Origin: Escherichia coli | Lineage (GTDB): Bacteria > Pseudomonadota > Gammaproteobacteria > Enterobacterales > Enterobacteriaceae | Assembly: GCF_017348835.2 (NCBI RefSeq) | Contig: NZ_CP071375.1 | Length of the DNA: 64,000 nucleotides | Reading direction: 5' to 3' (one strand) | Part shown: piece after piece, positions 1 to 64,000 of the stretch | How positions within the stretch are numbered: position 1 is the first letter of the stretch | Layout: every line of letters begins with the position of its first letter | The notes under the pieces: generated by a model | Databases searched by the model: none | What the model was told of the DNA's origin: nothing | Seen by the model: only the letters and a program-made list of their open reading frames with translations | Program-made: the position numbers and the translations under genes

Positions 1-86
1 CCGACAATCGCTGCGGTAATAATTCCCGCCAGGATCGGTGCCGCCAGGTCGTGCCAGAAAGTCATGGCAAACTGCGCGAGCGTCAT
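1..86 (-). CDS. ldrC: Ldr-family type I toxin peptide, 5' part only (runs off the window start)
   Basis: Minus-strand translation from the ATG at 86 gives MTLAQFAMTFWHDLAAPILAGIITAAIV, the conserved N-terminus of the ~35-aa Ldr toxins; position next to chaA matches ldrC. Confidence 0.7.
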   Translation of the reverse strand, partial: MTLAQFAMTFWHDLAAPILAGIITAAIV

Positions 87-98
87 ATAGCCGCCTTG

Positions 99-127
99 TT
101 GTAATGACAACATTTTGCGGCTATTCT
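99..127 (+). promoter_or_regulatory. Putative sigma70 promoter for the Rdl antisense RNA (-35 TTGTAA 99-104, 17-bp spacer, -10 TATTCT 122-127)
   Basis: Hexamers and spacing read directly; lies antisense to the ldr 5' region. Confidence 0.3.
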
Positions 128-133
128 TGAAGT

Positions 134-190
134 GTCTGGTTTCAAGATTAGCCCCCGTTCTGTTGTCAGGTTTTACCTCTCAACGTGCGG
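134..190 (+). ncRNA. rdlC: Rdl-like antisense RNA (antitoxin of Ldr), interrupted in its terminator hairpin by IS4
   Basis: Sequence GTCTGGTTTCAAGATTAGCCCCCGTTCTGTTGTCAGGTTTTACCTCTCAACGTGCGG resembles Rdl RNAs as recalled; the 3' hairpin arm and T-tract (GGGTTTTCTCTTT) now lie beyond the IS4 at 1629-1641. Confidence 0.35.
179..190. repeat. 12-bp target-site duplication CTCAACGTGCGG, left copy, IS4 #1
   Basis: Identical 12-mer directly flanks both IS4 ends (179-190 and 1617-1628). Confidence 0.9.
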
Positions 191-1616
191 TAATGCCAGT
201 CAGTTAAGCAACTGACTGGCTCTTTTTCGGGGCTGTGGGGTATTTCCAGGGCCTCTCCTTTACCACTCTCGGGAAGGCCCTTTCCCTTCTTGTCGGTAAT
301 TTCACAAGTTGTCCCATACTTGCAAGATCGCGCATCAGCTCCGGTATACGTCCCGGTGAAGCGCCCTGCAATGTCATCAGCATTCTCATCACCATTCCGC
401 ATGATTCTGAGAAGCTCAGTTGATTTGGCCAGTAACCTTTCAGATGTTCCGCCATTTTAATCATCTGATATCTCACCAGATTATAAGCCAGTAAGACACC
501 CCACAGCTCTTGCTCCACAAGCTCAGGCTTTTTACTTCTCAGCGTCAGCCTGCTCAGTTGCATCGTCTGTTTTATCTCCCTGTATCCCAGTTCGATTTCC
601 CAGCGATGACTGTACAGATCCGCCATTTCTCCTCCGGGGAAGCGCATGGCGTCCGTCATCGACGTCAGCAGATGGCAGACTTTTCCTTTGCGCGTCACGG
701 TCAGCAGGCGGGCTGTCACCTCATTTCCCAGTCCCGGCCACTTTTTTCGTGCCTGCGGGCTGGTTTTCAGCTTCACCAGATGATCGCCTTTACCCAGTTT
801 TCTGATCTCTTCATATTGCGCTCCCTTTCTGAGAGGGATCATCCAGTGGCGGTGTTCTCCCGCCAGGCTCCAGGCATTTAACAATCCCAGTGAGTAATAA
901 CCTTTATCCATTAACGTCAGAGTGTTATCGCCGGTTTGTTCTATAAGTTGCTCAGCAAGCTCATTTTCGCTGTTCTTCATCGTGCCGAAGGCTGCAGCCG
1001 TCAGCAGATGGCTGGTCAGTTCCATCTGGCAGACCATTTTGACCTGCGGGTAGAGCGCCGGGGTCCCGGCATGTGTCTGGCGAGGGAAGGCTGCATCGTT
1101 CTCTGGTGTATCCGGTGTGCGCCAGAACACACCATCGATGGCCAGCAGGGTCAGGCCGCACCAGTGCGGATGCGGCGTGGCGTTATGCCAGAGCTGCGCT
1201 GTTTTCGTGAACACGCGGCGGACAGCCTCACTTCCCAGGCGCTGGCGGGCCTGAATAACAGCACTGGGGGCAACGAAGGTGCGATTGCCCGGCAGCATGA
1301 TGTCCAGGCGATTCACAATCTGGTGAAGAGGTTCTTTACGCTCAAGCGCCATGCCAACAATACACCAGACCATCATTTCGAGGGGAAGACGGCGCTTGCG
1401 TAGCGTTACAGTACCTGATTCGGCAAGGCAACGAGAGATGAGTTCGGGGTCGAGGTAATCTCCCAGAGAAGTCAGTGGGTTACGCAGAGAATCGTAACGG
1501 GATACCAGATCAAGAGCCTGTCCAATGTGCATAAAAAAATCCGGAAACGAGTGAGCGTTTCCGGATTCTTACACAGCCACTGGATCGGTCAACTGATCCT
1601 TAACTGATCGGCATTA
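191..1616 (-). mobile_element. IS4: IS4 insertion sequence, 1426 bp, imperfect 18-bp terminal inverted repeats (TAATGCCAGTCAGTTAAG / TAATGCCGATCAGTTAAG, 16 of 18 match)
   Basis: Terminal inverted repeats read at both ends, single 442-aa transposase ORF, 12-bp flanking direct repeat; length matches IS4. Confidence 0.92.
204..1532 (-). CDS. insG: IS4 transposase (442 aa)
   Basis: Full-length ORF filling the element between the inverted repeats; protein recognised as IS4 transposase. Confidence 0.9.
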
Positions 1617-1628
1617 CTCAACGTGCGG
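1617..1628. repeat. 12-bp target-site duplication CTCAACGTGCGG, right copy, IS4 #1
   Basis: Exact match to 179-190. Confidence 0.9.
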
Positions 1629-1928
1629 GGGTTTTCTCTTTCCAGCAACCAATGCCACCAGGGATAAAGCCCCCGCAACATTGCGCCTCACCGGATAACG
1701 CCGGCTTGGTGTGGATACTACGTCTCAATTCATCTTCACTTCATCCCTGAAGTGTTTGCAATGAAGAGTACATTCCGGCTTTTCAACAGCTGTTGCAGTG
1801 GTTTCGTGCAGGTTGTGGTACAGGCTCGCAATTCTGATTAACGACCTGTCCAGGTAGTATGAAGAAATACAATAAGCAGGAATTTATATTATCTCCCCCG
1901 ATTTCCGTCATCGGAGGAGATATAACTG

Positions 1929-3029
1929 TCAGGCAAATATCGTCATCAAATAGGCGGCAAACAGTGCCAGATGCGCTGCGCCATTGAGCACGTTAGTACG
2001 TCCGGTGGAGAAGGAGATATGGCACAGCACTAAAGAGGCCACCATCACCACCATTTCTGGCGCACCAAGTGCAAACTGCAATTCGTTACCCGTCATAAAG
2101 GCAATTAGCGTGACGACAGGTACGGTAAGCGAAATTGTTGCTAACACTGAACCAAAGAACAGATTCATCGCGCGCTGGACCTGGTTGTTCAACACTGCTT
2201 TTAATGCACCTAAACCTTCCGGCGACAGAATCAACAGTGCCACCAGGAAGCCAGTAAAGGCGACAGGGGCATTCATGCTGTCGAGCAAAGTCTCCAGCGG
2301 GCTGGCGTTCATTTTGGTGACTGCAATAACGGCAATCAGGTGGATAATCAACCAGATAGCATGCCACAGGCTGCTATGGGCAGATGGTTTACCGTGATGC
2401 GGGTCGTCATCATCACTGTCATCTTCGTGCTCGTAGACAAACAAACTTTGATGCGTTTTGGTCTGGATCAGCAAAAATACGCCATACATTGCCGCAGAAA
2501 TTAATGCTACCAGTAACGCCTGACCGGTTGAAAAATTCGCCGCAGGCAGAGCCATTGGAAATACCAGTACGATTATCGCCAGGGGGAACAGCGCAATTAA
2601 ATACTGCTTGATACCAAACAGATTCATATATTGGGTGGCAAACTTACGACCGCCCAACAATAATGAAAAGCCAACCAGCCCACCGGTAACAATCATAATG
2701 ATTGAATAGAGCGTATCACGCATTAGCGTTGGCGCGGCGTCGCCGGTTGCCATTAAAGCTGAAATCAAACTGACTTCAAGAATAACCACTGAAAGGCTAA
2801 GAATAAGCGAACCGTAAGGTTCTCCCAGGCGATGGGCTAATACGTCCGCATGACGGACAACACTAAAGGCGCTACTTAAAATACCAATAAGCGCAAGAAG
2901 ATTGATGGCAATGACCACTGGTAGTGTCTGGCTGCTTCCCCACAGGAACAGCACTACCAGCGCCAGAACCGGGAAAATAAGCGAAGTCTCCTTGTGGCGG
3001 GTTTTTACCGCCTCTTGAGCATTTGACAT
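1929..3029 (-). CDS. chaA: Ca2+/H+ (Na+,K+/H+) antiporter ChaA, 366 aa
   Basis: Protein recognised as ChaA; ORF-track start at 3116 is an upstream extension, start set at the ATG giving MSNAQEAVKT. Confidence 0.85.
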   Translation of the reverse strand: MSNAQEAVKTRHKETSLIFPVLALVVLFLWGSSQTLPVVIAINLLALIGILSSAFSVVRHADVLAHRLGEPYGSLILSLSVVILEVSLISALMATGDAAPTLMRDTLYSIIMIVTGGLVGFSLLLGGRKFATQYMNLFGIKQYLIALFPLAIIVLVFPMALPAANFSTGQALLVALISAAMYGVFLLIQTKTHQSLFVYEHEDDSDDDDPHHGKPSAHSSLWHAIWLIIHLIAVIAVTKMNASPLETLLDSMNAPVAFTGFLVALLILSPEGLGALKAVLNNQVQRAMNLFFGSVLATISLTVPVVTLIAFMTGNELQFALGAPEMVVMVASLVLCHISFSTGRTNVLNGAAHLALFAAYLMTIFA

Positions 3030-3298
3030 TATGGTTATCCCTTTGCAGATGAATTTATCGAAAATGTAAAAAATAGGTAGGAAAAATAACAGAAAGTGTC
3101 TGGATATCGGTAACATTTTACGAATTTTTACCCCGCTGTCGATTTTTTACTCATTGGGACATAAAAATAAGTAATACGTTTAGACAATGTTTGTTTTAGC
3201 GTTTCTTAAGAACAGTCTGACATGAAAATTCTCATGTTTTGGCAAGAGTAGATATTGTTGACCACACTTAATGTTCAACTTTGTAAAAGGAGTCAACG

Positions 3299-3529
3299 AT
3301 GCCGTATAAAACGAAAAGCGATCTGCCGGAAAGCGTAAAGCACGTTCTACCGTCTCATGCCCAGGATATCTATAAAGAAGCGTTCAACAGCGCATGGGAT
3401 CAATATAAAGATAAAGAAGATCGGCGTGATGACGCCAGTCGCGAAGAAACCGCGCATAAAGTGGCCTGGGCTGCTGTGAAACATGAATATGCCAAAGGGG
3501 ATGATGATAAATGGCATAAAAAATCGTAA
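3299..3529 (+). CDS. chaB: Cation transport regulator ChaB, 76 aa
   Basis: Protein and synteny match ChaB. Confidence 0.85.
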   Translation: MPYKTKSDLPESVKHVLPSHAQDIYKEAFNSAWDQYKDKEDRRDDASREETAHKVAWAAVKHEYAKGDDDKWHKKS

Positions 3530-3686
3530 AACCGGTAGCTTAGTTAAAGCTATTCGTGCGGTGTTGCCTTGCAAGTGGTCCGTGGATTGCATATTGTCCC
3601 GTTAGTGGTTTCAAAATGAGCAGTAAAAATGTCCGGAAGACACCAAAAAGTTGTCGCAGGGAAGTATGCAGTGGCGGAGGTGTAAG

Positions 3687-4382
3687 GTGATAACGCGTGA
3701 TTTCTTGATGAATGCCGATTGTAAAACGGCATTTGGTGCCATTGAAGAATCACTCTTATGGTCAGCAGAACAACGGGCGGCTTCGCTGGCGGCGACGCTG
3801 GCTTGTCGACCTGATGAGGGACCAGTGTGGATCTTCGGTTATGGATCGTTGATGTGGAATCCGGCACTGGAGTTTACCGAATCGTGCACCGGTACACTGG
3901 TTGGATGGCATCGCGCGTTTTGCCTGCGCCTGACCGCCGGGCGCGGGACTGCGCACCAGCCGGGACGGATGCTTGCACTGAAAGAGGGCGGACGCACCAC
4001 AGGCGTCGCCTATCGACTGCCTGAAGAGACGCTGGAGCAGGAACTAACCCTGTTGTGGAAGCGAGAGATGATTACCGGCTGTTATCTGCCAACCTGGTGC
4101 CAGCTTGATCTTGATGATGGACGCACAGTAAACGCCATTGTGTTTATTATGGACCCGCGACATCCAGAATATGAATCTGACACTCGCGCTCAGGTCATAG
4201 CGCCGTTGATTGCGGCGGCGAGCGGTCCGCTGGGAACCAACGCACAATACCTGTTTTCACTGGAACAGGAGCTTATCAAACTGGGAATGCAGGACGATGG
4301 GCTGAATGATTTGCTGGTATCGGTAAAAAAACTGCTGGCGGAGAATTATCCGGATGGTGTGTTAAGGCCGGGATTCGCCTGA
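3687..4382 (+). CDS. chaC: Glutathione-specific gamma-glutamylcyclotransferase ChaC, 231 aa
   Basis: Protein match; start set at the GTG giving MITRDFLMNADCK (ORF-track TTG start at 3651 is an extension). Confidence 0.8.
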   Translation: MITRDFLMNADCKTAFGAIEESLLWSAEQRAASLAATLACRPDEGPVWIFGYGSLMWNPALEFTESCTGTLVGWHRAFCLRLTAGRGTAHQPGRMLALKEGGRTTGVAYRLPEETLEQELTLLWKREMITGCYLPTWCQLDLDDGRTVNAIVFIMDPRHPEYESDTRAQVIAPLIAAASGPLGTNAQYLFSLEQELIKLGMQDDGLNDLLVSVKKLLAENYPDGVLRPGFA

Positions 4383-4425
4383 GTAAACTTCCCTCATAGT
4401 GGGGCGTCAGACGCCCCCTCAAACA

Positions 4426-4779
4426 TTAAAATGTGAGCACTTTATCGGCTGACAGCGTCCATTGCGCCAGTTCCACAAGAGCACCGATTTCCACCCCATC
4501 AATAAGAGGAAGTGTGCTAATCCCGCGCCCGTCGGTACAGGTTTTGCACAATTTCACCGGTACATTCTGAGCGGTAAGGATCTCCAGCATTTGCTGAATG
4601 TTGTAGCCTTCCCCTGGTTTTTGCCCGCGCAACCCGGCTGTGACCGCATCAGACATCAGGAACAGACGCAGATCCAGATTGCTCTCCTGCTCTCGTAACG
4701 CAATGGCCAGCCGCAAGCTGTTAAACAAGGATTCGCTCCCGTAAGGTGCGCCATTGGCAACGATCACGATTTTTTGCAT
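4426..4779 (-). CDS. ychN: DsrE/DsrF-like family protein YchN, 117 aa
   Basis: Protein and synteny match YchN. Confidence 0.85.
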   Translation of the reverse strand: MQKIVIVANGAPYGSESLFNSLRLAIALREQESNLDLRLFLMSDAVTAGLRGQKPGEGYNIQQMLEILTAQNVPVKLCKTCTDGRGISTLPLIDGVEIGALVELAQWTLSADKVLTF

Positions 4780-4796
4780 TATTTACTCCTGTATTC

Positions 4797-4900
<104 letters not shown>

Positions 4901-4901
4901 T

Positions 4902-6359
<1,458 letters not shown>

Positions 6360-7010
6360 TCAGAAAATGCGCTCCTGATGCACCCATACCGCTGCTTCCA
6401 CGCGAGACTTGAGCTTCATTTTCTTCAGCATGTGCTTGACGTGCACTTTTACTGTGCTTTCGGTGATGTCCAGGCGGCGGGCAATCATCTTGTTCGGCAA
6501 ACCCTGGGCAATCAGCTTGAGAATATCGCGCTCGCGTGGGGTTAACTGGTTAACATCGCGCTCAGTCGTGGCACGGTTAGCGCGCAAGCTGGCGGCCAGA
6601 ACAGGCGTTAATGCTTCGCTTAATACCATTTCGCCAGCAGCTGCCTGATGCAATGCTTTCAGCAGATCTTCCGGTTCCATATCTTTTAACAGATAGCCAT
6701 CCGCGCCGCGTTTCAGTGCGGTGACCACATCTTCTTCATGGTTAGAGACGCTGAATACCACAATGCGCCCTGAGAGAGACTTTTCGCGCAGTTTATCCAG
6801 CGTTTCCAGACCGTTCATGCCGGGCATATTGAGATCTAACAGGATCAGATCGGGATCAAGAGATTCCGCCAGTTCAATACCCTGTTCGCCATTACTCGCT
6901 TCGCCAACCACGGTGATATCTGGTGCCATACTGATAAGCTGTTTTACGCCAGTTCGCAACATCGGGTGATCGTCGATCAGCAGGATAGTAGCCGGTTCCT
7001 GATTACTCAT
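6360..7010 (-). CDS. narL: Nitrate/nitrite response regulator NarL, 216 aa
   Basis: [23 protein letters not shown]-terminus and LuxR-type C-terminus; start overlaps the narX stop by 8 nt. Confidence 0.92.
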
Positions 7011-8799
7011 GGGTATCTCCTTGGACGTCTGTGAAAGTTTTTTCGGGAATAAAGGTGACCACCACTTCGGTGCCACCTGATTCACGACGGCGGACGCGGC
7101 AATCGCCTCGTAAACTTTGCGCACGGTCGCGCATTATTATCATGCCGTAGTGATTGCTGCGGATGGCATTTTCAGGCACGCCGCAGCCGTTATCCTGGAC
7201 GGTCAATTTGACCTGATTATCGTTTTGCGCCACCGTCACCACGACCTCACTCGCTTGCGAATGTTTGAGGGCGTTACTTAATGCCTCACGGGCAATTTGC
7301 AACAAGTGGATTGCCTGATGCGAAGGCACCAGACGAGGCGGCAATTGATAATCCAGCTTCACCGGGAAGCCAAATTTGGCGCTGTACTCTTCGCAACTCG
7401 CCTCCAGCGCCGGACGTAATCCAGGCTCGGTGAGCTGCAAGCGGAATGTGGTGAGCAATTCACGCAACTGCGCCCAGGATGCATTCAGTTCGTTACGGAT
7501 CTGACTTAACAGTTCGCGGCTGCTTTCTGGCAGCGCATCGCCCTGCATCTGTAAACAACTCACCTGCATCTTCATGCAAGAGAGAGATTGGGCAATAGAA
7601 TCATGCAGTTCGCGCGCAATGGTGGCACGCTCTTCCATCACGATCAACTGTTGCTGACGTTCCTGATGCCGATCCAGCGCCAGCGTGGCGGTGAGTTGTT
7701 CAACCAGGGTATCCACCAGTTGTTGTTGATCATGGCTAAGATGACGCCCCTGCGGCAGGGTCGCCAGCAAAATACCGTACTGCGTATGAGAGTCAGCCAG
7801 CCGCCACTTCAGGGTCGTGCCGCGATCACCAACGGGTAATACGCCGCGCGGGCAGAGCTGGCAGCCTTTATCATCACAAGTCATATCTGGCTGGCAGGTA
7901 AACTCCTGATGATTCTCTTCATCATCAGTGTCATACACCCGCAGTTCGATATCACGTAGCAGGGTTAAATTCTGTAAGCCGTTGAGTACAGGTGACAGGC
8001 GTTCACACAGCGGGGCGCGGGAATGCAAACGGCGGTTAGCCTGCCATAAAAAAGAGAGGATCTGATTTTTATGCTCCAGCCCGGCGGTTTTCTCCTGAAC
8101 CCGCTGCTCAAGTACGGCATAACTTTCGGCCAGTTCTGCAGACATATTGTTCAATGCAGTTCCAAGCATCGCCATTTCGTTGCGCCCGCTGATGTTTGCG
8201 CGTTGGGTAAAATCGCGATGGCTGACGGCACTCGCCATTGCCAGCAGTTGCCGCCACGGTTGTAGCAGTCGCGCCCGCAACCAGATAATAGTGAACACCA
8301 GTAAAAGTGCCATAAATACCGCCATTACCCGATGGACCAGTACCACTGTCTCAATGCGCATTTCCGTGGTGCGGTCAAAACCAGATACCAGCTGATCAAG
8401 CCCGGCAACAAACTGGCTGACATCCGCTGACACCGTTTCTCGGTTTTGTGCACGCATCAGCGCAGGGATCAGTTCATTACGCCAGTAATCTTGTAAACCC
8501 TGTAATTGCGCCAGTTGTCCGTCTCGTTCTGCTGCTCGAGTCAACTCGGCGCTAAATGCCGTTTGTTCCATCTCTTTAATTAAGGGCTTGTCTTTCTCGC
8601 TTAATGGCACTGCTGCCAACAGACGGTAACTTTGCATGCGCAGCGATCCCGCTTTGTTGATCGCATGGGCACTGCCCTGAACGCCTTGCACCAGCCAGCC
8701 AGAAACCGCCATCCCTGCCAGTCCAATAGCAGTAGAAAGCAACACAATAAGCGCAACCTGATTAACCAGGGTGAGCGGAGAGAGACAACGTTTAAGCAT
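7003..8799 (-). CDS. narX: Nitrate/nitrite sensor histidine kinase NarX, 598 aa
   Basis: Protein and synteny match NarX. Confidence 0.92.
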
Positions 8800-9064
8800 G
8801 TAAACCTCTTCCTTCTGGCTTTAAATGAGCAATAACCTTAATGAATGTGACGATACATTCTGGAATGGCAGTATTCTCGGCTATTGGCTGAAGTATACCC
8901 ATACCCGGAAAGAGTTACTCCTTATTTGCCGTGTGGTTAGTCGCTTTACATCGGTAAGGGTAGGGATTCTACAGCACCGTGAAAAATCTCATAATTTTTA
9001 TGAAATCACTGTACTCACTATGGGTAGTGATAAATATCAATGATAGATAAAGTTATCTTATCGT

Positions 9065-9078
9065 TTGATTTACATCAA
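9065..9078 (+). promoter_or_regulatory. FNR box TTGATTTACATCAA in the narK promoter
   Basis: Perfect TTGAT-N4-ATCAA palindrome about 60 bp upstream of the narK start codon. Confidence 0.7.
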
Positions 9079-9137
9079 ATTGCCTTTAGCTACAGACACT
9101 AAGGTGGCAGACATCGAAACGAGTATCAGAGGTGTCT

Positions 9138-10529
9138 ATGAGTCACTCATCCGCCCCCGAAAGGGCTACTGGAGCTGTCATTACAGATTGGCGACCGGAA
9201 GATCCTGCGTTCTGGCAACAACGCGGTCAACGTATTGCCAGCCGCAACCTGTGGATTTCCGTTCCCTGTCTGCTGCTGGCGTTTTGCGTATGGATGTTGT
9301 TCAGCGCTGTTGCGGTGAACTTACCGAAAGTCGGTTTTAATTTTACGACCGATCAGCTATTTATGTTGACTGCGCTGCCTTCGGTTTCTGGCGCGTTATT
9401 ACGTGTTCCATACTCCTTTATGGTTCCTATCTTCGGTGGTCGTCGCTGGACGGCGTTCAGCACCGGTATTCTGATTATTCCTTGCGTCTGGCTGGGTTTT
9501 GCCGTGCAGGATACCTCCACGCCTTATAGCGTCTTCATCATCATCTCTCTGCTGTGCGGCTTTGCTGGCGCGAACTTCGCATCCAGTATGGCAAACATCA
9601 GCTTCTTCTTTCCGAAACAGAAGCAGGGTGGCGCGCTGGGTCTGAATGGTGGTCTGGGCAACATGGGCGTCAGCGTCATGCAGTTGGTTGCTCCGCTGGT
9701 GGTATCACTGTCGATTTTCGCAGTATTTGGTAGCCAGGGCGTCAAACAGCCGGATGGGACTGAGCTGTATCTGGCGAATGCGTCCTGGATATGGGTGCCG
9801 TTCCTTGCCATCTTCACCATTGCGGCGTGGTTTGGCATGAACGATCTTGCTACCTCGAAAGCCTCCATCAAGGAGCAGTTGCCGGTACTCAAACGGGGTC
9901 ATCTGTGGATTATGAGCCTGCTGTATCTGGCAACCTTCGGCTCCTTTATCGGCTTCTCCGCGGGCTTTGCGATGCTGTCAAAAACGCAGTTCCCGGATGT
10001 TCAGATTCTGCAATACGCTTTCTTCGGGCCGTTTATTGGTGCGCTGGCGCGTTCTGCAGGTGGTGCATTATCTGACCGTCTGGGCGGAACTCGTGTCACG
10101 CTGGTGAACTTTATTCTGATGGCGATTTTCAGCGGCCTGCTGTTCCTGACCTTACCGACTGACGGGCAGGGCGGAAGCTTCATGGCGTTCTTCGCGGTCT
10201 TCCTGGCGCTGTTCCTGACAGCTGGGCTGGGTAGTGGTTCCACTTTCCAGATGATTTCAGTGATCTTCCGTAAACTGACAATGGATCGCGTGAAAGCAGA
10301 AGGGGGTTCTGACGAACGTGCGATGCGTGAAGCGGCAACCGACACGGCGGCGGCGCTGGGTTTCATCTCTGCGATTGGCGCGATTGGTGGCTTCTTTATC
10401 CCGAAAGCGTTTGGTAGCTCGCTGGCATTAACGGGTTCGCCAGTCGGCGCAATGAAGGTATTTTTGATTTTCTATATCGCCTGCGTAGTGATTACCTGGG
10501 CGGTATATGGTCGGCATTCTAAAAAATAA
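9138..10529 (+). CDS. narK: Nitrate/nitrite transporter NarK (MFS), 463 aa
   Basis: Protein match; start set at the ATG giving MSHSSAPERATGAV. Confidence 0.9.
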   Translation: MSHSSAPERATGAVITDWRPEDPAFWQQRGQRIASRNLWISVPCLLLAFCVWMLFSAVAVNLPKVGFNFTTDQLFMLTALPSVSGALLRVPYSFMVPIFGGRRWTAFSTGILIIPCVWLGFAVQDTSTPYSVFIIISLLCGFAGANFASSMANISFFFPKQKQGGALGLNGGLGNMGVSVMQLVAPLVVSLSIFAVFGSQGVKQPDGTELYLANASWIWVPFLAIFTIAAWFGMNDLATSKASIKEQLPVLKRGHLWIMSLLYLATFGSFIGFSAGFAMLSKTQFPDVQILQYAFFGPFIGALARSAGGALSDRLGGTRVTLVNFILMAIFSGLLFLTLPTDGQGGSFMAFFAVFLALFLTAGLGSGSTFQMISVIFRKLTMDRVKAEGGSDERAMREAATDTAAALGFISAIGAIGGFFIPKAFGSSLALTGSPVGAMKVFLIFYIACVVITWAVYGRHSKK

Positions 10530-10552
10530 ATCTTAATATTTGATTATCCTTT

Positions 10553-10578
10553 GCGCGGCATGATGTCGCGCTTTTTTT
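10553..10578 (+). terminator. Rho-independent terminator after narK (GCGCGGCATGATGTCGCGC + T7)
   Basis: GC-rich hairpin followed by a T-tract. Confidence 0.6.
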
Positions 10579-10816
10579 ATGCGTCATTTAGTTACAACAT
10601 ACTAACGTTATATGGTTTATTTCGCCGGATTTAATTAAGAGCCATTAATACGTTACCCATGGGGAATACTCCTTAATACCCATTTGCATAAAAATCTTAA
10701 TAGTTTAAATAACTACAGGTATAAAACATCTTAATTTACAGCATGTTATGCTGTAACTGTTAATTATCCTAAAGGGGTATCTTAGGAATTTACTTTATTT
10801 TTCATCCCCATCACTC

Positions 10817-10830
10817 TTGATCGTTATCAA
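10817..10830 (+). promoter_or_regulatory. FNR box TTGATCGTTATCAA of the narG promoter; NarL heptamer-like TACYYMT motifs lie upstream at about 10655-10690
   Basis: Palindrome read directly; position about 90 bp upstream of the narG ATG is consistent with the known -41.5 FNR site. Confidence 0.7.
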
Positions 10831-10921
10831 TTCCCACGCTGTTTCAGAGCGTTACCTTGCCCTTAAACATTAGCAATGTCGATTTATCAGAGGGCCGACA
10901 GGCTCCCACAGGAGAAAACCG

Positions 10922-13900
10922 ATGAGTAAATTCCTGGACCGGTTTCGCTACTTCAAACAGAAGGGTGAAACCTTTGCCGATGGGCATGGCCAGCTTCTCA
11001 ATACCAACCGTGACTGGGAGGATGGATATCGCCAGCGTTGGCAGCATGACAAAATCGTCCGCTCTACCCACGGGGTAAACTGCACCGGCTCCTGCAGCTG
11101 GAAAATCTACGTCAAAAACGGTCTGGTCACCTGGGAAACCCAGCAGACTGACTACCCGCGTACCCGTCCGGATCTGCCAAACCATGAACCTCGCGGCTGC
11201 CCGCGCGGTGCCAGCTACTCCTGGTATCTTTACAGTGCCAACCGCCTGAAATACCCGATGATGCGCAAACGCCTGATGAAAATGTGGCGTGAAGCGAAGG
11301 CGCTGCATAGCGATCCGGTTGAGGCATGGGCTTCTATCATTGAAGACGCCGATAAAGCGAAAAGCTTTAAGCAGGCGCGTGGACGCGGTGGTTTTGTTCG
11401 TTCTTCCTGGCAGGAGGTGAACGAACTGATCGCCGCATCTAACGTTTACACCATCAAAAACTACGGCCCGGACCGTGTTGCTGGTTTCTCGCCAATTCCG
11501 GCAATGTCGATGGTTTCTTACGCATCGGGTGCACGCTATCTCTCGCTGATTGGCGGTACTTGCTTAAGCTTCTACGACTGGTACTGCGACCTGCCTCCTG
11601 CGTCTCCGCAAACCTGGGGCGAGCAAACTGACGTACCGGAATCTGCTGACTGGTACAACTCCAGCTACATCATCGCCTGGGGTTCAAACGTGCCGCAGAC
11701 GCGTACCCCGGATGCTCACTTCTTTACTGAAGTGCGTTACAAAGGCACCAAAACTGTTGCCGTCACACCAGACTACGCTGAAATCGCCAAACTGTGCGAT
11801 CTGTGGCTGGCACCGAAACAGGGCACCGATGCGGCAATGGCGCTGGCGATGGGCCACGTAATGCTGCGTGAATTCCACCTCGACAACCCAAGCCAGTATT
11901 TCACCGACTATGTGCGTCGCTACACCGACATGCCGATGCTGGTGATGCTGGAAGAACGCGACGGTTACTACGCTGCAGGTCGTATGCTGCGCGCTGCTGA
12001 TCTGGTTGATGCGCTGGGCCAGGAAAACAATCCGGAATGGAAAACTGTCGCCTTTAATACCAATGGCGAAATGGTTGCGCCGAACGGTTCTATTGGCTTC
12101 CGCTGGGGCGAGAAGGGCAAATGGAATCTTGAGCAGCGCGACGGCAAAACTGGCGAAGAAACCGAGCTGCAACTGAGCCTGCTGGGTAGCCAGGATGAGA
12201 TCGCTGAGGTAGGCTTCCCGTACTTTGGTGGCGACGGCACGGAACACTTCAACAAAGTGGAACTGGAAAACGTGCTGCTGCACAAACTGCCGGTGAAACG
12301 CCTGCAACTGGCTGATGGCAGCACCGCCTTGGTGACCACCGTTTATGATCTGACGCTGGCAAACTACGGTCTGGAACGTGGCCTGAACGACGTTAACTGT
12401 GCAACCAGCTATGACGATGTGAAAGCTTATACCCCGGCCTGGGCCGAGCAGATTACCGGCGTTTCTCGCAGCCAGATTATTCGCATCGCCCGTGAATTTG
12501 CCGATAACGCTGATAAAACGCACGGTCGTTCGATGATTATCGTCGGTGCGGGGCTGAACCACTGGTATCACCTCGATATGAACTATCGTGGTCTGATCAA
12601 CATGCTGATTTTCTGCGGCTGTGTCGGTCAGAGCGGGGGCGGCTGGGCGCACTATGTAGGTCAGGAAAAACTGCGTCCGCAAACCGGCTGGCAGCCGCTG
12701 GCGTTTGCCCTTGACTGGCAGCGTCCGGCGCGTCACATGAACAGCACTTCTTATTTCTATAACCACTCCAGCCAGTGGCGTTATGAAACCGTCACGGCGG
12801 AAGAGTTGCTGTCACCGATGGCGGATAAATCCCGTTATACCGGACACCTGATCGACTTTAACGTCCGTGCGGAACGCATGGGCTGGCTGCCGTCTGCACC
12901 GCAGTTAGGCACTAACCCGCTGACTATCGCTGGCGAAGCGGAAAAAGCCGGGATGAATCCGGTGGACTATACGGTGAAATCCCTGAAAGAGGGTTCCATC
13001 CGTTTTGCGGCAGAACAACCAGAAAACGGTAAAAACCACCCGCGCAACCTGTTCATCTGGCGTTCTAACCTGCTCGGTTCTTCCGGTAAAGGTCATGAGT
13101 TTATGCTCAAGTACCTGCTGGGGACGGAGCACGGTATCCAGGGTAAAGATCTGGGGCAGCAGGGCGGCGTGAAGCCGGAAGAAGTGGACTGGCAGGACAA
13201 TGGTCTGGAAGGCAAGCTGGATCTGGTGGTTACGCTGGACTTCCGTCTGTCGAGCACCTGTCTCTATTCCGACATCATTTTGCCGACGGCGACCTGGTAC
13301 GAAAAAGACGACATGAATACTTCGGATATGCATCCGTTTATTCACCCGCTGTCTGCGGCAGTCGATCCGGCCTGGGAAGCGAAAAGCGACTGGGAAATCT
13401 ACAAAGCCATCGCGAAGAAATTCTCCGAAGTGTGCGTCGGCCATCTGGGTAAAGAAACCGACATCGTCACGCTGCCTATCCAGCACGACTCTGCCGCTGA
13501 ACTGGCGCAGCCGCTGGATGTGAAAGACTGGAAAAAAGGCGAATGCGACCTGATCCCAGGCAAAACTGCACCGCACATTATGGTCGTAGAGCGCGATTAT
13601 CCGGCAACTTACGAACGCTTTACCTCTATCGGCCCGCTGATGGAGAAAATCGGTAACGGCGGTAAAGGGATTGCCTGGAACACCCAGAGCGAGATGGATC
13701 TGCTGCGTAAGCTCAACTACACCAAAGCGGAAGGTCCGGCGAAAGGCCAGCCGATGCTGAACACCGCAATTGATGCGGCAGAGATGATCCTGACACTGGC
13801 ACCGGAAACCAACGGTCAGGTAGCCGTGAAAGCCTGGGCTGCCCTGAGCGAATTTACCGGTCGTGACCATACGCATCTGGCGCTGAATAAAGAAGACGAG

Positions 13901-14665
13901 AAGATCCGCTTCCGCGATATTCAGGCACAGCCGCGCAAAATTATCTCCAGCCCGACCTGGTCTGGTCTGGAAGATGAACATGTTTCTTACAACGCCGGTT
14001 ACACCAACGTTCACGAGCTGATCCCATGGCGTACGCTCTCTGGTCGTCAGCAACTGTATCAGGATCACCAGTGGATGCGTGATTTCGGTGAAAGCCTGCT
14101 GGTTTATCGTCCGCCGATCGACACCCGTTCGGTGAAAGAAGTGATAGGCCAGAAATCCAACGGCAACCCGGAAAAAGCGCTCAACTTCCTGACGCCGCAC
14201 CAGAAGTGGGGTATCCACTCCACCTACAGCGACAACCTGCTGATGCTGACTTTAGGTCGCGGTGGGCCGGTGGTCTGGTTGAGTGAAGCCGATGCCAAAG
14301 ATCTGGGTATCGCCGATAACGACTGGATTGAAGTATTCAACAGCAACGGTGCTCTGACTGCCCGTGCGGTTGTCAGCCAGCGTGTTCCGGCAGGGATGAC
14401 CATGATGTACCACGCGCAGGAACGTATCGTTAACCTGCCTGGTTCGGAAATTACCCAACAGCGTGGTGGTATCCATAACTCGGTCACCCGTATCACGCCG
14501 AAACCGACGCATATGATCGGCGGCTATGCCCATCTGGCATACGGCTTTAACTACTACGGCACCGTAGGTTCTAACCGCGATGAGTTTGTTGTAGTGCGTA
14601 AGATGAAGAACATTGACTGGTTAGATGGCGAAGGCAATGACCAGGTACAGGAGAGCGTAAAATGA
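10922..14665 (+). CDS. narG: Respiratory nitrate reductase A alpha subunit NarG, 1247 aa
   Basis: Protein and synteny match; stop overlaps the narH start (ATGA). Confidence 0.95.
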   Translation: MSKFLDRFRYFKQKGETFADGHGQLLNTNRDWEDGYRQRWQHDKIVRSTHGVNCTGSCSWKIYVKNGLVTWETQQTDYPRTRPDLPNHEPRGCPRGASYSWYLYSANRLKYPMMRKRLMKMWREAKALHSDPVEAWASIIEDADKAKSFKQARGRGGFVRSSWQEVNELIAASNVYTIKNYGPDRVAGFSPIPAMSMVSYASGARYLSLIGGTCLSFYDWYCDLPPASPQTWGEQTDVPESADWYNSSYIIAWGSNVPQTRTPDAHFFTEVRYKGTKTVAVTPDYAEIAKLCDLWLAPKQGTDAAMALAMGHVMLREFHLDNPSQYFTDYVRRYTDMPMLVMLEERDGYYAAGRMLRAADLVDALGQENNPEWKTVAFNTNGEMVAPNGSIGFRWGEKGKWNLEQRDGKTGEETELQLSLLGSQDEIAEVGFPYFGGDGTEHFNKVELENVLLHKLPVKRLQLADGSTALVTTVYDLTLANYGLERGLNDVNCATSYDDVKAYTPAWAEQITGVSRSQIIRIAREFADNADKTHGRSMIIVGAGLNHWYHLDMNYRGLINMLIFCGCVGQSGGGWAHYVGQEKLRPQTGWQPLAFALDWQRPARHMNSTSYFYNHSSQWRYETVTAEELLSPMADKSRYTGHLIDFNVRAERMGWLPSAPQLGTNPLTIAGEAEKAGMNPVDYTVKSLKEGSIRFAAEQPENGKNHPRNLFIWRSNLLGSSGKGHEFMLKYLLGTEHGIQGKDLGQQGGVKPEEVDWQDNGLEGKLDLVVTLDFRLSSTCLYSDIILPTATWYEKDDMNTSDMHPFIHPLSAAVDPAWEAKSDWEIYKAIAKKFSEVCVGHLGKETDIVTLPIQHDSAAELAQPLDVKDWKKGECDLIPGKTAPHIMVVERDYPATYERFTSIGPLMEKIGNGGKGIAWNTQSEMDLLRKLNYTKAEGPAKGQPMLNTAIDAAEMILTLAPETNGQVAVKAWAALSEFTGRDHTHLALNKEDEKIRFRDIQAQPRKIISSPTWSGLEDEHVSYNAGYTNVHELIPWRTLSGRQQLYQDHQWMRDFGESLLVYRPPIDTRSVKEVIGQKSNGNPEKALNFLTPHQKWGIHSTYSDNLLMLTLGRGGPVVWLSEADAKDLGIADNDWIEVFNSNGALTARAVVSQRVPAGMTMMYHAQERIVNLPGSEITQQRGGIHNSVTRITPKPTHMIGGYAHLAYGFNYYGTVGSNRDEFVVVRKMKNIDWLDGEGNDQVQESVK

Positions 14666-16200
14666 AAATTCGTTCACAAGTCGGCATGGTGCTGAATCTC
14701 GATAAGTGCATCGGCTGCCACACCTGTTCAGTTACCTGTAAAAACGTCTGGACCAGCCGTGAAGGCGTGGAATACGCGTGGTTCAACAACGTGGAAACCA
14801 AGCCGGGCCAGGGCTTCCCGACTGACTGGGAAAACCAGGAAAAATACAAAGGCGGCTGGATCCGTAAAATCAACGGCAAACTGCAGCCGCGCATGGGTAA
14901 CCGTGCCATGCTGCTGGGTAAAATCTTCGCTAACCCGCATCTGCCGGGGATCGACGATTATTACGAGCCGTTCGATTTTGACTATCAGAACCTGCATACC
15001 GCGCCGGAAGGCAGCAAATCACAGCCGATTGCCCGTCCGCGTTCGCTGATTACCGGGGAACGGATGGCGAAAATCGAAAAAGGGCCGAACTGGGAAGATG
15101 ACCTGGGCGGTGAGTTTGACAAGCTGGCGAAAGACAAGAACTTCGACAACATCCAGAAGGCGATGTATAGCCAGTTCGAAAACACCTTCATGATGTATTT
15201 GCCGCGCCTGTGCGAACACTGCCTGAACCCGGCATGTGTGGCGACCTGCCCGAGCGGTGCGATTTACAAGCGTGAAGAAGATGGCATCGTCCTGATCGAC
15301 CAGGATAAATGCCGTGGCTGGCGTATGTGCATCACCGGATGCCCGTACAAAAAAATCTACTTCAACTGGAAGAGCGGTAAGTCTGAGAAGTGCATCTTCT
15401 GCTATCCGCGTATTGAAGCGGGTCAGCCGACCGTGTGCTCAGAAACCTGTGTCGGTCGTATCCGTTATCTTGGCGTGCTGCTGTACGATGCCGACGCGAT
15501 TGAACGTGCAGCCAGCACCGAGAACGAGAAAGATCTCTACCAGCGTCAGCTGGAGGTGTTCCTCGATCCGAACGATCCGAAAGTCATCGAGCAGGCGATT
15601 AAAGACGGTATTCCGCTGAGCGTTATTGAAGCTGCACAGCAGTCGCCGGTTTATAAAATGGCAATGGAATGGAAACTGGCGCTGCCGCTGCATCCAGAAT
15701 ATCGCACACTGCCGATGGTCTGGTACGTGCCGCCTCTGTCTCCGATTCAGTCTGCAGCAGACGCGGGTGAGCTGGGTAGCAACGGCATTCTGCCAGACGT
15801 CGAAAGCCTGCGTATTCCGGTACAGTATCTGGCGAATCTGCTGACCGCCGGTGATACCAAACCGGTACTGCGCGCGCTGAAACGTATGCTGGCGATGCGT
15901 CATTACAAACGTGCTGAAACCGTTGACGGTAAAGTTGATACCCGTGCGCTGGAAGAGGTCGGTCTGACCGAAGCCCAGGCACAGGAGATGTACCGTTATC
16001 TGGCGATTGCTAACTACGAAGATCGCTTTGTGGTGCCGAGTAGTCATCGTGAACTGGCACGGGAAGCCTTCCCGGAGAAAAATGGCTGCGGCTTTACCTT
16101 TGGTGATGGCTGCCACGGTTCAGATACCAAATTCAATCTGTTCAACAGCCGTCGTATCGATGCCATCGATGTGACCAGCAAAACGGAGCCGCATCCATGA
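14662..16200 (+). CDS. narH: Nitrate reductase A beta subunit NarH (Fe-S), 512 aa
   Basis: Cys-cluster motifs (CIGCHTCSVTC, CEHCLNPACVATCP); synteny. Confidence 0.95.
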   Translation: MKIRSQVGMVLNLDKCIGCHTCSVTCKNVWTSREGVEYAWFNNVETKPGQGFPTDWENQEKYKGGWIRKINGKLQPRMGNRAMLLGKIFANPHLPGIDDYYEPFDFDYQNLHTAPEGSKSQPIARPRSLITGERMAKIEKGPNWEDDLGGEFDKLAKDKNFDNIQKAMYSQFENTFMMYLPRLCEHCLNPACVATCPSGAIYKREEDGIVLIDQDKCRGWRMCITGCPYKKIYFNWKSGKSEKCIFCYPRIEAGQPTVCSETCVGRIRYLGVLLYDADAIERAASTENEKDLYQRQLEVFLDPNDPKVIEQAIKDGIPLSVIEAAQQSPVYKMAMEWKLALPLHPEYRTLPMVWYVPPLSPIQSAADAGELGSNGILPDVESLRIPVQYLANLLTAGDTKPVLRALKRMLAMRHYKRAETVDGKVDTRALEEVGLTEAQAQEMYRYLAIANYEDRFVVPSSHRELAREAFPEKNGCGFTFGDGCHGSDTKFNLFNSRRIDAIDVTSKTEPHP

Positions 16201-16907
16201 TCGAACTCGTGATTGTATCGCGTCTCCTTGAATATCCGGATGCTGCCTTATGGCAGCATCAACAAGAGATGTTTGAGGCGATTGCCGCGTCGAAAAATCT
16301 GCCAAAAGAGGATGCCCATGCGCTGGGCATTTTCCTGCGCGATTTAACGACGATGGATCCGCTCGATGCCCAGGCGCAGTACAGCGAACTGTTCGACCGT
16401 GGCCGCGCCACGTCACTGTTGCTGTTTGAACATGTGCACGGCGAATCCCGCGACCGCGGCCAGGCGATGGTGGACCTGCTGGCGCAGTACGAGCAGCACG
16501 GCTTGCAGTTAAACAGCCGCGAATTGCCGGATCATCTGCCGCTGTATCTGGAGTACCTGTCGCAGCTGCCGCAAAGCGAAGCCGTGGAAGGTTTGAAAGA
16601 TATCGCGCCGATTCTGGCATTGCTGAGCGCGCGTCTGCAACAGCGTGAAAGCCGTTATGCCGTGCTGTTTGATCTGCTGCTGAAATTGGCCAATACCGCT
16701 ATCGACAGCGACAAAGTGGCGGAAAAAATTGCCGACGAAGCGCGCGATGATACGCCGCAGGCGCTGGATGCTGTCTGGGAAGAAGAGCAGGTTAAATTCT
16801 TTGCTGACAAAGGCTGCGGTGATTCAGCAATCACTGCTCATCAGCGTCGCTTTGCCGGTGCCGTCGCGCCGCAATATCTGAATATCACCACCGGAGGACA
16901 GCACTAA
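16197..16907 (+). CDS. narJ: Nitrate reductase assembly chaperone NarJ, 236 aa
   Basis: Protein and synteny; 4-nt overlaps at both ends. Confidence 0.92.
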
Positions 16908-17584
16908 TGCAATTCCTGAATATGTTCTTCTTTGATATCTACCCGTACATAGCCGGGGCGGTCTTCCTGATTGGTAGCTGGCTGCGTTATGACTACGGGC
17001 AGTACACCTGGCGCGCGGCGTCCAGCCAGATGCTGGATCGCAAAGGGATGAACCTGGCGTCGAACCTGTTCCATATCGGTATTCTGGGGATTTTTGTCGG
17101 TCACTTCTTCGGTATGTTGACGCCGCACTGGATGTATGAAGCCTGGCTGCCGATTGAAGTGAAACAGAAAATGGCGATGTTTGCTGGTGGTGCCAGCGGC
17201 GTGCTGTGTCTGATTGGCGGCGTGCTATTGCTCAAACGCCGCCTGTATAGCCCGCGCGTGCGTGCAACCACTACCGGAGCGGATATCCTGATCCTGTCGC
17301 TGCTCGTTATCCAGTGCGCGCTGGGCCTGCTGACCATTCCATTCTCCGCTCAGCATATGGACGGTAGCGAGATGATGAAACTGGTTGGCTGGGCGCAGTC
17401 GGTGGTGACCTTCCACGGTGGCGCTTCTCAACACCTCGATGGTGTGGCGTTTATCTTCCGTCTGCACCTGGTGCTGGGGATGACGTTATTCCTGCTGTTC
17501 CCATTCTCGCGTCTGGTACACATCTGGAGCGTACCGGTGGAGTATCTGACACGTAAGTACCAGCTGGTGCGCGCTCGTCACTAA
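16907..17584 (+). CDS. narI: Nitrate reductase A gamma subunit NarI (cytochrome b), 225 aa
   Basis: Protein and synteny. Confidence 0.92.
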
Positions 17585-17605
17585 GCGAATTTTAGTTCAC
17601 ATAGA

Positions 17606-17628
17606 CCCTGCTTCGGCGGGGTTTTTTT
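17606..17628 (+). terminator. Rho-independent terminator of the narGHJI operon
   Basis: CCCTGCTTCGGCGGGG hairpin followed by T7. Confidence 0.6.
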
Positions 17629-17649
17629 ATGGGCACGGTGCGGGGTGAG

Positions 17650-17710
17650 TTGTCGGATGCGCTTCGCTTATCCGACCTACAGGGGAGGATATTGTAGGTC
17701 CGGTAAACGT
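17650..17710. repeat. REP-like palindromic unit(s)
   Basis: TGTCGGATGCGCTTCGCTTATCCGACCTACAGG resembles the REP consensus. Confidence 0.4.
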
Positions 17711-17767
17711 GGTGCCATCGGGCAAAATTAGCTCGGAGTAACAGGTTTTGATTATTTCAGGAAGCGA

Positions 17768-17945
17768 TGGTGGTGGGGGAAGGATTACTCAGCGCTGCGC
17801 GCTTCGCCCTTCGGGTCGTTGCCTGCGGCAACGCTCTCTCGCTGGCGCTCGAGTCGAACCTTGGTCGAAGCTTCTCGTCCTTCCCCGCTTGGGCAGAATA
17901 TTAATTTACGGATTCGCTTGAGAGTTCAGGTACTTTTGAAAGTGA
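17768..17945 (-). repeat. tpr: tyrT-distal repeat unit (about 178 bp) carrying a copy of the tRNA-Tyr 3' end; the region is known to encode the small protamine-like Tpr (ORF not delimited here)
   Basis: GATGGTGGTGGGGGAAGGATT recurs at 17768, 17945 and 18064. Confidence 0.5.
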
Positions 17946-18030
<85 letters not shown>

Positions 18031-18064
18031 AGGGGTAATTCAAATTTCGAGGTAATGCTTGAGA

Positions 18065-18149
<85 letters not shown>

Positions 18150-18194
18150 ACGGGGTAATGCTTTTTACTGGCCTGCTCCCTTATCGGGAAGCGG

Positions 18195-18230
18195 GGCGCA
18201 TCATATCAAATGACGCGCCGCTGTAAAGTG
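18195..18230 (-). promoter_or_regulatory. tyrT promoter (-35 TTTACA at 18223-18228, -10 TATGAT at 18200-18205, GC-rich discriminator GCGCCCCGCTTCC)
   Basis: Matches the classic stringently controlled tyrT promoter; hexamers read on the minus strand. Confidence 0.75.
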
Positions 18231-18308
18231 TTACGTTGAGAAAAATGAACTGGTTGCGTAATTTTCATCCGTAACGGATTAAAGGTAACCAGTTATTTTT
18301 GCTGGCGA

Positions 18309-19151
18309 TTAAAGAATAATCGTCCGATTACCGTAAACAAAGACGCGCTGCGCCAGTACTTTGTAGAGCGCGCGACTTAAGACGTTTTTCTCGACGTCAC
18401 GACCTGCGCGCATCATATCTTCAGCTGTGTAGGTATGATCGACATGAATAACGTCCTGCATGATGATTGGGCCTTCGTCCAGATTGTCATTCACATAGTG
18501 AGCGGTTGCGCCAATAATCTTCACGCCACGTTCATAGGCCTGGTGATAAGGACGTGCGCCGATAAACGCTGGCAGGAAGGAATGGTGAATATTGATGATC
18601 TTATTCGGGAAGCGTGACACAAATTCCGGTGTTAATACCCGCATATACTTCGCCAGCACCACGTAGTCAGGTTGATAAGCATCAATGGCATCCGCCATCT
18701 TTTGATCGTGCTCGTTGCGGCTTAACCCTTCATGGCTTACCAGCTCAAACGGAATATTAAAACGCTCAACCAGAGAACGCAAAGTATCGTGGTTACCAAT
18801 AACTGCCGCGATTTCGACATCCAGGCCGCCGTAATTGGCTTTCATCAACAAATCGCCAAGGCAATGAGCCTCTTTAGTGACCAGAATCACTATCCGGCGA
18901 CGACCGGCAGGATTCAGCTCACGCACGGAGCCTTCTGGCAATGCGCTATCGAGATCCGCCAGCAGGGTGGAATCATTAAAAATCCCTTCCAGTTCCGTGC
19001 GCATAAAAAAGCGCCCGGTACGGTGATCAACAAATTCATTGTTCTGTACGATATTTAACTCGTGCTTGTAGCAAATATTGGTAATACGTGCGATCAGACC
19101 TTTTTGGTCCGGACAAATAGTACGCAGAACTTTACGTTGGAGTGAATGCAT
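18309..19151 (-). CDS. purU: Formyltetrahydrofolate deformylase PurU, 280 aa
   Basis: Protein and synteny. Confidence 0.9.
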   Translation of the reverse strand: MHSLQRKVLRTICPDQKGLIARITNICYKHELNIVQNNEFVDHRTGRFFMRTELEGIFNDSTLLADLDSALPEGSVRELNPAGRRRIVILVTKEAHCLGDLLMKANYGGLDVEIAAVIGNHDTLRSLVERFNIPFELVSHEGLSRNEHDQKMADAIDAYQPDYVVLAKYMRVLTPEFVSRFPNKIINIHHSFLPAFIGARPYHQAYERGVKIIGATAHYVNDNLDEGPIIMQDVIHVDHTYTAEDMMRAGRDVEKNVLSRALYKVLAQRVFVYGNRTIIL

Positions 19152-19200
19152 TGCTGGAAAAACCTTGTTGAGAGTGTTTGCTAAACCGTACCGTCAACCA

Positions 19201-19659
19201 TTATTGGCCGCAGCACTTTTTAAATTTTTTACCTGAACCACAAGGGCAGGGATCGTTGCGGCCAAACTGCGGACGTGTACCGTCAATATAGTACCATTGA
19301 CCGTTTTCTTTCAAAAATCGCGAACGTTCAATTATTGCACCTGTTTTGCCACCTTCGGTAAATCGCGCAACAAAACTAACAAATCCGATATTGTCGGCGT
19401 CCTGCCAACAATGTTCAAATACGGTCAATCCCAACCATTCAGTATGCGCAAATCCGGCAATCAATTCGGCACGTAACGCCGCTGCTCCACAAGATGGATG
19501 CCAGGTCTTTATTAAATAATCTGCGTCTTGCATCACAAAAGCGCAGTAACGCGAACGCATGAGATGTTCTGGATCAGGTGCAACCTTTTCACCAGACACA
19601 TAAGGGTGGCAACATAGGCTATACTCGACAGCACTACCACAGGGACAAAGCTGAGACAC
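19201..19659 (-). CDS. ychJ: UPF0225 SEC-C-motif protein YchJ, 152 aa
   Basis: CPCGSG metal-binding motifs at both ends; start set at the GTG giving (M)SQLCPCGS. Confidence 0.75.
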
Positions 19660-19771
19660 AAATAATCTCCCTGGAAACAATAACGGCGTATTAACCGCCT
19701 GAGTAGCACTATGTTAACCGAGCAGTAGCGATGTGGCTACGATTGCATTCCAGGGGAATCTTGCGGGAATA

Positions 19772-20677
19772 ATGAGAAAGATAAAAATAGGGCTGGCGCT
19801 GGGATCTGGCGCGGCGAGAGGTTGGTCGCATATTGGCGTTATTAATGCGCTAAAAAAAGTGGGTATTGAAATTGATATCGTTGCAGGATGTTCAATTGGT
19901 TCGCTGGTGGGCGCGGCCTATGCATGCGATCGATTATCTGCGCTGGAAGATTGGGTAACCTCTTTCAGTTATTGGGATGTTTTACGCCTGATGGATCTCT
20001 CCTGGCAGCGCGGTGGGTTACTGCGCGGCGAGCGTGTCTTCAATCAATACCGCGAAATAATGCCGGAAACAGAGATCGAAAATTGTTCCCGTCGCTTCGC
20101 GGCTGTTGCCACCAATTTAAGTACGGGGCGTGAATTATGGTTTACTGAAGGCGATCTCCATCTTGCTATTCGCGCATCATGCAGTATTCCAGGACTCATG
20201 GCACCCGTTGCGCATAACGGCTACTGGCTGGTTGATGGGGCAGTCGTTAACCCAATTCCTATTTCGCTCACGCGTGCATTGGGTGCTGATATTGTGATAG
20301 CGGTCGACCTGCAGCACGATGCTCATTTGATGCAACAAGATTTGCTCTCCTTTAATGTCAGTGAAGAAAATAGCGAGAATGGTGATTCTCTGCCGTGGCA
20401 TGCGCGTCTGAAAGAAAGGTTAGGCAGCATAACGACACGTCGGGCGGTGACAGCACCAACGGCAACAGAGATTATGACCACTTCTATCCAGGTGCTGGAG
20501 AACCGCCTTAAAAGGAACCGCATGGCAGGTGATCCGCCCGATATTCTGATTCAACCTGTTTGCCCGCAAATATCTACGCTTGATTTCCATCGCGCGCACG
20601 CTGCCATTGCGGCCGGACAGCTGGCAGTGGAAAAGAAAATGGACGAACTTTTGCCGTTGGTACGCACCAACATTTGA
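19772..20677 (+). CDS. rssA: Patatin-like phospholipase RssA, 301 aa
   Basis: GxGxxG and GCSIG motifs; start set at the ATG giving MRKIKIGLALGSG. Confidence 0.8.
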   Translation: MRKIKIGLALGSGAARGWSHIGVINALKKVGIEIDIVAGCSIGSLVGAAYACDRLSALEDWVTSFSYWDVLRLMDLSWQRGGLLRGERVFNQYREIMPETEIENCSRRFAAVATNLSTGRELWFTEGDLHLAIRASCSIPGLMAPVAHNGYWLVDGAVVNPIPISLTRALGADIVIAVDLQHDAHLMQQDLLSFNVSEENSENGDSLPWHARLKERLGSITTRRAVTAPTATEIMTTSIQVLENRLKRNRMAGDPPDILIQPVCPQISTLDFHRAHAAIAAGQLAVEKKMDELLPLVRTNI

Positions 20678-20768
20678 CCAGAATTTTTATCTACACTTAA
20701 GTTAATTCTGACAGGCGCAGGTGGCAATAGCATGCCACTATTGAGTAAAGCCAGTCAGGGGAGAGAAC

Positions 20769-21782
20769 ATGACGCAGCCATTGGTCGGAAAACAGATTCT
20801 CATTGTTGAAGATGAGCAGGTATTTCGCTCGCTTCTGGATTCGTGGTTTTCCTCATTGGGAGCGACAACGGTACTGGCGGCTGATGGGGTGGATGCCCTT
20901 GAGTTGCTGGGAGGTTTCACTCCAGACCTGATGATATGTGATATCGCGATGCCACGAATGAACGGGCTTAAACTGCTGGAACATATACGCAACAGAGGTG
21001 ATCAGACACCGGTTCTGGTGATATCTGCCACCGAAAATATGGCAGATATTGCCAAAGCGTTACGTCTGGGCGTTGAAGATGTTTTGCTGAAACCAGTTAA
21101 AGATCTGAATCGCTTGCGCGAGATGGTTTTTGCCTGTCTCTATCCCAGCATGTTTAATTCGCGCGTTGAGGAAGAGGAAAGGCTTTTTCGCGACTGGGAT
21201 GCAATGGTTGATAACCCTGCCGCAGCGGCGAAATTATTACAGGAACTACAACCGCCGGTTCAGCAGGTGATTTCCCATTGCCGGGTTAATTACCGTCAAT
21301 TGGTTGCCGCGGACAAACCCGGCCTGGTGCTTGATATTGCCGCACTTTCGGAAAACGATCTGGCATTTTATTGCCTTGATGTAACCCGAGCTGGACATAA
21401 TGGCGTACTTGCTGCCTTGTTATTACGCGCATTGTTTAACGGATTATTACAGGAACAGCTTGCACACCAAAATCAACGGTTGCCAGAGTTGGGCGCGTTA
21501 TTGAAGCAGGTAAACCATTTACTCCGTCAGGCCAATCTGCCGGGGCAGTTTCCGCTATTAGTTGGCTATTATCATCGCGAACTGAAAAATCTCATTCTGG
21601 TTTCTGCGGGTCTGAATGCGACGTTAAATACCGGCGAACACCAGGTGCAAATCAGTAATGGTGTTCCGTTAGGCACTTTAGGTAACGCTTATTTGAATCA
21701 ATTGAGCCAGCGATGCGATGCCTGGCAATGCCAAATATGGGGAACCGGTGGTCGACTGCGCTTGATGTTGTCTGCAGAATGA
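20769..21782 (+). CDS. rssB: RpoS-degradation adaptor response regulator RssB, 337 aa
   Basis: Receiver domain N-terminus; synteny. Confidence 0.9.
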   Translation: MTQPLVGKQILIVEDEQVFRSLLDSWFSSLGATTVLAADGVDALELLGGFTPDLMICDIAMPRMNGLKLLEHIRNRGDQTPVLVISATENMADIAKALRLGVEDVLLKPVKDLNRLREMVFACLYPSMFNSRVEEEERLFRDWDAMVDNPAAAAKLLQELQPPVQQVISHCRVNYRQLVAADKPGLVLDIAALSENDLAFYCLDVTRAGHNGVLAALLLRALFNGLLQEQLAHQNQRLPELGALLKQVNHLLRQANLPGQFPLLVGYYHRELKNLILVSAGLNATLNTGEHQVQISNGVPLGTLGNAYLNQLSQRCDAWQCQIWGTGGRLRLMLSAE

Positions 21783-21983
21783 GCAAACGATAACGCGGGC
21801 TAAATTTGCATTACCTGCTAATGTCGGCTGGTGGTACTATCGTCGCCATTCGTATAAGTAATTGTCTTAATTATGCTAACTCGCCTCCTTTTCAGAACTT
21901 AGCCCCTTCGGGGTGCTGATATACTGGGATGCGATACAGAAATATGAACACGTTCAAAACACGAACAGTCCAGGAGAATTTAA

Positions 21984-22892
21984 ATGGCTGCCATTAATAC
22001 GAAAGTCAAAAAAGCCGTTATCCCCGTTGCGGGATTAGGAACCAGGATGTTGCCGGCGACGAAAGCCATCCCGAAAGAGATGCTGCCACTTGTCGATAAG
22101 CCATTAATTCAATACGTCGTGAATGAATGTATTGCGGCTGGCATTACTGAAATTGTGCTGGTTACACACTCATCTAAAAACTCTATTGAAAACCACTTTG
22201 ATACCAGTTTTGAACTGGAAGCAATGCTGGAAAAACGTGTAAAACGTCAACTGCTTGATGAAGTGCAGTCTATTTGTCCGCCGCACGTAACTATTATGCA
22301 AGTTCGTCAGGGGCTGGCGAAAGGCCTGGGACACGCGGTATTGTGTGCTCACCCGGTAGTGGGTGATGAACCTGTGGCTGTTATTTTGCCTGACGTTATT
22401 CTGGATGAATATGAATCCGATTTGTCACAGGATAACCTGGCAGAGATGATCCGCCGCTTTGATGAAACGGGTCATAGCCAGATCATGGTTGAACCGGTTG
22501 CTGATGTGACCGCATATGGCGTTGTGGATTGCAAAGGCGTTGAATTAGCGCCGGGTGAAAGCGTACCGATGGTTGGCGTGGTTGAAAAACCAAAAGCGGA
22601 TGTTGCGCCGTCTAATCTCGCTATTGTGGGTCGTTACGTACTTAGCGCGGATATTTGGCCGTTGCTGGCAAAAACCCCTCCGGGAGCTGGTGATGAAATT
22701 CAGCTCACCGACGCAATTGATATGCTGATCGAAAAAGAAACGGTTGAAGCCTATCATATGAAAGGGAAGAGCCATGACTGCGGTAATAAATTAGGTTACA
22801 TGCAGGCCTTCGTTGAATACGGTATTCGTCATAACACCCTTGGCACGGAATTTAAAGCCTGGCTTGAAGAAGAGATGGGCATTAAGAAGTAA
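21984..22892 (+). CDS. galU: UTP-glucose-1-phosphate uridylyltransferase GalU, 302 aa
   Basis: Protein and synteny. Confidence 0.92.
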
Positions 22893-22916
22893 CATCCGTA
22901 TCGGTGTTATCCACGA

Positions 22917-22948
22917 AACGGCGTTGAGCAATCGACGCCGTTTTTTTA
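22917..22948 (+). terminator. Rho-independent terminator after galU
   Basis: AACGGCGTTGAGCAATCGACGCCGTT + T7. Confidence 0.65.
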
Positions 22949-22983
22949 TAGCTTATTCTTATTAAATTGTCTTAAACCGGACA

Positions 22984-23012
22984 ATAAAAAATCCCGCCGA
23001 TGGCGGGATTTT
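22984..23012 (-). terminator. Rho-independent terminator after hns
   Basis: AATCCCGCCGATGGCGGGATT hairpin with a T-run on the minus strand. Confidence 0.65.
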
Positions 23013-23035
23013 AAGCAAGTGCAATCTACAAAAGA

Positions 23036-23449
23036 TTATTGCTTGATCAGGAAATCGTCGAGGGATTTACCTTGCTCATCCATTGCTTTTTTGATTACAG
23101 CTGGAGTACGGCCCTGGCCAGTCCAGGTTTTAGTTTCGCCGTTTTCGTCAACGTAGCTATATTTTGCCGGACGCTGAGCACGTTTAGCTTTGGTGCCAGA
23201 TTTAACGGCGGCAAGGCTATTCAGCAGCTCGTTCGGGTCAATACCGTCAGCGATCAGCATTTCGCGATATTGCTGCAGTTTACGAGTGCGCTCTTCAACT
23301 TCAGCAGCAGCCGCGCTTTCTTCTTCGCGACGTTCGTTAACAACAACTTCTAATTTTTCCAGCATTTCTTCCAGCGTTTCAAGTGTACATTCTCTTGCCT
23401 GCGCACGAAGAGTACGGATGTTGTTCAGAATTTTAAGTGCTTCGCTCAT
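23036..23449 (-). CDS. hns: Nucleoid-associated protein H-NS, 137 aa
   Basis: [21 protein letters not shown]-terminus. Confidence 0.95.
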
Positions 23450-24052
23450 TGTAGTAATCTCAAACTTATATTGGGGTGGTTTGTTGAGGTAATAATAGAG
23501 CCTTAAATTCAGTTGTGCAATAGCCAGGAATGTAAGGAATTCAAAATTGTTCTTTATTTTGTGCCGCCAATAAATATCTTTTCATAAAATTAGCCAGAAA
23601 AGACGCGGCATATAGCCCTATTTGTACCGATGATTTCGCAGCACGTGAGGTTAAAACTTCCTGATTCATGTCACATTTTATGGGGAGATTATCGTAGGCT
23701 GACGACCTTTCAGTCTTCTGTATTAGTCGTGTTTACGAGAATTCCCTATTAAGCGAATGATGAAAAGTAGAACAGTCGCAATAAGAGCAGGGACTTAGTA
23801 TTGCACTATCTCCTGGAGGTCAACAGAGGGCTATTACTTGCGCAACAGGTTAAAGATTGTGAATAGTTACCAGCAGTCATTTACCCGCTTATAACAAGCG
23901 AGGCAGTTGTAATGATAGCTCAGAAGGATTATGCAAGGCTTCGTAAGGGAGAACGCATATACCACTTCTGTGCATACTGTTGAGCTGAAAAACTGACGAA
24001 TTATGATAAACTCCAGCCAACTTTATTTCATATCATTGAGGGCCTGTGGCTG

Positions 24053-24670
24053 ATGGCACAGCTATATTTCTACTATTCCGCAATGAATGCGGGTAAGTCT
24101 ACAGCATTGTTGCAATCTTCATACAATTACCAGGAACGCGGCATGCGCACTGTCGTATATACGGCAGAAATTGATGATCGCTTTGGTGCCGGGAAAGTCA
24201 GTTCGCGTATAGGTTTGTCATCGCCTGCAAAATTATTTAACCAAAATTCATCATTATTTGATGAGATTCGTGCGGAACATGAACAGCAGGCAATTCATTG
24301 CGTACTGGTTGATGAATGCCAGTTTTTAACCAGACAACAAGTATATGAATTATCGGAGGTTGTCGATCAACTCGATATACCCGTACTTTGTTATGGTTTA
24401 CGTACCGATTTTCGAGGTGAATTATTTATTGGCAGCCAATACTTACTGGCATGGTCCGACAAACTGGTTGAATTAAAAACCATCTGTTTTTGTGGCCGTA
24501 AAGCAAGCATGGTGCTGCGTCTTGATCAAGCAGGCAGACCTTATAACGAAGGTGAGCAGGTGGTTATTGGTGGTAATGAACGATACGTTTCTGTATGCCG
24601 TAAACACTATAAAGAGGCGTTACAAGTCGGCTCATTAACGGCTATTCAGGAAAGGCATCGCCACGACTAA
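24053..24670 (+). CDS. tdk: Thymidine kinase, 205 aa
   Basis: P-loop NAGKST near the N-terminus; synteny. Confidence 0.92.
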
Positions 24671-24929
24671 TAAGAATTTCTTTACTGACAGGGTGAGCAG
24701 GGCACTTTTATCCTGTCAGTTCGTTTTACGCACTTCTTCCGGGCTATACACCCTTCTCGGCAGTTTTTTAACGCCGCTATACGCCTCACAGGGCTCTTAA
24801 GCACCGACGTTGACTTGTGACCTGTAAAGTACAGTATCCTGTGTTTAGGCGTTATACATCGTCGCAAATATGATGAAGGCTAATGCTGTCGGTTTATGGA
24901 AAAGTTGCTTTGGGTAAACAAAAAAACGG

Positions 24930-24941
24930 CCCCAGAAGGGG
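24930..24941. repeat. 12-bp target-site duplication CCCCAGAAGGGG, left copy, IS4 #2
   Basis: Identical 12-mer at 26368-26379. Confidence 0.9.
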
Positions 24942-26367
24942 TAATGCCAGTCAGTTAAGCAACTGACTGGCTCTTTTTCGGGGCTGTGGGGTATTTCCAG
25001 GGCCTCTCCTTTACCACTCTCGGGAAGGCCCTTTCCCTTCTTGTCGGTAATTTCACAAGTTGTCCCATACTTGCAAGATCGCGCATCAGCTCCGGTATAC
25101 GTCCCGGTGAAGCGCCCTGCAATGTCATCAGCATTCTCATCACCATTCCGCATGATTCTGAGAAGCTCAGTTGATTTGGCCAGTAACCTTTCAGATGTTC
25201 CGCCATTTTAATCATCTGATATCTCACCAGATTATAAGCCAGTAAGACACCCCACAGCTCTTGCTCCACAAGCTCAGGCTTTTTACTTCTCAGCGTCAGC
25301 CTGCTCAGTTGCATCGTCTGTTTTATCTCCCTGTATCCCAGTTCGATTTCCCAGCGATGACTGTACAGATCCGCCATTTCTCCTCCGGGGAAGCGCATGG
25401 CGTCCGTCATCGACGTCAGCAGATGGCAGACTTTTCCTTTGCGCGTCACGGTCAGCAGGCGGGCTGTCACCTCATTTCCCAGTCCCGGCCACTTTTTTCG
25501 TGCCTGCGGGCTGGTTTTCAGCTTCACCAGATGATCGCCTTTACCCAGTTTTCTGATCTCTTCATATTGCGCTCCCTTTCTGAGAGGGATCATCCAGTGG
25601 CGGTGTTCTCCCGCCAGGCTCCAGGCATTTAACAATCCCAGTGAGTAATAACCTTTATCCATTAACGTCAGAGTGTTATCGCCGGTTTGTTCTATAAGTT
25701 GCTCAGCAAGCTCATTTTCGCTGTTCTTCATCGTGCCGAAGGCTGCAGCCGTCAGCAGATGGCTGGTCAGTTCCATCTGGCAGACCATTTTGACCTGCGG
25801 GTAGAGCGCCGGGGTCCCGGCATGTGTCTGGCGAGGGAAGGCTGCATCGTTCTCTGGTGTATCCGGTGTGCGCCAGAACACACCATCGATGGCCAGCAGG
25901 GTCAGGCCGCACCAGTGCGGATGCGGCGTGGCGTTATGCCAGAGCTGCGCTGTTTTCGTGAACACGCGGCGGACAGCCTCACTTCCCAGGCGCTGGCGGG
26001 CCTGAATAACAGCACTGGGGGCAACGAAGGTGCGATTGCCCGGCAGCATGATGTCCAGGCGATTCACAATCTGGTGAAGAGGTTCTTTACGCTCAAGCGC
26101 CATGCCAACAATACACCAGACCATCATTTCGAGGGGAAGACGGCGCTTGCGTAGCGTTACAGTACCTGATTCGGCAAGGCAACGAGAGATGAGTTCGGGG
26201 TCGAGGTAATCTCCCAGAGAAGTCAGTGGGTTACGCAGAGAATCGTAACGGGATACCAGATCAAGAGCCTGTCCAATGTGCATAAAAAAATCCGGAAACG
26301 AGTGAGCGTTTCCGGATTCTTACACAGCCACTGGATCGGTCAACTGATCCTTAACTGATCGGCATTA
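24942..26367 (-). mobile_element. IS4: IS4 insertion sequence, 1426 bp, second copy, same orientation as the first
   Basis: Same terminal inverted repeats and identical encoded proteins as the copy at 191-1616; own 12-bp target-site duplication. Confidence 0.92.
24955..26283 (-). CDS. insG: IS4 transposase (442 aa)
   Basis: Protein identical to the 204-1532 ORF. Confidence 0.9.
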
Positions 26368-26379
26368 CCCCAGAAGGGG
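26368..26379. repeat. 12-bp target-site duplication CCCCAGAAGGGG, right copy, IS4 #2
   Basis: Exact match to 24930-24941. Confidence 0.9.
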
Positions 26380-26408
26380 CCGTTTATGTTGCCAGACAGC
26401 GCTACTGA

Positions 26409-29084
26409 TTAAGCGGATTTTTTCGCTTTTTTCTCAGCTTTAGCCGGAGCGGCTTCTTTTTTCGCTGCAGTTTCACCTTCTACATAATCACGACCGTAGT
26501 AGGTATCCAGCAGAATCTGTTTCAGCTCGGAGATCAGCGGGTAACGCGGGTTAGCGCCGGTGCACTGGTCATCGAATGCATCTTCAGACAGTTTATCCAC
26601 GTTCGCCAGGAAGTCTGCTTCCTGAACGCCAGCTTCACGGATAGATTTCGGAATACCCAGTTCAGCCTTCAGCGTTTCCAGCCATGCCAGCAGTTTCTCG
26701 ATCTTAGCAGCAGTACGGTCGCCCGGTGCGCTCAGACCCAGGTGGTCGGCAATTTCAGCATAACGACGGCGAGCCTGCGGACGGTCATACTGGCTGAATG
26801 CAGTCTGCTTGGTCGGGTTGTCGTTCGCATTGTAGCGAATAACGTTACAAATCAGCAGGGCGTTTGCCAGACCGTGCGGAATATGGAACTGGGAACCCAG
26901 TTTGTGCGCCATTGAGTGACATACACCCAGGAAGGCGTTCGCAAACGCGATACCCGCGATAGTCGCTGCACTGTGAACACGTTCACGCGCTACCGGATTT
27001 TTAGACCCTTCGTGGTAGGACGCTGGCAGATATTCTTTCAGCAGTTTCAGTGCCTGCAGAGCCTGACCATCAGAGAACTCAGATGCCAGTACAGAAACAT
27101 AAGCTTCCATGGCGTGAGTTACTGCGTCCAGACCACCGAAAGCACACAGGGACTTCGGCATGTCCATAACCAGGTTGGCGTCGACAATCGCCATATCCGG
27201 GGTCAGTGCATAGTCCGCCAGCGGGTATTTCTGACCAGTAGCGTCGTCAGTTACAACCGCAAACGGAGTGACTTCAGAACCTGTACCAGAAGTGGTGGTG
27301 ACAGCGATCATTTTCGCTTTCACGCCCATTTTCGGGAACTTGTAGATACGTTTACGGATATCCATAAAGCGCAGCGCCAGCTCTTCGAAGTGAGTTTCCG
27401 GATGTTCGTACATAACCCACATGATCTTCGCGGCGTCCATCGGGGAACCACCACCCAGCGCGATAATCACGTCTGGTTTGAAGGAGTTTGCCAGTTCTGC
27501 ACCTTTACGAACGATGCTCAGGGTCGGGTCCGCTTCTACTTCGAAGAAGACTTCAGTTTCAACGCCTGCTGCTTTCAGTACGGAAGTGATCTGATCAGCA
27601 TAACCATTGTTGAACAGGAAGCGGTCAGTCACGATGAGCGCACGTTTGTGGCCATCAGTAATCACTTCATCCAGCGCGATTGGCAGGGAGCCACGGCGGA
27701 AGTAGATAGATTTCGGAAGTTTGTGCCACAACATGTTTTCAGCTCGCTTAGCAACGGTTTTCTTGTTGATCAGGTGTTTCGGACCAACGTTTTCAGAGAT
27801 GGAGTTACCACCCCAGGAACCACAACCCAGAGTCAGGGAAGGTGCGAGTTTGAAGTTATACAGGTCACCGATACCACCCTGAGAAGCCGGGGTGTTAATC
27901 AGGATACGAGCCGTTTTCATTTTCTGACCGAAGTAAGAAACGCGAGCCGGTTGGTTATCCTGGTCAGTGTACAGGCAAGAGGTATGACCGATACCACCCA
28001 TAGCAACCAGTTTCTCTGCTTTTTCTACCGCGTCTTCGAAATCTTTAGCGCGGTACATTGCCAGAGTCGGGGACAGTTTTTCATGTGCGAACGGTTCGCT
28101 TTCATCAACAACGGTCACTTCACCGATCAGAATCTTGGTGTTTTCTGGTACAGAGAAGCCTGCCAGTTCAGCAATTTTATAGGCTGGCTGACCAACGATA
28201 GCCGCGTTCAGCGCACCGTTTTTCAGGATAACGTCCTGAACAGCTTTCAGCTCTTTACCCTGCAACAGATAGCCGCCGTGGGTTGCGAAACGTTCACGTA
28301 CTGCGTCATAAACAGAGTCAACAACAACAACGGACTGTTCAGAAGCACAGATTACGCCGTTGTCGAAGGTTTTGGACATCAGTACAGATGCAACTGCACG
28401 TTTGATATCAGCAGTTTCATCAATAACAACTGGAGTGTTACCCGCGCCTACACCGATAGCTGGTTTACCGGAGCTGTATGCGGCTTTAACCATGCCCGGA
28501 CCACCAGTCGCGAGGATCAGGTTGATGTCTGGGTGGTGCATCAGTGCGTTAGAAAGTTCAACAGAAGGTTGATCGATCCAGCCGATCAGATCTTTCGGAG
28601 CACCGGCAGCGATAGCAGCCTGCAGAACGATATCAGCCGCTTTGTTGGTGGCATCTTTTGCACGCGGGTGCGGGGAGAAGATAATGGCGTTACGGGTCTT
28701 CAGACTGATCAGCGATTTGAAGATAGCAGTTGAAGTCGGGTTAGTGGTCGGAACGATACCGCAAATAATACCGATTGGTTCAGCGATAGTGATGGTACCA
28801 AAAGTGTCGTCTTCAGACAGAACACCACAGGTTTTTTCATCTTTATAGGCGTTGTAGATATATTCAGAAGCAAAGTGGTTTTTGATCACTTTATCTTCGA
28901 CGATACCCATGCCGGATTCGGCAACGGCCATTTTCGCGAGTGGGATTCGAGCATCTGCAGCAGCCAGAGCGGCGGCGCGGAAGATTTTGTCTACTTGCTC
29001 TTGAGTGAAACTGGCATATTCACGCTGGGCTTTTTTTACACGCTCTACGAGTGCGTTAAGTTCAGCGACATTAGTAACAGCCAT
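26409..29084 (-). CDS. adhE: Bifunctional acetaldehyde-CoA / alcohol dehydrogenase AdhE, 891 aa
   Basis: Protein and synteny. Confidence 0.95.
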
Positions 29085-29560
29085 AATGCTCTCCTGATAA
29101 TGTTAAACTTTTTTAGTAAATCATCTGCTCGAATACGAGAGTATAGTCAGTGCGATGATGATTTGCTTAACCGATGAAAATCAAAAGCTTACTCGCGCTC
29201 ACACTCACTGTGATTTACTAAAAGAGTTTAAACATTAGAGTTATTATCTCTAATGCGTCACTTCCAGGTGGCGTAAGCAAGATTACTCACTTCTGGGTAC
29301 TGATTGCGTGATCCAAATCAAATTTTTGCAAAGCTGACACCTTTCAGCATCGCTTTTCGCCATTATAGCTAACAGTTAATAAATTGTAGTATGATTTGGT
29401 GGCTACATTAGCATGTTTTGCACAACTAGATAACAATAACGAATGATAGCAATTTTAAGTAGTTAGGAGGTGAAAAATGCTGTCAAAAGGCGTATTGTCA
29501 GCGCGTCTTTTCAACCTTATTTATGGCTAACATTATCCGGCTTTTGCTTCGGAGCTAACC

Positions 29561-30208
29561 GTGATTCAGACCCTTTTTGATTTTCCCGTTTACTTCAAAT
29601 TTTTCATCGGGTTATTTGCGCTGGTCAACCCGGTAGGGATTATTCCCGTCTTTATCAGCATGACCAGTTATCAGACAGCGGCAGCGCGAAACAAAACTAA
29701 CCTTACAGCCAACCTGTCTGTGGCCATTATCTTGTGGATCTCGCTTTTTCTCGGCGACACGATTCTACAACTTTTTGGTATATCAATTGATTCGTTCCGT
29801 ATCGCCGGGGGCATCCTGGTGGTGACGATAGCGATGTCGATGATCAGCGGCAAGCTTGGAGAGGATAAACAGAACAAGCAAGAAAAATCAGAAACCGCGG
29901 TACGTGAAAGCATTGGTGTGGTGCCACTGGCGTTGCCGTTGATGGCGGGGCCAGGGGCGATCAGTTCTACCATCGTCTGGGGTACGCGTTATCACAGCAT
30001 TAGCTATCTGTTTGGTTTCTTTGTGGCTATTGCATTGTTCGCTTTATGTTGTTGGGGATTGTTCCGCATGGCACCGTGGCTGGTACGGGTTTTACGCCAG
30101 ACCGGCATCAACGTGATTACGCGTATTATGGGGCTATTGTTGATGGCACTGGGGATTGAATTTATCGTTACTGGTATTAAGGGGATTTTCCCCGGCCTGC
30201 TTAATTAA
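29561..30208 (+). CDS. ychE: MarC-family inner membrane protein YchE, 215 aa (GTG start)
   Basis: Protein and synteny. Confidence 0.85.
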   Translation: MIQTLFDFPVYFKFFIGLFALVNPVGIIPVFISMTSYQTAAARNKTNLTANLSVAIILWISLFLGDTILQLFGISIDSFRIAGGILVVTIAMSMISGKLGEDKQNKQEKSETAVRESIGVVPLALPLMAGPGAISSTIVWGTRYHSISYLFGFFVAIALFALCCWGLFRMAPWLVRVLRQTGINVITRIMGLLLMALGIEFIVTGIKGIFPGLLN

Positions 30209-30945
30209 TTCCTTTCAAATGAAACGGAGCTGCCATGCTCCGTTTACTTTGTCATTATTTTTACTTTGTTCCTGCGCAGTTATCAAAAGCAAAAGGAATA
30301 GGTAAAAATATTCTTCTCAAATTACAGTTAGTTATAAGGATTTCCTTAACTGCTTCTCTTCACCATCATGTTAATTTCGCCACATCATAATCCTGGGCTT
30401 GCTGAAGAATAATTGAAATGATATTAGTAATTCCACTGCCTTTGGTAGAGGAAAGTGCTAAATAATAATCAATTGTTAAATTATTGTGCATTTCACTACC
30501 GGAACTGTAATCAGAAAAGATAGACATGCTTAACCAATCTCTATTTGATTGAATTGAAAGATGTTTGTTAAGACATGGATGCAAGCTATAGATTCTGATA
30601 CGGTCAATAAAAGAGAATTGCTTAACAATTTTGCAAAATGTATTGGCGAGTAAGAAGCGCATTTGGTACTTTCCGGGCAACCGCCAGGCGATTCTTTATT
30701 GGTAATGAGAATAATTAACAATTAAAGAGCGTCGCGAAAGAATAATGTGTCTCGACAGGGGAGACACAGTACGAATCGACATAAGGTGATCGTCTGAATC
30801 ACCAGAATAAATAAAGTCGGTGATAGCAATCCGTAACGATAAAGTAACCTGACAGCAGAAAGTCTCCGAGCCTGTGCAGGGTCCCATTCCGGGATTACAC
30901 ATGCTGGTTAATACCAGTAATTATAATGAGGGAGTCCAAAAAACA

Positions 30946-32577
30946 ATGACCAACATCACCAAGAGAAGTTTAGTAGCAGCTGGCGTTCTGGCTGCGCTAA
31001 TGGCAGGGAATGTAGCGCTGGCAGCTGATGTACCCGCAGGCGTCACACTGGCGGAAAAACAAACGCTGGTACGTAACAATGGTTCAGAAGTTCAGTCATT
31101 AGATCCGCACAAAATTGAAGGTGTTCCGGAGTCTAATATCAGCCGAGACCTGTTTGAAGGCTTACTGGTCAGCGATCTTGACGGCCATCCGGCACCTGGC
31201 GTCGCTGAATCCTGGGATAATAAAGACGCGAAAGTCTGGACCTTCCATTTGCGTAAAGATGCGAAATGGTCTGATGGCACGCCAGTCACAGCACAAGACT
31301 TTGTGTATAGCTGGCAACGTTCTGTTGATCCGAACACTGCTTCTCCGTATGCCAGTTATCTGCAATATGGGCATATCGCCGGTATTGATGAAATTCTTGA
31401 AGGGAAAAAACCGATTACCGATCTCGGCGTGAAAGCTATTGATGATCACACATTAGAAGTCACCTTAAGTGAACCTGTTCCGTACTTCTATAAATTACTT
31501 GTTCACCCATCAACTTCACCGGTGCCAAAAGCCGCTATCGAGAAATTCGGCGAAAAATGGACCCAGCCTGGTAATATCGTCACCAACGGTGCCTATACCT
31601 TAAAAGATTGGGTCGTAAACGAACGAATCGTTCTTGAACGCAGCCCGACCTACTGGAACAACGCGAAAACCGTTATTAACCAGGTAACCTATTTGCCTAT
31701 TGCTTCTGAAGTTACCGATGTCAACCGCTACCGTAGTGGTGAAATCGACATGACGTATAACAATATGCCGATCGAATTGTTCCAGAAGCTGAAAAAAGAG
31801 ATCCCGGACGAAGTTCACGTTGATCCATACCTGTGCACTTACTATTACGAAATTAACAACCAGAAACCGCCATTCAACGATGTGCGTGTGCGTACCGCAC
31901 TGAAACTAGGTATGGACCGCGATATCATTGTTAATAAAGTGAAAGCGCAGGGCGACATGCCCGCCTATGGTTACACTCCACCGTATACTGATGGCGCAAA
32001 ATTGACTCAGCCAGAATGGTTTGGCTGGAGCCAGGAAAAACGTAACGAAGAAGCGAAAAAACTGCTGGCTGAAGCGGGTTATACCGCAGACAAACCGTTG
32101 ACCATCAACCTGCTGTATAACACCTCCGATCTGCATAAAAAGCTGGCGATTGCTGCCTCTTCATTGTGGAAGAAAAACATTGGTGTAAACGTCAAACTGG
32201 TTAACCAGGAGTGGAAAACGTTCCTCGACACCCGTCACCAGGGCACTTTTGATGTGGCCCGTGCAGGCTGGTGTGCAGACTACAACGAACCAACTTCCTT
32301 CCTGAACACCATGCTGTCGAACAGCTCGATGAATACCGCGCATTATAAGAGCCCGGCCTTTGACAGCATTATGGCGGAAACGCTGAAAGTGACTGACGAG
32401 GCGCAGCGCACAGCTCTGTACACTAAAGCAGAACAACAGCTGGATAAGGATTCGGCCATTGTTCCTGTTTATTACTACGTGAATGCGCGTCTGGTGAAAC
32501 CGTGGGTTGGTGGCTATACCGGCAAAGATCCGCTGGATAATACCTATACCCGGAATATGTACATTGTGAAGCACTAA
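30946..32577 (+). CDS. oppA: Periplasmic oligopeptide-binding protein OppA, 543 aa
   Basis: Start set at the ATG giving MTNITKRSLVAAGVLAALMAGNVALA (signal peptide). Confidence 0.92.
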   Translation: MTNITKRSLVAAGVLAALMAGNVALAADVPAGVTLAEKQTLVRNNGSEVQSLDPHKIEGVPESNISRDLFEGLLVSDLDGHPAPGVAESWDNKDAKVWTFHLRKDAKWSDGTPVTAQDFVYSWQRSVDPNTASPYASYLQYGHIAGIDEILEGKKPITDLGVKAIDDHTLEVTLSEPVPYFYKLLVHPSTSPVPKAAIEKFGEKWTQPGNIVTNGAYTLKDWVVNERIVLERSPTYWNNAKTVINQVTYLPIASEVTDVNRYRSGEIDMTYNNMPIELFQKLKKEIPDEVHVDPYLCTYYYEINNQKPPFNDVRVRTALKLGMDRDIIVNKVKAQGDMPAYGYTPPYTDGAKLTQPEWFGWSQEKRNEEAKKLLAEAGYTADKPLTINLLYNTSDLHKKLAIAASSLWKKNIGVNVKLVNQEWKTFLDTRHQGTFDVARAGWCADYNEPTSFLNTMLSNSSMNTAHYKSPAFDSIMAETLKVTDEAQRTALYTKAEQQLDKDSAIVPVYYYVNARLVKPWVGGYTGKDPLDNTYTRNMYIVKH

Positions 32578-32662
32578 TGGCAATACGTGGGGCAGGAGTG
32601 TCCTGCTCCACGGTGTCTGATTTTTATCGCATTACAGAAGGCACAGGCCAGAAGGTAGGGCA

Positions 32663-33583
32663 ATGTTAAAATTTATTCTACGTCGCTGTCTGGAAGCGAT
32701 TCCGACGCTATTTATTCTTATTACTATTTCGTTCTTTATGATGCGCCTCGCGCCGGGAAGCCCTTTTACCGGCGAACGTACTTTACCGCCAGAAGTGATG
32801 GCCAATATCGAAGCGAAATATCATCTTAATGATCCAATCATGACACAGTATTTCAGCTACCTGAAACAACTGGCGCACGGTGATTTCGGTCCATCGTTTA
32901 AATATAAAGATTATTCGGTCAATGACCTGGTGGCATCCAGTTTTCCCGTTTCTGCCAAACTGGGAGCCGCAGCATTTTTCCTTGCGGTAATACTGGGTGT
33001 TAGTGCTGGCGTTATTGCCGCATTAAAACAAAACACCAAATGGGACTATACCGTGATGGGGCTGGCAATGACCGGGGTTGTTATCCCCAGTTTTGTGGTT
33101 GCGCCATTATTAGTCATGATATTTGCGATCATTTTGCATTGGCTGCCGGGCGGTGGCTGGAATGGTGGGGCGCTTAAATTCATGATATTGCCGATGGTGG
33201 CGTTGTCACTCGCTTATATCGCCAGTATTGCGCGTATTACCCGTGGCTCTATGATTGAAGTATTACACTCCAACTTTATTCGTACTGCCCGGGCGAAAGG
33301 GTTACCTATGCGGCGGATCATTTTACGCCACGCATTAAAACCTGCTCTGTTACCCGTGCTCTCCTATATGGGCCCCGCATTTGTCGGCATTATTACCGGT
33401 TCTATGGTTATCGAAACCATTTATGGTTTGCCGGGGATTGGGCAACTGTTCGTTAATGGCGCATTGAACCGTGACTATTCCTTAGTGTTAAGCCTGACCA
33501 TCCTGGTTGGTGCGTTAACCATTTTGTTTAATGCCATTGTCGATGTGCTATATGCGGTTATCGACCCGAAAATCCGTTACTGA
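32663..33583 (+). CDS. oppB: Oligopeptide ABC transporter permease OppB, 306 aa
   Basis: Protein and synteny. Confidence 0.92.
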   Translation: MLKFILRRCLEAIPTLFILITISFFMMRLAPGSPFTGERTLPPEVMANIEAKYHLNDPIMTQYFSYLKQLAHGDFGPSFKYKDYSVNDLVASSFPVSAKLGAAAFFLAVILGVSAGVIAALKQNTKWDYTVMGLAMTGVVIPSFVVAPLLVMIFAIILHWLPGGGWNGGALKFMILPMVALSLAYIASIARITRGSMIEVLHSNFIRTARAKGLPMRRIILRHALKPALLPVLSYMGPAFVGIITGSMVIETIYGLPGIGQLFVNGALNRDYSLVLSLTILVGALTILFNAIVDVLYAVIDPKIRY

Positions 33584-33597
33584 TACTGGAGCTCGCG

Positions 33598-34506
33598 ATG
33601 ATGTTAAGTAAGAAAAACAGCGAGACGCTGGAAAATTTCAGTGAAAAGCTGGAGGTCGAAGGGCGCAGCTTGTGGCAGGACGCACGTCGACGTTTTATGC
33701 ATAACCGTGCGGCGGTTGCCAGTCTGATAGTGCTGGTGCTGATCGCGTTATTTGTAATCCTGGCACCGATGCTTTCGCAGTTTGCCTATGACGATACTGA
33801 CTGGGCGATGATGTCCAGCGCCCCGGATATGGAGTCCGGTCACTACTTTGGTACTGACTCATCCGGTCGCGACCTGCTTGTGCGCGTTGCGATTGGCGGG
33901 CGTATCTCACTCATGGTCGGTGTTGCTGCGGCACTGGTGGCAGTGGTCGTGGGGACACTTTACGGTTCGCTTTCCGGTTATCTGGGCGGTAAAGTGGATT
34001 CGGTAATGATGCGTCTGCTGGAAATCCTCAACTCCTTCCCATTCATGTTCTTCGTCATTTTGCTGGTGACCTTTTTCGGCCAAAACATCCTGCTGATTTT
34101 CGTGGCGATTGGCATGGTTTCCTGGCTGGATATGGCTCGTATTGTGCGTGGGCAAACCCTGAGTCTGAAGCGCAAAGAGTTTATTGAGGCGGCACAAGTT
34201 GGCGGTGTATCGACGCCTGGCATTGTTATTCGTCACATTGTACCGAACGTACTCGGTGTGGTGGTGGTCTACGCATCGCTACTGGTGCCCAGCATGATCC
34301 TCTTTGAATCTTTCCTTAGCTTCCTGGGGTTGGGTACGCAAGAGCCGTTAAGCAGCTGGGGTGCATTGCTGAGTGATGGCGCGAACTCGATGGAAGTTTC
34401 TCCATGGTTACTGTTGTTCCCAGCGGGATTCCTCGTGGTGACGCTGTTTTGTTTCAACTTTATCGGCGATGGCTTGCGTGATGCCCTCGACCCGAAAGAT
34501 CGTTAA
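33598..34506 (+). CDS. oppC: Oligopeptide ABC transporter permease OppC, 302 aa
   Basis: Protein and synteny. Confidence 0.92.
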   Translation: MMLSKKNSETLENFSEKLEVEGRSLWQDARRRFMHNRAAVASLIVLVLIALFVILAPMLSQFAYDDTDWAMMSSAPDMESGHYFGTDSSGRDLLVRVAIGGRISLMVGVAAALVAVVVGTLYGSLSGYLGGKVDSVMMRLLEILNSFPFMFFVILLVTFFGQNILLIFVAIGMVSWLDMARIVRGQTLSLKRKEFIEAAQVGGVSTPGIVIRHIVPNVLGVVVVYASLLVPSMILFESFLSFLGLGTQEPLSSWGALLSDGANSMEVSPWLLLFPAGFLVVTLFCFNFIGDGLRDALDPKDR

Positions 34507-34517
34507 GGAGTGCAGCC

Positions 34518-35531
34518 ATGAGCGTAATTGAAACTGCAACTGTGCCGCTCGCACAACAACAGGCTGACGCACTGCTGAACGTGAAAGATTTGCGTGTCAC
34601 CTTTAGTACTCCGGACGGCGACGTCACGGCGGTCAATGATTTGAATTTTTCCCTACGTGCCGGAGAAACGCTGGGCATTGTAGGTGAGTCTGGTTCGGGT
34701 AAATCGCAAACTGCATTTGCGTTGATGGGCCTGTTGGCTGCCAACGGACGTATTGGCGGATCGGCAACCTTCAATGGGCGTGAAATCCTCAATTTGCCAG
34801 AGCGTGAACTCAATAAACTGCGCGCTGAACAAATCTCAATGATTTTTCAGGACCCAATGACTTCGTTGAATCCCTATATGCGCGTCGGTGAGCAGTTGAT
34901 GGAAGTGCTGATGCTGCATAAGAACATGAGCAAAGCTGAGGCGTTTGAAGAGTCGGTGCGGATGCTCGATGCGGTAAAAATGCCGGAAGCGCGTAAACGC
35001 ATGAAAATGTACCCGCACGAATTTTCTGGCGGCATGCGTCAGCGAGTTATGATTGCGATGGCATTGCTATGTCGACCTAAGCTGCTGATTGCGGATGAAC
35101 CCACTACTGCGCTGGACGTCACCGTACAGGCGCAGATCATGACGCTATTGAATGAACTGAAGCGGGAATTTAATACCGCCATCATTATGATTACCCACGA
35201 TCTTGGCGTGGTGGCGGGGATCTGCGACAAAGTGCTGGTCATGTACGCCGGGCGCACGATGGAATATGGCAACGCGCGCGATGTCTTTTACCAGCCCGTT
35301 CATCCTTATTCTATCGGTTTGCTCAACGCGGTGCCGCGTCTCGATGCGGAAGGTGAAACAATGTTGACCATCCCGGGTAATCCGCCAAACTTGCTGCGAT
35401 TACCGAAAGGTTGCCCGTTCCAGCCACGTTGTCCACATGCGATGGAAATTTGTAGTAGCGCACCGCCGCTGGAAGAGTTTACGCCTGGCCGTCTGCGTGC
35501 TTGCTTTAAACCGGTGGAGGAACTGTTATGA
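34518..35531 (+). CDS. oppD: Oligopeptide ABC transporter ATPase OppD, 337 aa
   Basis: Walker A GESGSGKS; synteny. Confidence 0.92.
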   Translation: MSVIETATVPLAQQQADALLNVKDLRVTFSTPDGDVTAVNDLNFSLRAGETLGIVGESGSGKSQTAFALMGLLAANGRIGGSATFNGREILNLPERELNKLRAEQISMIFQDPMTSLNPYMRVGEQLMEVLMLHKNMSKAEAFEESVRMLDAVKMPEARKRMKMYPHEFSGGMRQRVMIAMALLCRPKLLIADEPTTALDVTVQAQIMTLLNELKREFNTAIIMITHDLGVVAGICDKVLVMYAGRTMEYGNARDVFYQPVHPYSIGLLNAVPRLDAEGETMLTIPGNPPNLLRLPKGCPFQPRCPHAMEICSSAPPLEEFTPGRLRACFKPVEELL

Positions 35532-36532
35532 ATGCTGTAACTGAAGGAAGAAAAGTCCTCCTTGAAATCGCCGATCTGAAAGTGCACTTTGAAATCAAAG
35601 ATGGCAAACCGTGGTTCTGGCAACCGCCGAAAACGCTCAAAGCCGTCGATGGTGTCACTCTTCGCCTGTATGAAGGGGAAACATTAGGTGTGGTAGGGGA
35701 ATCGGGATGCGGTAAGTCCACCTTTGCTCGCGCCATCATTGGCCTGGTTAAAGCGACCGACGGTCATGTTGCCTGGTTAGGTAAAGAGTTGCTGGGCATG
35801 AAGCCCGATGAATGGCGTGCCGTTCGCAGTGATATTCAGATGATTTTCCAGGATCCGTTGGCATCGCTAAACCCGCGTATGACCATCGGCGAGATCATCG
35901 CTGAACCACTGCGTACTTATCATCCGAAAATGTCACGCCAGGAAGTTCGCGAGCGCGTGAAGGCGATGATGCTGAAAGTCGGGTTATTGCCTAACCTGAT
36001 TAACCGCTATCCGCATGAGTTCTCTGGTGGGCAGTGCCAGCGTATCGGGATTGCGCGTGCTCTTATTCTTGAACCGAAGCTGATTATCTGTGATGAGCCG
36101 GTGTCGGCGCTGGACGTGTCAATTCAGGCGCAGGTGGTCAACCTGCTCCAGCAATTGCAACGTGAGATGGGATTGTCATTAATTTTTATCGCTCATGACC
36201 TGGCCGTGGTAAAACATATTTCCGATCGTGTGTTGGTGATGTATCTCGGCCATGCGGTAGAACTGGGGACCTATGATGAGGTCTACCACAATCCACTACA
36301 TCCTTACACCAGGGCATTGATGTCGGCAGTCCCCATACCTGATCCGGATCTGGAGAAGAACAAAACCATCCAGTTACTGGAAGGGGAATTACCGTCGCCG
36401 ATCAACCCGCCTTCCGGTTGTGTTTTCCGTACCCGTTGCCCGATTGCCGGTCCGGAGTGCGCCAAAACACGTCCTGTTCTGGAGGGGAGTTTCAGACACG
36501 CCGTTTCTTGCCTGAAAGTCGATCCGCTTTAA
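35528..36532 (+). CDS. oppF: Oligopeptide ABC transporter ATPase OppF, 334 aa
   Basis: Walker A GESGCGKS; 4-nt overlap with oppD. Confidence 0.92.
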   Translation: MNAVTEGRKVLLEIADLKVHFEIKDGKPWFWQPPKTLKAVDGVTLRLYEGETLGVVGESGCGKSTFARAIIGLVKATDGHVAWLGKELLGMKPDEWRAVRSDIQMIFQDPLASLNPRMTIGEIIAEPLRTYHPKMSRQEVRERVKAMMLKVGLLPNLINRYPHEFSGGQCQRIGIARALILEPKLIICDEPVSALDVSIQAQVVNLLQQLQREMGLSLIFIAHDLAVVKHISDRVLVMYLGHAVELGTYDEVYHNPLHPYTRALMSAVPIPDPDLEKNKTIQLLEGELPSPINPPSGCVFRTRCPIAGPECAKTRPVLEGSFRHAVSCLKVDPL

Positions 36533-36540
36533 ACACAATA

Positions 36541-36566
36541 AGGGCTGACAGTTGTCAGCCCTTTTT
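36541..36566. terminator. Rho-independent terminator between convergent oppF and yciU
   Basis: AGGGCTGACAGTTGTCAGCCCT + T5. Confidence 0.65.
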
Positions 36567-36584
36567 CACGCCGAAAGCGATTAT

Positions 36585-38409
<1,825 letters not shown>

Positions 38410-38551
38410 AGATTAGAAATCCTTTTGAAAGCGCATTGTTATGAGTTTACGCATATGGATTCATCTGGCAAATAAAAACGCGGGAAAAGCACTGGTCAGC
38501 GTCGGGGGCGGGGGTATAATGACCATTCTGTTATTGCATAGAGTAGTTAAC

Positions 38552-38725
38552 ATGAAGCGGAGTAGAACGGAAGTGGGGCGCTGGCGCATGCAGCGTCAGG
38601 CTAGCCGACGTAAATCGCGTTGGCTTGAGGGGCAATCGCGCCGAAATATGCGTATCCACAGCATCAGGAAGTGCATTCTAAACAAACAGCGTAACTCGTT
38701 ATTGTTTGCGATCTACAATATCTAA
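38552..38725 (+). CDS. yciY: Small basic protein YciY, 57 aa
   Basis: C-terminal 57 aa of the 94-aa ORF (MKRSRTEVGRWRMQ...) match YciY as recalled. Confidence 0.45.
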   Translation: MKRSRTEVGRWRMQRQASRRKSRWLEGQSRRNMRIHSIRKCILNKQRNSLLFAIYNI

Positions 38726-38779
38726 ATGTACTGGGCACCATTGCGGTGCCCAATAAGTTTACTCTTCCGTCTTTAAACT

Positions 38780-40033
38780 CTATTTTTGCGCCGATTCTTT
38801 ACTGTCAGTTTTCGTTTCTTGTTCATCGTTATCGCTGAAAATACCATGACCTGAGTTCAACAACATTGAAACGAGCATATCATTATTAATCTCTTCACCA
38901 TTTAAAACTCGCGCCAGAATTTCGCTGCCAAACAGTTGCGGTGAGAGAATGATATCCGGATGTACCATCTTAATCTTATTCAGGTTTTTGCTATCACTGA
39001 CGGCGAGAACTGTTTTGACATCACCGCTCATATCTTTTGCCGAGAGTACAACAAACGCGTTATCTGCATCGTTATCACTCAGCGCCAGAATGGCCCGGCA
39101 ACGATCGATTCCCGCTTTCTTTAATACTGAACTGTCATTACTGTCACCGGGGATAACATCAGCGTTATCGCCTAAGCGTTGCTCAAGTTGCTTGATATCA
39201 TCTTCAGGCAAGTTGCTGATAACCGTTACGTTTTGTCCGCGTTGATTCAGTTGCAGGATCGTATTGATGGCGAGAATCGAATGTCCGCAAACAATAAAAT
39301 GATCTTTACGATGCATTGTATGATTGTTTCCTTTTACAAGTTTGTTGAATCCCCCGCGGATAAGCGGACCAAAAATTGAGGTCATAGATGTGGCAAAAAC
39401 GGTAATGCCGGAAATAATGACCGAAATAGTGAACAATCGTGCTGATTCAGAAACAGGGACAATATCGCCATAGCCGACGGTTGACATGGTTTCTATCGAA
39501 AAATAGAACGCGGTCATCAAACTTTCTATTCGCGGATTAAAACCTTCGCTTAAATAAAGCGCACCGTAGGTGGAGTAAAACAGTAATGTCGTGAAACTAA
39601 TAAATGCAAAAATTGTCCCGGCTGCGGCGCTACTGTGGGAGAAGTCTTTGCGCAGTATCAGCAAAAACACCAGCGTAAAAATGCAAAATCCAATACTAAA
39701 TTTTAGCCAGGGATAAAAATGCAGGGTGTAAATTAGCGCTATCAACAACAAAATGATACTGATTGCCCATGCGAGCTTTGCCCGGAACAGTAAGCCAATG
39801 GAGTTCAGGACAAGAAAGACGCCGAGCATAAATAGTGGGGCGTTTGCCAGCAAGGATAGATCCAACTCTGAAAATGCTTTGATATGGAAAATATCTAGCA
39901 AATTGACCGACATACCATAGATTGTTTTAAAAATAAGCAATCCATTTAAAAAGACGGCCAGCGCGAGAATGTCGTGCCGTAGGGTCACCCATAAATTTGT
40001 TGCTGTTTGTTTGAATGTAGCCCAGTGACTCAC
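38780..40033 (-). CDS. kch: Voltage-gated K+ channel Kch, 417 aa
   Basis: TVGYGD selectivity filter and TrkA-like C-terminal domain; start set at the GTG giving (M)SHWATFKQ. Confidence 0.85.
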   Translation of the reverse strand: MSHWATFKQTATNLWVTLRHDILALAVFLNGLLIFKTIYGMSVNLLDIFHIKAFSELDLSLLANAPLFMLGVFLVLNSIGLLFRAKLAWAISIILLLIALIYTLHFYPWLKFSIGFCIFTLVFLLILRKDFSHSSAAAGTIFAFISFTTLLFYSTYGALYLSEGFNPRIESLMTAFYFSIETMSTVGYGDIVPVSESARLFTISVIISGITVFATSMTSIFGPLIRGGFNKLVKGNNHTMHRKDHFIVCGHSILAINTILQLNQRGQNVTVISNLPEDDIKQLEQRLGDNADVIPGDSNDSSVLKKAGIDRCRAILALSDNDADNAFVVLSAKDMSGDVKTVLAVSDSKNLNKIKMVHPDIILSPQLFGSEILARVLNGEEINNDMLVSMLLNSGHGIFSDNDEQETKTDSKESAQK

Positions 40034-40332
40034 TGATACCTCTGTAACCACAATTTTGTTTAATTATCTTAGCGTGCACATTTTCTGAACATACATGCAG
40101 CGCGTGAATGTGTTAAACAATAGTAGATGACTTTATCCGCAGTAATCAAAGGTTTTGAGCGAGCAACTGTACCTCAGGAAAGGTCATTTTTCCTGAATAT
40201 GCTCACATCATATAAAGAAATACAGATAAAGTTATTATCTGCTTGTGGTGGTGAATGCACTGACCGGCTATATGGAAAGGCCAAACAAGAACACGGTTGC
40301 AAAAACCGTGCCCTTAAATATTGAATCTCTAT

Positions 40333-40629
40333 TCAGAACACTTTCTTAAATGGTTTCACTGAAACGTGTTCATAGACACCTGCCGCTACGTACGGGTCAG
40401 CATCGGCCCAGGCCTGAGCTGCTTCCAGCGATTCAAATTCAGCAATAACGGTTGAGCCAGTAAATCCCGCAGCCCCTGGATCGTTACTGTCTACCGCTGG
40501 CATTGGACCAGCTGTCAACAAACGACCTTCATCATGCAGTAACTGTAAACGTGCTAAATGTGCCGGACGAACGGAAAGGCGTTTTTCGAGGCTATCAGCT
40601 TTGTCTTGAGCGTAAATAACATACAACAC
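40333..40629 (-). CDS. yciI: YciI-like protein, 98 aa (GTG start)
   Basis: Protein and synteny; ORF-track start is an upstream extension. Confidence 0.75.
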
Positions 40630-40852
40630 GGGCACAACTCCTTGTTCGGGAAAGTTGTAAAGTACGTTATTTGAAAGGGCGAAGATCTGCAACGGAAAGA
40701 TGATGTCTTTGTTAAGACCATGCATAAAGTAAGGTCAATCACGCCAAAAATGACATTTTCACTGATCCTGATCGTCTTGCCTTATTGAATATGATTGCTA
40801 TTTGCATTTAAAATCGAGGCCTGGTTTTTCTACTGAAATGATTATGACTTCA

Positions 40853-41548
40853 ATGACCCTTGATTTACCTCGCCGCTTCCCCTGGCCGACGTTACTTTCG
40901 GTCTGCATTCATGGTGCTGTTGTGGCGGGTCTGCTCTATACCTCGGTACATCAGGTTATTGAACTACCTGCGCCTGCGCAGCCGATTTCTGTCACGATGG
41001 TTGCGCCTGCTGATCTCGAACCGCCACAAGCCGTTCAGCCGCCACCGGAGTCGGTGGTAGAGCCAGAACCGGAACCTGAGCCGATCCCCGAACCGCCAAA
41101 AGAAGCACCGGTGGTCATTGAAAAGCCGAAGCCGGTGAAAAAGGTACAGGAGCAGCCAAAACGCGATGTCAAACCCGTAGAGTCGCGTCCGGCATCACCG
41201 TTTGAAAATACGGCACCGGCACGCCCGACATCAAGTACAGCAACGGCTGCAACCAGCAAGCCGGTTACCAGTGTGGCTTCAGGACCACGCGCACTAAGCC
41301 GTAATCAGCCGCAGTATCCGGCACGAGCACAGGCATTGCGCATTGAAGGGCAGGTTAAAGTTAAATTTGATGTCACGCCGGATGGTCGCGTGGATAACGT
41401 GCAAATCCTCTCAGCTAAACCTGCGAACATGTTTGAGCGTGAGGTGAAAAATGCGATGCGCAGATGGCGTTATGAGCCGGGTAAGCCAGGCAGTGGGATT
41501 GTGGTGAATATCCTGTTTAAAATTAACGGCACCACCGAAATTCAGTAA
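40853..41548 (+). CDS. tonB: TonB energy transducer, 231 aa here, with a short Lys-Pro repeat
   Basis: MTLDLPRRFPWPTLLSVCIHGAVVAGLLYTS N-terminus; Pro-rich (EP)n and KPKP spacer; C-terminal domain. Confidence 0.92.
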   Translation: MTLDLPRRFPWPTLLSVCIHGAVVAGLLYTSVHQVIELPAPAQPISVTMVAPADLEPPQAVQPPPESVVEPEPEPEPIPEPPKEAPVVIEKPKPVKKVQEQPKRDVKPVESRPASPFENTAPARPTSSTATAATSKPVTSVASGPRALSRNQPQYPARAQALRIEGQVKVKFDVTPDGRVDNVQILSAKPANMFEREVKNAMRRWRYEPGKPGSGIVVNILFKINGTTEIQ

Positions 41549-41558
41549 GCAGAAAGTC

Positions 41559-41582
41559 AAAAGCCTCCGACCGGAGGCTTTT
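41559..41582. terminator. Bidirectional Rho-independent terminator between tonB and yciA
   Basis: AAAAGCCTCCGACCGGAGGCTTTT, a symmetric hairpin with A/T runs on both sides. Confidence 0.8.
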
Positions 41583-41587
41583 GATTA

Positions 41588-41986
41588 TTACTCAACAGGT
41601 AAGGCGCGAGGTTTTCCTTCAGGATCAACCGCGACATACTTAAATAATGCTTCTGTCGCTTTATAGCGTTGCCCGATTGGTTCAGACGCTACTTTTTTCA
41701 CCCACACTTCAATATTAATGCTGACCGATGTCGTCCCTTTCTGGACACAGCGTGCATAGCAGCACACCACATCGCCGACCGCAACCGGCCGTAAGAAAGT
41801 CATTCCTTCAACCCGCACAGTCACTACGCGACCGTGGGCAATTTCTTTTGCCAGAATAGCGCCGCCAATATCCATTTGTGACATTAACCAACCACCAAAG
41901 ATGTCACCATTGGCATTGGTATCGGCGGGCATGGCTAAAGTACGTAAAACAAGATCGCCCTGAGGGACGTTATGTGTTGTAGACAT
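41588..41986 (-). CDS. yciA: Acyl-CoA thioesterase YciA, 132 aa
   Basis: Protein and synteny. Confidence 0.88.
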   Translation of the reverse strand: MSTTHNVPQGDLVLRTLAMPADTNANGDIFGGWLMSQMDIGGAILAKEIAHGRVVTVRVEGMTFLRPVAVGDVVCCYARCVQKGTTSVSINIEVWVKKVASEPIGQRYKATEALFKYVAVDPEGKPRALPVE

Positions 41987-42090
41987 GGTAAAACCGACTT
42001 AAAAGGAAAATCACAGGCGCGATGCTACTATGATTTTCCTGAGGAGAACAGAGGAGATACAGCGCCAGCCCCGAAGGACTGGCAGTCTGG

Positions 42091-42630
42091 TTAGGATTTA
42101 TCTTCCTGCGGCATGTGGCGGTAGATATAGATACCGCTTAACAATGTGAAGATTAAGGTAAGGGCGGTCAGGCCAAAGACTTTAAAGTTGACCCAAATAT
42201 TTTGCGGCAGCCAGAATGCGATGTAGATGTTTGCCAGACCGCAAAGGATAAAGAAAACAGCCCAGGCCAGATTCAGCTTCGACCATACCGGTTGCGGCAG
42301 CGTGAGTTCTTTACCCAGCATCCGCTGAATTAGCGGCTTTTTCATCACCCATTGGCTGACTAACAGGGCTCCCGCAAACAGAGCATAAATGACTGTAACC
42401 TTCCATTTAATAAACTCATCATTGTGGAAGAACAGCGTCAAGCCACCGAAGACGACCACCAGAACAAAAGTGATCAGGGCCATCTTCTCAACCTTACGAA
42501 AGCGAACCCAGCTATAGATAAGCACAATCGCCGTGGCGACGATCAGCGCCGCAGTAGCCGCATAGATGTCATAAATCTTGTAAAACGCGAAAAAGACAAC
42601 CAGCGGTAAAAAATCAAGAAACTGCTTCAT
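42091..42630 (-). CDS. yciB: Inner membrane protein YciB (intracellular septation protein A), 179 aa
   Basis: Protein and synteny. Confidence 0.88.
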
Positions 42631-42659
42631 TTTACGATTCCGTAATCAAATGCTTAAGG

Positions 42660-43403
42660 TTATTGGCGAATCAACATATACAGACGGAACAGATAGATGA
42701 GCAATACGGCTGAAATCAGGTTGCTCAAGGTGTTCGCCAGTACGGCACCAATTTCCGGGGTTAATGCGGCAAAAGAAGAGGCAAAAAGCAGCAACAGTGT
42801 TTTTGCCAGCAACCAGCTCAGTACTGCGGGTGCCACCAGACGCATATTCGCCCAAGTCAGCCGCATACTGCTACGCATCGAGGCAAAAATGCCCATTTTG
42901 TTCTGTACCAACATCACCGGTGCCAGGGCCAGTAAAATGGCCATGATAATTCCCGGAACGACCACTAGCATGATGCCAATCTGTACTAAAAGGGTAGTCA
43001 GAAAAATCAGAATAAATAACTTTGGCAATATCGGCGCACTGGCACCAATAGCTCGCAGCGCACTGACTCTCTGACCCGCAGACACCAGCTGGATAATTAA
43101 TATTACGCCTCCGGCGAGAATGGCGTTACCGATTAATCCAGAAAAAGTGGACGCCGCTGAAGCCTGCAGCAAAATTTGTTGCTGTTCCGGTGACATATTC
43201 TGAACCAGGTCGAACAACCCACTACTGCCGCTAACGGGCACGCCGTCATTGAGCTGCGCAAGCTGTGCATCACTGGGTGAGAAAACATGCCCTAACACCA
43301 CTGTGATAAACGCACATAGCAACGATACCAACAGAATGGTCATAAATTGATTACGGAAGAAATTTCCGGTGTCACGGTATACGGACTGCGCCGTGATAGA
43401 CAT
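42660..43403 (-). CDS. yciC: UPF0259 inner membrane protein YciC, 247 aa
   Basis: Protein and synteny. Confidence 0.88.
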
Positions 43404-43759
43404 GCACTCTCCTTGAGTTTTATGCAGGTGTTAATTAGCGGGCAATTGTACCCTGGTTAAGCCTCGGGTGGCAGCATCAGGTCTTGTATGGAAAAGCATA
43501 TCTTTGTAAAGCGGAGGTAATCGCTGGCCTTCAGGCGTGGGCAAACCGCGGCAAGTGGCGATCGAGTTAATATTTGCGTAGCGAAAATATTTAAAAATTG
43601 ATTTAAATCACGTTAACCAGGATTCTCAATGCAACTTCTAAATTAATCCAGATCAATAAAGGGTGAATTATCATATGTAATGTGATCTATGTAGGATCAT
43701 TTGTTACTCCAATGTAGGTATATTCGTCACGTTTTTATAACCATAACGACGGAGCGGAT

Positions 43760-44398
43760 ATGAAAAAGTTAACAGTGGCGGCTTTGGCAGTAACAACTCT
43801 TCTCTCTGGCAGTGCCTTTGCGCATGAAGTAGGCGAATTTTTTATGCGTGCAGGTTCTGCAACCGTACGTCCAACAGAAGGTGCTGGTGGTACGTTAGGA
43901 AGTCTGGGTGGATTCAGCGTGACCAATAACACTCAACTGGGCCTGACGTTTACTTATATGGCGACCGACAACATTGGTGTGGAATTACTGGCAGCGACGC
44001 CGTTCCGCCATAAAATCGGCACCCGGGCGACCGGCGATATTGCAACCGTTCATCATCTGCCGCCAACACTGATGGCGCAGTGGTATTTTGGTGATGCCAG
44101 CAGCAAATTCCGTCCTTATGTTGGGGCAGGTATTAACTACACCACCTTCTTTGATAATGGATTTAACGATCATGGCAAAGAGGCGGGGCTTTCCGATCTC
44201 AGTCTGAAAGATTCCTGGGGAGCTGCCGGGCAGGTGGGGGTTGATTATCTGATTAACCGTGACTGGTTGGTTAACATGTCAGTCTGGTACATGGATATCG
44301 ATACCACCGCCAATTATAAACTGGGCGGTGCACAGCAACATGATAGCGTACGCCTCGATCCGTGGGTGTTTATGTTCTCAGCAGGATATCGTTTTTAA
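43760..44398 (+). CDS. ompW: Outer membrane protein W, 212 aa
   Basis: Signal peptide MKKLTVAALAVTTLLSGSAFA; C-terminal aromatic residue. Confidence 0.92.
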   Translation: MKKLTVAALAVTTLLSGSAFAHEVGEFFMRAGSATVRPTEGAGGTLGSLGGFSVTNNTQLGLTFTYMATDNIGVELLAATPFRHKIGTRATGDIATVHHLPPTLMAQWYFGDASSKFRPYVGAGINYTTFFDNGFNDHGKEAGLSDLSLKDSWGAAGQVGVDYLINRDWLVNMSVWYMDIDTTANYKLGGAQQHDSVRLDPWVFMFSAGYRF

Positions 44399-44403
44399 TT
44401 CCG

Positions 44404-44433
44404 CACAAAAACGACCCCGTAATATACGGGGTC
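44404..44433 (-). terminator. Rho-independent terminator after yciE
   Basis: GACCCCGTAATATACGGGGTC hairpin with a T-run on the minus strand. Confidence 0.6.
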
Positions 44434-44457
44434 AATAAGGACATGGCATAAAGGGTA

Positions 44458-44964
44458 TTATTTCTTCGCTTCTACGCCATCAGTTTCAGAGCGAATTAAA
44501 AATTTCTCAGTTGTTTGCGGAATATGCTGAATCAGCCATTCGGCCATTTGCTTTTCCTCATTTAAAATCGCTTCGATGATCGGAATTGAGGCTGTATCAC
44601 CGGCATTTTTTGCTGCTGCTAATAGTGAAGTATAACAGGCGATTTCAAATTGCTCGAAGACATACCCGCTAATAGAACCTTTGACTATTTCATCAGAAGG
44701 GAATATACAACCGATTGACTGCCCAAGCGCAGCCATTTTACTCATGGAATCTTTAATGACTGAACGTGAAATGTCATTACGATCAAGAATAGTTTCCAGT
44801 TGAACAATCTGGTTTTTGGTTTCACTAAGATGTTGTTCAATACGAGCGCGTAGTTCAGGATAATTATCTATACGGCTGGCCATGGATTCAAGCATAGATT
44901 CGGCTTGCTTTTCCATTGAGTGGGCGTCACGTAACCAGTCATGATAATGTTCAATACGATTCAT
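44458..44964 (-). CDS. yciE: Ferritin-like DUF892 protein YciE, 168 aa
   Basis: Protein and synteny. Confidence 0.88.
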   Translation of the reverse strand: MNRIEHYHDWLRDAHSMEKQAESMLESMASRIDNYPELRARIEQHLSETKNQIVQLETILDRNDISRSVIKDSMSKMAALGQSIGCIFPSDEIVKGSISGYVFEQFEIACYTSLLAAAKNAGDTASIPIIEAILNEEKQMAEWLIQHIPQTTEKFLIRSETDGVEAKK

Positions 44965-45009
44965 GAAAATGTCCTCTTTATAAAATGACTAAAAGTTAAA
45001 GTTCATATT

Positions 45010-45510
45010 TCAGGCTTTATTTTCGGCTTTCTTATTTACGTTATTAAGGGCCAGATCAGTCAGTTTGATGTCGGTGGCCTTTTCTTCTTCCAGGGTTTCT
45101 TTCAGAAGCTTCGCTGCTTTACGGTAACCTAATTGTTCAGCCAGCGTCGCTAATGTCCCGTAACTGGCAATCTCATAATGCTCGACTTTCTGTGCTGCGG
45201 CAATCAGTGCGGCATCACGCACTTCGTTTTTCTCGGTACTTTCGATGACCTCATTAGCTTCTTCAATAAGACCTTCCATTGCCACACATTTCATGCGCTT
45301 AATTTTCAGATTCGATTCTGATTCCACAACTTGATCAATACGTTCAATCTGTCCATGTGTTTCCTCGAGGTGCGCATGAAAAGCCTGACTTAATTTTTCG
45401 TTTGATGTTGCTCTTGCGAGTTTTGCCAGTGCCCGGGTTAATTGTTTTTCTGCGCTGTAGGTATCTGAAAGCAGGTGAATAAATACATCTTCAATGGTCT
45501 TCATATTCAT
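45010..45510 (-). CDS. yciF: Ferritin-like DUF892 protein YciF, 166 aa
   Basis: Start set at the ATG giving MNMKTIEDVFIHLL. Confidence 0.85.
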   Translation of the reverse strand: MNMKTIEDVFIHLLSDTYSAEKQLTRALAKLARATSNEKLSQAFHAHLEETHGQIERIDQVVESESNLKIKRMKCVAMEGLIEEANEVIESTEKNEVRDAALIAAAQKVEHYEIASYGTLATLAEQLGYRKAAKLLKETLEEEKATDIKLTDLALNNVNKKAENKA

Positions 45511-45595
45511 ATTTTTCTCCAGTGGAATCACTGCGAGCCATATGGCCCGCAGATGCAATTATCTTTATCAGCTGATATTAATAATTAACGGTGAA

Positions 45596-45775
45596 TCAGG
45601 ATTTACCTGATTTATTACCACCGTTTTGTTGACCGCCTTTTTTACCCGCTTCAGATGCGCGTTGCGGATCATTTTTAAAATTACCGCCGCTATGCTGACC
45701 GCCTTTACGGCCTGCGTCGGATGCCTTCTCACGGTCTTCGGCGAAATTTCCTGAACCACCACGATGTTCGGCCAT
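45596..45775 (-). CDS. yciG: KGG-repeat stress protein YciG, 59 aa
   Basis: Repeated RKGGQ / KKGGQ motifs; start set at MAEHRGGSGNF. Confidence 0.8.
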   Translation of the reverse strand: MAEHRGGSGNFAEDREKASDAGRKGGQHSGGNFKNDPQRASEAGKKGGQQNGGNKSGKS

Positions 45776-46121
45776 GTTATTTCTCCCGTTGCGTTGCATT
45801 GTTTCATTAATATGAGTGTTGTGTGTCGACACTCATTAAAATTAGTCGCCAATGAGAATTAGTCAAATTAAGCATAACGAGAAGAAAGTGGGAAAATATA
45901 TTATGAGGAACGTTCTTGATATATTAACAATTGCCTGAGGAATAAGTGACTTAGAGAAAATTATTGATTTTACTGGTGTTATGTTGCGGGATTAATTTGT
46001 TTGATTATATTACTGTTGGGCGGAAAAATGACGTAAGTTGACGTTTGACAGGGGTAAGCGAAACGGTAAAAAGATTAAATATTAAATGAATTTAGGATTT
46101 TTCCGGCTTCGTTAAAGAAAG

Positions 46122-46150
46122 TTAAAATGCCGCCAGCGGAACTGGCGGCT
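46122..46150 (-). terminator. trp operon terminator (trp t)
   Basis: Minus strand reads CAGCCGCCAGTTCCGCTGGCGGCATTTT immediately after the trpA stop. Confidence 0.8.
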
Positions 46151-46156
46151 GTGGGA

Positions 46157-46963
46157 TTAACTGCGCGTCGCCGCTTTCATCGGTTGTACAAAAACTTTCA
46201 GTGCCGCCAGCATTTTCTCTGGCTCATTAATATGTTGCTCGATGATTTTAACAATGGCCGAACCAGAAATCGCGCCCGCAGCTCCTGCATCAATCGCTGC
46301 TTTTACCTGATCCGGGGCGGAAATACCAAATCCCTGCAATGGAGGTGCAGCGTTGTACTCTTTCAGCTTCGCAACCAGATGATTGAGGGGTAACGCGGCG
46401 CGGTTTTCAGCGCCGGTCACGCCCGCACGCGACAGCAAATAGGTGTAACCACGACCGTAAGAGGCTATCTGGCGCAGCAAGTCGTCATCGGCATTCGGCG
46501 GGCAGATAAAGATAGGTGCGACATTATGGCGCAACGCGGCCTGGCGGAAGGGCGCGGACTCTTCAACTGGCACATCGGCAACCAGCACCGAATCGACGCC
46601 GACTTTCTCGCACTGGGCATAAAACTCATCAATGCCTTTGTTAAACACCAGATTGGCATACATCAAAAGGCCGATAGGAATGGTCGGGTGCTTCTGGCGA
46701 ATGAGTGCCAGCATCTCAAAGCACTGCGCCGGGGTCACACCTGCCGCAAAGGCACGCAGTGTGGCGTTTTGAATCGTCGGGCCATCTGCCAGTGGGTCGG
46801 AGAAGGGGATGCCTAACTCCAGCGCGTCAGCACCGGCTTCAATTAGCGTATCGATAATTTTCAGCGACTGCTCAATGCCCGGATCGCCGAGCGTGACGAA
46901 AGGAACGAATGCGCCTTCTTTGCGCTCCTTCAACTGGGCAAACAGAGATTCGTAGCGTTCCAT
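46157..46963 (-). CDS. trpA: Tryptophan synthase alpha subunit, 268 aa
   Basis: Protein and synteny. Confidence 0.95.
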
Positions 46964-48156
46964 CAGATTTCCCCTCGTGCTTTCAAAATATCGTGAACGG
47001 TGAAGATGTCTTTATCGCCGCGACCGGAAAGGTTAACCACCAGTAGCTGCTCTTTTTCCGGGTTTTCGCGCATCATTTTCAGTGCATGGGCCAGCGCGTG
47101 GGAGGATTCCAGCGCCGGGATAATCCCTTCGTGCAGGCAGAGCGTTTTGAAGGCTTCCAGTGCTTCATCATCGGTAATTGACACGTAATCAGCGCGTCCA
47201 GTGCTGTTAAGATACGCGTGTTGCGGGCCGACGGACGGGAAATCCAGCCCGGCAGAAATGGAGTAAGATTCTTCAATCTGCCCATCTTCGGTTTGCATCA
47301 TCGGCGCTTTCATACCGAAATAGATACCCACGCGACCATGTTTTAACGGTGCGCCGTGCTCGCCAGTTTCGATACCGTGACCACCTGGCTCCACACCAAT
47401 CAGGCCGACGTTGGTTTCATTGATGAAATCAGCAAACATGCCGATGGCATTCGAACCGCCGCCAACACAGGCGATAACGGCATCCGGTAGGCGACCTTCT
47501 CTTTCCAGAATCTGCGCTTTGGTTTCTTCGCCAATCATCCGCTGAAACTCACGGACAATGGTCGGATAAGGATGTGGGCCAGCTGCGGTGCCCAGCATAT
47601 AGTGCGCAGTTTCATAACTGCCGGACCAGTCGCGTAGCGCCTCATTACAGGCATCTTTCAGCGTGGCGGAACCGCTATGTACCGGGATCACTTCCGCACC
47701 CATTAAGCGCATACGAAAAACGTTAGGCGACTGGCGTTCAACGTCTTTGGCACCCATATAAATACGGCATTTCAGGCCGAGCAGGGCGCTGGCAAGGGCC
47801 GACGCTACGCCATGCTGACCGGCACCGGTTTCGGCGATGATTTCGGTTTTACCCATCCGCTTCGCCAGTAAAGCCTGACCGAGCACCTGGTTAGTTTTAT
47901 GCGCGCCGCCGTGCAGCAAATCTTCGCGCTTCAGATACAGCGTGGTTTTCGTCCCAGCCGTAATGTTCTGGCATTTGGTCAGTGCGGTTGGACGCCCGGC
48001 ATAGTTTTTCAGTAGGTCGTTGAACTGGGCTTGAAATTCAGGATCTTTTTGCGCGCTGACAAAAGCTTCTTCCAGCTGGCGCAGAGCAGGCATCAGGATT
48101 TGTGGCACGTACATGCCGCCAAACTCACCAAAATAGGGGTTAAGTAATGTTGTCAT
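46963..48156 (-). CDS. trpB: Tryptophan synthase beta subunit, 397 aa
   Basis: Protein and synteny; 1-nt overlap with trpA. Confidence 0.95.
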
Positions 48157-48167
48157 TGTTCCTTTCC

Positions 48168-49529
48168 TTAATATGCGCGCAGCGTCTGGAAAACCGAGGC
48201 CAAAAGACGTGCGTCTTTGATGCCCGGTTGCGACTCTACAGCAGAATTAAAATCAAGTCCGGCGCAGCCGGTTTGTGCCGCTTCCACGCAGTTATCTGCG
48301 CCTAAGCCCCCCGCCAGCAGAACGTTGCCAAGCGATTGACCGTTTAACAGTGACCAGTCGAAACGTTGCCCGCTTCCACCCTGGCCGTTGTCTAAAACAT
48401 ATTTATCAACGTGCTGAAGCTCGCGGGCGGGCAGGGTTTCACCGACGCTTAATGCTTTCCAGATGGCAACGTGTGCTGGCAGAGCTTCACGCAGCGTATC
48501 GATATACAGCTGATCTTCATTACCATGCAGTTGCACTGCCGCCAGCGATAACACCTTAGCTTTGTCCACCACCTCGGCAATATCGTGATTGCGGAACACG
48601 CCAACATACTGCAACGGTGCCGCAGCCATCACTTCCTGCGCCTGTTCAACGTTGACGCAACGCGGTGATGTCGCAACAAAAATCAACCCACCGTAAATCG
48701 CGCCCGCGTCATAAGCTGCTTTAGCATCTTGCCCACGCGTCAGGCCACATACTTTATTCTCACCCAGCAATACCCGGCGCACGGCGGCGTGCAAATCGTC
48801 ATGGGCCATCAACGCCGAACCAATCAGAAAACCGTTAGCGAAGTGGCTTAACTCGCGCACCTGAGCGTAAGTATTGATGCCTGATTCGCTGATTACCGTC
48901 ACGTTGTGCCCCAGTTTCGGCGCAAGCTCGCGGGTACGGTTGAGATCAATCGACAAATCACGCAGATCGCGGTTGTTGATGCCAACGACCTTTGCCCCCA
49001 ATGCAATGGCGCGCTCCAGTTCCTCTTCATTACTGACTTCGGTCAGCACCCCCATCTCCAGACTGTGAGCGACGGCTGCAAGCTGGCGATATTGGTCGTC
49101 ATCCAGTACTGAAAGCATTAATAAGCAGGCATCGGCCTGGTAATAGCGCGCCAGATAGATCTGGTAAGGGTCGATAATGAAGTCTTTACACAAAATCGGC
49201 TGTGGCGCGATTTGGCTGACGATGGGGAGAAAATCAAAGCTTCCCTGGAAATATTTCTCGTCAGTCAGCACCGAAATTGCCGAAGCGTAATTTCTGTAGA
49301 CGGTTGCAATGCGTGCCGGATCGAAATCATCACGGATCACGCCTTTTGACGGCGACGCTTTCTTGCACTCCAGAATAAACGCCGTGCGCGCACCCTGTAG
49401 CGCATCATAAAAATGTCGCGTGCTCGGCTGAACCTCATTCTGAAAACTGGCCAGCGGTTGCTGCTGTTTGCGGGCTTCTACCCAAATCGCCTTGTCTGCG
49501 ACGATTTTCGCTAAAACGGTTTGCATCAT
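48168..49529 (-). CDS. trpC: Bifunctional indole-3-glycerol-phosphate synthase / phosphoribosylanthranilate isomerase, 453 aa
   Basis: Protein and synteny. Confidence 0.95.
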
Positions 49530-51125
49530 TTACCCTCGTGCCGCCAGTGCGGTGACTCTGTCGTAAGCGGAACCACTGCGCAGTACCTCAAGAACGGTTT
49601 GCGCATTGGCTTGCAGATCTTCATGGCCATGCAGGCGCATTAACATGGCGACATTCGCAGCGACGGCTGCTTCATGGGCGGCGTCGCCTTTACCTTGTAA
49701 CAAACGTGTTAAAATGTCACGGTTTTCTTCCGGTGTTCCGCCTGCCAGTTGCTCCTGGTGGTAGGGCGTCAGGCCAAAATCTTCAGCGGTCAATTGATAG
49801 CTCTTAATTTCGCCGTCATGCAGCTCGGCAACGATTGTCGGCGCGTGTAATGAAACTTCATCCATCCCGCCGCTGTGCACCACCGCCGCGCGTTGATACC
49901 CCAGCACGCGCAAGGTTTCGGCAATCGGCAGCACCAGTTCCGGACTATAAACACCAATTAACGCCAGCGGCGGATGCGCCGGGTTAATCAATGGCCCCAG
50001 CACATTGAACAGGGTGCGGGTTTTCAGTTGCTGGCGAACCGGCATCGCGTGGCGGAATCCGGTGTGATACTTCGGCGCAAAGAGGAAACAAACACCTAAC
50101 TCATCCAGCGCCTGGCGCGATTTATCGGCGTTCATATCAAGATTAATACCGAACGCCGCCAGCAGATCGGACGAACCAGATTTACTGGAGACGCTACGGT
50201 TGCCGTGTTTCGCCACTTTCAGCCCACAGGCCGCGGCGACAAACGCACTGGCGGTAGAAATATTGATACTGTTGCTGCCGTCACCGCCAGTACCGACGAT
50301 ATCAGCAAACAGATAATCCGGGCGCGGGAACGGCGCTGCGTTTTCCAGTAGCGCGGTTGCTGCCCCGGCGATCTCGTTCGGGTGCTCGCCGCGAATTTTC
50401 ATGCTCACCAGCGCCGCCGCCAGTTGTTCCGGCTTCAGCTCGCCACGCACCACCGCTGAAAACAGCTGGTGACTTTCTTGTTGGCTAAGCGTCTGCGCCT
50501 GATACAGTTTTTCCAGAATCGGTTGCAGCGTGTTGGCTGGCTCTAGTTTCTGCTGCGCCCAGGCCAGCGTTTGTTCCAGCAGGCGAGCACCTTGGGTAGT
50601 AAGAATGGACTCTGGATGAAACTGGAAACCGCAAACGCGATCTGCATCGTGACGCACCGCCATCACCATGCCATTAAAATGGGCGTTGATGGTTAAACCT
50701 GCCGGAATGTTACTGCCAACCAGCGAGTGATAACGCGCCACCGGCAGCGGGTTTGTTAATCCGGCAAACATCGCCTGACCGTCATGTTCAATGCTCGACG
50801 CTTTACCGTGGAGAATTTCGCCCGCCTGACCGACATAGCCCCCGTAAGCTTCGACAATCGCCTGATGACCAAGGCAAATGCCAATAATAGGCAGCTTACC
50901 GCGCAGGCGGGTAAGCAGTTCAGGCATACAACCGGCTTCGCTCGGCACACCGGGTCCAGGAGAAAGCATCAGCACCGGATTGCTCATCGTCGCCAGGCGT
51001 TCAATTAAGGTCTGCGCCGGAATATGGTTGCGGTAAATCACCACGTTATGCCCATTGCTGCGCAACTGATCTGCCAGGTTGTACGTAAAAGAGTCGATAT
51101 TATCGAGCAGCAGAATGTCAGCCAT
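49530..51125 (-). CDS. trpD: Anthranilate synthase component II / anthranilate phosphoribosyltransferase, 531 aa
   Basis: Protein and synteny. Confidence 0.95.
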
Positions 51126-52687
51126 CAGAAAGTCTCCTGTGCATGATGCGCGGTGGCAATAGCGCGCAGTACAGCGCGGGCTTTATTACGGGTTTCGTCG
51201 GCTTCCGACTGCGGAACAGAATCAAGGACTACGCCAGCACCGGCTTGCACGGTAGCGATACCGTTTTCCACCAGCGCCGAGCGGATCACAATGCAGGTGT
51301 CGAGATCGCCATGCGCGGTGAAATAACCTACCGCGCCGCCGTAGCTGCCGCGGCGACGACCTTCAGCTTCGGCAATTAACTGCATAGCGCGTACTTTCGG
51401 CGCACCGCTTAACGTACCCATATTCATACAGGCGCGGTAAGCGTGTAGGGCGTCGAGATCGTGGCGCAGCTCACCGACCACGCGGGAGACCAGGTGCATC
51501 ACGTAAGAGTAACGGTCAACTTTGGTGAGGTCGGCGACGTAGCGGCTGCCGGGGGTGCAAATGCGTGCCAGATCATTACGGGCGAGATCCACCAGCATCA
51601 GATGTTCAGAAAGCTCTTTATGATCGGTACGCATTTCCAGTTCGATGCGGCTGTCGAGGTCTCTGTCCAGCGAGCCATCGGCGCGACGACCGCGCGGTCG
51701 TGTTCCGGCAATCGGGTAGATCTCAATCTGGCGGCTGGTGGCGTCATACTTGAGCGAACTTTCCGGCGACGCGCCAAACAGGGTGAAATCATTATCCTGC
51801 ATAAAAAACATGTACGGGCTGGGATTACTCTTTTTCAGCACGTAATAGGCCGCCAGCGGTGACGGGCAGGGCAGAGAGAAACGGCGAGATGGCACCACCT
51901 GGAAAATTTCTCCAGCGCGAATCGCTTTTTGCAACAAACGCACTACGCCACCGAACTCTTCATCGCTCTGGTTACATTCACAACGCATATGCGGCACGGA
52001 AACCACCGGCAGCGGTGGCGCGGTTTCGGTCAGTTGCTGGCGAAGATCGTTCAGGCGAGCAGTGAGACGTTGTTTTTCTTCTTCATTCGGAGCAAACAGG
52101 CTGGCCTGAATGCGGGTGCTTTTTTTCTGATGGTCAATCACCATCAGCGTTTCAGCGAGATAAAAACAGAAATCAGGGCAGTTATTTTCCGCTGACAGTT
52201 GCGGTAAATCTTCAAACCCCGCCACAAGGTCATAAGAGAACAGGCCGCCGAAGAACATGGCTTCTCGTTCTTCCTTCGGTACATTCAACAGATTCTGCAA
52301 TAAGCGGAAAGCGTCAAAAACCGAAAGGGAGCATAAGCGAGCGTCTTCATCCAGCAGTGGACTAACAGGGGGGAAGCGCAGCACACGGCAGTTTGGTAAT
52401 TGTTCATTTTCCACACCCGCAGGCAGGGCGTTATCCAGTAGTGTCAGCAGGGCTTCGCCGTTGCCGGAAAGGGACTGGATTGTGACAGTGTCACCTAAAG
52501 CTGTAATGCGTAGCGCACTGTCTACCAGCAGCAGGCTTTTTAAATCATCTTTGCTGTCGATATCTGCGGATTCCAGCAGCAGCGTTGCCGGACGATCCTC
52601 ACACAATTGGTGAAAAAGCGCGGTGGGATTGTCGCGATAAGCGCCTTCGCAGGTTAGCAGTTCGAGAGTCGGTTTTTGTGTTTGCAT
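51125..52687 (-). CDS. trpE: Anthranilate synthase component I, 520 aa
   Basis: Protein and synteny; 1-nt overlap with trpD. Confidence 0.95.
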
Positions 52688-52707
52688 TGTTATTCTCTAA
52701 TTTTGTT

Positions 52708-52738
52708 CAAAAAAAAGCCCGCTCATTAGGCGGGCTGG
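52708..52738 (-). terminator. trp attenuator (3:4 terminator hairpin AGCCCGCCTAATGAGCGGGCT + T8)
   Basis: Read directly on the minus strand between trpL and trpE. Confidence 0.9.
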
Positions 52739-52779
52739 GTATCTGATTGCTTTACGCATGGTGAATACACTGCCCGTTT

Positions 52780-52824
52780 CAGGAAGTGCGCCACCAAGCT
52801 TTCAGTACGAAAATTGCTTTCATT
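52780..52824 (-). CDS. trpL: trp leader peptide [14 protein letters not shown] with tandem Trp codons
   Basis: Exact 14-codon ORF read on the minus strand. Confidence 0.95.
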
Positions 52825-52845
52825 GTCGATACCCTTTTTACGTGA

Positions 52846-52886
52846 ACTTGCGTACTAGTTAACTAGTTCAATGATTAATTGTCAAC
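52846..52886 (-). promoter_or_regulatory. trp promoter and TrpR operator (-35 TTGACA at 52881-52886, -10 TTAACT at 52858-52863, operator palindrome ACTAGTTAACTAGT)
   Basis: Hexamers with 17-bp spacer and the operator palindrome read directly. Confidence 0.9.
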
Positions 52887-52960
52887 AGCTCATTTCAGAA
52901 TATTTGCCAGAACCGTTATGATGTCGGCGCAAAAAACATTATCCAGAACGGGAGTGCGCC

Positions 52961-53842
52961 TTGAGCGACACGAATTACGCAGTGATTTACGACCTGCACA
53001 GCCATACCACAGCTTCCGATGGCTGCCTGACGCCAGAAGCATTGGTGCACCGTGCAGTCGAGATGCGCGTCGGCACCCTGGCGATCACCGACCATGACAC
53101 CACAGCTGCAATCGCGCCAGCAAGAGAGGAAATTTCACGTTCGGGACTGGCGCTGAATCTTATTCCCGGCGTGGAAATTTCCACGGTCTGGGAAAATCAT
53201 GAAATTCATATTGTCGGGCTGAATATTGATATTACTCATCCGCTAATGTGTGAGTTCCTCGCGCAGCAGACAGAACGGCGCAATCAGCGGGCGCAGCTAA
53301 TTGCCGAAAGACTTGAAAAAGCGCAAATACCTGGGGCGCTGGAAGGCGCGCAACGACTGGCGCAGGGCGGCGCGGTGACGCGCGGTCATTTTGCGCGTTT
53401 CCTTGTGGAGTGCGGCAAAGCCAGTTCAATGGCGGATGTCTTTAAAAAGTATCTGGCGCGCGGGAAAACCGGATACGTTCCGCCACAGTGGTGTACAATA
53501 GAACAAGCTATTGATGTCATTCATCATTCTGGCGGTAAGGCGGTGCTAGCTCATCCTGGGCGGTACAATCTTAGTGCTAAATGGCTGAAAAGATTGGTTG
53601 CGCATTTTGCCGAACACCACGGCGACGCGATGGAAGTCGCGCAGTGCCAGCAATCGCCCAATGAACGCACCCAGCTGGCGACACTTGCGCGTCAGCATCA
53701 TTTATGGGCATCACAAGGATCTGATTTTCATCAGCCATGCCCGTGGATCGAACTGGGTCGTAAACTCTGGCTGCCCGCAGGCGTTGAAGGCGTCTGGCAG
53801 CTATGGGAACAGCCGCAGAACACCACAGAGAGGGAATTATGA
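52961..53842 (+). CDS. yciV: PHP-domain 5'-3' exoribonuclease YciV/TrpH (RNase AM), 293 aa
   Basis: HSHTTASDG PHP motif; synteny. Confidence 0.88.
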   Translation: MSDTNYAVIYDLHSHTTASDGCLTPEALVHRAVEMRVGTLAITDHDTTAAIAPAREEISRSGLALNLIPGVEISTVWENHEIHIVGLNIDITHPLMCEFLAQQTERRNQRAQLIAERLEKAQIPGALEGAQRLAQGGAVTRGHFARFLVECGKASSMADVFKKYLARGKTGYVPPQWCTIEQAIDVIHHSGGKAVLAHPGRYNLSAKWLKRLVAHFAEHHGDAMEVAQCQQSPNERTQLATLARQHHLWASQGSDFHQPCPWIELGRKLWLPAGVEGVWQLWEQPQNTTEREL

Positions 53843-54459
53843 GCCAGTTTTTTTATATTCATCCTGATAACCCACAGCAACGTCTGATCAACCAGGCGGT
53901 GGAGATCGTGCGTAAAGGCGGGGTGATTGTTTATCCAACCGATTCCGGCTATGCGCTTGGCTGTAAAATTGAAGATAAAAACGCGATGGAGCGTATTTGT
54001 CGTATTCGCCAACTGCCGGACGGTCACAACTTTACCCTGATGTGTCGCGATCTTTCTGAACTCTCGACCTATTCATTTGTGGATAACGTTGCGTTTCGTT
54101 TGATGAAAAACAACACGCCGGGTAACTACACTTTTATCCTGAAAGGGACGAAAGAAGTGCCACGCCGTCTGTTGCAGGAAAAACGCAAAACCATCGGTAT
54201 GCGTGTGCCTTCTAACCCGATTGCGCAGGCGTTGCTTGAAGCATTGGGCGAACCGATGCTTTCCACTTCGCTAATGCTGCCAGGCAGCGAATTTACCGAA
54301 TCCGATCCGGAAGAAATTAAAGACCGTCTGGAAAAACAGGTGGATTTGATCATTCACGGCGGCTATCTCGGTCAGAAACCGACAACGGTTATCGATCTTA
54401 CCGATGATACGCCAGTCGTGGTGCGTGAAGGCGTAGGTGATGTGAAGCCTTTCTTATAA
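53839..54459 (+). CDS. yciO: YrdC/Sua5-family protein YciO, 206 aa
   Basis: Start set at the ATG giving MSQFFYIHPDNPQQ; 4-nt overlap with yciV. Confidence 0.85.
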   Translation: MSQFFYIHPDNPQQRLINQAVEIVRKGGVIVYPTDSGYALGCKIEDKNAMERICRIRQLPDGHNFTLMCRDLSELSTYSFVDNVAFRLMKNNTPGNYTFILKGTKEVPRRLLQEKRKTIGMRVPSNPIAQALLEALGEPMLSTSLMLPGSEFTESDPEEIKDRLEKQVDLIIHGGYLGQKPTTVIDLTDDTPVVVREGVGDVKPFL

Positions 54460-54486
54460 TAAATTGCGTTCCACGGATGGAAGACT

Positions 54487-56382
54487 ATGGCAGGGAAGTT
54501 TCGCTGCATTTTGCTGTTGATAGCAGGGCTGTTTGTATCATCTCTAAGTTATGCAGAAAACACGGAGATCCCTTCTTATGAAGAAGGGATCTCGCTCTTT
54601 GATGTTGAAGCCACTCTGCAACCGGATGGGGTGCTCGACATCAAAGAAAATATTCATTTTCAGGCGCGAAATCAGCAGATTAAGCACGGATTTTATCGTG
54701 ATTTACCACGACTCTGGATGCAGCCTGATGGGGACGCTGCACTGCTGAACTATCATATTGTTGGCGTCACCCGTGATGGTATTCCTGAACCCTGGCATCA
54801 TGACTGGCATATCGGGTTAATGAGTATTGTCGTGGGCGATAAACAACGTTTCTTGCCTCAAGGCGACTATCATTATCAAATTCATTATCAGGTTAAAAAT
54901 GCTTTCCTGCGTGAGGGAGATTCAGATCTGTTAATCTGGAACGTGACTGGTAACCACTGGCCGTTTGAAATCTATAAGACCCGATTTTCACTCAAGTTCC
55001 CTGATATCGCGGGTAATCCATTTAGCGAAATCGATCTCTTTACTGGAGAAGAGGGCGACACATATCGAAATGGCCGCATCCTTGAGGACGGAAGAATTGA
55101 ATCCCGCGATCCGTTTTATCGTGAAGATTTCACGGTACTCTACCGCTGGCCTCACGCTTTACTTAGCAATGCCCCGGCTCCACAAACGACGAATATTTTC
55201 AGCCATCTTCTTTTACCCTCCACGTCATCGTTGTTAATTTGGTTTCCGTGTCTGTTCCTGGTTTGTGGATGGTTATATCTCTGGAAGCGCAGGCCGCAAT
55301 TTACGCCAGTAGATGTAATTGAAACCGATGTCATTCCGCCAGATTACACGCCCGGCATGTTACGTCTCGATGCGAAGCTGGTTTACGACGATAAAGGTTT
55401 TTGCGCCGATATCGTAAATCTGATTGTGAAAGGAAAAATTCATCTGGAAGACCTGTATGACAAGAACCAGCAAACCCTGATTCGTGTTAATGAAGGCGCG
55501 ACCAGAAATAATGAGGTATTACTGCCCGCAGAGCAGTTATTACTGGAAGCGTTATTTCGTAAAGGCGATAAGGTCGTTCTTACGGGGAGACGCAACAGAG
55601 TCTTACGTAGGGCATTTTTACGGATGCAGAAATTTTATCTGCCGCGTAAAAAGTCTTCGTTTTACCGGCCTGATACGTTTTTGCAATGGGGTGGACTGGC
55701 AATATTGGCGGTCATTCTCTACGGTAACCTGAGTCCTGTAGGCTGGGCAGGAATGAGTCTGGTGGGCGATATGTTTATTATGATCTGCTGGCTTCTTCCT
55801 TTTTTATTTTGTTCCCTTGAGCTTTTGTTTGCCCGCGATGATGACAAGCCTTGCGTTAATCGTGTAATCATCACTTTGTTTTTACCGCTGATTTGTTCAG
55901 GCGTGGCCTTTTATTCTCTCTATATCAATGTCGGAGATGTATTCTTTTACTGGTATATGCCAGCGGGTTATTTTAGCGCTGTTTTCCTGACCGGTTATCT
56001 CACTGGTATGGGGTATATTTTTCTGCCAAAGTTTACCCAAACTGGGCAGCAACGTTATGCCCACGGTGAAGCTATCGTTAACTATCTTGCGCGTAAAGAG
56101 GCGGCAACACACAGTGGGCGGCGGCGGAAAGGGGAAACACGGAAACTGGATTACGCGTTGCTAGGTTGGGCTGTCTCAGCAAACCTTGGAAGAGAATGGG
56201 TAGCACGTATCACCCCATCACTCACAGCGGCTGTTAGCTCCCCGGAAATTGCCCGTAGTGGCGTTTTGTTCTCATTACAGATGCACCTGAGTCTGGGGGC
56301 CAATACCAGTTTGTTGGGGCGAAGTTATTCCGGTGGTGGTGCTGGCGGCGGCGCGGGTGGCGGAGGCGGTGGTGGCTGGTAA
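54487..56382 (+). CDS. yciQ: DUF2207 membrane protein YciQ, 631 aa, with a Gly-rich C-terminal tail
   Basis: Signal-like N-terminus, several hydrophobic segments, C-terminal GGGAGGGAGGGGGGGW. Confidence 0.85.
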   Translation: MAGKFRCILLLIAGLFVSSLSYAENTEIPSYEEGISLFDVEATLQPDGVLDIKENIHFQARNQQIKHGFYRDLPRLWMQPDGDAALLNYHIVGVTRDGIPEPWHHDWHIGLMSIVVGDKQRFLPQGDYHYQIHYQVKNAFLREGDSDLLIWNVTGNHWPFEIYKTRFSLKFPDIAGNPFSEIDLFTGEEGDTYRNGRILEDGRIESRDPFYREDFTVLYRWPHALLSNAPAPQTTNIFSHLLLPSTSSLLIWFPCLFLVCGWLYLWKRRPQFTPVDVIETDVIPPDYTPGMLRLDAKLVYDDKGFCADIVNLIVKGKIHLEDLYDKNQQTLIRVNEGATRNNEVLLPAEQLLLEALFRKGDKVVLTGRRNRVLRRAFLRMQKFYLPRKKSSFYRPDTFLQWGGLAILAVILYGNLSPVGWAGMSLVGDMFIMICWLLPFLFCSLELLFARDDDKPCVNRVIITLFLPLICSGVAFYSLYINVGDVFFYWYMPAGYFSAVFLTGYLTGMGYIFLPKFTQTGQQRYAHGEAIVNYLARKEAATHSGRRRKGETRKLDYALLGWAVSANLGREWVARITPSLTAAVSSPEIARSGVLFSLQMHLSLGANTSLLGRSYSGGGAGGGAGGGGGGGW

Positions 56383-56594
56383 TTAAGCTGATGTTAATCG
56401 AAACAAGCTTTAACCATAAAGATAGTGTAGTATGTTGCGCCTCAAAGCCAGGCCAGTTAAAACGTCGAGTCGTTTAATTAAGGCCTGAAGAGTTCAAACA
56501 GACTTTACTATCAGTGAGTCAGATGTAAGTTCTGACTCACTGTTGCACAAAAGCATATCAGACGCCTGGGAAGGCGACACCAAAAGGAAGCTCT

Positions 56595-57467
56595 ATGAGC
56601 GAAAAGCTACAGAAAGTGCTGGCGCGTGCCGGCCACGGTTCTCGCCGTGAAATCGAATCTATTATTGAAGCCGGTCGTGTGAGTGTTGATGGCAAAATTG
56701 CTAAACTCGGCGATCGCGTTGAAGTTACCCCTGGATTGAAAATCCGTATCGATGGTCACCTGATTTCGGTACGTGAGTCCGCTGAACAAATTTGTCGCGT
56801 TCTGGCCTATTACAAACCGGAAGGTGAGTTGTGTACCCGTAACGATCCGGAAGGACGTCCAACGGTGTTTGACCGTCTGCCAAAACTGCGCGGCGCACGC
56901 TGGATTGCCGTGGGTCGCTTGGACGTTAATACCTGTGGTCTGCTGCTGTTCACCACCGATGGTGAACTGGCAAACCGTTTAATGCATCCAAGCCGTGAAG
57001 TTGAACGTGAATATGCCGTGCGTGTATTTGGTCAGGTTGACGACGCGAAACTGCGTGATTTGAGTCGTGGCGTGCAGTTGGAAGATGGTCCGGCAGCTTT
57101 TAAAACCATCAAGTTCAGCGGCGGCGAAGGGATCAACCAGTGGTACAACGTGACTCTGACCGAAGGCCGTAACCGTGAAGTTCGTCGACTGTGGGAAGCG
57201 GTTGGTGTGCAGGTGAGCCGCCTGATCCGTGTTCGTTACGGTGATATCCCACTGCCAAAAGGTCTGCCACGCGGTGGCTGGACGGAGCTGGACCTCGCCC
57301 AGACTAACTATCTGCGCGAACTGGTGGAGCTACCGCCAGAAACCAGCTCTAAAGTCGCTGTAGAAAAAGACCGTCGTCGCATGAAGGCGAATCAGATTCG
57401 TCGTGCGGTGAAACGTCACAGTCAGGTGAGCGGCGGTCGTCGTTCTGGCGGGCGTAATAGCGGTTAA
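56595..57467 (+). CDS. rluB: 23S rRNA pseudouridine(2605) synthase RluB
   Basis: S4 domain N-terminus; synteny. Confidence 0.88.
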
Positions 57468-57473
57468 TCAAAG

Positions 57474-57501
57474 TATGCCGGACGTCATATCCGGCATTTT
57501 T
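57474..57501 (+). terminator. Rho-independent terminator after rluB
   Basis: ATGCCGGACGTCATATCCGGCAT + T5. Confidence 0.6.
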
Positions 57502-57506
57502 ACAGA

Positions 57507-58097
57507 TTAATAATCGATCCCTATCTGCGCTTTTACACCGGCATCAAACGCATGTTTGATGGGGCGCAGCTCACTCACCGTATCCGCCAGTTCAAGAATA
57601 TCCCGATGACAGCCTCGACCCGTGATAATCACCGTCTGTTGATGTGGACGTTCATTTAACGCCTGCAACACTTCTTCCAGTGGCAAATAGTCATACGCCA
57701 CCATATATGTCAGCTCATCGAGCAAAACCATATCCAGTGAGGAATCAGCAAGCATCCGCTTTGCATGTTGCCAGACTTCGCGGCAGGCGGCGGTATCAGA
57801 CTCGCGGTTTTGTGTATCCCAGGTAAAGCCCGTTGCCATCACCTGAAACTCAACGCCATGTGGCTCCAGCAGATTGCGTTCGCCATTAGGCCAGGTGCCT
57901 TTAATAAACTGCACGACGCCCACTTTTTTTCCGTGACCAACTGCGCGTGTTGCCGTACCAAATGCCGCGGTGGTTTTGCCTTTTCCATTGCCGGTAAAGA
58001 CGATGATAATACCGCGTTCATCCTGGGCCTGGGCCACACGAGCATCTACTTTTTCTTTCACTCGCTGCTGACGCTGTTGGTAGCGTTCATCACTCAT
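57507..58097 (-). CDS. btuR: Cob(I)yrinic acid a,c-diamide adenosyltransferase, 196 aa
   Basis: Protein and synteny. Confidence 0.9.
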   Translation of the reverse strand: MSDERYQQRQQRVKEKVDARVAQAQDERGIIIVFTGNGKGKTTAAFGTATRAVGHGKKVGVVQFIKGTWPNGERNLLEPHGVEFQVMATGFTWDTQNRESDTAACREVWQHAKRMLADSSLDMVLLDELTYMVAYDYLPLEEVLQALNERPHQQTVIITGRGCHRDILELADTVSELRPIKHAFDAGVKAQIGIDY

Positions 58098-58852
58098 TGG
58101 GAAATTCCTGGTTTACGGCCCGGTTGGGCGTCAAAGGTCATGCCGGTTTTACGGCGGCTGTCATCGCCCATCAGCCAGAGGTAGAGCGGCATGATATCAG
58201 CGGGTGTTTTAAGTTTCTGTGGATCTTCGGTCGGGAAGGCGCTGGCACGCATTGCGGTGCGCGTACCGCCTGGGTTAATGCAGTTGACGCGCAGGCGCTG
58301 CTGATATTCATCGGCCAGTACCTGCATCATCCCTTCGGTGGCAAATTTCGACGCTGCATATGCACCCCAGTTGGCTCGTCCCTGACGTCCAACGCTTGAT
58401 GAAGTAAAGACCAGTGAACCGGCGTCCGATTTGAGTAATAAAGGAAGCAGTGCCTGGGTGAGCATAAAGGTGGCATTAACGTTGACCTGCATGACGTCCT
58501 GCCAGACCTGTGGATTTTGTTCGCTCATTGGACAAACATCGCCGAGCAATCCGGCATTATGCAAAACACCATCCAGACGCGGATAATTAACGGCAATGCG
58601 CTGTGCCAGTTGTTGGCAATCTTCGGACCTGCAGGTCAGCAAATCGAGAATAAACCACTGTGGCTGACGCCCAGTTTCTTCGTTTATGTGGCTGGCTACC
58701 TGACGTAATTTTTCTTCATTACGGCCCAACAGAATCACTGTCGCACCATAGCGTGCATACGTCATCGCGGCTTCACGACCAATACCATCACTGGCTCCCG
58801 TCACCAGGATAATGCGATCATTGAGTAAATCTTGTTTTGGCTGGTAATGCAT
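58094..58852 (-). CDS. folM: Short-chain dehydrogenase YciK / FolM (dihydromonapterin reductase), 252 aa
   Basis: TGASDGIG Rossmann motif; 4-nt overlap with btuR. Confidence 0.88.
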   Translation of the reverse strand: MHYQPKQDLLNDRIILVTGASDGIGREAAMTYARYGATVILLGRNEEKLRQVASHINEETGRQPQWFILDLLTCRSEDCQQLAQRIAVNYPRLDGVLHNAGLLGDVCPMSEQNPQVWQDVMQVNVNATFMLTQALLPLLLKSDAGSLVFTSSSVGRQGRANWGAYAASKFATEGMMQVLADEYQQRLRVNCINPGGTRTAMRASAFPTEDPQKLKTPADIMPLYLWLMGDDSRRKTGMTFDAQPGRKPGISQ

Positions 58853-59071
58853 GGCTACTCCTCAACGACGTTGTCTGTCGCGCTGCCAGTGTACTTTATG
58901 ACTTTGGGGCTTTATGCCTGAAACAGAAGGGCATTTCAATCAGCCTGGGGCGATAACACCGCAAAATGGATACTTTGTCATACTTTCGCTGCAATAACAT
59001 CTCTGCGAGACGGCTTAACATGCCTGTTGTAAACTGTGAGCCAAAGCGTTGTTTAACCAAGGTGGGGACTC

Positions 59072-60121
59072 GTGGAATTGTTGTCTGAATATGGTTTGTT
59101 TTTGGCGAAAATCGTTACCGTTGTGCTAGCGATTGCGGCGATTGCCGCCATTATTGTCAATGTTGCTCAACGTAATAAACGCCAGCGTGGCGAGTTACGG
59201 GTCAACAATCTCAGCGAACAGTATAAGGAGATGAAAGAAGAACTGGCCGCGGCGCTGATGGACTCACATCAGCAAAAACAGTGGCACAAAGCGCAGAAGA
59301 AAAAGCATAAGCAAGAAGTGAAAGCAGCAAAAGCGAAAGCCAAACTGGGCGAGGTGGCAACTGACAGTAAACCCCGCGTCTGGGTGCTGGATTTTAAAGG
59401 CAGCATGGACGCCCATGAAGTGAACTCGCTACGTGAAGAGATAACGGCTGTACTCGCAGCATTCAAACCGCAGGATCAGGTTGTGCTACGTCTGGAAAGC
59501 CCTGGTGGCATGGTGCATGGTTACGGGTTGGCGGCTTCGCAGCTGCAGCGTCTGCGTGATAAAAACATTCCTTTAACTGTTACGGTAGACAAAGTCGCTG
59601 CCAGCGGCGGTTACATGATGGCCTGTGTGGCGGACAAAATTGTTTCCGCACCGTTTGCTATTGTGGGTTCCATTGGCGTGGTGGCGCAAATGCCCAACTT
59701 TAACCGCTTCCTGAAAAGCAAAGATATTGATATCGAACTGCACACCGCCGGGCAGTACAAGCGCACGCTGACCTTGCTGGGTGAAAATACCGAAGAAGGG
59801 CGGGAGAAATTCCGCGAAGAGTTGAACGAAACGCATCAGTTATTTAAAGATTTTGTGAAGCGTATGCGTCCGTCTCTGGATATTGAACAGGTGGCAACGG
59901 GGGAACACTGGTACGGACAACAGGCGGTAGAGAAAGGCCTGGTTGATGAAATCAACACCAGTGATGAAGTTATTCTTAGCCTGATGGAAGGCCGTGAAGT
60001 GGTCAATGTACGCTATATGCAGCGTAAACGACTCATTGACCGATTCACCGGCAGCGCGGCAGAGAGCGCCGATCGATTGTTGTTACGCTGGTGGCAGCGG
60101 GGGCAAAAGCCATTGATGTAA
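59072..60121 (+). CDS. sohB: Periplasmic S49-family peptidase SohB, 349 aa
   Basis: Protein and synteny. Confidence 0.9.
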   Translation: MELLSEYGLFLAKIVTVVLAIAAIAAIIVNVAQRNKRQRGELRVNNLSEQYKEMKEELAAALMDSHQQKQWHKAQKKKHKQEVKAAKAKAKLGEVATDSKPRVWVLDFKGSMDAHEVNSLREEITAVLAAFKPQDQVVLRLESPGGMVHGYGLAASQLQRLRDKNIPLTVTVDKVAASGGYMMACVADKIVSAPFAIVGSIGVVAQMPNFNRFLKSKDIDIELHTAGQYKRTLTLLGENTEEGREKFREELNETHQLFKDFVKRMRPSLDIEQVATGEHWYGQQAVEKGLVDEINTSDEVILSLMEGREVVNVRYMQRKRLIDRFTGSAAESADRLLLRWWQRGQKPLM

Positions 60122-60128
60122 AAGACAA

Positions 60129-60158
60129 ACGCGAGGGTAAGACCTCGCGTTTTGCTTT
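60129..60158. terminator. Rho-independent terminator between sohB and yciN
   Basis: ACGCGAGGGTAAGACCTCGCGT + TTTTG. Confidence 0.6.
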
Positions 60159-60408
60159 AATCAACCAGGTGATATTTTTCTGAAAGCACATGGGCCAGGT
60201 GTTTGAACATATTAAACACCGCGGTGCTTTTGGCTGTTGGCAATCCTTGTTCATCTAAAAAGTAGTCGCCGGTAAATACCAGCACGCCATTACGCTGCGT
60301 GACGCCGGTGGCTTCAATCCCTGCGAGCGTATCCTCATGCTCACGAATGATTTTGTTGGCCTCTTTCAACAGCGTTTCGCGGTCGATGGGTTGTGTCTCT
60401 TTGTTCAT
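60157..60408 (-). CDS. yciN: DUF2498 protein YciN, 83 aa
   Basis: Protein and synteny. Confidence 0.85.
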
Positions 60409-60787
60409 TATTTACTCCTTAAACAAGGACATTAGTCTACGCCAGGCATGGCTTGCAGACAAATATACCACGCTGGTGGCAAGAGCGCCTTACTGGCAAC
60501 TTTGGATTTTGCATGCTAATAAAGTTGCGTATCGGATTTTATCAGGTACAGTGTGACGCTTTCGTCAATCTGGCAATAGATTTGCTTGACATTCGACCAA
60601 AATTCCGTCGTGCTATAGCGCCTGTAGGCCAAGACCTGTTAACTCAGTCACCTGAATTTTCGTGAACAGAGTCACGACAAGGGGTTGATATCCGCAGAGA
60701 ACGAGTCCATATCGGTAACTCGTTGCCAGTGGAAGGTTTATCAACGTGCGACGCATTCCTGGAAGAATCAAATTAGGTAAGGTGAAT

Positions 60788-63385
60788 ATGGGTAAAGCTC
60801 TTGTCATCGTTGAGTCCCCGGCAAAAGCCAAAACGATCAACAAGTATCTGGGTAGTGACTACGTGGTTAAATCCAGCGTCGGTCACATCCGCGATTTGCC
60901 GACCAGTGGCTCAGCTGCCAAAAAGAGTGCCGACTCTACCTCCACCAAGACGGCTAAAAAGCCTAAAAAGGATGAACGTGGCGCTCTCGTCAACCGTATG
61001 GGGGTTGACCCGTGGCACAATTGGGAGGCGCACTATGAAGTGTTGCCTGGTAAAGAGAAGGTCGTCTCTGAACTGAAACAACTGGCTGAAAAAGCCGACC
61101 ACATCTATCTCGCAACCGACCTTGACCGCGAAGGGGAAGCCATTGCATGGCACCTGCGGGAAGTTATTGGGGGTGATGATGCGCGCTATAGCCGAGTGGT
61201 GTTTAACGAAATTACTAAAAACGCGATCCGCCAGGCGTTTAACAAACCGGGTGAGCTGAATATTGATCGTGTTAATGCCCAGCAGGCGCGTCGCTTTATG
61301 GACCGCGTGGTGGGGTATATGGTTTCGCCGCTGCTATGGAAAAAGATCGCTCGTGGTCTGTCTGCCGGTCGTGTGCAGTCGGTGGCGGTCCGCCTGGTGG
61401 TCGAGCGTGAGCGTGAAATTAAAGCGTTTGTGCCGGAAGAGTTCTGGGAAGTCGATGCCAGCACGACCACGCCATCTGGTGATGCGTTGGCGTTGCAGGT
61501 GACTCATCAGAACGACAAACCGTTCCGTCCGGTCAACAAAGAACAAACTCAGGCTGCGGTAAGTCTGCTGGAAAAAGCGCGCTACAGCGTGCTGGAACGT
61601 GAAGACAAACCGACAACCAGTAAACCTGGCGCTCCTTTTATTACCTCTACGCTGCAACAAGCTGCCAGCACCCGTCTTGGATTTGGCGTGAAAAAAACCA
61701 TGATGATGGCGCAGCGTTTGTATGAAGCAGGCTATATCACTTACATGCGTACCGACTCCACTAACCTGAGTCAGGACGCGGTAAATATGGTTCGCGGTTA
61801 TATCAGCGATAATTTTGGTAAGAAATATCTGCCGGAAAGTCCGAATCAGTACGCCAGCAAAGAAAACTCACAGGAAGCGCACGAAGCGATTCGTCCTTCT
61901 GACGTCAATGTGATGGCGGAATCGCTGAAGGATATGGAAGCAGATGCGCAGAAACTGTACCAGTTAATCTGGCGTCAGTTCGTTGCCTGCCAGATGACCC
62001 CAGCGAAATATGACTCCACGACGCTGACCGTTGGTGCGGGCGATTTCCGCCTGAAAGCACGCGGTCGTATTTTGCGCTTTGATGGCTGGACGAAAGTGAT
62101 GCCTGCACTGCGTAAAGGCGATGAAGATCGTATCTTACCGGCAGTCGATAAAGGCGATGCTCTGACGCTCGTTGAACTGACACCAGCCCAGCACTTTACC
62201 AAGCCGCCAGCCCGTTTCAGTGAAGCATCGCTGGTTAAAGAACTGGAAAAACGTGGTATCGGTCGTCCGTCTACCTATGCGTCGATCATATCGACCATTC
62301 AGGATCGTGGCTATGTGCGAGTAGAAAATCGTCGTTTCTATGCGGAAAAAATGGGCGAAATCGTCACCGATCGCCTGGAAGAGAATTTCCGCGAGTTAAT
62401 GAACTACGACTTCACCGCGCAGATGGAAAACAGCCTTGACCAGGTGGCAAATCACGAAGCAGAGTGGAAAGCTGTACTGGATCACTTCTTCTCGGATTTC
62501 ACTCAGCAGTTAGATAAAGCTGAAAAAGATCCGGAAGAGGGGGGTATGCGTCCGAACCAGATGGTTCTGACCAGCATCGACTGCCCGACCTGTGGTCGCA
62601 AAATGGGTATTCGCACAGCGAGCACCGGGGTATTCCTTGGCTGTTCTGGCTATGCGCTGCCGCCGAAAGAGCGTTGCAAAACAACCATTAACCTGGTGCC
62701 GGAAAACGAAGTGCTGAACGTGCTGGAAGGCGAAGACGCTGAAACCAACGCGCTGCGCGCAAAACGTCGTTGCCCGAAATGCGGCACGGCGATGGACAGC
62801 TATCTCATCGATCCGAAACGTAAGTTGCATGTCTGTGGTAATAACCCAACCTGCGACGGTTACGAGATCGAAGAGGGCGAATTCCGCATTAAAGGTTATG
62901 ACGGCCCGATCGTTGAGTGTGAAAAATGTGGCTCTGAAATGCACCTGAAAATGGGGCGTTTCGGTAAATACATGGCCTGCACCAACGAAGAGTGTAAAAA
63001 CACACGTAAGATTTTACGTAACGGAGAAGTGGCACCACCGAAAGAAGATCCGGTGCCATTACCTGAGCTGCCGTGCGAAAAATCAGATGCTTATTTCGTG
63101 CTGCGTGACGGCGCTGCGGGTGTTTTCCTGGCTGCCAACACTTTCCCGAAATCGCGTGAAACGCGTGCGCCGCTGGTGGAAGAGCTGTATCGCTTCCGCG
63201 ATCGTCTGCCGGAAAAACTGCGTTATCTGGCCGATGCGCCGCAGCAGGATCCGGAAGGTAATAAGACTATGGTTCGCTTTAGCCGTAAAACCAAACAGCA
63301 ATATGTCTCTTCGGAAAAAGACGGAAAGGCGACTGGCTGGTCAGCATTTTATGTTGATGGCAAATGGGTTGAAGGGAAAAAATAA
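60788..63385 (+). CDS. topA: DNA topoisomerase I, 865 aa
   Basis: Start set at the ATG giving [22 protein letters not shown]; C-terminal Zn-ribbon Cys clusters. Confidence 0.95.
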
Positions 63386-63414
63386 CCTTTAATTCTGTCA
63401 GGTTTTTATAAACA

Positions 63415-63441
63415 AAGGGTCGCGAAAGCGGCCCTTTTTTA
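63415..63441 (+). terminator. Rho-independent terminator after topA
   Basis: GGGTCGCGAAAGCGGCCC + T6. Confidence 0.65.
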
Positions 63442-63570
63442 TTGCATATTATTTTTTCTTCATACCTATACACTAAGGCTATAAATGATATAGTGGTTAT
63501 AGTTAGCACCTTTTTTATTATTAAATCGTATTAGTCACCCGCCAGGTGTGACGAAAAAACGATGTTCTGA

Positions 63571-64000
<430 letters not shown>

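What the first reader, a model, noticed from the sequence alone, without database searches (positions are those of the whole stretch)
41050..41140. TonB proline-rich spacer carries only two Lys-Pro repeats
The spacer reads EPEPEPEPIPEPPKEAPVVIEKPKPVKK. As recalled, K-12 TonB has (KP)6 here and is 239 aa, whereas this ORF is 231 aa from the MTLDL start. That is consistent with a 24-bp in-frame contraction of the AAGCCG repeat by slippage. A few other substitutions relative to recalled K-12 (for example MVAPADL, PPESVV) suggest a non-K-12 allele. Spacer length could affect how far TonB spans the periplasm.
Basis: partly seen in the sequence, partly recalled or inferred. Interest (0 to 1): 0.35.

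Follow-up and report, generated by a model that had tools for sequence, protein, structure and literature searches.

The report
Rare short-spacer allele of TonB
This E. coli strain carries a genuine, heritable but rare version of the well-known iron-uptake coupling protein TonB that has lost four of its six Lys-Pro spacer repeats through a 24-base in-frame deletion, a change that published deletion experiments suggest is close to harmless.

Summary
tonB lies at window 40853-41548 (+) and encodes 231 aa. K-12-lineage TonB has 239 aa. The only length difference is one 24-bp in-frame gap that reduces (Lys-Pro)6 to (Lys-Pro)2 (window 41123-41134). The ancestral tract is a degenerate AAR-CCN array. 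The deletion is bounded by a perfect 9-bp direct repeat (CCGAAGCCG) 24 bp apart, which is the signature of slipped misalignment.

It is not an assembly artefact. The identical 231-aa protein is encoded on at least 24 contigs from independent NCBI and SRA-derived assemblies. The same (KP)2 product occurs on at least three different tonB SNP haplotypes, so the deletion recurs.

It is rare. Only 1 of 5,422 complete E. coli genomes has it (strain PE164, which the window matches with 4 SNPs in 64 kb). Two genomes have (KP)4, two have (KP)5, about 120 have (KP)7 or (KP)8, and the rest have (KP)6.

The membrane anchor (S16/H20), the ExbD-binding D-box, the Glu-Pro arm, the C-terminal domain, the promoter region and the terminator are all intact. 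Published work shows the whole proline-rich region (residues 66-100) can be deleted without loss of activity unless the periplasm is expanded.

Verdict: an ordinary repeat-length polymorphism in a known protein. Interest is low.

The parts
40853..41548 (+). tonB coding sequence, 231 aa plus stop
   Evidence: ORF and translation. Annotated as tonB (WP_153645640.1) in the near-identical strain PE164. NCBIfam NF008083 scores 506.7 bits against a cut-off of 448. Pfam TonB_N and TonB_C both match.
41123..41134 (+). Residual Lys-Pro tract AAG CCG AAG CCG (K91 P92 K93 P94). K-12 has 36 nt / (KP)6 here.
   Evidence: DNA and protein alignments with the K-12-lineage and B2 alleles.
41126..41134 (+). Deletion junction. 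This is the single retained copy of the 9-bp direct repeat CCGAAGCCG, which occurs twice, 24 bp apart, in the (KP)6 ancestor.
   Evidence: Ten equivalent 24-bp deletions of the K-12 sequence (tonB nt 274-297 through 283-306) reproduce the window sequence.
41060..41098 (+). Acidic Glu-Pro arm of the spacer (EPEPEPEPIPEPP, residues 70-82), unchanged from K-12
   Evidence: Alignment.
41051..41053 (+). Codon 67, TCG (Ser), where all comparison alleles have CCG (Pro). It is a lineage-specific marker linked to the deletion.
   Evidence: T199 is found only in the window and in L004-L010, not in K-12, 3CM, uk_P46212, PS10-3, LH13-b, 7/2 or the Shigella-type alleles.
40979..41014 (+). D-box region (residues 43-54, QPISVTMVAPAD), the ExbD-binding strand. 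It carries A51 where K-12 has T51.
   Evidence: The D-box is defined as residues 43-54, QPISVTMVTPAD, in PMC10907165. A51 is shared by the other natural non-K-12 alleles inspected.
40898..40912 (+). Membrane-anchor motif, S16 to H20 of the SHLS motif, identical to K-12
   Evidence: Residues 1-50 are identical to K-12. The role of H20 is described in PMC10666116 and PMC3005593.
41276..41545 (+). C-terminal transporter-binding domain (residues 142-231, equal to K-12 150-239), identical to K-12
   Evidence: Alignment to PDB chains 9ddo_F, 1u07_A and 2gsk_B. Pfam TonB_C scores 73 bits.
40785..40814 (+). tonB promoter-like site overlapping the known Fur-regulated region (TTGAATATGATTGCTATTTGCATTTAAAAT), identical to K-12
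   Evidence: Promoter scan. The upstream comparison shows no difference from K-12 within 40785-40814. That this is the Fur site rests on established knowledge of tonB regulation and was not tested here.
41557..41584 (.). G+C-rich hairpin between the convergent genes tonB and yciA (terminator-like), sequence as in K-12
   Evidence: Terminator scan. Comparison with K-12.

Best explanation
This is tonB, the inner-membrane-anchored protein that couples the ExbB-ExbD proton-driven motor to outer-membrane TonB-dependent transporters. The window carries a natural length allele in which 24 bp (four Lys-Pro units) have been lost from the basic arm of the proline-rich periplasmic spacer.

The deletion most likely arose by misalignment of two 9-bp direct repeats (CCGAAGCCG) lying 24 bp apart in the degenerate AAR-CCN array. 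The misalignment could be replication slippage or RecA-independent short-homology deletion. The allele then became fixed in a clone of E. coli that also carries the linked P67S change.

Every element known to be needed for TonB function is intact, so the protein is expected to work as normal TonB. Its spacer is 8 residues shorter. That is about 2.5 nm as a polyproline-II rod, or about 3.2 nm of the roughly 47-nm contour length of the 118-residue linker. Any phenotype is expected only when the periplasm is unusually wide.

Shown here: the deletion and its repeat boundaries; its heritability, recurrence and rarity; and the integrity of all other parts. Inferred: the slippage mechanism and near-normal function.
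For: Sequence:
- There is one 24-nt in-frame gap against K-12 and B2 alleles.
- The gap has ten equivalent registers, which means it is flanked by a 9-bp perfect direct repeat.

A real allele:
- The exact 231-aa protein is on at least 24 contigs from separate NCBI assemblies and Logan assemblies of SRA runs. It is listed on 14 contigs.
- The same allele is found with and without an adjacent prophage.
- It is also found in a background with 29 SNPs in 4.6 kb (L010). Within tonB, L010 differs from the window at 6 sites, all synonymous.

A mutational hot spot:
- The same AAG CCG AAG CCG product sits on at least 3 distinct tonB haplotypes.
- (KP)4 arises from two different 12-bp deletions.
- (KP)5 occurs on three haplotypes.
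- (KP)7 and (KP)8 arise by unit duplications.

Frequency: (KP)2 occurs in 1, (KP)4 in 2, (KP)5 in 2, and (KP)7 or longer in about 120 of 5,422 complete genomes.

Integrity:
- NF008083 scores 506.7 against a cut-off of 448. TonB_N and TonB_C both match.
- Residues 1-50 and the C-terminal domain are identical to K-12.
- The promoter region and terminator are unchanged.

Tolerance of shortening:
- Residues 66-100 or 70-102 can be deleted without effect unless the periplasm is expanded, which gives about a 50% drop (PMC3005593).
- Domain II can be replaced by TolA domain II or by a 127-aa disordered linker and still supports colicin uptake (PMC10666116).
- The linker contour length is about 47 nm (PMC5413942).
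Against: No functional measurement exists for this allele.

(KP)6 is kept in roughly 97% of complete genomes, including both the K-12-type and the divergent B2-type tonB alleles, although the tract mutates recurrently. Contractions (5 genomes) are far rarer than expansions (about 120). This hints that shortening may carry some cost, so 'nearly neutral' could be too generous.

Cutting the basic arm from six to two Lys-Pro units unbalances it against the unchanged acidic Glu-Pro arm. Simulations cited in PMC10771500 suggest the two arms can pair as a hairpin.

Slippage cannot be distinguished from other short-homology deletion routes using sequence alone.

Independent recurrence is inferred from flanking SNPs 18 nt downstream and 72 nt upstream of the tract. 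Very short gene-conversion tracts could mimic it.
Confidence: 0.85

Rival explanations
1. Adaptive shortening. On this reading the contraction was selected because a shorter or less basic spacer changes TonB performance. Possible benefits are reduced uptake of TonB-dependent phages, colicins or microcins, or a better match to a narrower envelope. The (KP)n tract would then act as a tunable, contingency-like locus.
For: - The same contraction recurs on at least 3 haplotypes.
- The allele persists in a clone sampled many times.
- A (KP)4 allele is widespread in Shigella flexneri, listed in 136 index blocks and on 173 contigs.
- TonB is the entry route for several phages and colicins (established knowledge; colicin Ia dependence appears).
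Against: - Contracted alleles make up only about 0.1% of complete E. coli genomes.
- Deleting the whole region gives no phenotype under standard conditions, including colicin sensitivity (PMC3005593), so a partial loss is unlikely to confer resistance.
- The change is in-frame and not an on/off switch.
- Recurrence is equally well explained by a mutational hot spot.
Confidence: 0.09
2. Hypomorphic or decaying tonB. On this reading the shortened spacer, together with P67S, impairs energy transduction, and the lineage tolerates a weakened TonB.
For: - Contractions are much rarer than expansions, which is consistent with a cost.
- Complete loss of domain II abolishes function (PMC10666116).
- Removing residues 66-100 halves activity when the periplasm is expanded.
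Against: - The ORF is intact in every carrier.
- All functional motifs and the C-terminal domain are identical to K-12.
- The two S67-(KP)2 haplotypes differ by 6 synonymous and 0 non-synonymous changes.
- The regulatory region is intact.
- Eight residues is under a quarter of a region that is itself dispensable.
Confidence: 0.04
3. Assembly or sequencing artefact. On this reading the repeat was collapsed during assembly.
For: Short repeats can be mis-assembled. Among complete genomes, only one record shows the allele.
Against: - The exact protein is encoded on at least 24 contigs from different projects and assemblers, including Logan assemblies of separate SRA runs.
- The tract is only 36 nt, far below read length.
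- The linked marker T199 travels with it.
- RefSeq already holds it as WP_153645640.1.
Confidence: 0.02

Closest known systems
Escherichia coli K-12 TonB (239 aa; full-length chain in PDB 9ddo, C-terminal domain in 1u07 / 2gsk)
   Same: Same gene and the same yciI-tonB-yciA context. Residues 1-50, the Glu-Pro arm and the whole C-terminal domain are identical. NCBIfam equivalog NF008083 scores above its cut-off.
   Different: (KP)2 instead of (KP)6, so 8 residues shorter. Also T51A, P67S and L133P.
Engineered TonB deletions of residues 66-100 (Larsen, Wood & Postle 1993) and 70-102 (Postle laboratory, PMC3005593)
   Same: They remove the same proline-rich spacer and test the same question, namely whether spacer length limits reach across the periplasm.
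   Different: The engineered proteins lose the entire 33-35-residue region, including both arms. The natural allele loses only 8 residues of the basic arm and is chromosomal, at native expression.
Other natural (KP)n length alleles of E. coli / Shigella tonB: (KP)4 (named Shigella flexneri), (KP)5 (Shigella sonnei, E. coli), (KP)7 and (KP)8 (E. coli)
   Same: The same tract changes by whole Lys-Pro units, bounded by short direct repeats, in otherwise intact genes.
   Different: The window allele is the shortest form seen here. (KP)2 was found only in this clone and in a few other contigs: L018, L019, and the Shigella sonnei-type L020.
TolA domain II deletions and TolA/TonB domain-II swaps
   Same: This is a periplasm-spanning linker of a homologous force transducer. 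Shortening is tolerated until the length becomes insufficient to span the periplasm (PMC12204202; PMC10666116).
   Different: TolA domain II is alpha-helical and much longer. Those data come from engineered constructs.

Membership tests
TonB (TonB system transport protein, enterobacterial type) | Full-length match to the curated equivalog model, above its cut-off | tested here: met
   NF008083 scores 506.7 bits against a cut-off of 448 and covers residues 1-231. K-12 scores 538.
TonB (TonB system transport protein, enterobacterial type) | N-terminal signal-anchor helix with the SHLS motif (S16, H20) | tested here: met
   Residues 1-50 are identical to K-12 TonB, including LLSVCIHG.
TonB (TonB system transport protein, enterobacterial type) | D-box beta-strand (residues 43-54) flanked by prolines, for capture by ExbD | tested here: met
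   QPISVTMVAPAD is present. It differs from the K-12 peptide only at T51A, a state shared by the other natural non-K-12 alleles inspected. Binding itself was not tested.
TonB (TonB system transport protein, enterobacterial type) | Proline-rich spacer with an acidic Glu-Pro arm followed by a basic Lys-Pro arm | tested here: met
   Pfam TonB_N (polyproline region) scores 101.3 bits against a cut-off of 33. K-12 scores 130.6. The Glu-Pro arm is intact and the Lys-Pro arm is reduced to two units.
TonB (TonB system transport protein, enterobacterial type) | C-terminal TonB_C domain that binds the Ton box of transporters | tested here: met
   PF03544 scores 73 bits and TIGR01352 scores 74.6 bits. 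The sequence is identical to the solved K-12 domain.
TonB (TonB system transport protein, enterobacterial type) | Energy transduction with ExbB-ExbD to outer-membrane transporters | not testable with these tools
   This requires transport, colicin or phage assays. exbBD is not in the window.
Slipped-misalignment repeat-length polymorphism | The indel is a whole number of repeat units and is bounded by direct repeats | tested here: met
   The deletion is 24 bp, or 4 units of 6 bp. The 9-bp repeat CCGAAGCCG lies at both ends, giving ten equivalent registers.
Slipped-misalignment repeat-length polymorphism | Multiple length alleles, and recurrence on independent haplotypes | tested here: met
   (KP)2, 4, 5, 6, 7 and 8 were all observed. 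(KP)2 occurs on at least 3 haplotypes, and (KP)4 arises from two different deletions.
Contingency (phase-variable) locus | High-frequency reversible switching that turns the gene on or off, or alters its function | tested here: not met
   All changes are in-frame. The tract is short and interrupted by synonymous codon variation. About 97% of genomes share one length. The switching rate was not measured.

The most novel reading that the evidence does not exclude
The (KP)n tract of enterobacterial TonB could be a naturally tunable element. On this reading, recurrent contractions such as (KP)2 weaken pairing between the acidic Glu-Pro and basic Lys-Pro arms and shorten TonB's reach. That would measurably change how readily TonB engages ExbD or the transporters, and so alter susceptibility to TonB-dependent phages and colicins, or performance at high osmolarity. 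The allele would then be maintained by selection in particular host niches, such as pig-associated E. coli or Shigella.
Probability: 0.07. Interest if true: 0.4.

Novelty: already known. Interest (0 to 1): 0.1.

Why it matters
The significance is limited.

The gene is one of the best-studied in E. coli. The allele is already in RefSeq as WP_153645640.1. Laboratory deletions far larger than this one leave TonB functional.

The modest value lies in the survey done here, which shows three things.
- The Lys-Pro tract is a recurrent in-frame indel hot spot in E. coli and Shigella, ranging from (KP)2 to (KP)8.
- One length, (KP)6, nevertheless dominates.
- Contractions are much rarer than expansions.

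This provides a set of natural alleles for anyone testing how linker length and Glu-Pro/Lys-Pro charge balance affect force transduction. It is also a caution that length differences in tonB should not be read as errors during annotation or typing.

Tried and rejected
- **Tandem Repeats Finder** on 40800-41600 found nothing. The residual tract is too short, so this is not informative.
- **Exact-sequence look-ups** of engineered (KP)n variants gave useful positives. They also reported K-12 TonB and the common (KP)6 allele as absent from the collection, which is implausible, so I did not use that tool's negatives, for example for (KP)3.
- **Assembly artefact** was considered and rejected on the independent assemblies.
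- **Pseudogene or decay** was considered and rejected, because the ORF, motifs, promoter region and terminator are intact.
- **Literature searches** for a described natural Lys-Pro length polymorphism in E. coli tonB found nothing on point in the held library. Köhler et al. 2010 (PMC2867004) is not held, so spacer-length figures come from papers that cite it and from the standard polyproline-II rise of about 0.31 nm per residue, which is my own knowledge.
- **Fur-box test on the prophage side.** I tested whether the prophage that abuts tonB in sister strains brings its own Fur box. It has a 13/19 match, not significant (p about 0.055).
- **Prophage integration site.** No paper describing it was found.

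Full report
**What is in the sequence**

The ORF at window 40853-41548 (+) translates to a 231-aa protein beginning MTLDLPRRFPW. It contains the quoted string EPEPEPEPIPEPPKEAPVVIEKPKPVKK at residues 70-97. It lies between yciI and yciA, which is the normal tonB context.

The protein scores 506.7 bits on the NCBIfam TonB equivalog NF008083, whose cut-off is 448. It matches Pfam TonB_N and TonB_C.

The whole 64-kb window is collinear with the chromosome of E. coli PE164 (pig, Nanjing; NZ_CP114128.1, 2248843-2312842). There are only 4 SNPs, and 3 of them lie in IS4 copies. The window therefore comes from that strain or a sister isolate.

**Comparison with the reference**

I compared the window gene with tonB of the K-12-lineage strain RR1 (239 aa) and with a B2-type allele (238 aa). 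It shows a single 24-nt gap.
- K-12 reads GAA AAG CCG AAG CCG AAA CCT AAG CCA AAA CCG AAG CCG GTG.
- The window reads GAA AAG CCG AAG CCG GTG.

The full-length TonB chain of PDB 9ddo gives the same result.

Ten different 24-bp deletions of the K-12 gene (nt 274-297 through 283-306) give the window sequence. This means the deletion is bounded by a perfect 9-bp direct repeat, CCGAAGCCG, with copies 24 bp apart. That is the classic substrate for slipped misalignment. The ancestral tract is a degenerate AAR-CCN array rather than a pure AAGCCG repeat.

The amino-acid differences from K-12 are T51A, P67S and L133P. A51 and P133 occur in every non-K-12 allele I inspected. S67 (T199) and a synonymous C442 are private to this lineage.

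**Is it an artefact?**

No. The identical 231-aa protein is encoded on at least 24 contigs from separate NCBI assemblies and from Logan assemblies of individual SRA runs (14 contigs listed).

Carriers include strains with the ordinary yciI-tonB junction and strains with a prophage inserted at the tonB start. One contig (L010) has flanks that differ from the window at 29 of 4,652 positions, and its tonB differs at six sites, all synonymous.

**How rare is it, and does the tract vary otherwise?**

Among 5,422 complete E. coli genomes that contain tonB, only PE164 has the (KP)2 length.

A query built on a (KP)4 allele showed the following.
- Two genomes have (KP)4.
- Two have (KP)5.
- One has a tract 21 nt longer than (KP)6.

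About 120 genomes gave split alignments. In all 59 that I inspected, the span corresponded to (KP)7 or (KP)8. About 950 genomes, mostly B2-type, carry a separate 3-nt deletion after VKKV, giving 238 aa.

In the wider protein collection:
- (KP)2 also exists on the common P67 background, named Shigella sonnei.
- (KP)4 is frequent in Shigella flexneri, on 173 contigs.
- (KP)5 occurs in S. sonnei and E. coli.

At the DNA level, the AAG CCG AAG CCG product sits on at least three different tonB haplotypes. They are distinguished by SNPs as close as 18 nt downstream and 72 nt upstream of the tract. (KP)4 arises from two different 12-bp deletions, and (KP)5 is found on three haplotypes.

The tract is therefore a recurrent in-frame indel hot spot. 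(KP)6 still accounts for about 97% of genomes, and contractions (5 genomes) are far rarer than expansions (about 120).

**What it probably does**

Everything known to be required for TonB action is unchanged:
- the signal anchor with S16/H20;
- the D-box strand that ExbD captures (residues 43-54, defined in PMC10907165);
- the Glu-Pro arm;
- the entire C-terminal domain;
- the promoter region with the known Fur-regulated sequence;
- the terminator hairpin shared with yciA.

The literature indicates tolerance of much larger losses.
[quoted passage not shown] Activity then falls by about half (PMC3005593, citing Larsen 1993 and Seliger 2001).
- Domain II can be replaced by TolA domain II or by a 127-aa disordered linker and still supports colicin uptake. 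Complete removal abolishes it (PMC10666116).
- The 118-residue linker has a contour length of about 47 nm (PMC5413942).

Eight residues correspond to about 2.5 nm of polyproline-II rod, using 0.31 nm per residue (my own knowledge), or about 3.2 nm of contour. I therefore expect a functional TonB whose only plausible weakness is reduced reach when the periplasm is widened.

A caveat is that the basic arm is cut from six to two units while the acidic arm is unchanged. Simulations suggest the two arms can pair as a hairpin that may mask the ExbD-binding motif (PMC10771500). The dominance of (KP)6 hints at some stabilising selection on length.

**Rivals**

- An assembly artefact is excluded.
- A decaying or hypomorphic gene is unlikely, given the intact ORF and motifs and the purely synonymous divergence between the two S67-(KP)2 haplotypes.
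- Adaptive shortening, for example against TonB-dependent phages or colicins, cannot be excluded. It has no positive support beyond recurrence, which a mutational hot spot explains equally well. The full-region deletion does not change colicin sensitivity in the laboratory.

**Comparison with what is known, and verdict**

This is a member of the TonB family by every sequence criterion tested. It is a repeat-length allele of a kind that databases already hold (WP_153645640.1). I found no paper in the held library that describes natural Lys-Pro length variation in E. coli tonB.

It is not a phase-variable locus. All changes are in-frame, and one length dominates.

The finding itself is ordinary and of low interest.

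Noticed in passing
Related loci L005, L008, L009 (about 1390-3000), L020, L025; L017 (O111:H- 11128) 3622-4002. The corresponding window position is 40851/40853.: In sister strains, including some with the same (KP)2 tonB, a prophage encoding a 506-aa large serine recombinase is inserted with its junction two bases before the tonB ATG (CA|ATGACC). This displaces the native promoter and Fur-regulated region. The same junction is present in 229 of 5,422 complete E. coli genomes. In O111:H- 11128 it is a remnant carrying nleG and espM1. The phage side has a 13/19 Fur-box-like match, which is not significant (p about 0.055). I found no paper describing this integration site or how tonB is then expressed.
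   Followed up: partly
window 189-1617 and 24940-26368: Two IS4 copies in the same orientation (1,429 bp, 99.9% identical) bracket about 23 kb that includes chaABC, narLXK-GHJI, tyrTV, purU, rssAB, galU, hns and tdk. Three of the four SNPs between the window and PE164 lie inside these copies (851, 1466, 25711), which suggests polishing differences in repeats.
   Followed up: partly
L021 and L022, position 503 (codon 1 of tonB): The Shigella flexneri-type (KP)4 tonB has ATA instead of ATG as its first codon in two assemblies. This could lower translation initiation.
   Followed up: no
E. coli genome hits H42-H100 (for example L012, L013, L014); H105 (AH19E045): Expanded tonB tracts occur in about 120 complete genomes. 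They are (KP)7 (241 aa, duplication of AAG CCG), a KPNP(KP)5 variant, and (KP)8 (243 aa, duplication of AAG CCA AAA CCG on the K-12 haplotype). One genome has a tract 21 nt longer than (KP)6 and was not inspected.
   Followed up: partly
L003 (uk_P46212) tonB nt 295-297 region; about 950 genomes with a span of 916: B2-type tonB is 238 aa because of a separate 3-nt deletion that removes Gln just after VKKV. This is a second common length variant of the spacer's C-terminal flank.
   Followed up: no
window 43431-43520 (-): A short remnant annotated in PE164 as an incomplete YkgJ-family cysteine-cluster protein pseudogene lies between yciC and ompW. The same remnant is annotated in O111:H- 11128.
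   Followed up: no
window 43830: This is the only SNP between the window and PE164 outside the IS4 copies (T against C). It lies inside ompW.
   Followed up: no
tool behaviour: The exact-sequence look-up reported K-12 TonB and the commonest (KP)6 allele as absent from a 15-billion-protein collection, while finding rare variants. Negative results from that look-up should not be trusted for very common proteins.
   Followed up: no

Follow-up and report, generated by a model that had tools for sequence, protein, structure and literature searches.

The closest described systems are found in Escherichia coli K-12, with the operon yciGFE, and in Salmonella enterica, with the operon yciGFE-katN (Robbe-Saule 2001; Beraud 2010; cited in PMC5437024 and PMC7705038). 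The operon has already been described and is an ordinary part of the general stress regulon governed by RpoS. Dependence on RpoS was reported for both E. coli and Salmonella (PMC5437024, PMC7161692, PMC2907692), and the literature describes this control together with silencing by H-NS and activation by McbR/YncC (PMC7705038, PMC5437024, PMC4223078, PMC5363993). Published transcriptome and proteome studies found yciGFE to be induced by osmotic, acid, bile, and peroxide stress. For YciF of Salmonella Typhimurium (PDB 4ERU), iron binding and ferroxidase activity in vitro were described in a preprint (bioRxiv 10.1101/2023.01.20.524870), and the RefSeq name is now "YciE/YciF ferroxidase family protein".

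The window, i.e., the complete stretch of 64,000 nucleotides of E. coli DNA analyzed here, contains three minus-strand genes at 44458–45775, which are the known stationary-phase stress operon yciG-yciF-yciE in its ordinary form. Gene set, gene order, and the site between trpA and ompW are common to the window, K-12, and S. enterica. The yciGFE DNA is 100% identical to that of E. coli PE164 at the trpA|ompW site and 98% identical to that of K-12; the 1.8 kb are annotated as yciG, yciF, and yciE in RefSeq E. coli. The Salmonella proteins are 84% to 88% identical to those of the window, and the promoter core is alike. An earlier note on this DNA had named the three genes from the sequence, and the open reading frames, the Pfam domains, and the RefSeq annotation agree with these names. 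Pfam returned the KGG and DUF892 families only and no well-characterized enzyme family. A search of all three proteins against NCBIfam gave no match, though the RefSeq names are family-style. The same note had described a co-directional trio with short gaps, which is what was found on the minus strand, where 85 bp separate yciG from yciF and 45 bp separate yciF from yciE. On the coding strand, no terminator-like site was found between the three genes. An intrinsic terminator follows yciE (44412–44434, minus strand; 10-bp stem TGACCCCGTATATTACGGGGTCG followed by TTTTTGTGCG). It is located in the 59-bp gap between yciE and ompW and is shared with the convergent ompW, which ends at 44398. From this arrangement, the co-transcription of the three genes is predicted.

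Taking these features and the literature together, we consider it probable that yciGFE is a sigma-S-driven, H-NS-silenced, and hairpin-terminated unit encoding a hydrophilin and two ferritin-like iron oxidizers. Transcription would start at a sigma-S-type promoter downstream of trpA, in an AT-rich region silenced by H-NS, and end at the hairpin terminator common to yciE and ompW. YciG is small, carries two KGG repeats, and is highly hydrophilic and, according to the literature, disordered; YciF and YciE are ferritin-like four-helix bundles with a carboxylate-rich two-metal site. The latter two would bind and oxidize ferrous iron and thereby lower Fenton chemistry in the stationary phase and under bile, acid, osmotic, and peroxide stress. 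Beyond a confirmed annotation, the locus is of little consequence, and the structures of its ferritin-like proteins have already been solved.

Like K-12 and unlike Salmonella and Citrobacter, the window lacks katN. No manganese catalase gene (PF05067) is located directly after yciE, so that the window carries the three-gene version, whereas in Salmonella and Citrobacter the trpA–ompW site is occupied by yciG-yciF-yciE-katN in this order. A YciG-like gene was collected from 80 loci at the species level; a yciF homologue lies directly downstream and in the same order in 37 of them, with yciE also present in 31 of these and katN in 20. Most of these cassette loci are not adjacent to trpA, and a KGG-DUF892 cassette also occurs on Enterobacter hormaechei plasmids. 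Most of the copies labeled as plasmid-borne proved to be mislabeled chromosomes of 4.8 to 4.9 Mb or chromosome fragments and were discarded. Because katN is located at the end of the cassette in relatives, the ancestral unit resembles a module for the detoxification of iron and peroxide, in which the manganese-dependent, haem-free catalase would have been encoded last; this E. coli lineage is devoid of katN. Within E. coli, an empty trpA|ompW junction was detected in 682 out of 5426 complete genomes (12.6%), and approximately 136 genomes (about 2.5%) retain yciFE without yciG. The operon is therefore dispensable in E. coli, and since it is absent in 12.6% of the genomes, any role is conditional.

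The same data might indicate that what E. coli retains of a mobile four-gene cassette is decaying, largely silent, and of little present-day function. Such a decay would fit the loss of katN from a site where Salmonella and Citrobacter retain it, the empty and yciG-deleted haplotypes, the different chromosomal location of the cassette in most genera and its occurrence on E. hormaechei plasmids, and the silencing by H-NS reported for K-12 in the literature. The GC content of the operon (41.8%) is also lower than that of the window (49.9%); this low GC and that of the trpA-yciG intergenic region (36%) are at the same time consistent with silencing by H-NS. A mere remnant nevertheless appears rather unlikely to us, since the three open reading frames are intact and highly conserved, with 95% to 99% identity in the yciGFE region for 4774 out of 4835 matching genomes, the metal-site residues are kept, the core of the promoter has been preserved from genus to genus, and induction by the stresses mentioned above was observed in published studies. 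We thus retain the functional stress operon as the preferred reading.

The trpA-yciG intergenic region (45776–46156, minus strand) comprises 381 bp with promoter and leader and contains 64% AT; at 45800–46099, the GC content decreases to about 31%. The earlier note had placed an AT-rich region of roughly 300 bp at 45853–46156. Its AT-richness is confirmed, and its extent was 77 bp too short. The promoter elements at 45866–45836 straddle this 45853 boundary, and the position 45900 at which the note let the gene cluster end takes in the leader and the core promoter. trpA ends at 46157, and just past its stop codon, the trp operon terminator (46129–46149, minus strand), a hairpin with a 9-bp stem including seven GC pairs (GCCGCCAGTTCCGCTGGCGGC) followed by a T-run (ATTTTAACTT), delimits the regulatory region of yciG on its upstream side. 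The predicted −35 box TTGACT of the yciG promoter (45861–45866, minus strand) is separated from the −10 hexamer by 16 nt, a spacing that was checked in the window. The predicted extended −10 element CTAATTTTAA (45836–45845, minus strand) displays a C at −13, the hexamer TAATTT, and TAA at −6 to −4. The consensus sequence of sigma-S promoters is TCTATACTTAA. All −10 features expected for sigma-S (C−13, T−12, A−11, T−7, and a downstream TAA, with the −35 box being optional) are found in CTAATTTTAA. Among representatives of 38 Enterobacterales species, at least 90% keep TTTGAC, and CTAnnnTTaa downstream of it is conserved across the same 38 species. This conserved −35/−10 pattern supports the earlier suggestion of a sigma-S-type promoter, and we predict the core promoter at 45866–45836 to be of this type, with transcription probably starting near G45832. 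The Shine-Dalgarno sequence GGGAGA of yciG (45782–45787, minus strand) was identified within the 25 nt that precede the start codon, and the sequence GGAGAAATAA-ATG is invariant in E. coli, Salmonella, and Citrobacter.

A sigma-70-like site at 45927–45900, which was obtained in a promoter scan, was rejected because it is not conserved between genera and because the number of promoter-like hits did not exceed that in shuffled sequence. Beraud et al. are said to have described an upstream sigma-70 promoter that is repressed by YncC. The conserved block ATCCTAAA at 46098–46091, which resembles the RcsB-like half-site of the Reg-Seq preprint, was likewise set aside, as it occurs in trpA-linked loci only and is absent from the other 30-odd cassettes. 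In an Rfam search of 44300–46300 with a permissive threshold, the sole hit was to sroD, on the trp terminator, and its score was at chance level (21.9 bits vs. a threshold of 50). The 85-bp spacer between yciG and yciF (45511–45595, minus strand) contains an imperfect hairpin (GCGGGCCATATGGCTCGC) and the yciF Shine-Dalgarno sequence GGAG. The primers given in PMC7705038 map to this spacer; binding of McbR to a probe covering it was reported and an internal promoter upstream of yciF was suggested there (PMC7705038).

YciF (45010–45510, minus strand, 166 amino acids) and YciE (44458–44964, minus strand, 168 amino acids) are DUF892 proteins over their full length. With a gathering threshold of 23.7 bits for this family (PF05974), YciF scored 176.7 bits (E = 4.7e-52, profile positions 1–158 of 159) and YciE 171.4 bits (E = 2e-50, positions 4–158 of 159). 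Both are near-identical to E. coli proteins of solved structure: YciF matches PDB 2GS4 (E = 2.5e-98) with one substitution, and YciE matches PDB 3OGH (E = 4.3e-104). The two proteins share 26% identity over 140 amino acids (E = 9e-8), which bears out the view of the earlier note that they are ferritin-like paralogues. The di-metal site of YciF consists of E21, H47, E50, Q54, E110, H111, E113, and E143. YciE keeps E18, H45, E48, Q52, E104, E107, and E137 and carries Q105 at the position of H111 in YciF. The three site residues Q54 (M2), E113 (M1), and E143 (bridging) of YciF thus correspond to Q52, E107, and E137 of YciE. In 57 diverse DUF892 representatives, E113 was conserved in 100%, E143 in 93%, and Q or H at position 54 in 98%.

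YciF of the window is 86% identical to that of Salmonella, and both are full-length DUF892 proteins with identical Q54, E113, and E143. In the Salmonella protein, the exchanges Q54A, E113Q, and E143D reduced or abolished the ferroxidase activity, and the metal-site mutants lost the protection against ROS under bile stress along with the activity; iron was detected by direct staining and stabilized the protein thermally, EDTA did not affect its stability, and oligomers of approximately 110 to 120 kDa were observed (bioRxiv 10.1101/2023.01.20.524870). The ferroxidase claim for the YciF family refers to this one orthologue in vitro, and the window proteins are linked to it by sequence likeness. 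E. coli YciF and YciE probably share the iron-oxidizing activity, and binding and oxidation of ferrous iron is their most likely activity. The "unknown function" assigned to the cluster in the earlier note is consequently outdated with respect to the Salmonella ferroxidase and still appropriate insofar as domain searches give only KGG and DUF892. Oxidation of Fe2+ in vitro may be generic for diiron four-helix bundles. Ferritin, bacterioferritin, Dps, and rubrerythrin have the four-helix bundle, a carboxylate-rich di-metal center, and Fe2+ oxidation in common with YciF. In contrast to these proteins, YciF and YciE are not members of the ferritin superfamily on the sequence level: no Pfam Ferritin match was found in either, and the Rubrerythrin match of YciF is below the threshold (E = 0.0057, 17.5 bits vs. 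a cut-off of 22.8). Furthermore, YciF possesses a single bridging carboxylate, the canonical ExxH motif is replaced by Gln or His at residue 54, and the protein forms dimers in the crystal and assemblies of about six subunits in solution, whereas ferritin and Dps form cages of 24 or 12 subunits. The size of roughly six subunits argues against a classical ferritin or Dps cage and makes real iron storage doubtful.

That oligomer size, the indifference to EDTA, the sub-threshold Rubrerythrin match, and the linkage to a catalase gene in 20 of the 37 yciF cassettes could also point to a different role of the diiron site. YciF and YciE might act as rubrerythrin-like peroxide reductases or as O2 or redox sensors beside the manganese catalase, with ferroxidase being a side reaction in vitro. 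The iron staining, the thermal stabilization, and the joint loss of activity and ROS protection in the metal-site mutants are at odds with this view, and the cassette contains neither a rubredoxin-like domain nor a corresponding partner gene. We regard it as improbable and favor iron oxidation.

YciG (45596–45775, minus strand, ATG to TGA) has 59 amino acids and a pI of 9.9. The earlier description of a KGG-repeat protein is substantiated by the match to Pfam KGG (PF10685; 61.3 bits, E = 9.3e-17, gathering threshold 20.4 bits). KGG is found at residues 24 and 46 within RKGGQ (23–27) and KKGGQ (45–49), i.e., in two repeats of about 22 amino acids each. YciG is 88% identical to its Salmonella counterpart and reads QQNGG at one site, at which K-12 presumably has QQSGG; like the one substitution of YciF relative to 2GS4, this is a minor allelic difference. 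The protein contains 23.7% Gly and no Leu, Ile, Val, Trp, Tyr, or Cys, and its GRAVY value is −1.72, a composition that makes a hydrophobic core implausible and is that of a hydrophilin. The thresholds of Garay-Arroyo et al. 2000 for this group are reportedly more than 6% Gly and a mean hydrophilicity index above 1. In the literature, YciG is called a hydrophilin and experimentally unstructured (PMC5437024, PMC7161692), and KGG paralogues are referred to as "confirmed" unstructured (PMC7161692). E. coli YmdF and Salmonella STM14_1829/SEN1538 are stress proteins with the same Pfam repeat, which are also small, very hydrophilic, and under stress-sigma control. YciG differs from them as the paralogue that heads a DUF892 cassette, whereas they are encoded by stand-alone genes. 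Based on the RefSeq name "con-10 family", we take Bacillus GsiB and Neurospora con-10 to be akin to YciG.

The order yciG-yciF(-yciE) is strictly kept in the 37 yciF loci, even where the cassette has been relocated, which suggests that YciG works together with YciF and YciE. A considerable possibility, to which we assign somewhat less than even chances, is that YciG is merely co-transcribed with them and acts independently, for instance by modulating motility and c-di-GMP signaling or as a disordered protein with a general protective effect. Half of the KGG genes (40 of the 80 loci) are stand-alone paralogues, and natural yciG deletions place yciFE behind the same promoter. Phenotypes published for yciG mutants concern motility, acid, and invasion, and a two-hybrid assay in S. 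Paratyphi A revealed an interaction with the phosphodiesterase YhjH. The association of YciG with DUF892 proteins is loose in both directions, as stand-alone KGG genes, DUF892 genes without a KGG neighbor, and the yciG-less E. coli genomes exist side by side. Three distant DUF892 genes (50% to 59% identical) had no KGG, second DUF892, or catalase gene as a neighbor, and the small open reading frames adjoining them were not KGG-like; another DUF892 gene, on a contig of 1 kb, offered no context. Long hydrophilic C-terminal tails of four DUF892 proteins were considered as KGG-DUF892 Rosetta-stone fusions and rejected, since Pfam KGG gave no match at E ≤ 0.01.

A more far-reaching reading would combine these elements into a self-contained, horizontally moving, iron-sparing oxidative-stress cassette, in which YciF and YciE form a mixed mini-ferritin-like oligomer, YciG serves as their dedicated partner, expression is controlled post-transcriptionally by a hitherto undescribed leader element, and E. 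coli is losing the module piecemeal. We consider this combination improbable as a whole. Independently of this reading, the natural variants (empty site, yciG-less genomes, and katN-bearing relatives) provide material for testing the function of the module in E. coli. Two tandem DUF892-DUF892 fusions were dismissed as evidence for a YciF-YciE heterodimer, because both halves are YciF-like and hence silent on this pair. Control by the leader would involve a GAACG box, which is conserved, and downstream of it a hairpin of genus-dependent sequence, and the cold-shock protein CspE may act there; YciF expression was lower in a Salmonella cspE mutant (bioRxiv 10.1101/2023.01.20.524870). In the window, the inverted repeat ATGAGTGT/ACACTCAT (45812–45836, minus strand) encloses the perfect palindrome GTGTCGACAC at 45832–45823. 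When 22 leaders were aligned with MAFFT, RNAalifold gave no consensus structure because the 3′ arms were out of register, after which the leaders were folded individually against shuffled controls. The E. coli leader folds with −8.9 kcal/mol (z = −1.7), and stems of about 5 to 11 bp with unrelated sequence were found at the same position in 11 other genera, of which the E. coli inverted repeat is the weak counterpart.

The yciGFE locus of the window is an already known, structurally characterised and RpoS-controlled stress operon, which had been correctly identified from the sequence and is unsurprising to specialists. It consists of three co-directional open reading frames on the minus strand, as proposed in the earlier note: yciG (45596-45775, 59 amino acids), yciF (45010-45510, 166 amino acids), and yciE (44458-44964, 168 amino acids). 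Each starts with ATG and is preceded by a Shine-Dalgarno sequence (GGGAGA, GGAG, and AGAGGA, respectively). The genes are separated by 85 bp (yciG-yciF) and 45 bp (yciF-yciE), and no terminator-like sites were found between them on the coding strand. A hairpin with a 10-bp stem and a T-run follows yciE (44434-44412, minus strand). Over its 1.8 kb, the segment shows 100% identity with E. coli strain PE164 and 98% with K-12, and RefSeq names its genes yciG, yciF, and yciE. The flanking genes are trpA (46157-46963), located on the same strand, and ompW (43760-44398), which is convergent to the operon. The intergenic region upstream of yciG had been placed at 45853-46156 (approximately 300 bp), but actually covers 45776-46156 (minus strand, 381 bp, 64% AT).

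YciF and YciE match DUF892 over their full length (Pfam, E = 4.7e-52 and 2e-50, respectively) and are paralogous (26% identity, E = 9e-8). YciF differs from the solved E. coli structure 2GS4 by one substitution, and YciE is near-identical to the solved E. coli structure 3OGH (E = 4.3e-104). The DUF892 family is very large, as an exhaustive search recovered 10,417 clusters at 50% identity (E ≤ 0.001). In an alignment of 57 diverse full-length representatives, the candidate metal ligands (YciF numbering) are E21 (98%), H47 (96%), E50 (84%), E110 (98%), H111 (98%), E113 (100%), and E143 (93%); position 54 is occupied by Q (61%) or H (37%). The equivalents E18, H45, E48, Q52, E104, E107, and E137 are kept in YciE, in which Q105 replaces H111. 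According to a 2023 preprint (bioRxiv 10.1101/2023.01.20.524870), YciF of Salmonella forms oligomers of approximately 110-120 kDa, binds iron and oxidises Fe2+; this activity is partially lost in the Q54A and E113Q variants and fully lost in E143D. Under bile stress, reactive oxygen species were reduced by the wild-type protein, but not by the mutants. The window YciF is 86% identical to this protein and contains Q54, E113, and E143. Judged from the sequence, both YciF and YciE of the window can presumably form a two-metal site, and most likely they would oxidise ferrous iron. The label "iron storage" goes too far, because about six subunits do not amount to a ferritin or Dps cage. The biochemical role had been described as poorly defined, which is still fair for YciG and YciE and is partly superseded for YciF by the Salmonella study. 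Three family representatives (P0146, P0157, and P0150) carry long C-terminal low-complexity tails of hydrophilin-like composition with repeated G-W-F-G-D-S-E/Q-G-H-x-E-A motifs. The hydrophilic tails on some DUF892 proteins were rejected as KGG fusions, since Pfam KGG does not recognise them.

YciG itself matches Pfam KGG (PF10685, E = 9.3e-17) in two repeat stretches, NFAEDREKASDAGRKGGQHSGG and NFKNDPQRASEAGKKGGQQNGG. It contains 23.7% glycine and no leucine, isoleucine, or valine (GRAVY −1.72, pI 9.9). The protein has been classified as a hydrophilin (PMC5437024), and an unstructured state in solution is stated as confirmed for the KGG paralogues YciG, YmdF, and STM14_1829 (PMC7161692).

The upstream regions of yciG were compared among 38 Enterobacterales species representatives with the cassette. 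Two blocks, TTTGAC followed by CTAnnnTT(a)a, are kept in at least 90% of these species, which supports at the sequence level the sigma S-type promoter suggested previously. Their minus-strand counterparts in the window are TTGACT (45866-45861) and CTAATTTTAA (45845-45836), spaced by 16 nt. The latter provides a C at −13, the −10 hexamer TAATTT, and TAA at −6 to −4, a pattern which we take to fit the extended −10 element typical of sigma-S promoters. The predicted transcription start at about G45832 results in a leader of approximately 57 nt. The GC content is 41.8% in the operon and decreases to about 31% upstream (window, 49.9%), which is compatible with H-NS silencing. Experimentally, yciGFE is RpoS-dependent, silenced by H-NS, and activated by McbR/YncC (PMC7705038; PMC5363993; PMC7161692; PMC5437024; PMC4223078). 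A sigma-70-like site from the promoter scan (45927-45900) was discarded for its lack of conservation across genera. Shortly 3' of the trp terminator hairpin (46149-46129, minus strand, terminator scan), the block GGAAAAATCCTAAA (46091-46105) is kept in E. coli, Salmonella, and Citrobacter and was not found upstream of cassettes at other locations. It resembles an RcsB-like half-site which the Reg-Seq preprint considers in connection with osmotically induced promoters.

The predicted leader of most genera starts with a conserved GAACG box, and about 10-14 nt past the start a hairpin with a stem of roughly 5-11 bp is located, approximately 45-70 nt upstream of yciG (comparison loci L016-L093). 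The stem sequence varies by genus, the arms being, among others, GATACG.../...CGTATC, ACGACAT/ATGTCGT, TGAACATG/CATGTTCA, and ATGACATA/TATGTCAT. Folded individually against shuffled controls, 11 leaders of other genera gave z-scores of −1.0 to −5.5. The inverted repeat of the E. coli leader, ATGAGTGT/ACACTCAT (45836-45812, minus strand), is weak (−8.9 kcal/mol, z = −1.7), and a transcription start at 45832 would remove part of it. Individual folding of the Salmonella leader gave no hairpin at the matching spot (z = +1.1), RNAalifold detected no consensus structure in the leader alignment, and an Rfam search for the element returned no matching family. These results hint at a leader stem-loop but do not prove it. 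A protein operator is disfavoured by the variable length of the loop.

The site in Salmonella and two Citrobacter species has the order trpA, KGG gene, two DUF892 genes, the manganese catalase gene katN, and ompW. The catalase gene lies 3' of yciE in Salmonella (7104-7982 of locus L004), Citrobacter, Klebsiella, Enterobacter, and Kosakonia. The window lacks it altogether: just 59 bp including the terminator (44399-44457) separate yciE from ompW; the window therefore represents the three-gene form. On the other side of ompW, the E. coli interval up to yciC contains, by RefSeq annotation, a 90-bp remnant of a YkgJ-family gene with a CxxCxxCC cysteine cluster (5681-5770 of comparison locus L001; the corresponding interval of the window is about 43404-43759), where Salmonella has an intact gene of 134 amino acids (L004, 9040-9444). 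Of 80 species-level loci that contain a YciG-like gene, 37 have a yciF homologue immediately 3' in the same order, 31 of which also contain yciE, and 20 of the yciF-bearing cassettes include katN. The KGG gene stands alone in 40 loci. Distant DUF892 genes (50-59% identity) also stand alone. Since trpA flanks only the Escherichia and Salmonella loci, the cassette changes its location but retains its internal order. This gene order, as the sole basis here, indirectly suggests that YciG may work with DUF892 proteins. A yciGFE copy with 74% DNA identity to the window is found on Enterobacter hormaechei plasmids of 51-58 kb; two such plasmids (NZ_CP126871.1 and NZ_CP114989.1) carry a KGG gene and two DUF892 genes. 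With sizes of 4.8-4.9 Mb, several PLSDB records labelled "plasmid" are clearly chromosomes of E. coli.

The segment between ompW and trpA (44399-46156) shows a presence/absence polymorphism in E. coli. Of 5426 complete genomes, 4715 contain the full locus, and yciGFE is entirely missing from 682 (12.6%), in which trpA is joined directly to ompW (6045-6095 of the empty-site locus L003). The empty-site genomes have a 50-bp spacer between the trpA stop codon and ompW, which contains a different hairpin, and their ompW diverges at its 3' end, the gene measuring 654 bp instead of 639 bp. Because Salmonella and Citrobacter hold the cassette at the same site, the simplest reading of the empty state is a secondary loss. 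Subtraction gives about 136 genomes that are without a 319-bp segment but possess the rest of the locus. In this third haplotype, exemplified by strains FDAARGOS_1260 and DA61218, a deletion corresponding to 45482-45800 eliminates yciG together with 29 nt from the start of yciF. The promoter is kept, an upstream ATG (45806) is fused in frame to yciF, and a YciF of 160 amino acids is annotated directly behind the yciG promoter (1889-1900 of the deletion locus L002).

Follow-up and report, generated by a model that had tools for sequence, protein, structure and literature searches.

The glycine-rich tract that closes yciQ is, in all likelihood, the C-terminal signature of the DUF2207 family, in which insertions and deletions are rare and slow, and not a contingency locus. 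The tract has no importance as a mutational switch, since on the evidence it is not one. Its interest lies instead in correcting the view of the tail as disposable low complexity: judged from aligned sequences, this is the best-conserved segment of a large family, and it is probably a selected C-terminal motif with a candidate function, namely that of a flexible leash anchored by a Trp.

The yciQ gene and its terminal tract

The yciQ coding sequence occupies 54487..56382 on the plus strand of the window, the 64,000-nucleotide stretch of Escherichia coli DNA analysed here, and encodes a protein of 631 aa that we described using the list of open reading frames, Pfam, RefSeq annotation, hydropathy and an AF2 model. 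It matches the gene of strain PE164 at 100%, and RefSeq labels the identical gene ‘yciQ: DUF2207 domain-containing protein’. YciQ comprises a signal peptide, a DUF2207 N-domain, approximately five transmembrane (TM) helices and a C-terminal region. Its identity as a DUF2207 membrane protein, proposed in an earlier note on this DNA, is confirmed by two Pfam models that score above their cut-offs: PF09972 on residues 35-176 (83 bits, cut-off 24.4), corresponding to the DUF2207 N-domain, and PF20990 on residues 284-535 (36.8 bits, cut-off 33), corresponding to the DUF2207_C membrane domain. An NCBIfam search with YciQ returned no family, so that no curated model of a C-terminal signal covers it, and a profile search of the PDB found no solved DUF2207 structure, its matches being weak ones to Gly linkers (SSB, an EBNA1 fusion and similar). 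A Foldseek search of the PDB matched the N-domain only, which resembles ribophorin I and the M1 aminopeptidase N-domain (TM ~0.2), and is silent on the tail.

The translated ORF ends in ...GRSYSGGGAGGGAGGGGGGGW or, given more fully, ...LLGRSYSGGGAGGGAGGGGGGGW. The region singled out by the earlier note (56326-56382, plus strand) runs from Y614 to W631 and includes the TAA stop. The glycine-rich tail described there is real: Gly fills 13 of the 15 positions before the Trp, compared with 7.5% in the rest of YciQ (binomial P ~2e-13 per position). The tract proper (56332-56376) reads GGT GGT GGT GCT GGC GGC GGC GCG GGT GGC GGA GGC GGT GGT GGC, then TGG TAA. It divides into an upstream GGGA unit, G616-A619 (56332..56343, plus strand), which forms the variable spacer in the alignment of 19 E. 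coli alleles and in the allele tails, and a terminal core, GGG-A-GGGGGGG-W, G620-W631 (56344..56379, plus strand), delimited by family conservation and AF2 pLDDT; the TAA stop (56380..56382, plus strand) comes right after the terminal Trp. Calling the tract GGT/GGC-rich is accurate as to composition, yet the repeat is imperfect, with at most three perfect units. No perfect tandem run exceeds (GGT)3+G or (GGC)3+G, no homopolymer exceeds 3, and Tandem Repeats Finder reports only a weak period-15 array (score 47), which rules out a true microsatellite. Further upstream, GGGCGGCGGCGG (codons GRRR; 56116..56127, plus strand) forms a direct repeat with GGCGGCGG of the tract, as seen when the window is aligned with strain LR-28. 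A promoter and terminator scan of 56300-56650 found none, and Rfam over 54300-56800 gave only a chance match to snoZ242 (19.7 bits, gathering score 90); these scans thus found no RNA or regulatory element overlapping the tract.

Conservation of the tail and absence of the gene from some genomes

A phmmer search against 1.84 billion representatives gave 4,511 representative matches at E <= 1e-3. From the best 150 matches we kept the 124 of at least 550 aa, which are 24-53% identical to YciQ, and counted a tail as present where the last 20 residues held at least 40% Gly and ended in W; the Gly-Trp tail as a family trait is thus empirical, set up here and outside the Pfam models. By this measure 109 of the 124 homologs carry the tail, with the consensus ...GGG[SF]SGGG[GSAR]GGGGG[GR]GW, and G620-W631 of YciQ equals the GGGxGGGGGGGW core residue for residue. 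What had been termed a low-complexity tail is certainly a Gly/Ala run, but with so many homologs sharing it, it is not mere low complexity. In a 77-sequence alignment the last 15 residues hold four of the ten invariant columns (G620, G624, G625 and G627) and eight of the 41 near-invariant ones; conservation reaches 90% or more at G617, G621, G622, G626, G628, G630 and W631. The Gly codons of the homolog tails are a mixture of GGA, GGT, GGC and GGG. Gly/Ser-rich C-termini have been mentioned for DUF2207 proteins (PMC10457818), as have Gly-rich C-terminal extensions for bacterial TPM/Psb32-like proteins (bioRxiv 10.1101/2025.05.08.652833); our literature search returned passing mentions of the Gly-Trp tail and no study dedicated to it. 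The observation of a tail is ordinary and largely known.

YciQ shares with other DUF2207 proteins, such as SMU.243 of S. mutans (PMC10457818), a protein with an acid and peroxide tolerance phenotype, both Pfam domains, the GGGxGGGGGGGW core, and a tail that closes the protein, following the last TM helix and a region of ~130 aa. It departs from its relatives at the spacer positions, where Ser, Phe or Gly is usual and E. coli YciQ has Ala; most E. coli strains therefore have GGGA-GGGA where the relatives have GGGxS-GGGx.

Could the tail nevertheless be a functionless, low-complexity extension that drifts in length as yciQ decays in E. coli? Several observations speak for this: 1,442 of 5,426 E. 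coli genomes (27%) cleanly lack the gene, and it is truncated in O157:H7 (CDS of 1,584 nt), interrupted by IS1 in one strain (H67) and called a pseudogene by PGAP in LR-28, and published papers on strain engineering have widely chosen it as a neutral integration site. We nonetheless consider drift of this kind improbable, as no segment is conserved better than the tail in a family whose members are otherwise so divergent, and the residues of the tail persist while their Gly codons are scrambled among homologs. Within E. coli, the terminal GGGGG[G/S]GW is kept in every in-frame allele, and intact yciQ alleles have a dN/dS of 0.13-0.19. The gene is dispensable in E. coli, being absent from more than a quarter of genomes, and selection there may therefore act only weakly on the finer features of the tail. 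The presence or absence of yciQ, together with its mosaic 3′ end, is worth knowing for those who use the locus as a ‘neutral’ integration site.

Tail-length alleles among E. coli genomes

The earlier note had proposed comparing yciQ 3′ ends across E. coli, with invariance as the outcome that would count against it. Invariance was not seen: complete genomes carry in-frame tail alleles of +2, 0, -1, -2 and -4 codons. In a systematic sample of 60 rows spread over 3,977 records, with classes verified on individual sequences, 46 had the 16-residue tail, seven were -2, five -4 and one +2, and one had a large deletion. The tails of the alleles are GGGAGGGAGGGGGGGW, GGGAGGAGGGGGGGW, GGGSGAGGGGG[G/S]GW, GGGAGGGGGGGW, GGAAGGGGGGGW and GGGSGAGGGAGGGGGGGW, all in frame, and the recurrent alleles all differ by multiples of 3 and retain the terminal Trp and stop. 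The differences are rare in-frame indels of 3-12 nt that fall within the GGGx spacer upstream and have triplet repeats or microhomology at their flanks; in alignment columns they map to the GGGA spacer and to the codons that open the next unit (about 56338-56355). The sole frame-breaking case is a 228-nt deletion in LR-28, between the upstream GGGCGGCGGCGG repeat and the tract, in a strain that also carries a 12-nt duplication. In the alignment of 19 alleles, the length alleles co-segregate with flanking SNP haplotypes, and SNPs at Gly codons of the tract are mostly third-position and synonymous. Spacer indels are inherited with lineages and shuffled by recombination. Because changes in length arose repeatedly, the tract must take up indels more readily than coding DNA does on average.

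Contingency loci have long perfect tracts (typically at least ~6-8 units) and switch at high frequency, usually through shifts of reading frame or promoter spacing. If yciQ were such a locus, frequent and reversible slipped-strand mispairing would phase-vary the length of the tail and thereby modulate the function or antigenicity of YciQ. The existence of several length alleles points that way, as does the -4-codon class, which arose twice, as two different alleles on two haplotype backgrounds. In at least one case, that of an O121 strain, the (GGC)3 run inside the terminal core (56344-56352) has become (GGC)2, a change of -1 codon on flanks that are otherwise K-12-like; this is a textbook slippage contraction, of the same type as the short-tandem-repeat indels of Neisseria, Haemophilus and Campylobacter contingency loci. 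To that extent the slippage suggested in the earlier note probably did take place. A long perfect tract, frequent change of repeat number among close isolates and on/off switching of frame, however, were all lacking. The yciQ repeats are imperfect and reach only three units, and the changes in them are rare and fixed in lineages, travelling with flanking SNPs; the common alleles are in frame, and therefore there is no ON/OFF switching. The sampled O157:H7 rows share a single allele. A 250-nt K-12 query spanning the tract and its flanks matched 1,295 records at >=99% identity, and the K-12 flanks without the tract matched 1,261-1,327 full-length records at >=99%. By this census, which compares identity-band counts for queries that include or omit the tract and draws on the 60-row samples, not on every sequence of the 3,976 yciQ-positive genomes, at least ~97.5% of genomes with K-12-like flanks carry an indel-free tract and at most ~2.5% a variant; the indel-free tracts include those of laboratory derivatives separated by decades. 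Hydropathy, topology prediction and PMC10457818 indicate that the tail is probably on the cytoplasmic side, where neither the immune system nor phages would exert selection on it. A contingency locus is thus very improbable. As judged across genomes, change in tail length is slow, rare and lineage-level, and is not phase variation.

It is scarcely credible that errors of sequencing or assembly in a GC-rich repeat account for the length polymorphism. Some platforms are prone to errors in GC-rich triplet tracts, and single odd records exist (for example H63, with a 1,895-nt match), but the common alleles recur in many independent assemblies and under shared RefSeq protein accessions (four identical O157 rows, H23-H26; WP_001551010.1 in three strains), their differences are all multiples of 3, and they go with SNP haplotypes in the flanks.

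A candidate role for the Gly-Trp tail

Taking the tract as a family signature with slow indels, we suggest that replication slippage or microhomology-mediated deletion produced the spacer alleles from time to time, and that these alleles would be nearly neutral because the spacer would act as a length-tolerant linker. The signature itself would be a flexible Gly/Ala(Ser)-rich leash with an almost invariant GGG-x-GGGGGGG-Trp-COOH end, a side-chain-free tether that may deliver the final Trp and its carboxylate to where they bind. The putative binding site for the tip could belong to YciQ itself, to an adjacent protomer or to a partner.

In the AF2 model, residues 589-616 (56251..56334, plus strand), which precede the tip, form a disordered linker with pLDDT <50, and residues ~621-631 are placed confidently (pLDDT 88-95). 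The confidence of the tip was lost when residues 243-631 were re-predicted with the N-domain removed, a prediction for which the alignment was also shallower. Docking of the tip that depends on the N-domain fits poorly with a predicted periplasmic N-domain and a cytoplasmic tail.

Several known systems bear comparison. E. coli YgcG, of the TPM family, has the C-terminus GGFSGGGGSSGGGGASGRW and follows the same order as YciQ, with an exported domain, one or more TM segments and a Gly-rich tail ending in W. Its globular domain is unrelated, however (TPM rather than the DUF2207 beta-sandwich of YciQ), and its Gly runs are shorter (4-4-4) and broken by S/A, with R as the penultimate residue. Bacterial SSB offers an analogy in how it works, with no homology implied: a length-variable, Gly-rich disordered linker leads to an invariant docking tip. 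The SSB tip is acidic and hydrophobic (DDDIPF), which differs from the Gly7-Trp of YciQ, and the partner of the YciQ tail is only putative; in the PDB profile search, the SSB Gly-rich tail appeared as a weak low-complexity match. A GlyGly-CTERM/rhombosortase sorting signal was considered and rejected. In such signals a Gly-Gly motif precedes a hydrophobic TM helix and a basic cluster, which together close the C-terminus, whereas YciQ ends ...GGGGGGGW*, with neither TM helix nor basic cluster after the Gly run. McdB is reported to have an invariant C-terminal Trp (PMC11321042), analogous to the conserved tip of YciQ.

A tentative extension, which we think may well not hold, is that GGG-x-GGGGGGG-Trp-COOH is a dedicated docking or recognition module common to DUF2207 and TPM/YgcG-type envelope proteins, its pocket lying in cis, on a protomer or on a partner. 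If that were so, the E. coli series of +2, 0, -1, -2 and -4 codons would amount to a natural experiment in linker length, and the confident position that AF2 gives to the final ~10 residues would provide a first hint of the docking site. The recurrence of the tail in TPM-domain proteins provides a handle on the role of DUF2207, TPM and LemA-linked envelope proteins.

The DUF2207 and TPM/YgcG-type families are both often linked to LemA genes. Enterobacterial yciQ sits in the order yciO-yciQ-rluB, without a LemA gene, whereas distant homologs have a LemA gene immediately upstream.

The YciQ tail and its length alleles

YciQ (631 residues) is encoded on the plus strand at window positions 54487–56382, within the gene order rnm-yciO-yciQ-rluB-cobO-yciK, and its C-terminus reads ...LLGRSYSGGGAGGGAGGGGGGGW immediately before the stop codon. 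Pfam models PF09972 (83 bits) and PF20990 (36.8 bits) both match above their gathering scores, and the corresponding gene of strain PE164, 100% identical to a 251-nt query around the tract, carries the RefSeq label 'yciQ: DUF2207 domain-containing protein'. The range 56326–56382 (+), to which the earlier note assigned a low-complexity tail, runs from Y614 through the stop codon; the Gly/Ala tract itself lies at 56332–56376 (+) and consists of three GGT codons, GCT, three GGC codons and GCG, then GGT, GGC, GGA, GGC, GGT, GGT and GGC, followed by TGG TAA. Glycine fills 13 of the 15 positions before the tryptophan, against 7.5% elsewhere in YciQ (P ~2e-13 per position), confirming a Gly/Ala-rich C-terminal tail.

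Of 5,426 complete E. coli genomes searched by megablast with window 56230–56480, 3,976 contain the tract region, and the length of the match varies from record to record. We aligned 16 representatives plus three more reached via rluB matches. The window, K-12 and most strains share the tail GGGAGGGAGGGGGGGW; strain UID2309220003 (locus L007) has two additional codons (GGGSGAGGGAGGGGGGGW), several strains lack two codons (GGGSGAGGGGG[G/S]GW), and four are missing from both strain 98192 (locus L010; GGGAGGGGGGGW) and O157:H7 (GGAAGGGGGGGW). An O121 strain is shorter by a single codon (GGGAGGAGGGGGGGW), through a clean contraction of (GGC)3 to (GGC)2. In a systematic sample of 60 rows (every ~66th of 3,977 records), with length classes checked against fetched sequences, the 16-residue tail was found in 46, -2 codons in seven, -4 codons in five, and +2 codons and a large deletion in one each. 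Given these classes among sampled and fetched genomes, the polymorphism is real: the comparison of yciQ 3′ ends across E. coli genomes proposed in the earlier note shows that tail length is not invariant (+2, 0, -1, -2 and -4 codons).

One larger lesion reaches into the tract. Strain LR-28 (locus L016) has a 228-nt out-of-frame deletion, placed against window 56116–56353, between GGGCGGCGGCGG at 56116–56127 and GGCGGCGG of the Gly tract, together with a tandem duplication of 12 nt (GGCGGGTGGCGG x2). Its tail is out of frame, and PGAP labels the gene a pseudogene.

Phase variation or slow lineage change

The earlier note had proposed that the GGT/GGC-rich tract is a slippage hotspot that could phase-vary the tail. 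Known contingency loci carry long perfect tracts, from which the yciQ tract is far removed, being an imperfect repeat of no more than three perfect units: its perfect tandem repeats extend no further than (GGT)3+G and (GGC)3+G, its longest homopolymer is 3 nt, and TRF detects nothing beyond a weak array of period 15 (score 47). With no homopolymer longer than 3 nt, the tract contains no frameshift substrate. We found no overlap of the tract region with an RNA family or with a site resembling a promoter or a terminator.

The distribution of alleles also argues for slow change. Recurrent alleles all differ by multiples of 3, each retaining the terminal GGGGG[G/S]GW and the stop codon, and in the alignment they are linked to flanking SNPs, with 'SGA' alleles always on the ...GCCTATACC...CGGAGCTATTC... 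background; the indels are thus old enough to be in linkage disequilibrium with their surroundings. The +2 allele could be the ancestor of both major alleles, through one deletion each, of 6 and 12 nt. A 250-nt K-12 query comprising flanks and tract matched 1,295 records at ≥99% identity, a band from which a 3-nt gap removes a record, and the K-12 flanks without the tract matched between 1,261 and 1,327 full-length records at ≥99%, a bound derived from rank positions in a spread listing. Together these counts limit tract variants to at most ~2.5% of K-12-background genomes, a background that takes in many laboratory derivatives decades apart. The O121 -1 allele was the sole tract variant on this background among the sampled rows, and the four O157:H7-type rows in the sample had one allele in common.

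The proposal therefore stands at the population level, where slippage-type variation in length exists. Phase variation is without evidence, and several lines count against it: changes are in-frame and haplotype-linked, variants make up at most ~2.5% of K-12-background genomes, and the repeats are short. The indels resemble infrequent events of slippage or microhomology at runs of triplets, which became fixed in lineages and were moved by recombination.

A family signature and a possible docked tip

Within the DUF2207 family the tail is a known, conserved signature of uncharacterised function. Searching 1.84 billion cluster representatives with YciQ (phmmer) yielded 4,511 matches at E ≤ 1e-3; among the best 150 of these, 124 are at least 550 residues long, and 109 of the 124 end in a Gly-rich stretch and a terminal Trp. 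The tailed homologs share the consensus ...GGG[SF]SGGG[GSAR]GGGGG[GR]GW, yet are only 24–53% identical to YciQ. Across 77 aligned sequences (mean column identity 26%), G620, G624, G625 and G627 supply four of the ten invariant columns, and G617, G621, G622, G626, G628, G630 and W631 are ≥90% conserved, figures biased by the choice of those 77 sequences among tail-bearing matches, a bias from which the 109 of 124 is free. At residues 620–631 (GGG-A-GGGGGGG-W) YciQ agrees with the family core at every position, and the E. coli indels are confined to the extra GGGx spacer upstream. In three homologs the tail is encoded by scrambled GGA, GGT, GGC and GGG codons, and most SNPs in the tract between E. 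coli alleles are third-position and synonymous; conservation thus acts on the protein rather than on the DNA repeat. Some tail-less database homologs resemble tract frameshifts, such as homolog P0040, which ends in an Arg run.

Our literature search returned only passing mentions of the Gly-rich tails, as Gly/Ser-rich C-termini in DUF2207 proteins (PMC10457818) and as Gly-rich extensions at the C-terminus in bacterial TPM/Psb32-like proteins (bioRxiv 10.1101/2025.05.08.652833), and we found no solved structure of the DUF2207 family and no NCBIfam model for it. YgcG of E. coli K-12 (locus L022, 4712–5584) likewise has a Gly-rich, Trp-terminated tail (GGFSGGGGSSGGGGASGRW) but belongs to the unrelated TPM-domain family. 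A further reading, possible but less likely than not, would make Gly7-Trp a specific docking module common to YciQ and TPM proteins.

Hydropathy and the positive-inside rule predict a signal peptide (residues 1–23), a periplasmic beta-sandwich N-domain (24–240; window 54556–55206), TM1 (243–265), a K/R-rich cytoplasmic domain (266–396), four more TM helices and a K/R-rich C-terminal region of ~120 residues. Five TM segments after the signal peptide are also modal among homologs (55 of 104 in a crude Kyte-Doolittle count), and the tail is thus probably cytoplasmic. In Foldseek comparisons the N-domain weakly resembles ribophorin I/OST1 of the OST complex and the N-domain of M1 aminopeptidases/LTA4 hydrolase (E ~1e-6 to 1e-5, TM-scores only ~0.2).

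An AF2 model of YciQ built with 76 homologs (mean pLDDT 83.6) has residues 589–616 disordered (pLDDT <50) and the last ~10 residues at pLDDT 88–95, with 627–630 as a beta-strand (589–631 corresponds to window 56251–56379), which suggests a flexible leash with a docked tip. A model of residues 243–631 alone, from 23 aligned sequences, has a mean pLDDT of 72, and pLDDT falls to ~30 over the last 54 residues; confident placement of the tip thus relies on either the presence of the N-terminal domain or the depth of the alignment. Docking in cis on the periplasmic N-domain would contradict the predicted topology.

As the best reading of the tail we infer, rather than demonstrate, a leash-and-tip mechanism, in which the Gly run, free of side chains, would allow the C-terminal Trp and carboxylate to reach a putative binding site and pack there, and the upstream spacer would tolerate changes in length. 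SSB combines a linker with a tip, an arrangement analogous in principle to that of YciQ. The terminal Trp is similarly analogous to the invariant C-terminal Trp of McdB (PMC11321042).

Presence, divergence and neighbourhood of yciQ

Though rluB is found in 5,422 of 5,426 genomes, yciQ is found in only 3,976, and is an accessory gene in E. coli. The polymorphism is a clean presence/absence one, with yciO and rluB 100 nt apart in 1,442 of the 5,426 complete genomes. These 1,442 genomes have the 2,101-nt segment with yciQ (window 54460–56560) swapped for an unrelated 66-nt sequence with a GGCGCTATACGGCGCC hairpin inside (positions 401–466 of yciQ-less loci L020 and L021); the replacement is bounded precisely by the yciO stop codon and by a point 35 nt upstream of the rluB ATG.

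Damaged copies also occur: the O157:H7 yciQ (strain 7636, locus L006; matches H116–H119) combines a ~300-nt internal deletion, leaving a 1,584-nt CDS, with the -4-codon tail, and strain 13C1065T carries an IS1A insertion. Despite these, dN/dS of 0.13–0.19 points to purifying selection on intact alleles. Allele types differ by a dS of 0.10–0.18 over the gene, unusually high for E. coli, rising to 0.38–0.50 over the last 300 nt (56083–56382) between the K-12 type and other types (loci L001, L017 and L018), with dN/dS of 0.11–0.25 in the same comparison; the high value at the 3′ end suggests a mosaic imported by recombination. The allele of the window is rare, with 2 records only at ≥99% identity over the gene. 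The gene serves as an integration site in many engineering papers.

The coding sequences of distant DUF2207 homologs (P0046, P0010) begin a single base past the stop codon of a LemA-family gene (L025 2445–2999, L026 1975–2529, L027 2427–2999), a spacing that suggests translational coupling. Enterobacterial yciQ has no LemA neighbour, either in the window or in its closest relative (P0001, locus L028), the latter with yciO-yciQ-rluB synteny. Some E. coli carry two extra hypothetical genes (~340 and ~102 residues) between rluB and cobO (L017 4546–5886, L018 4546–5866, L024 3746–5066), which are absent from the window and K-12.
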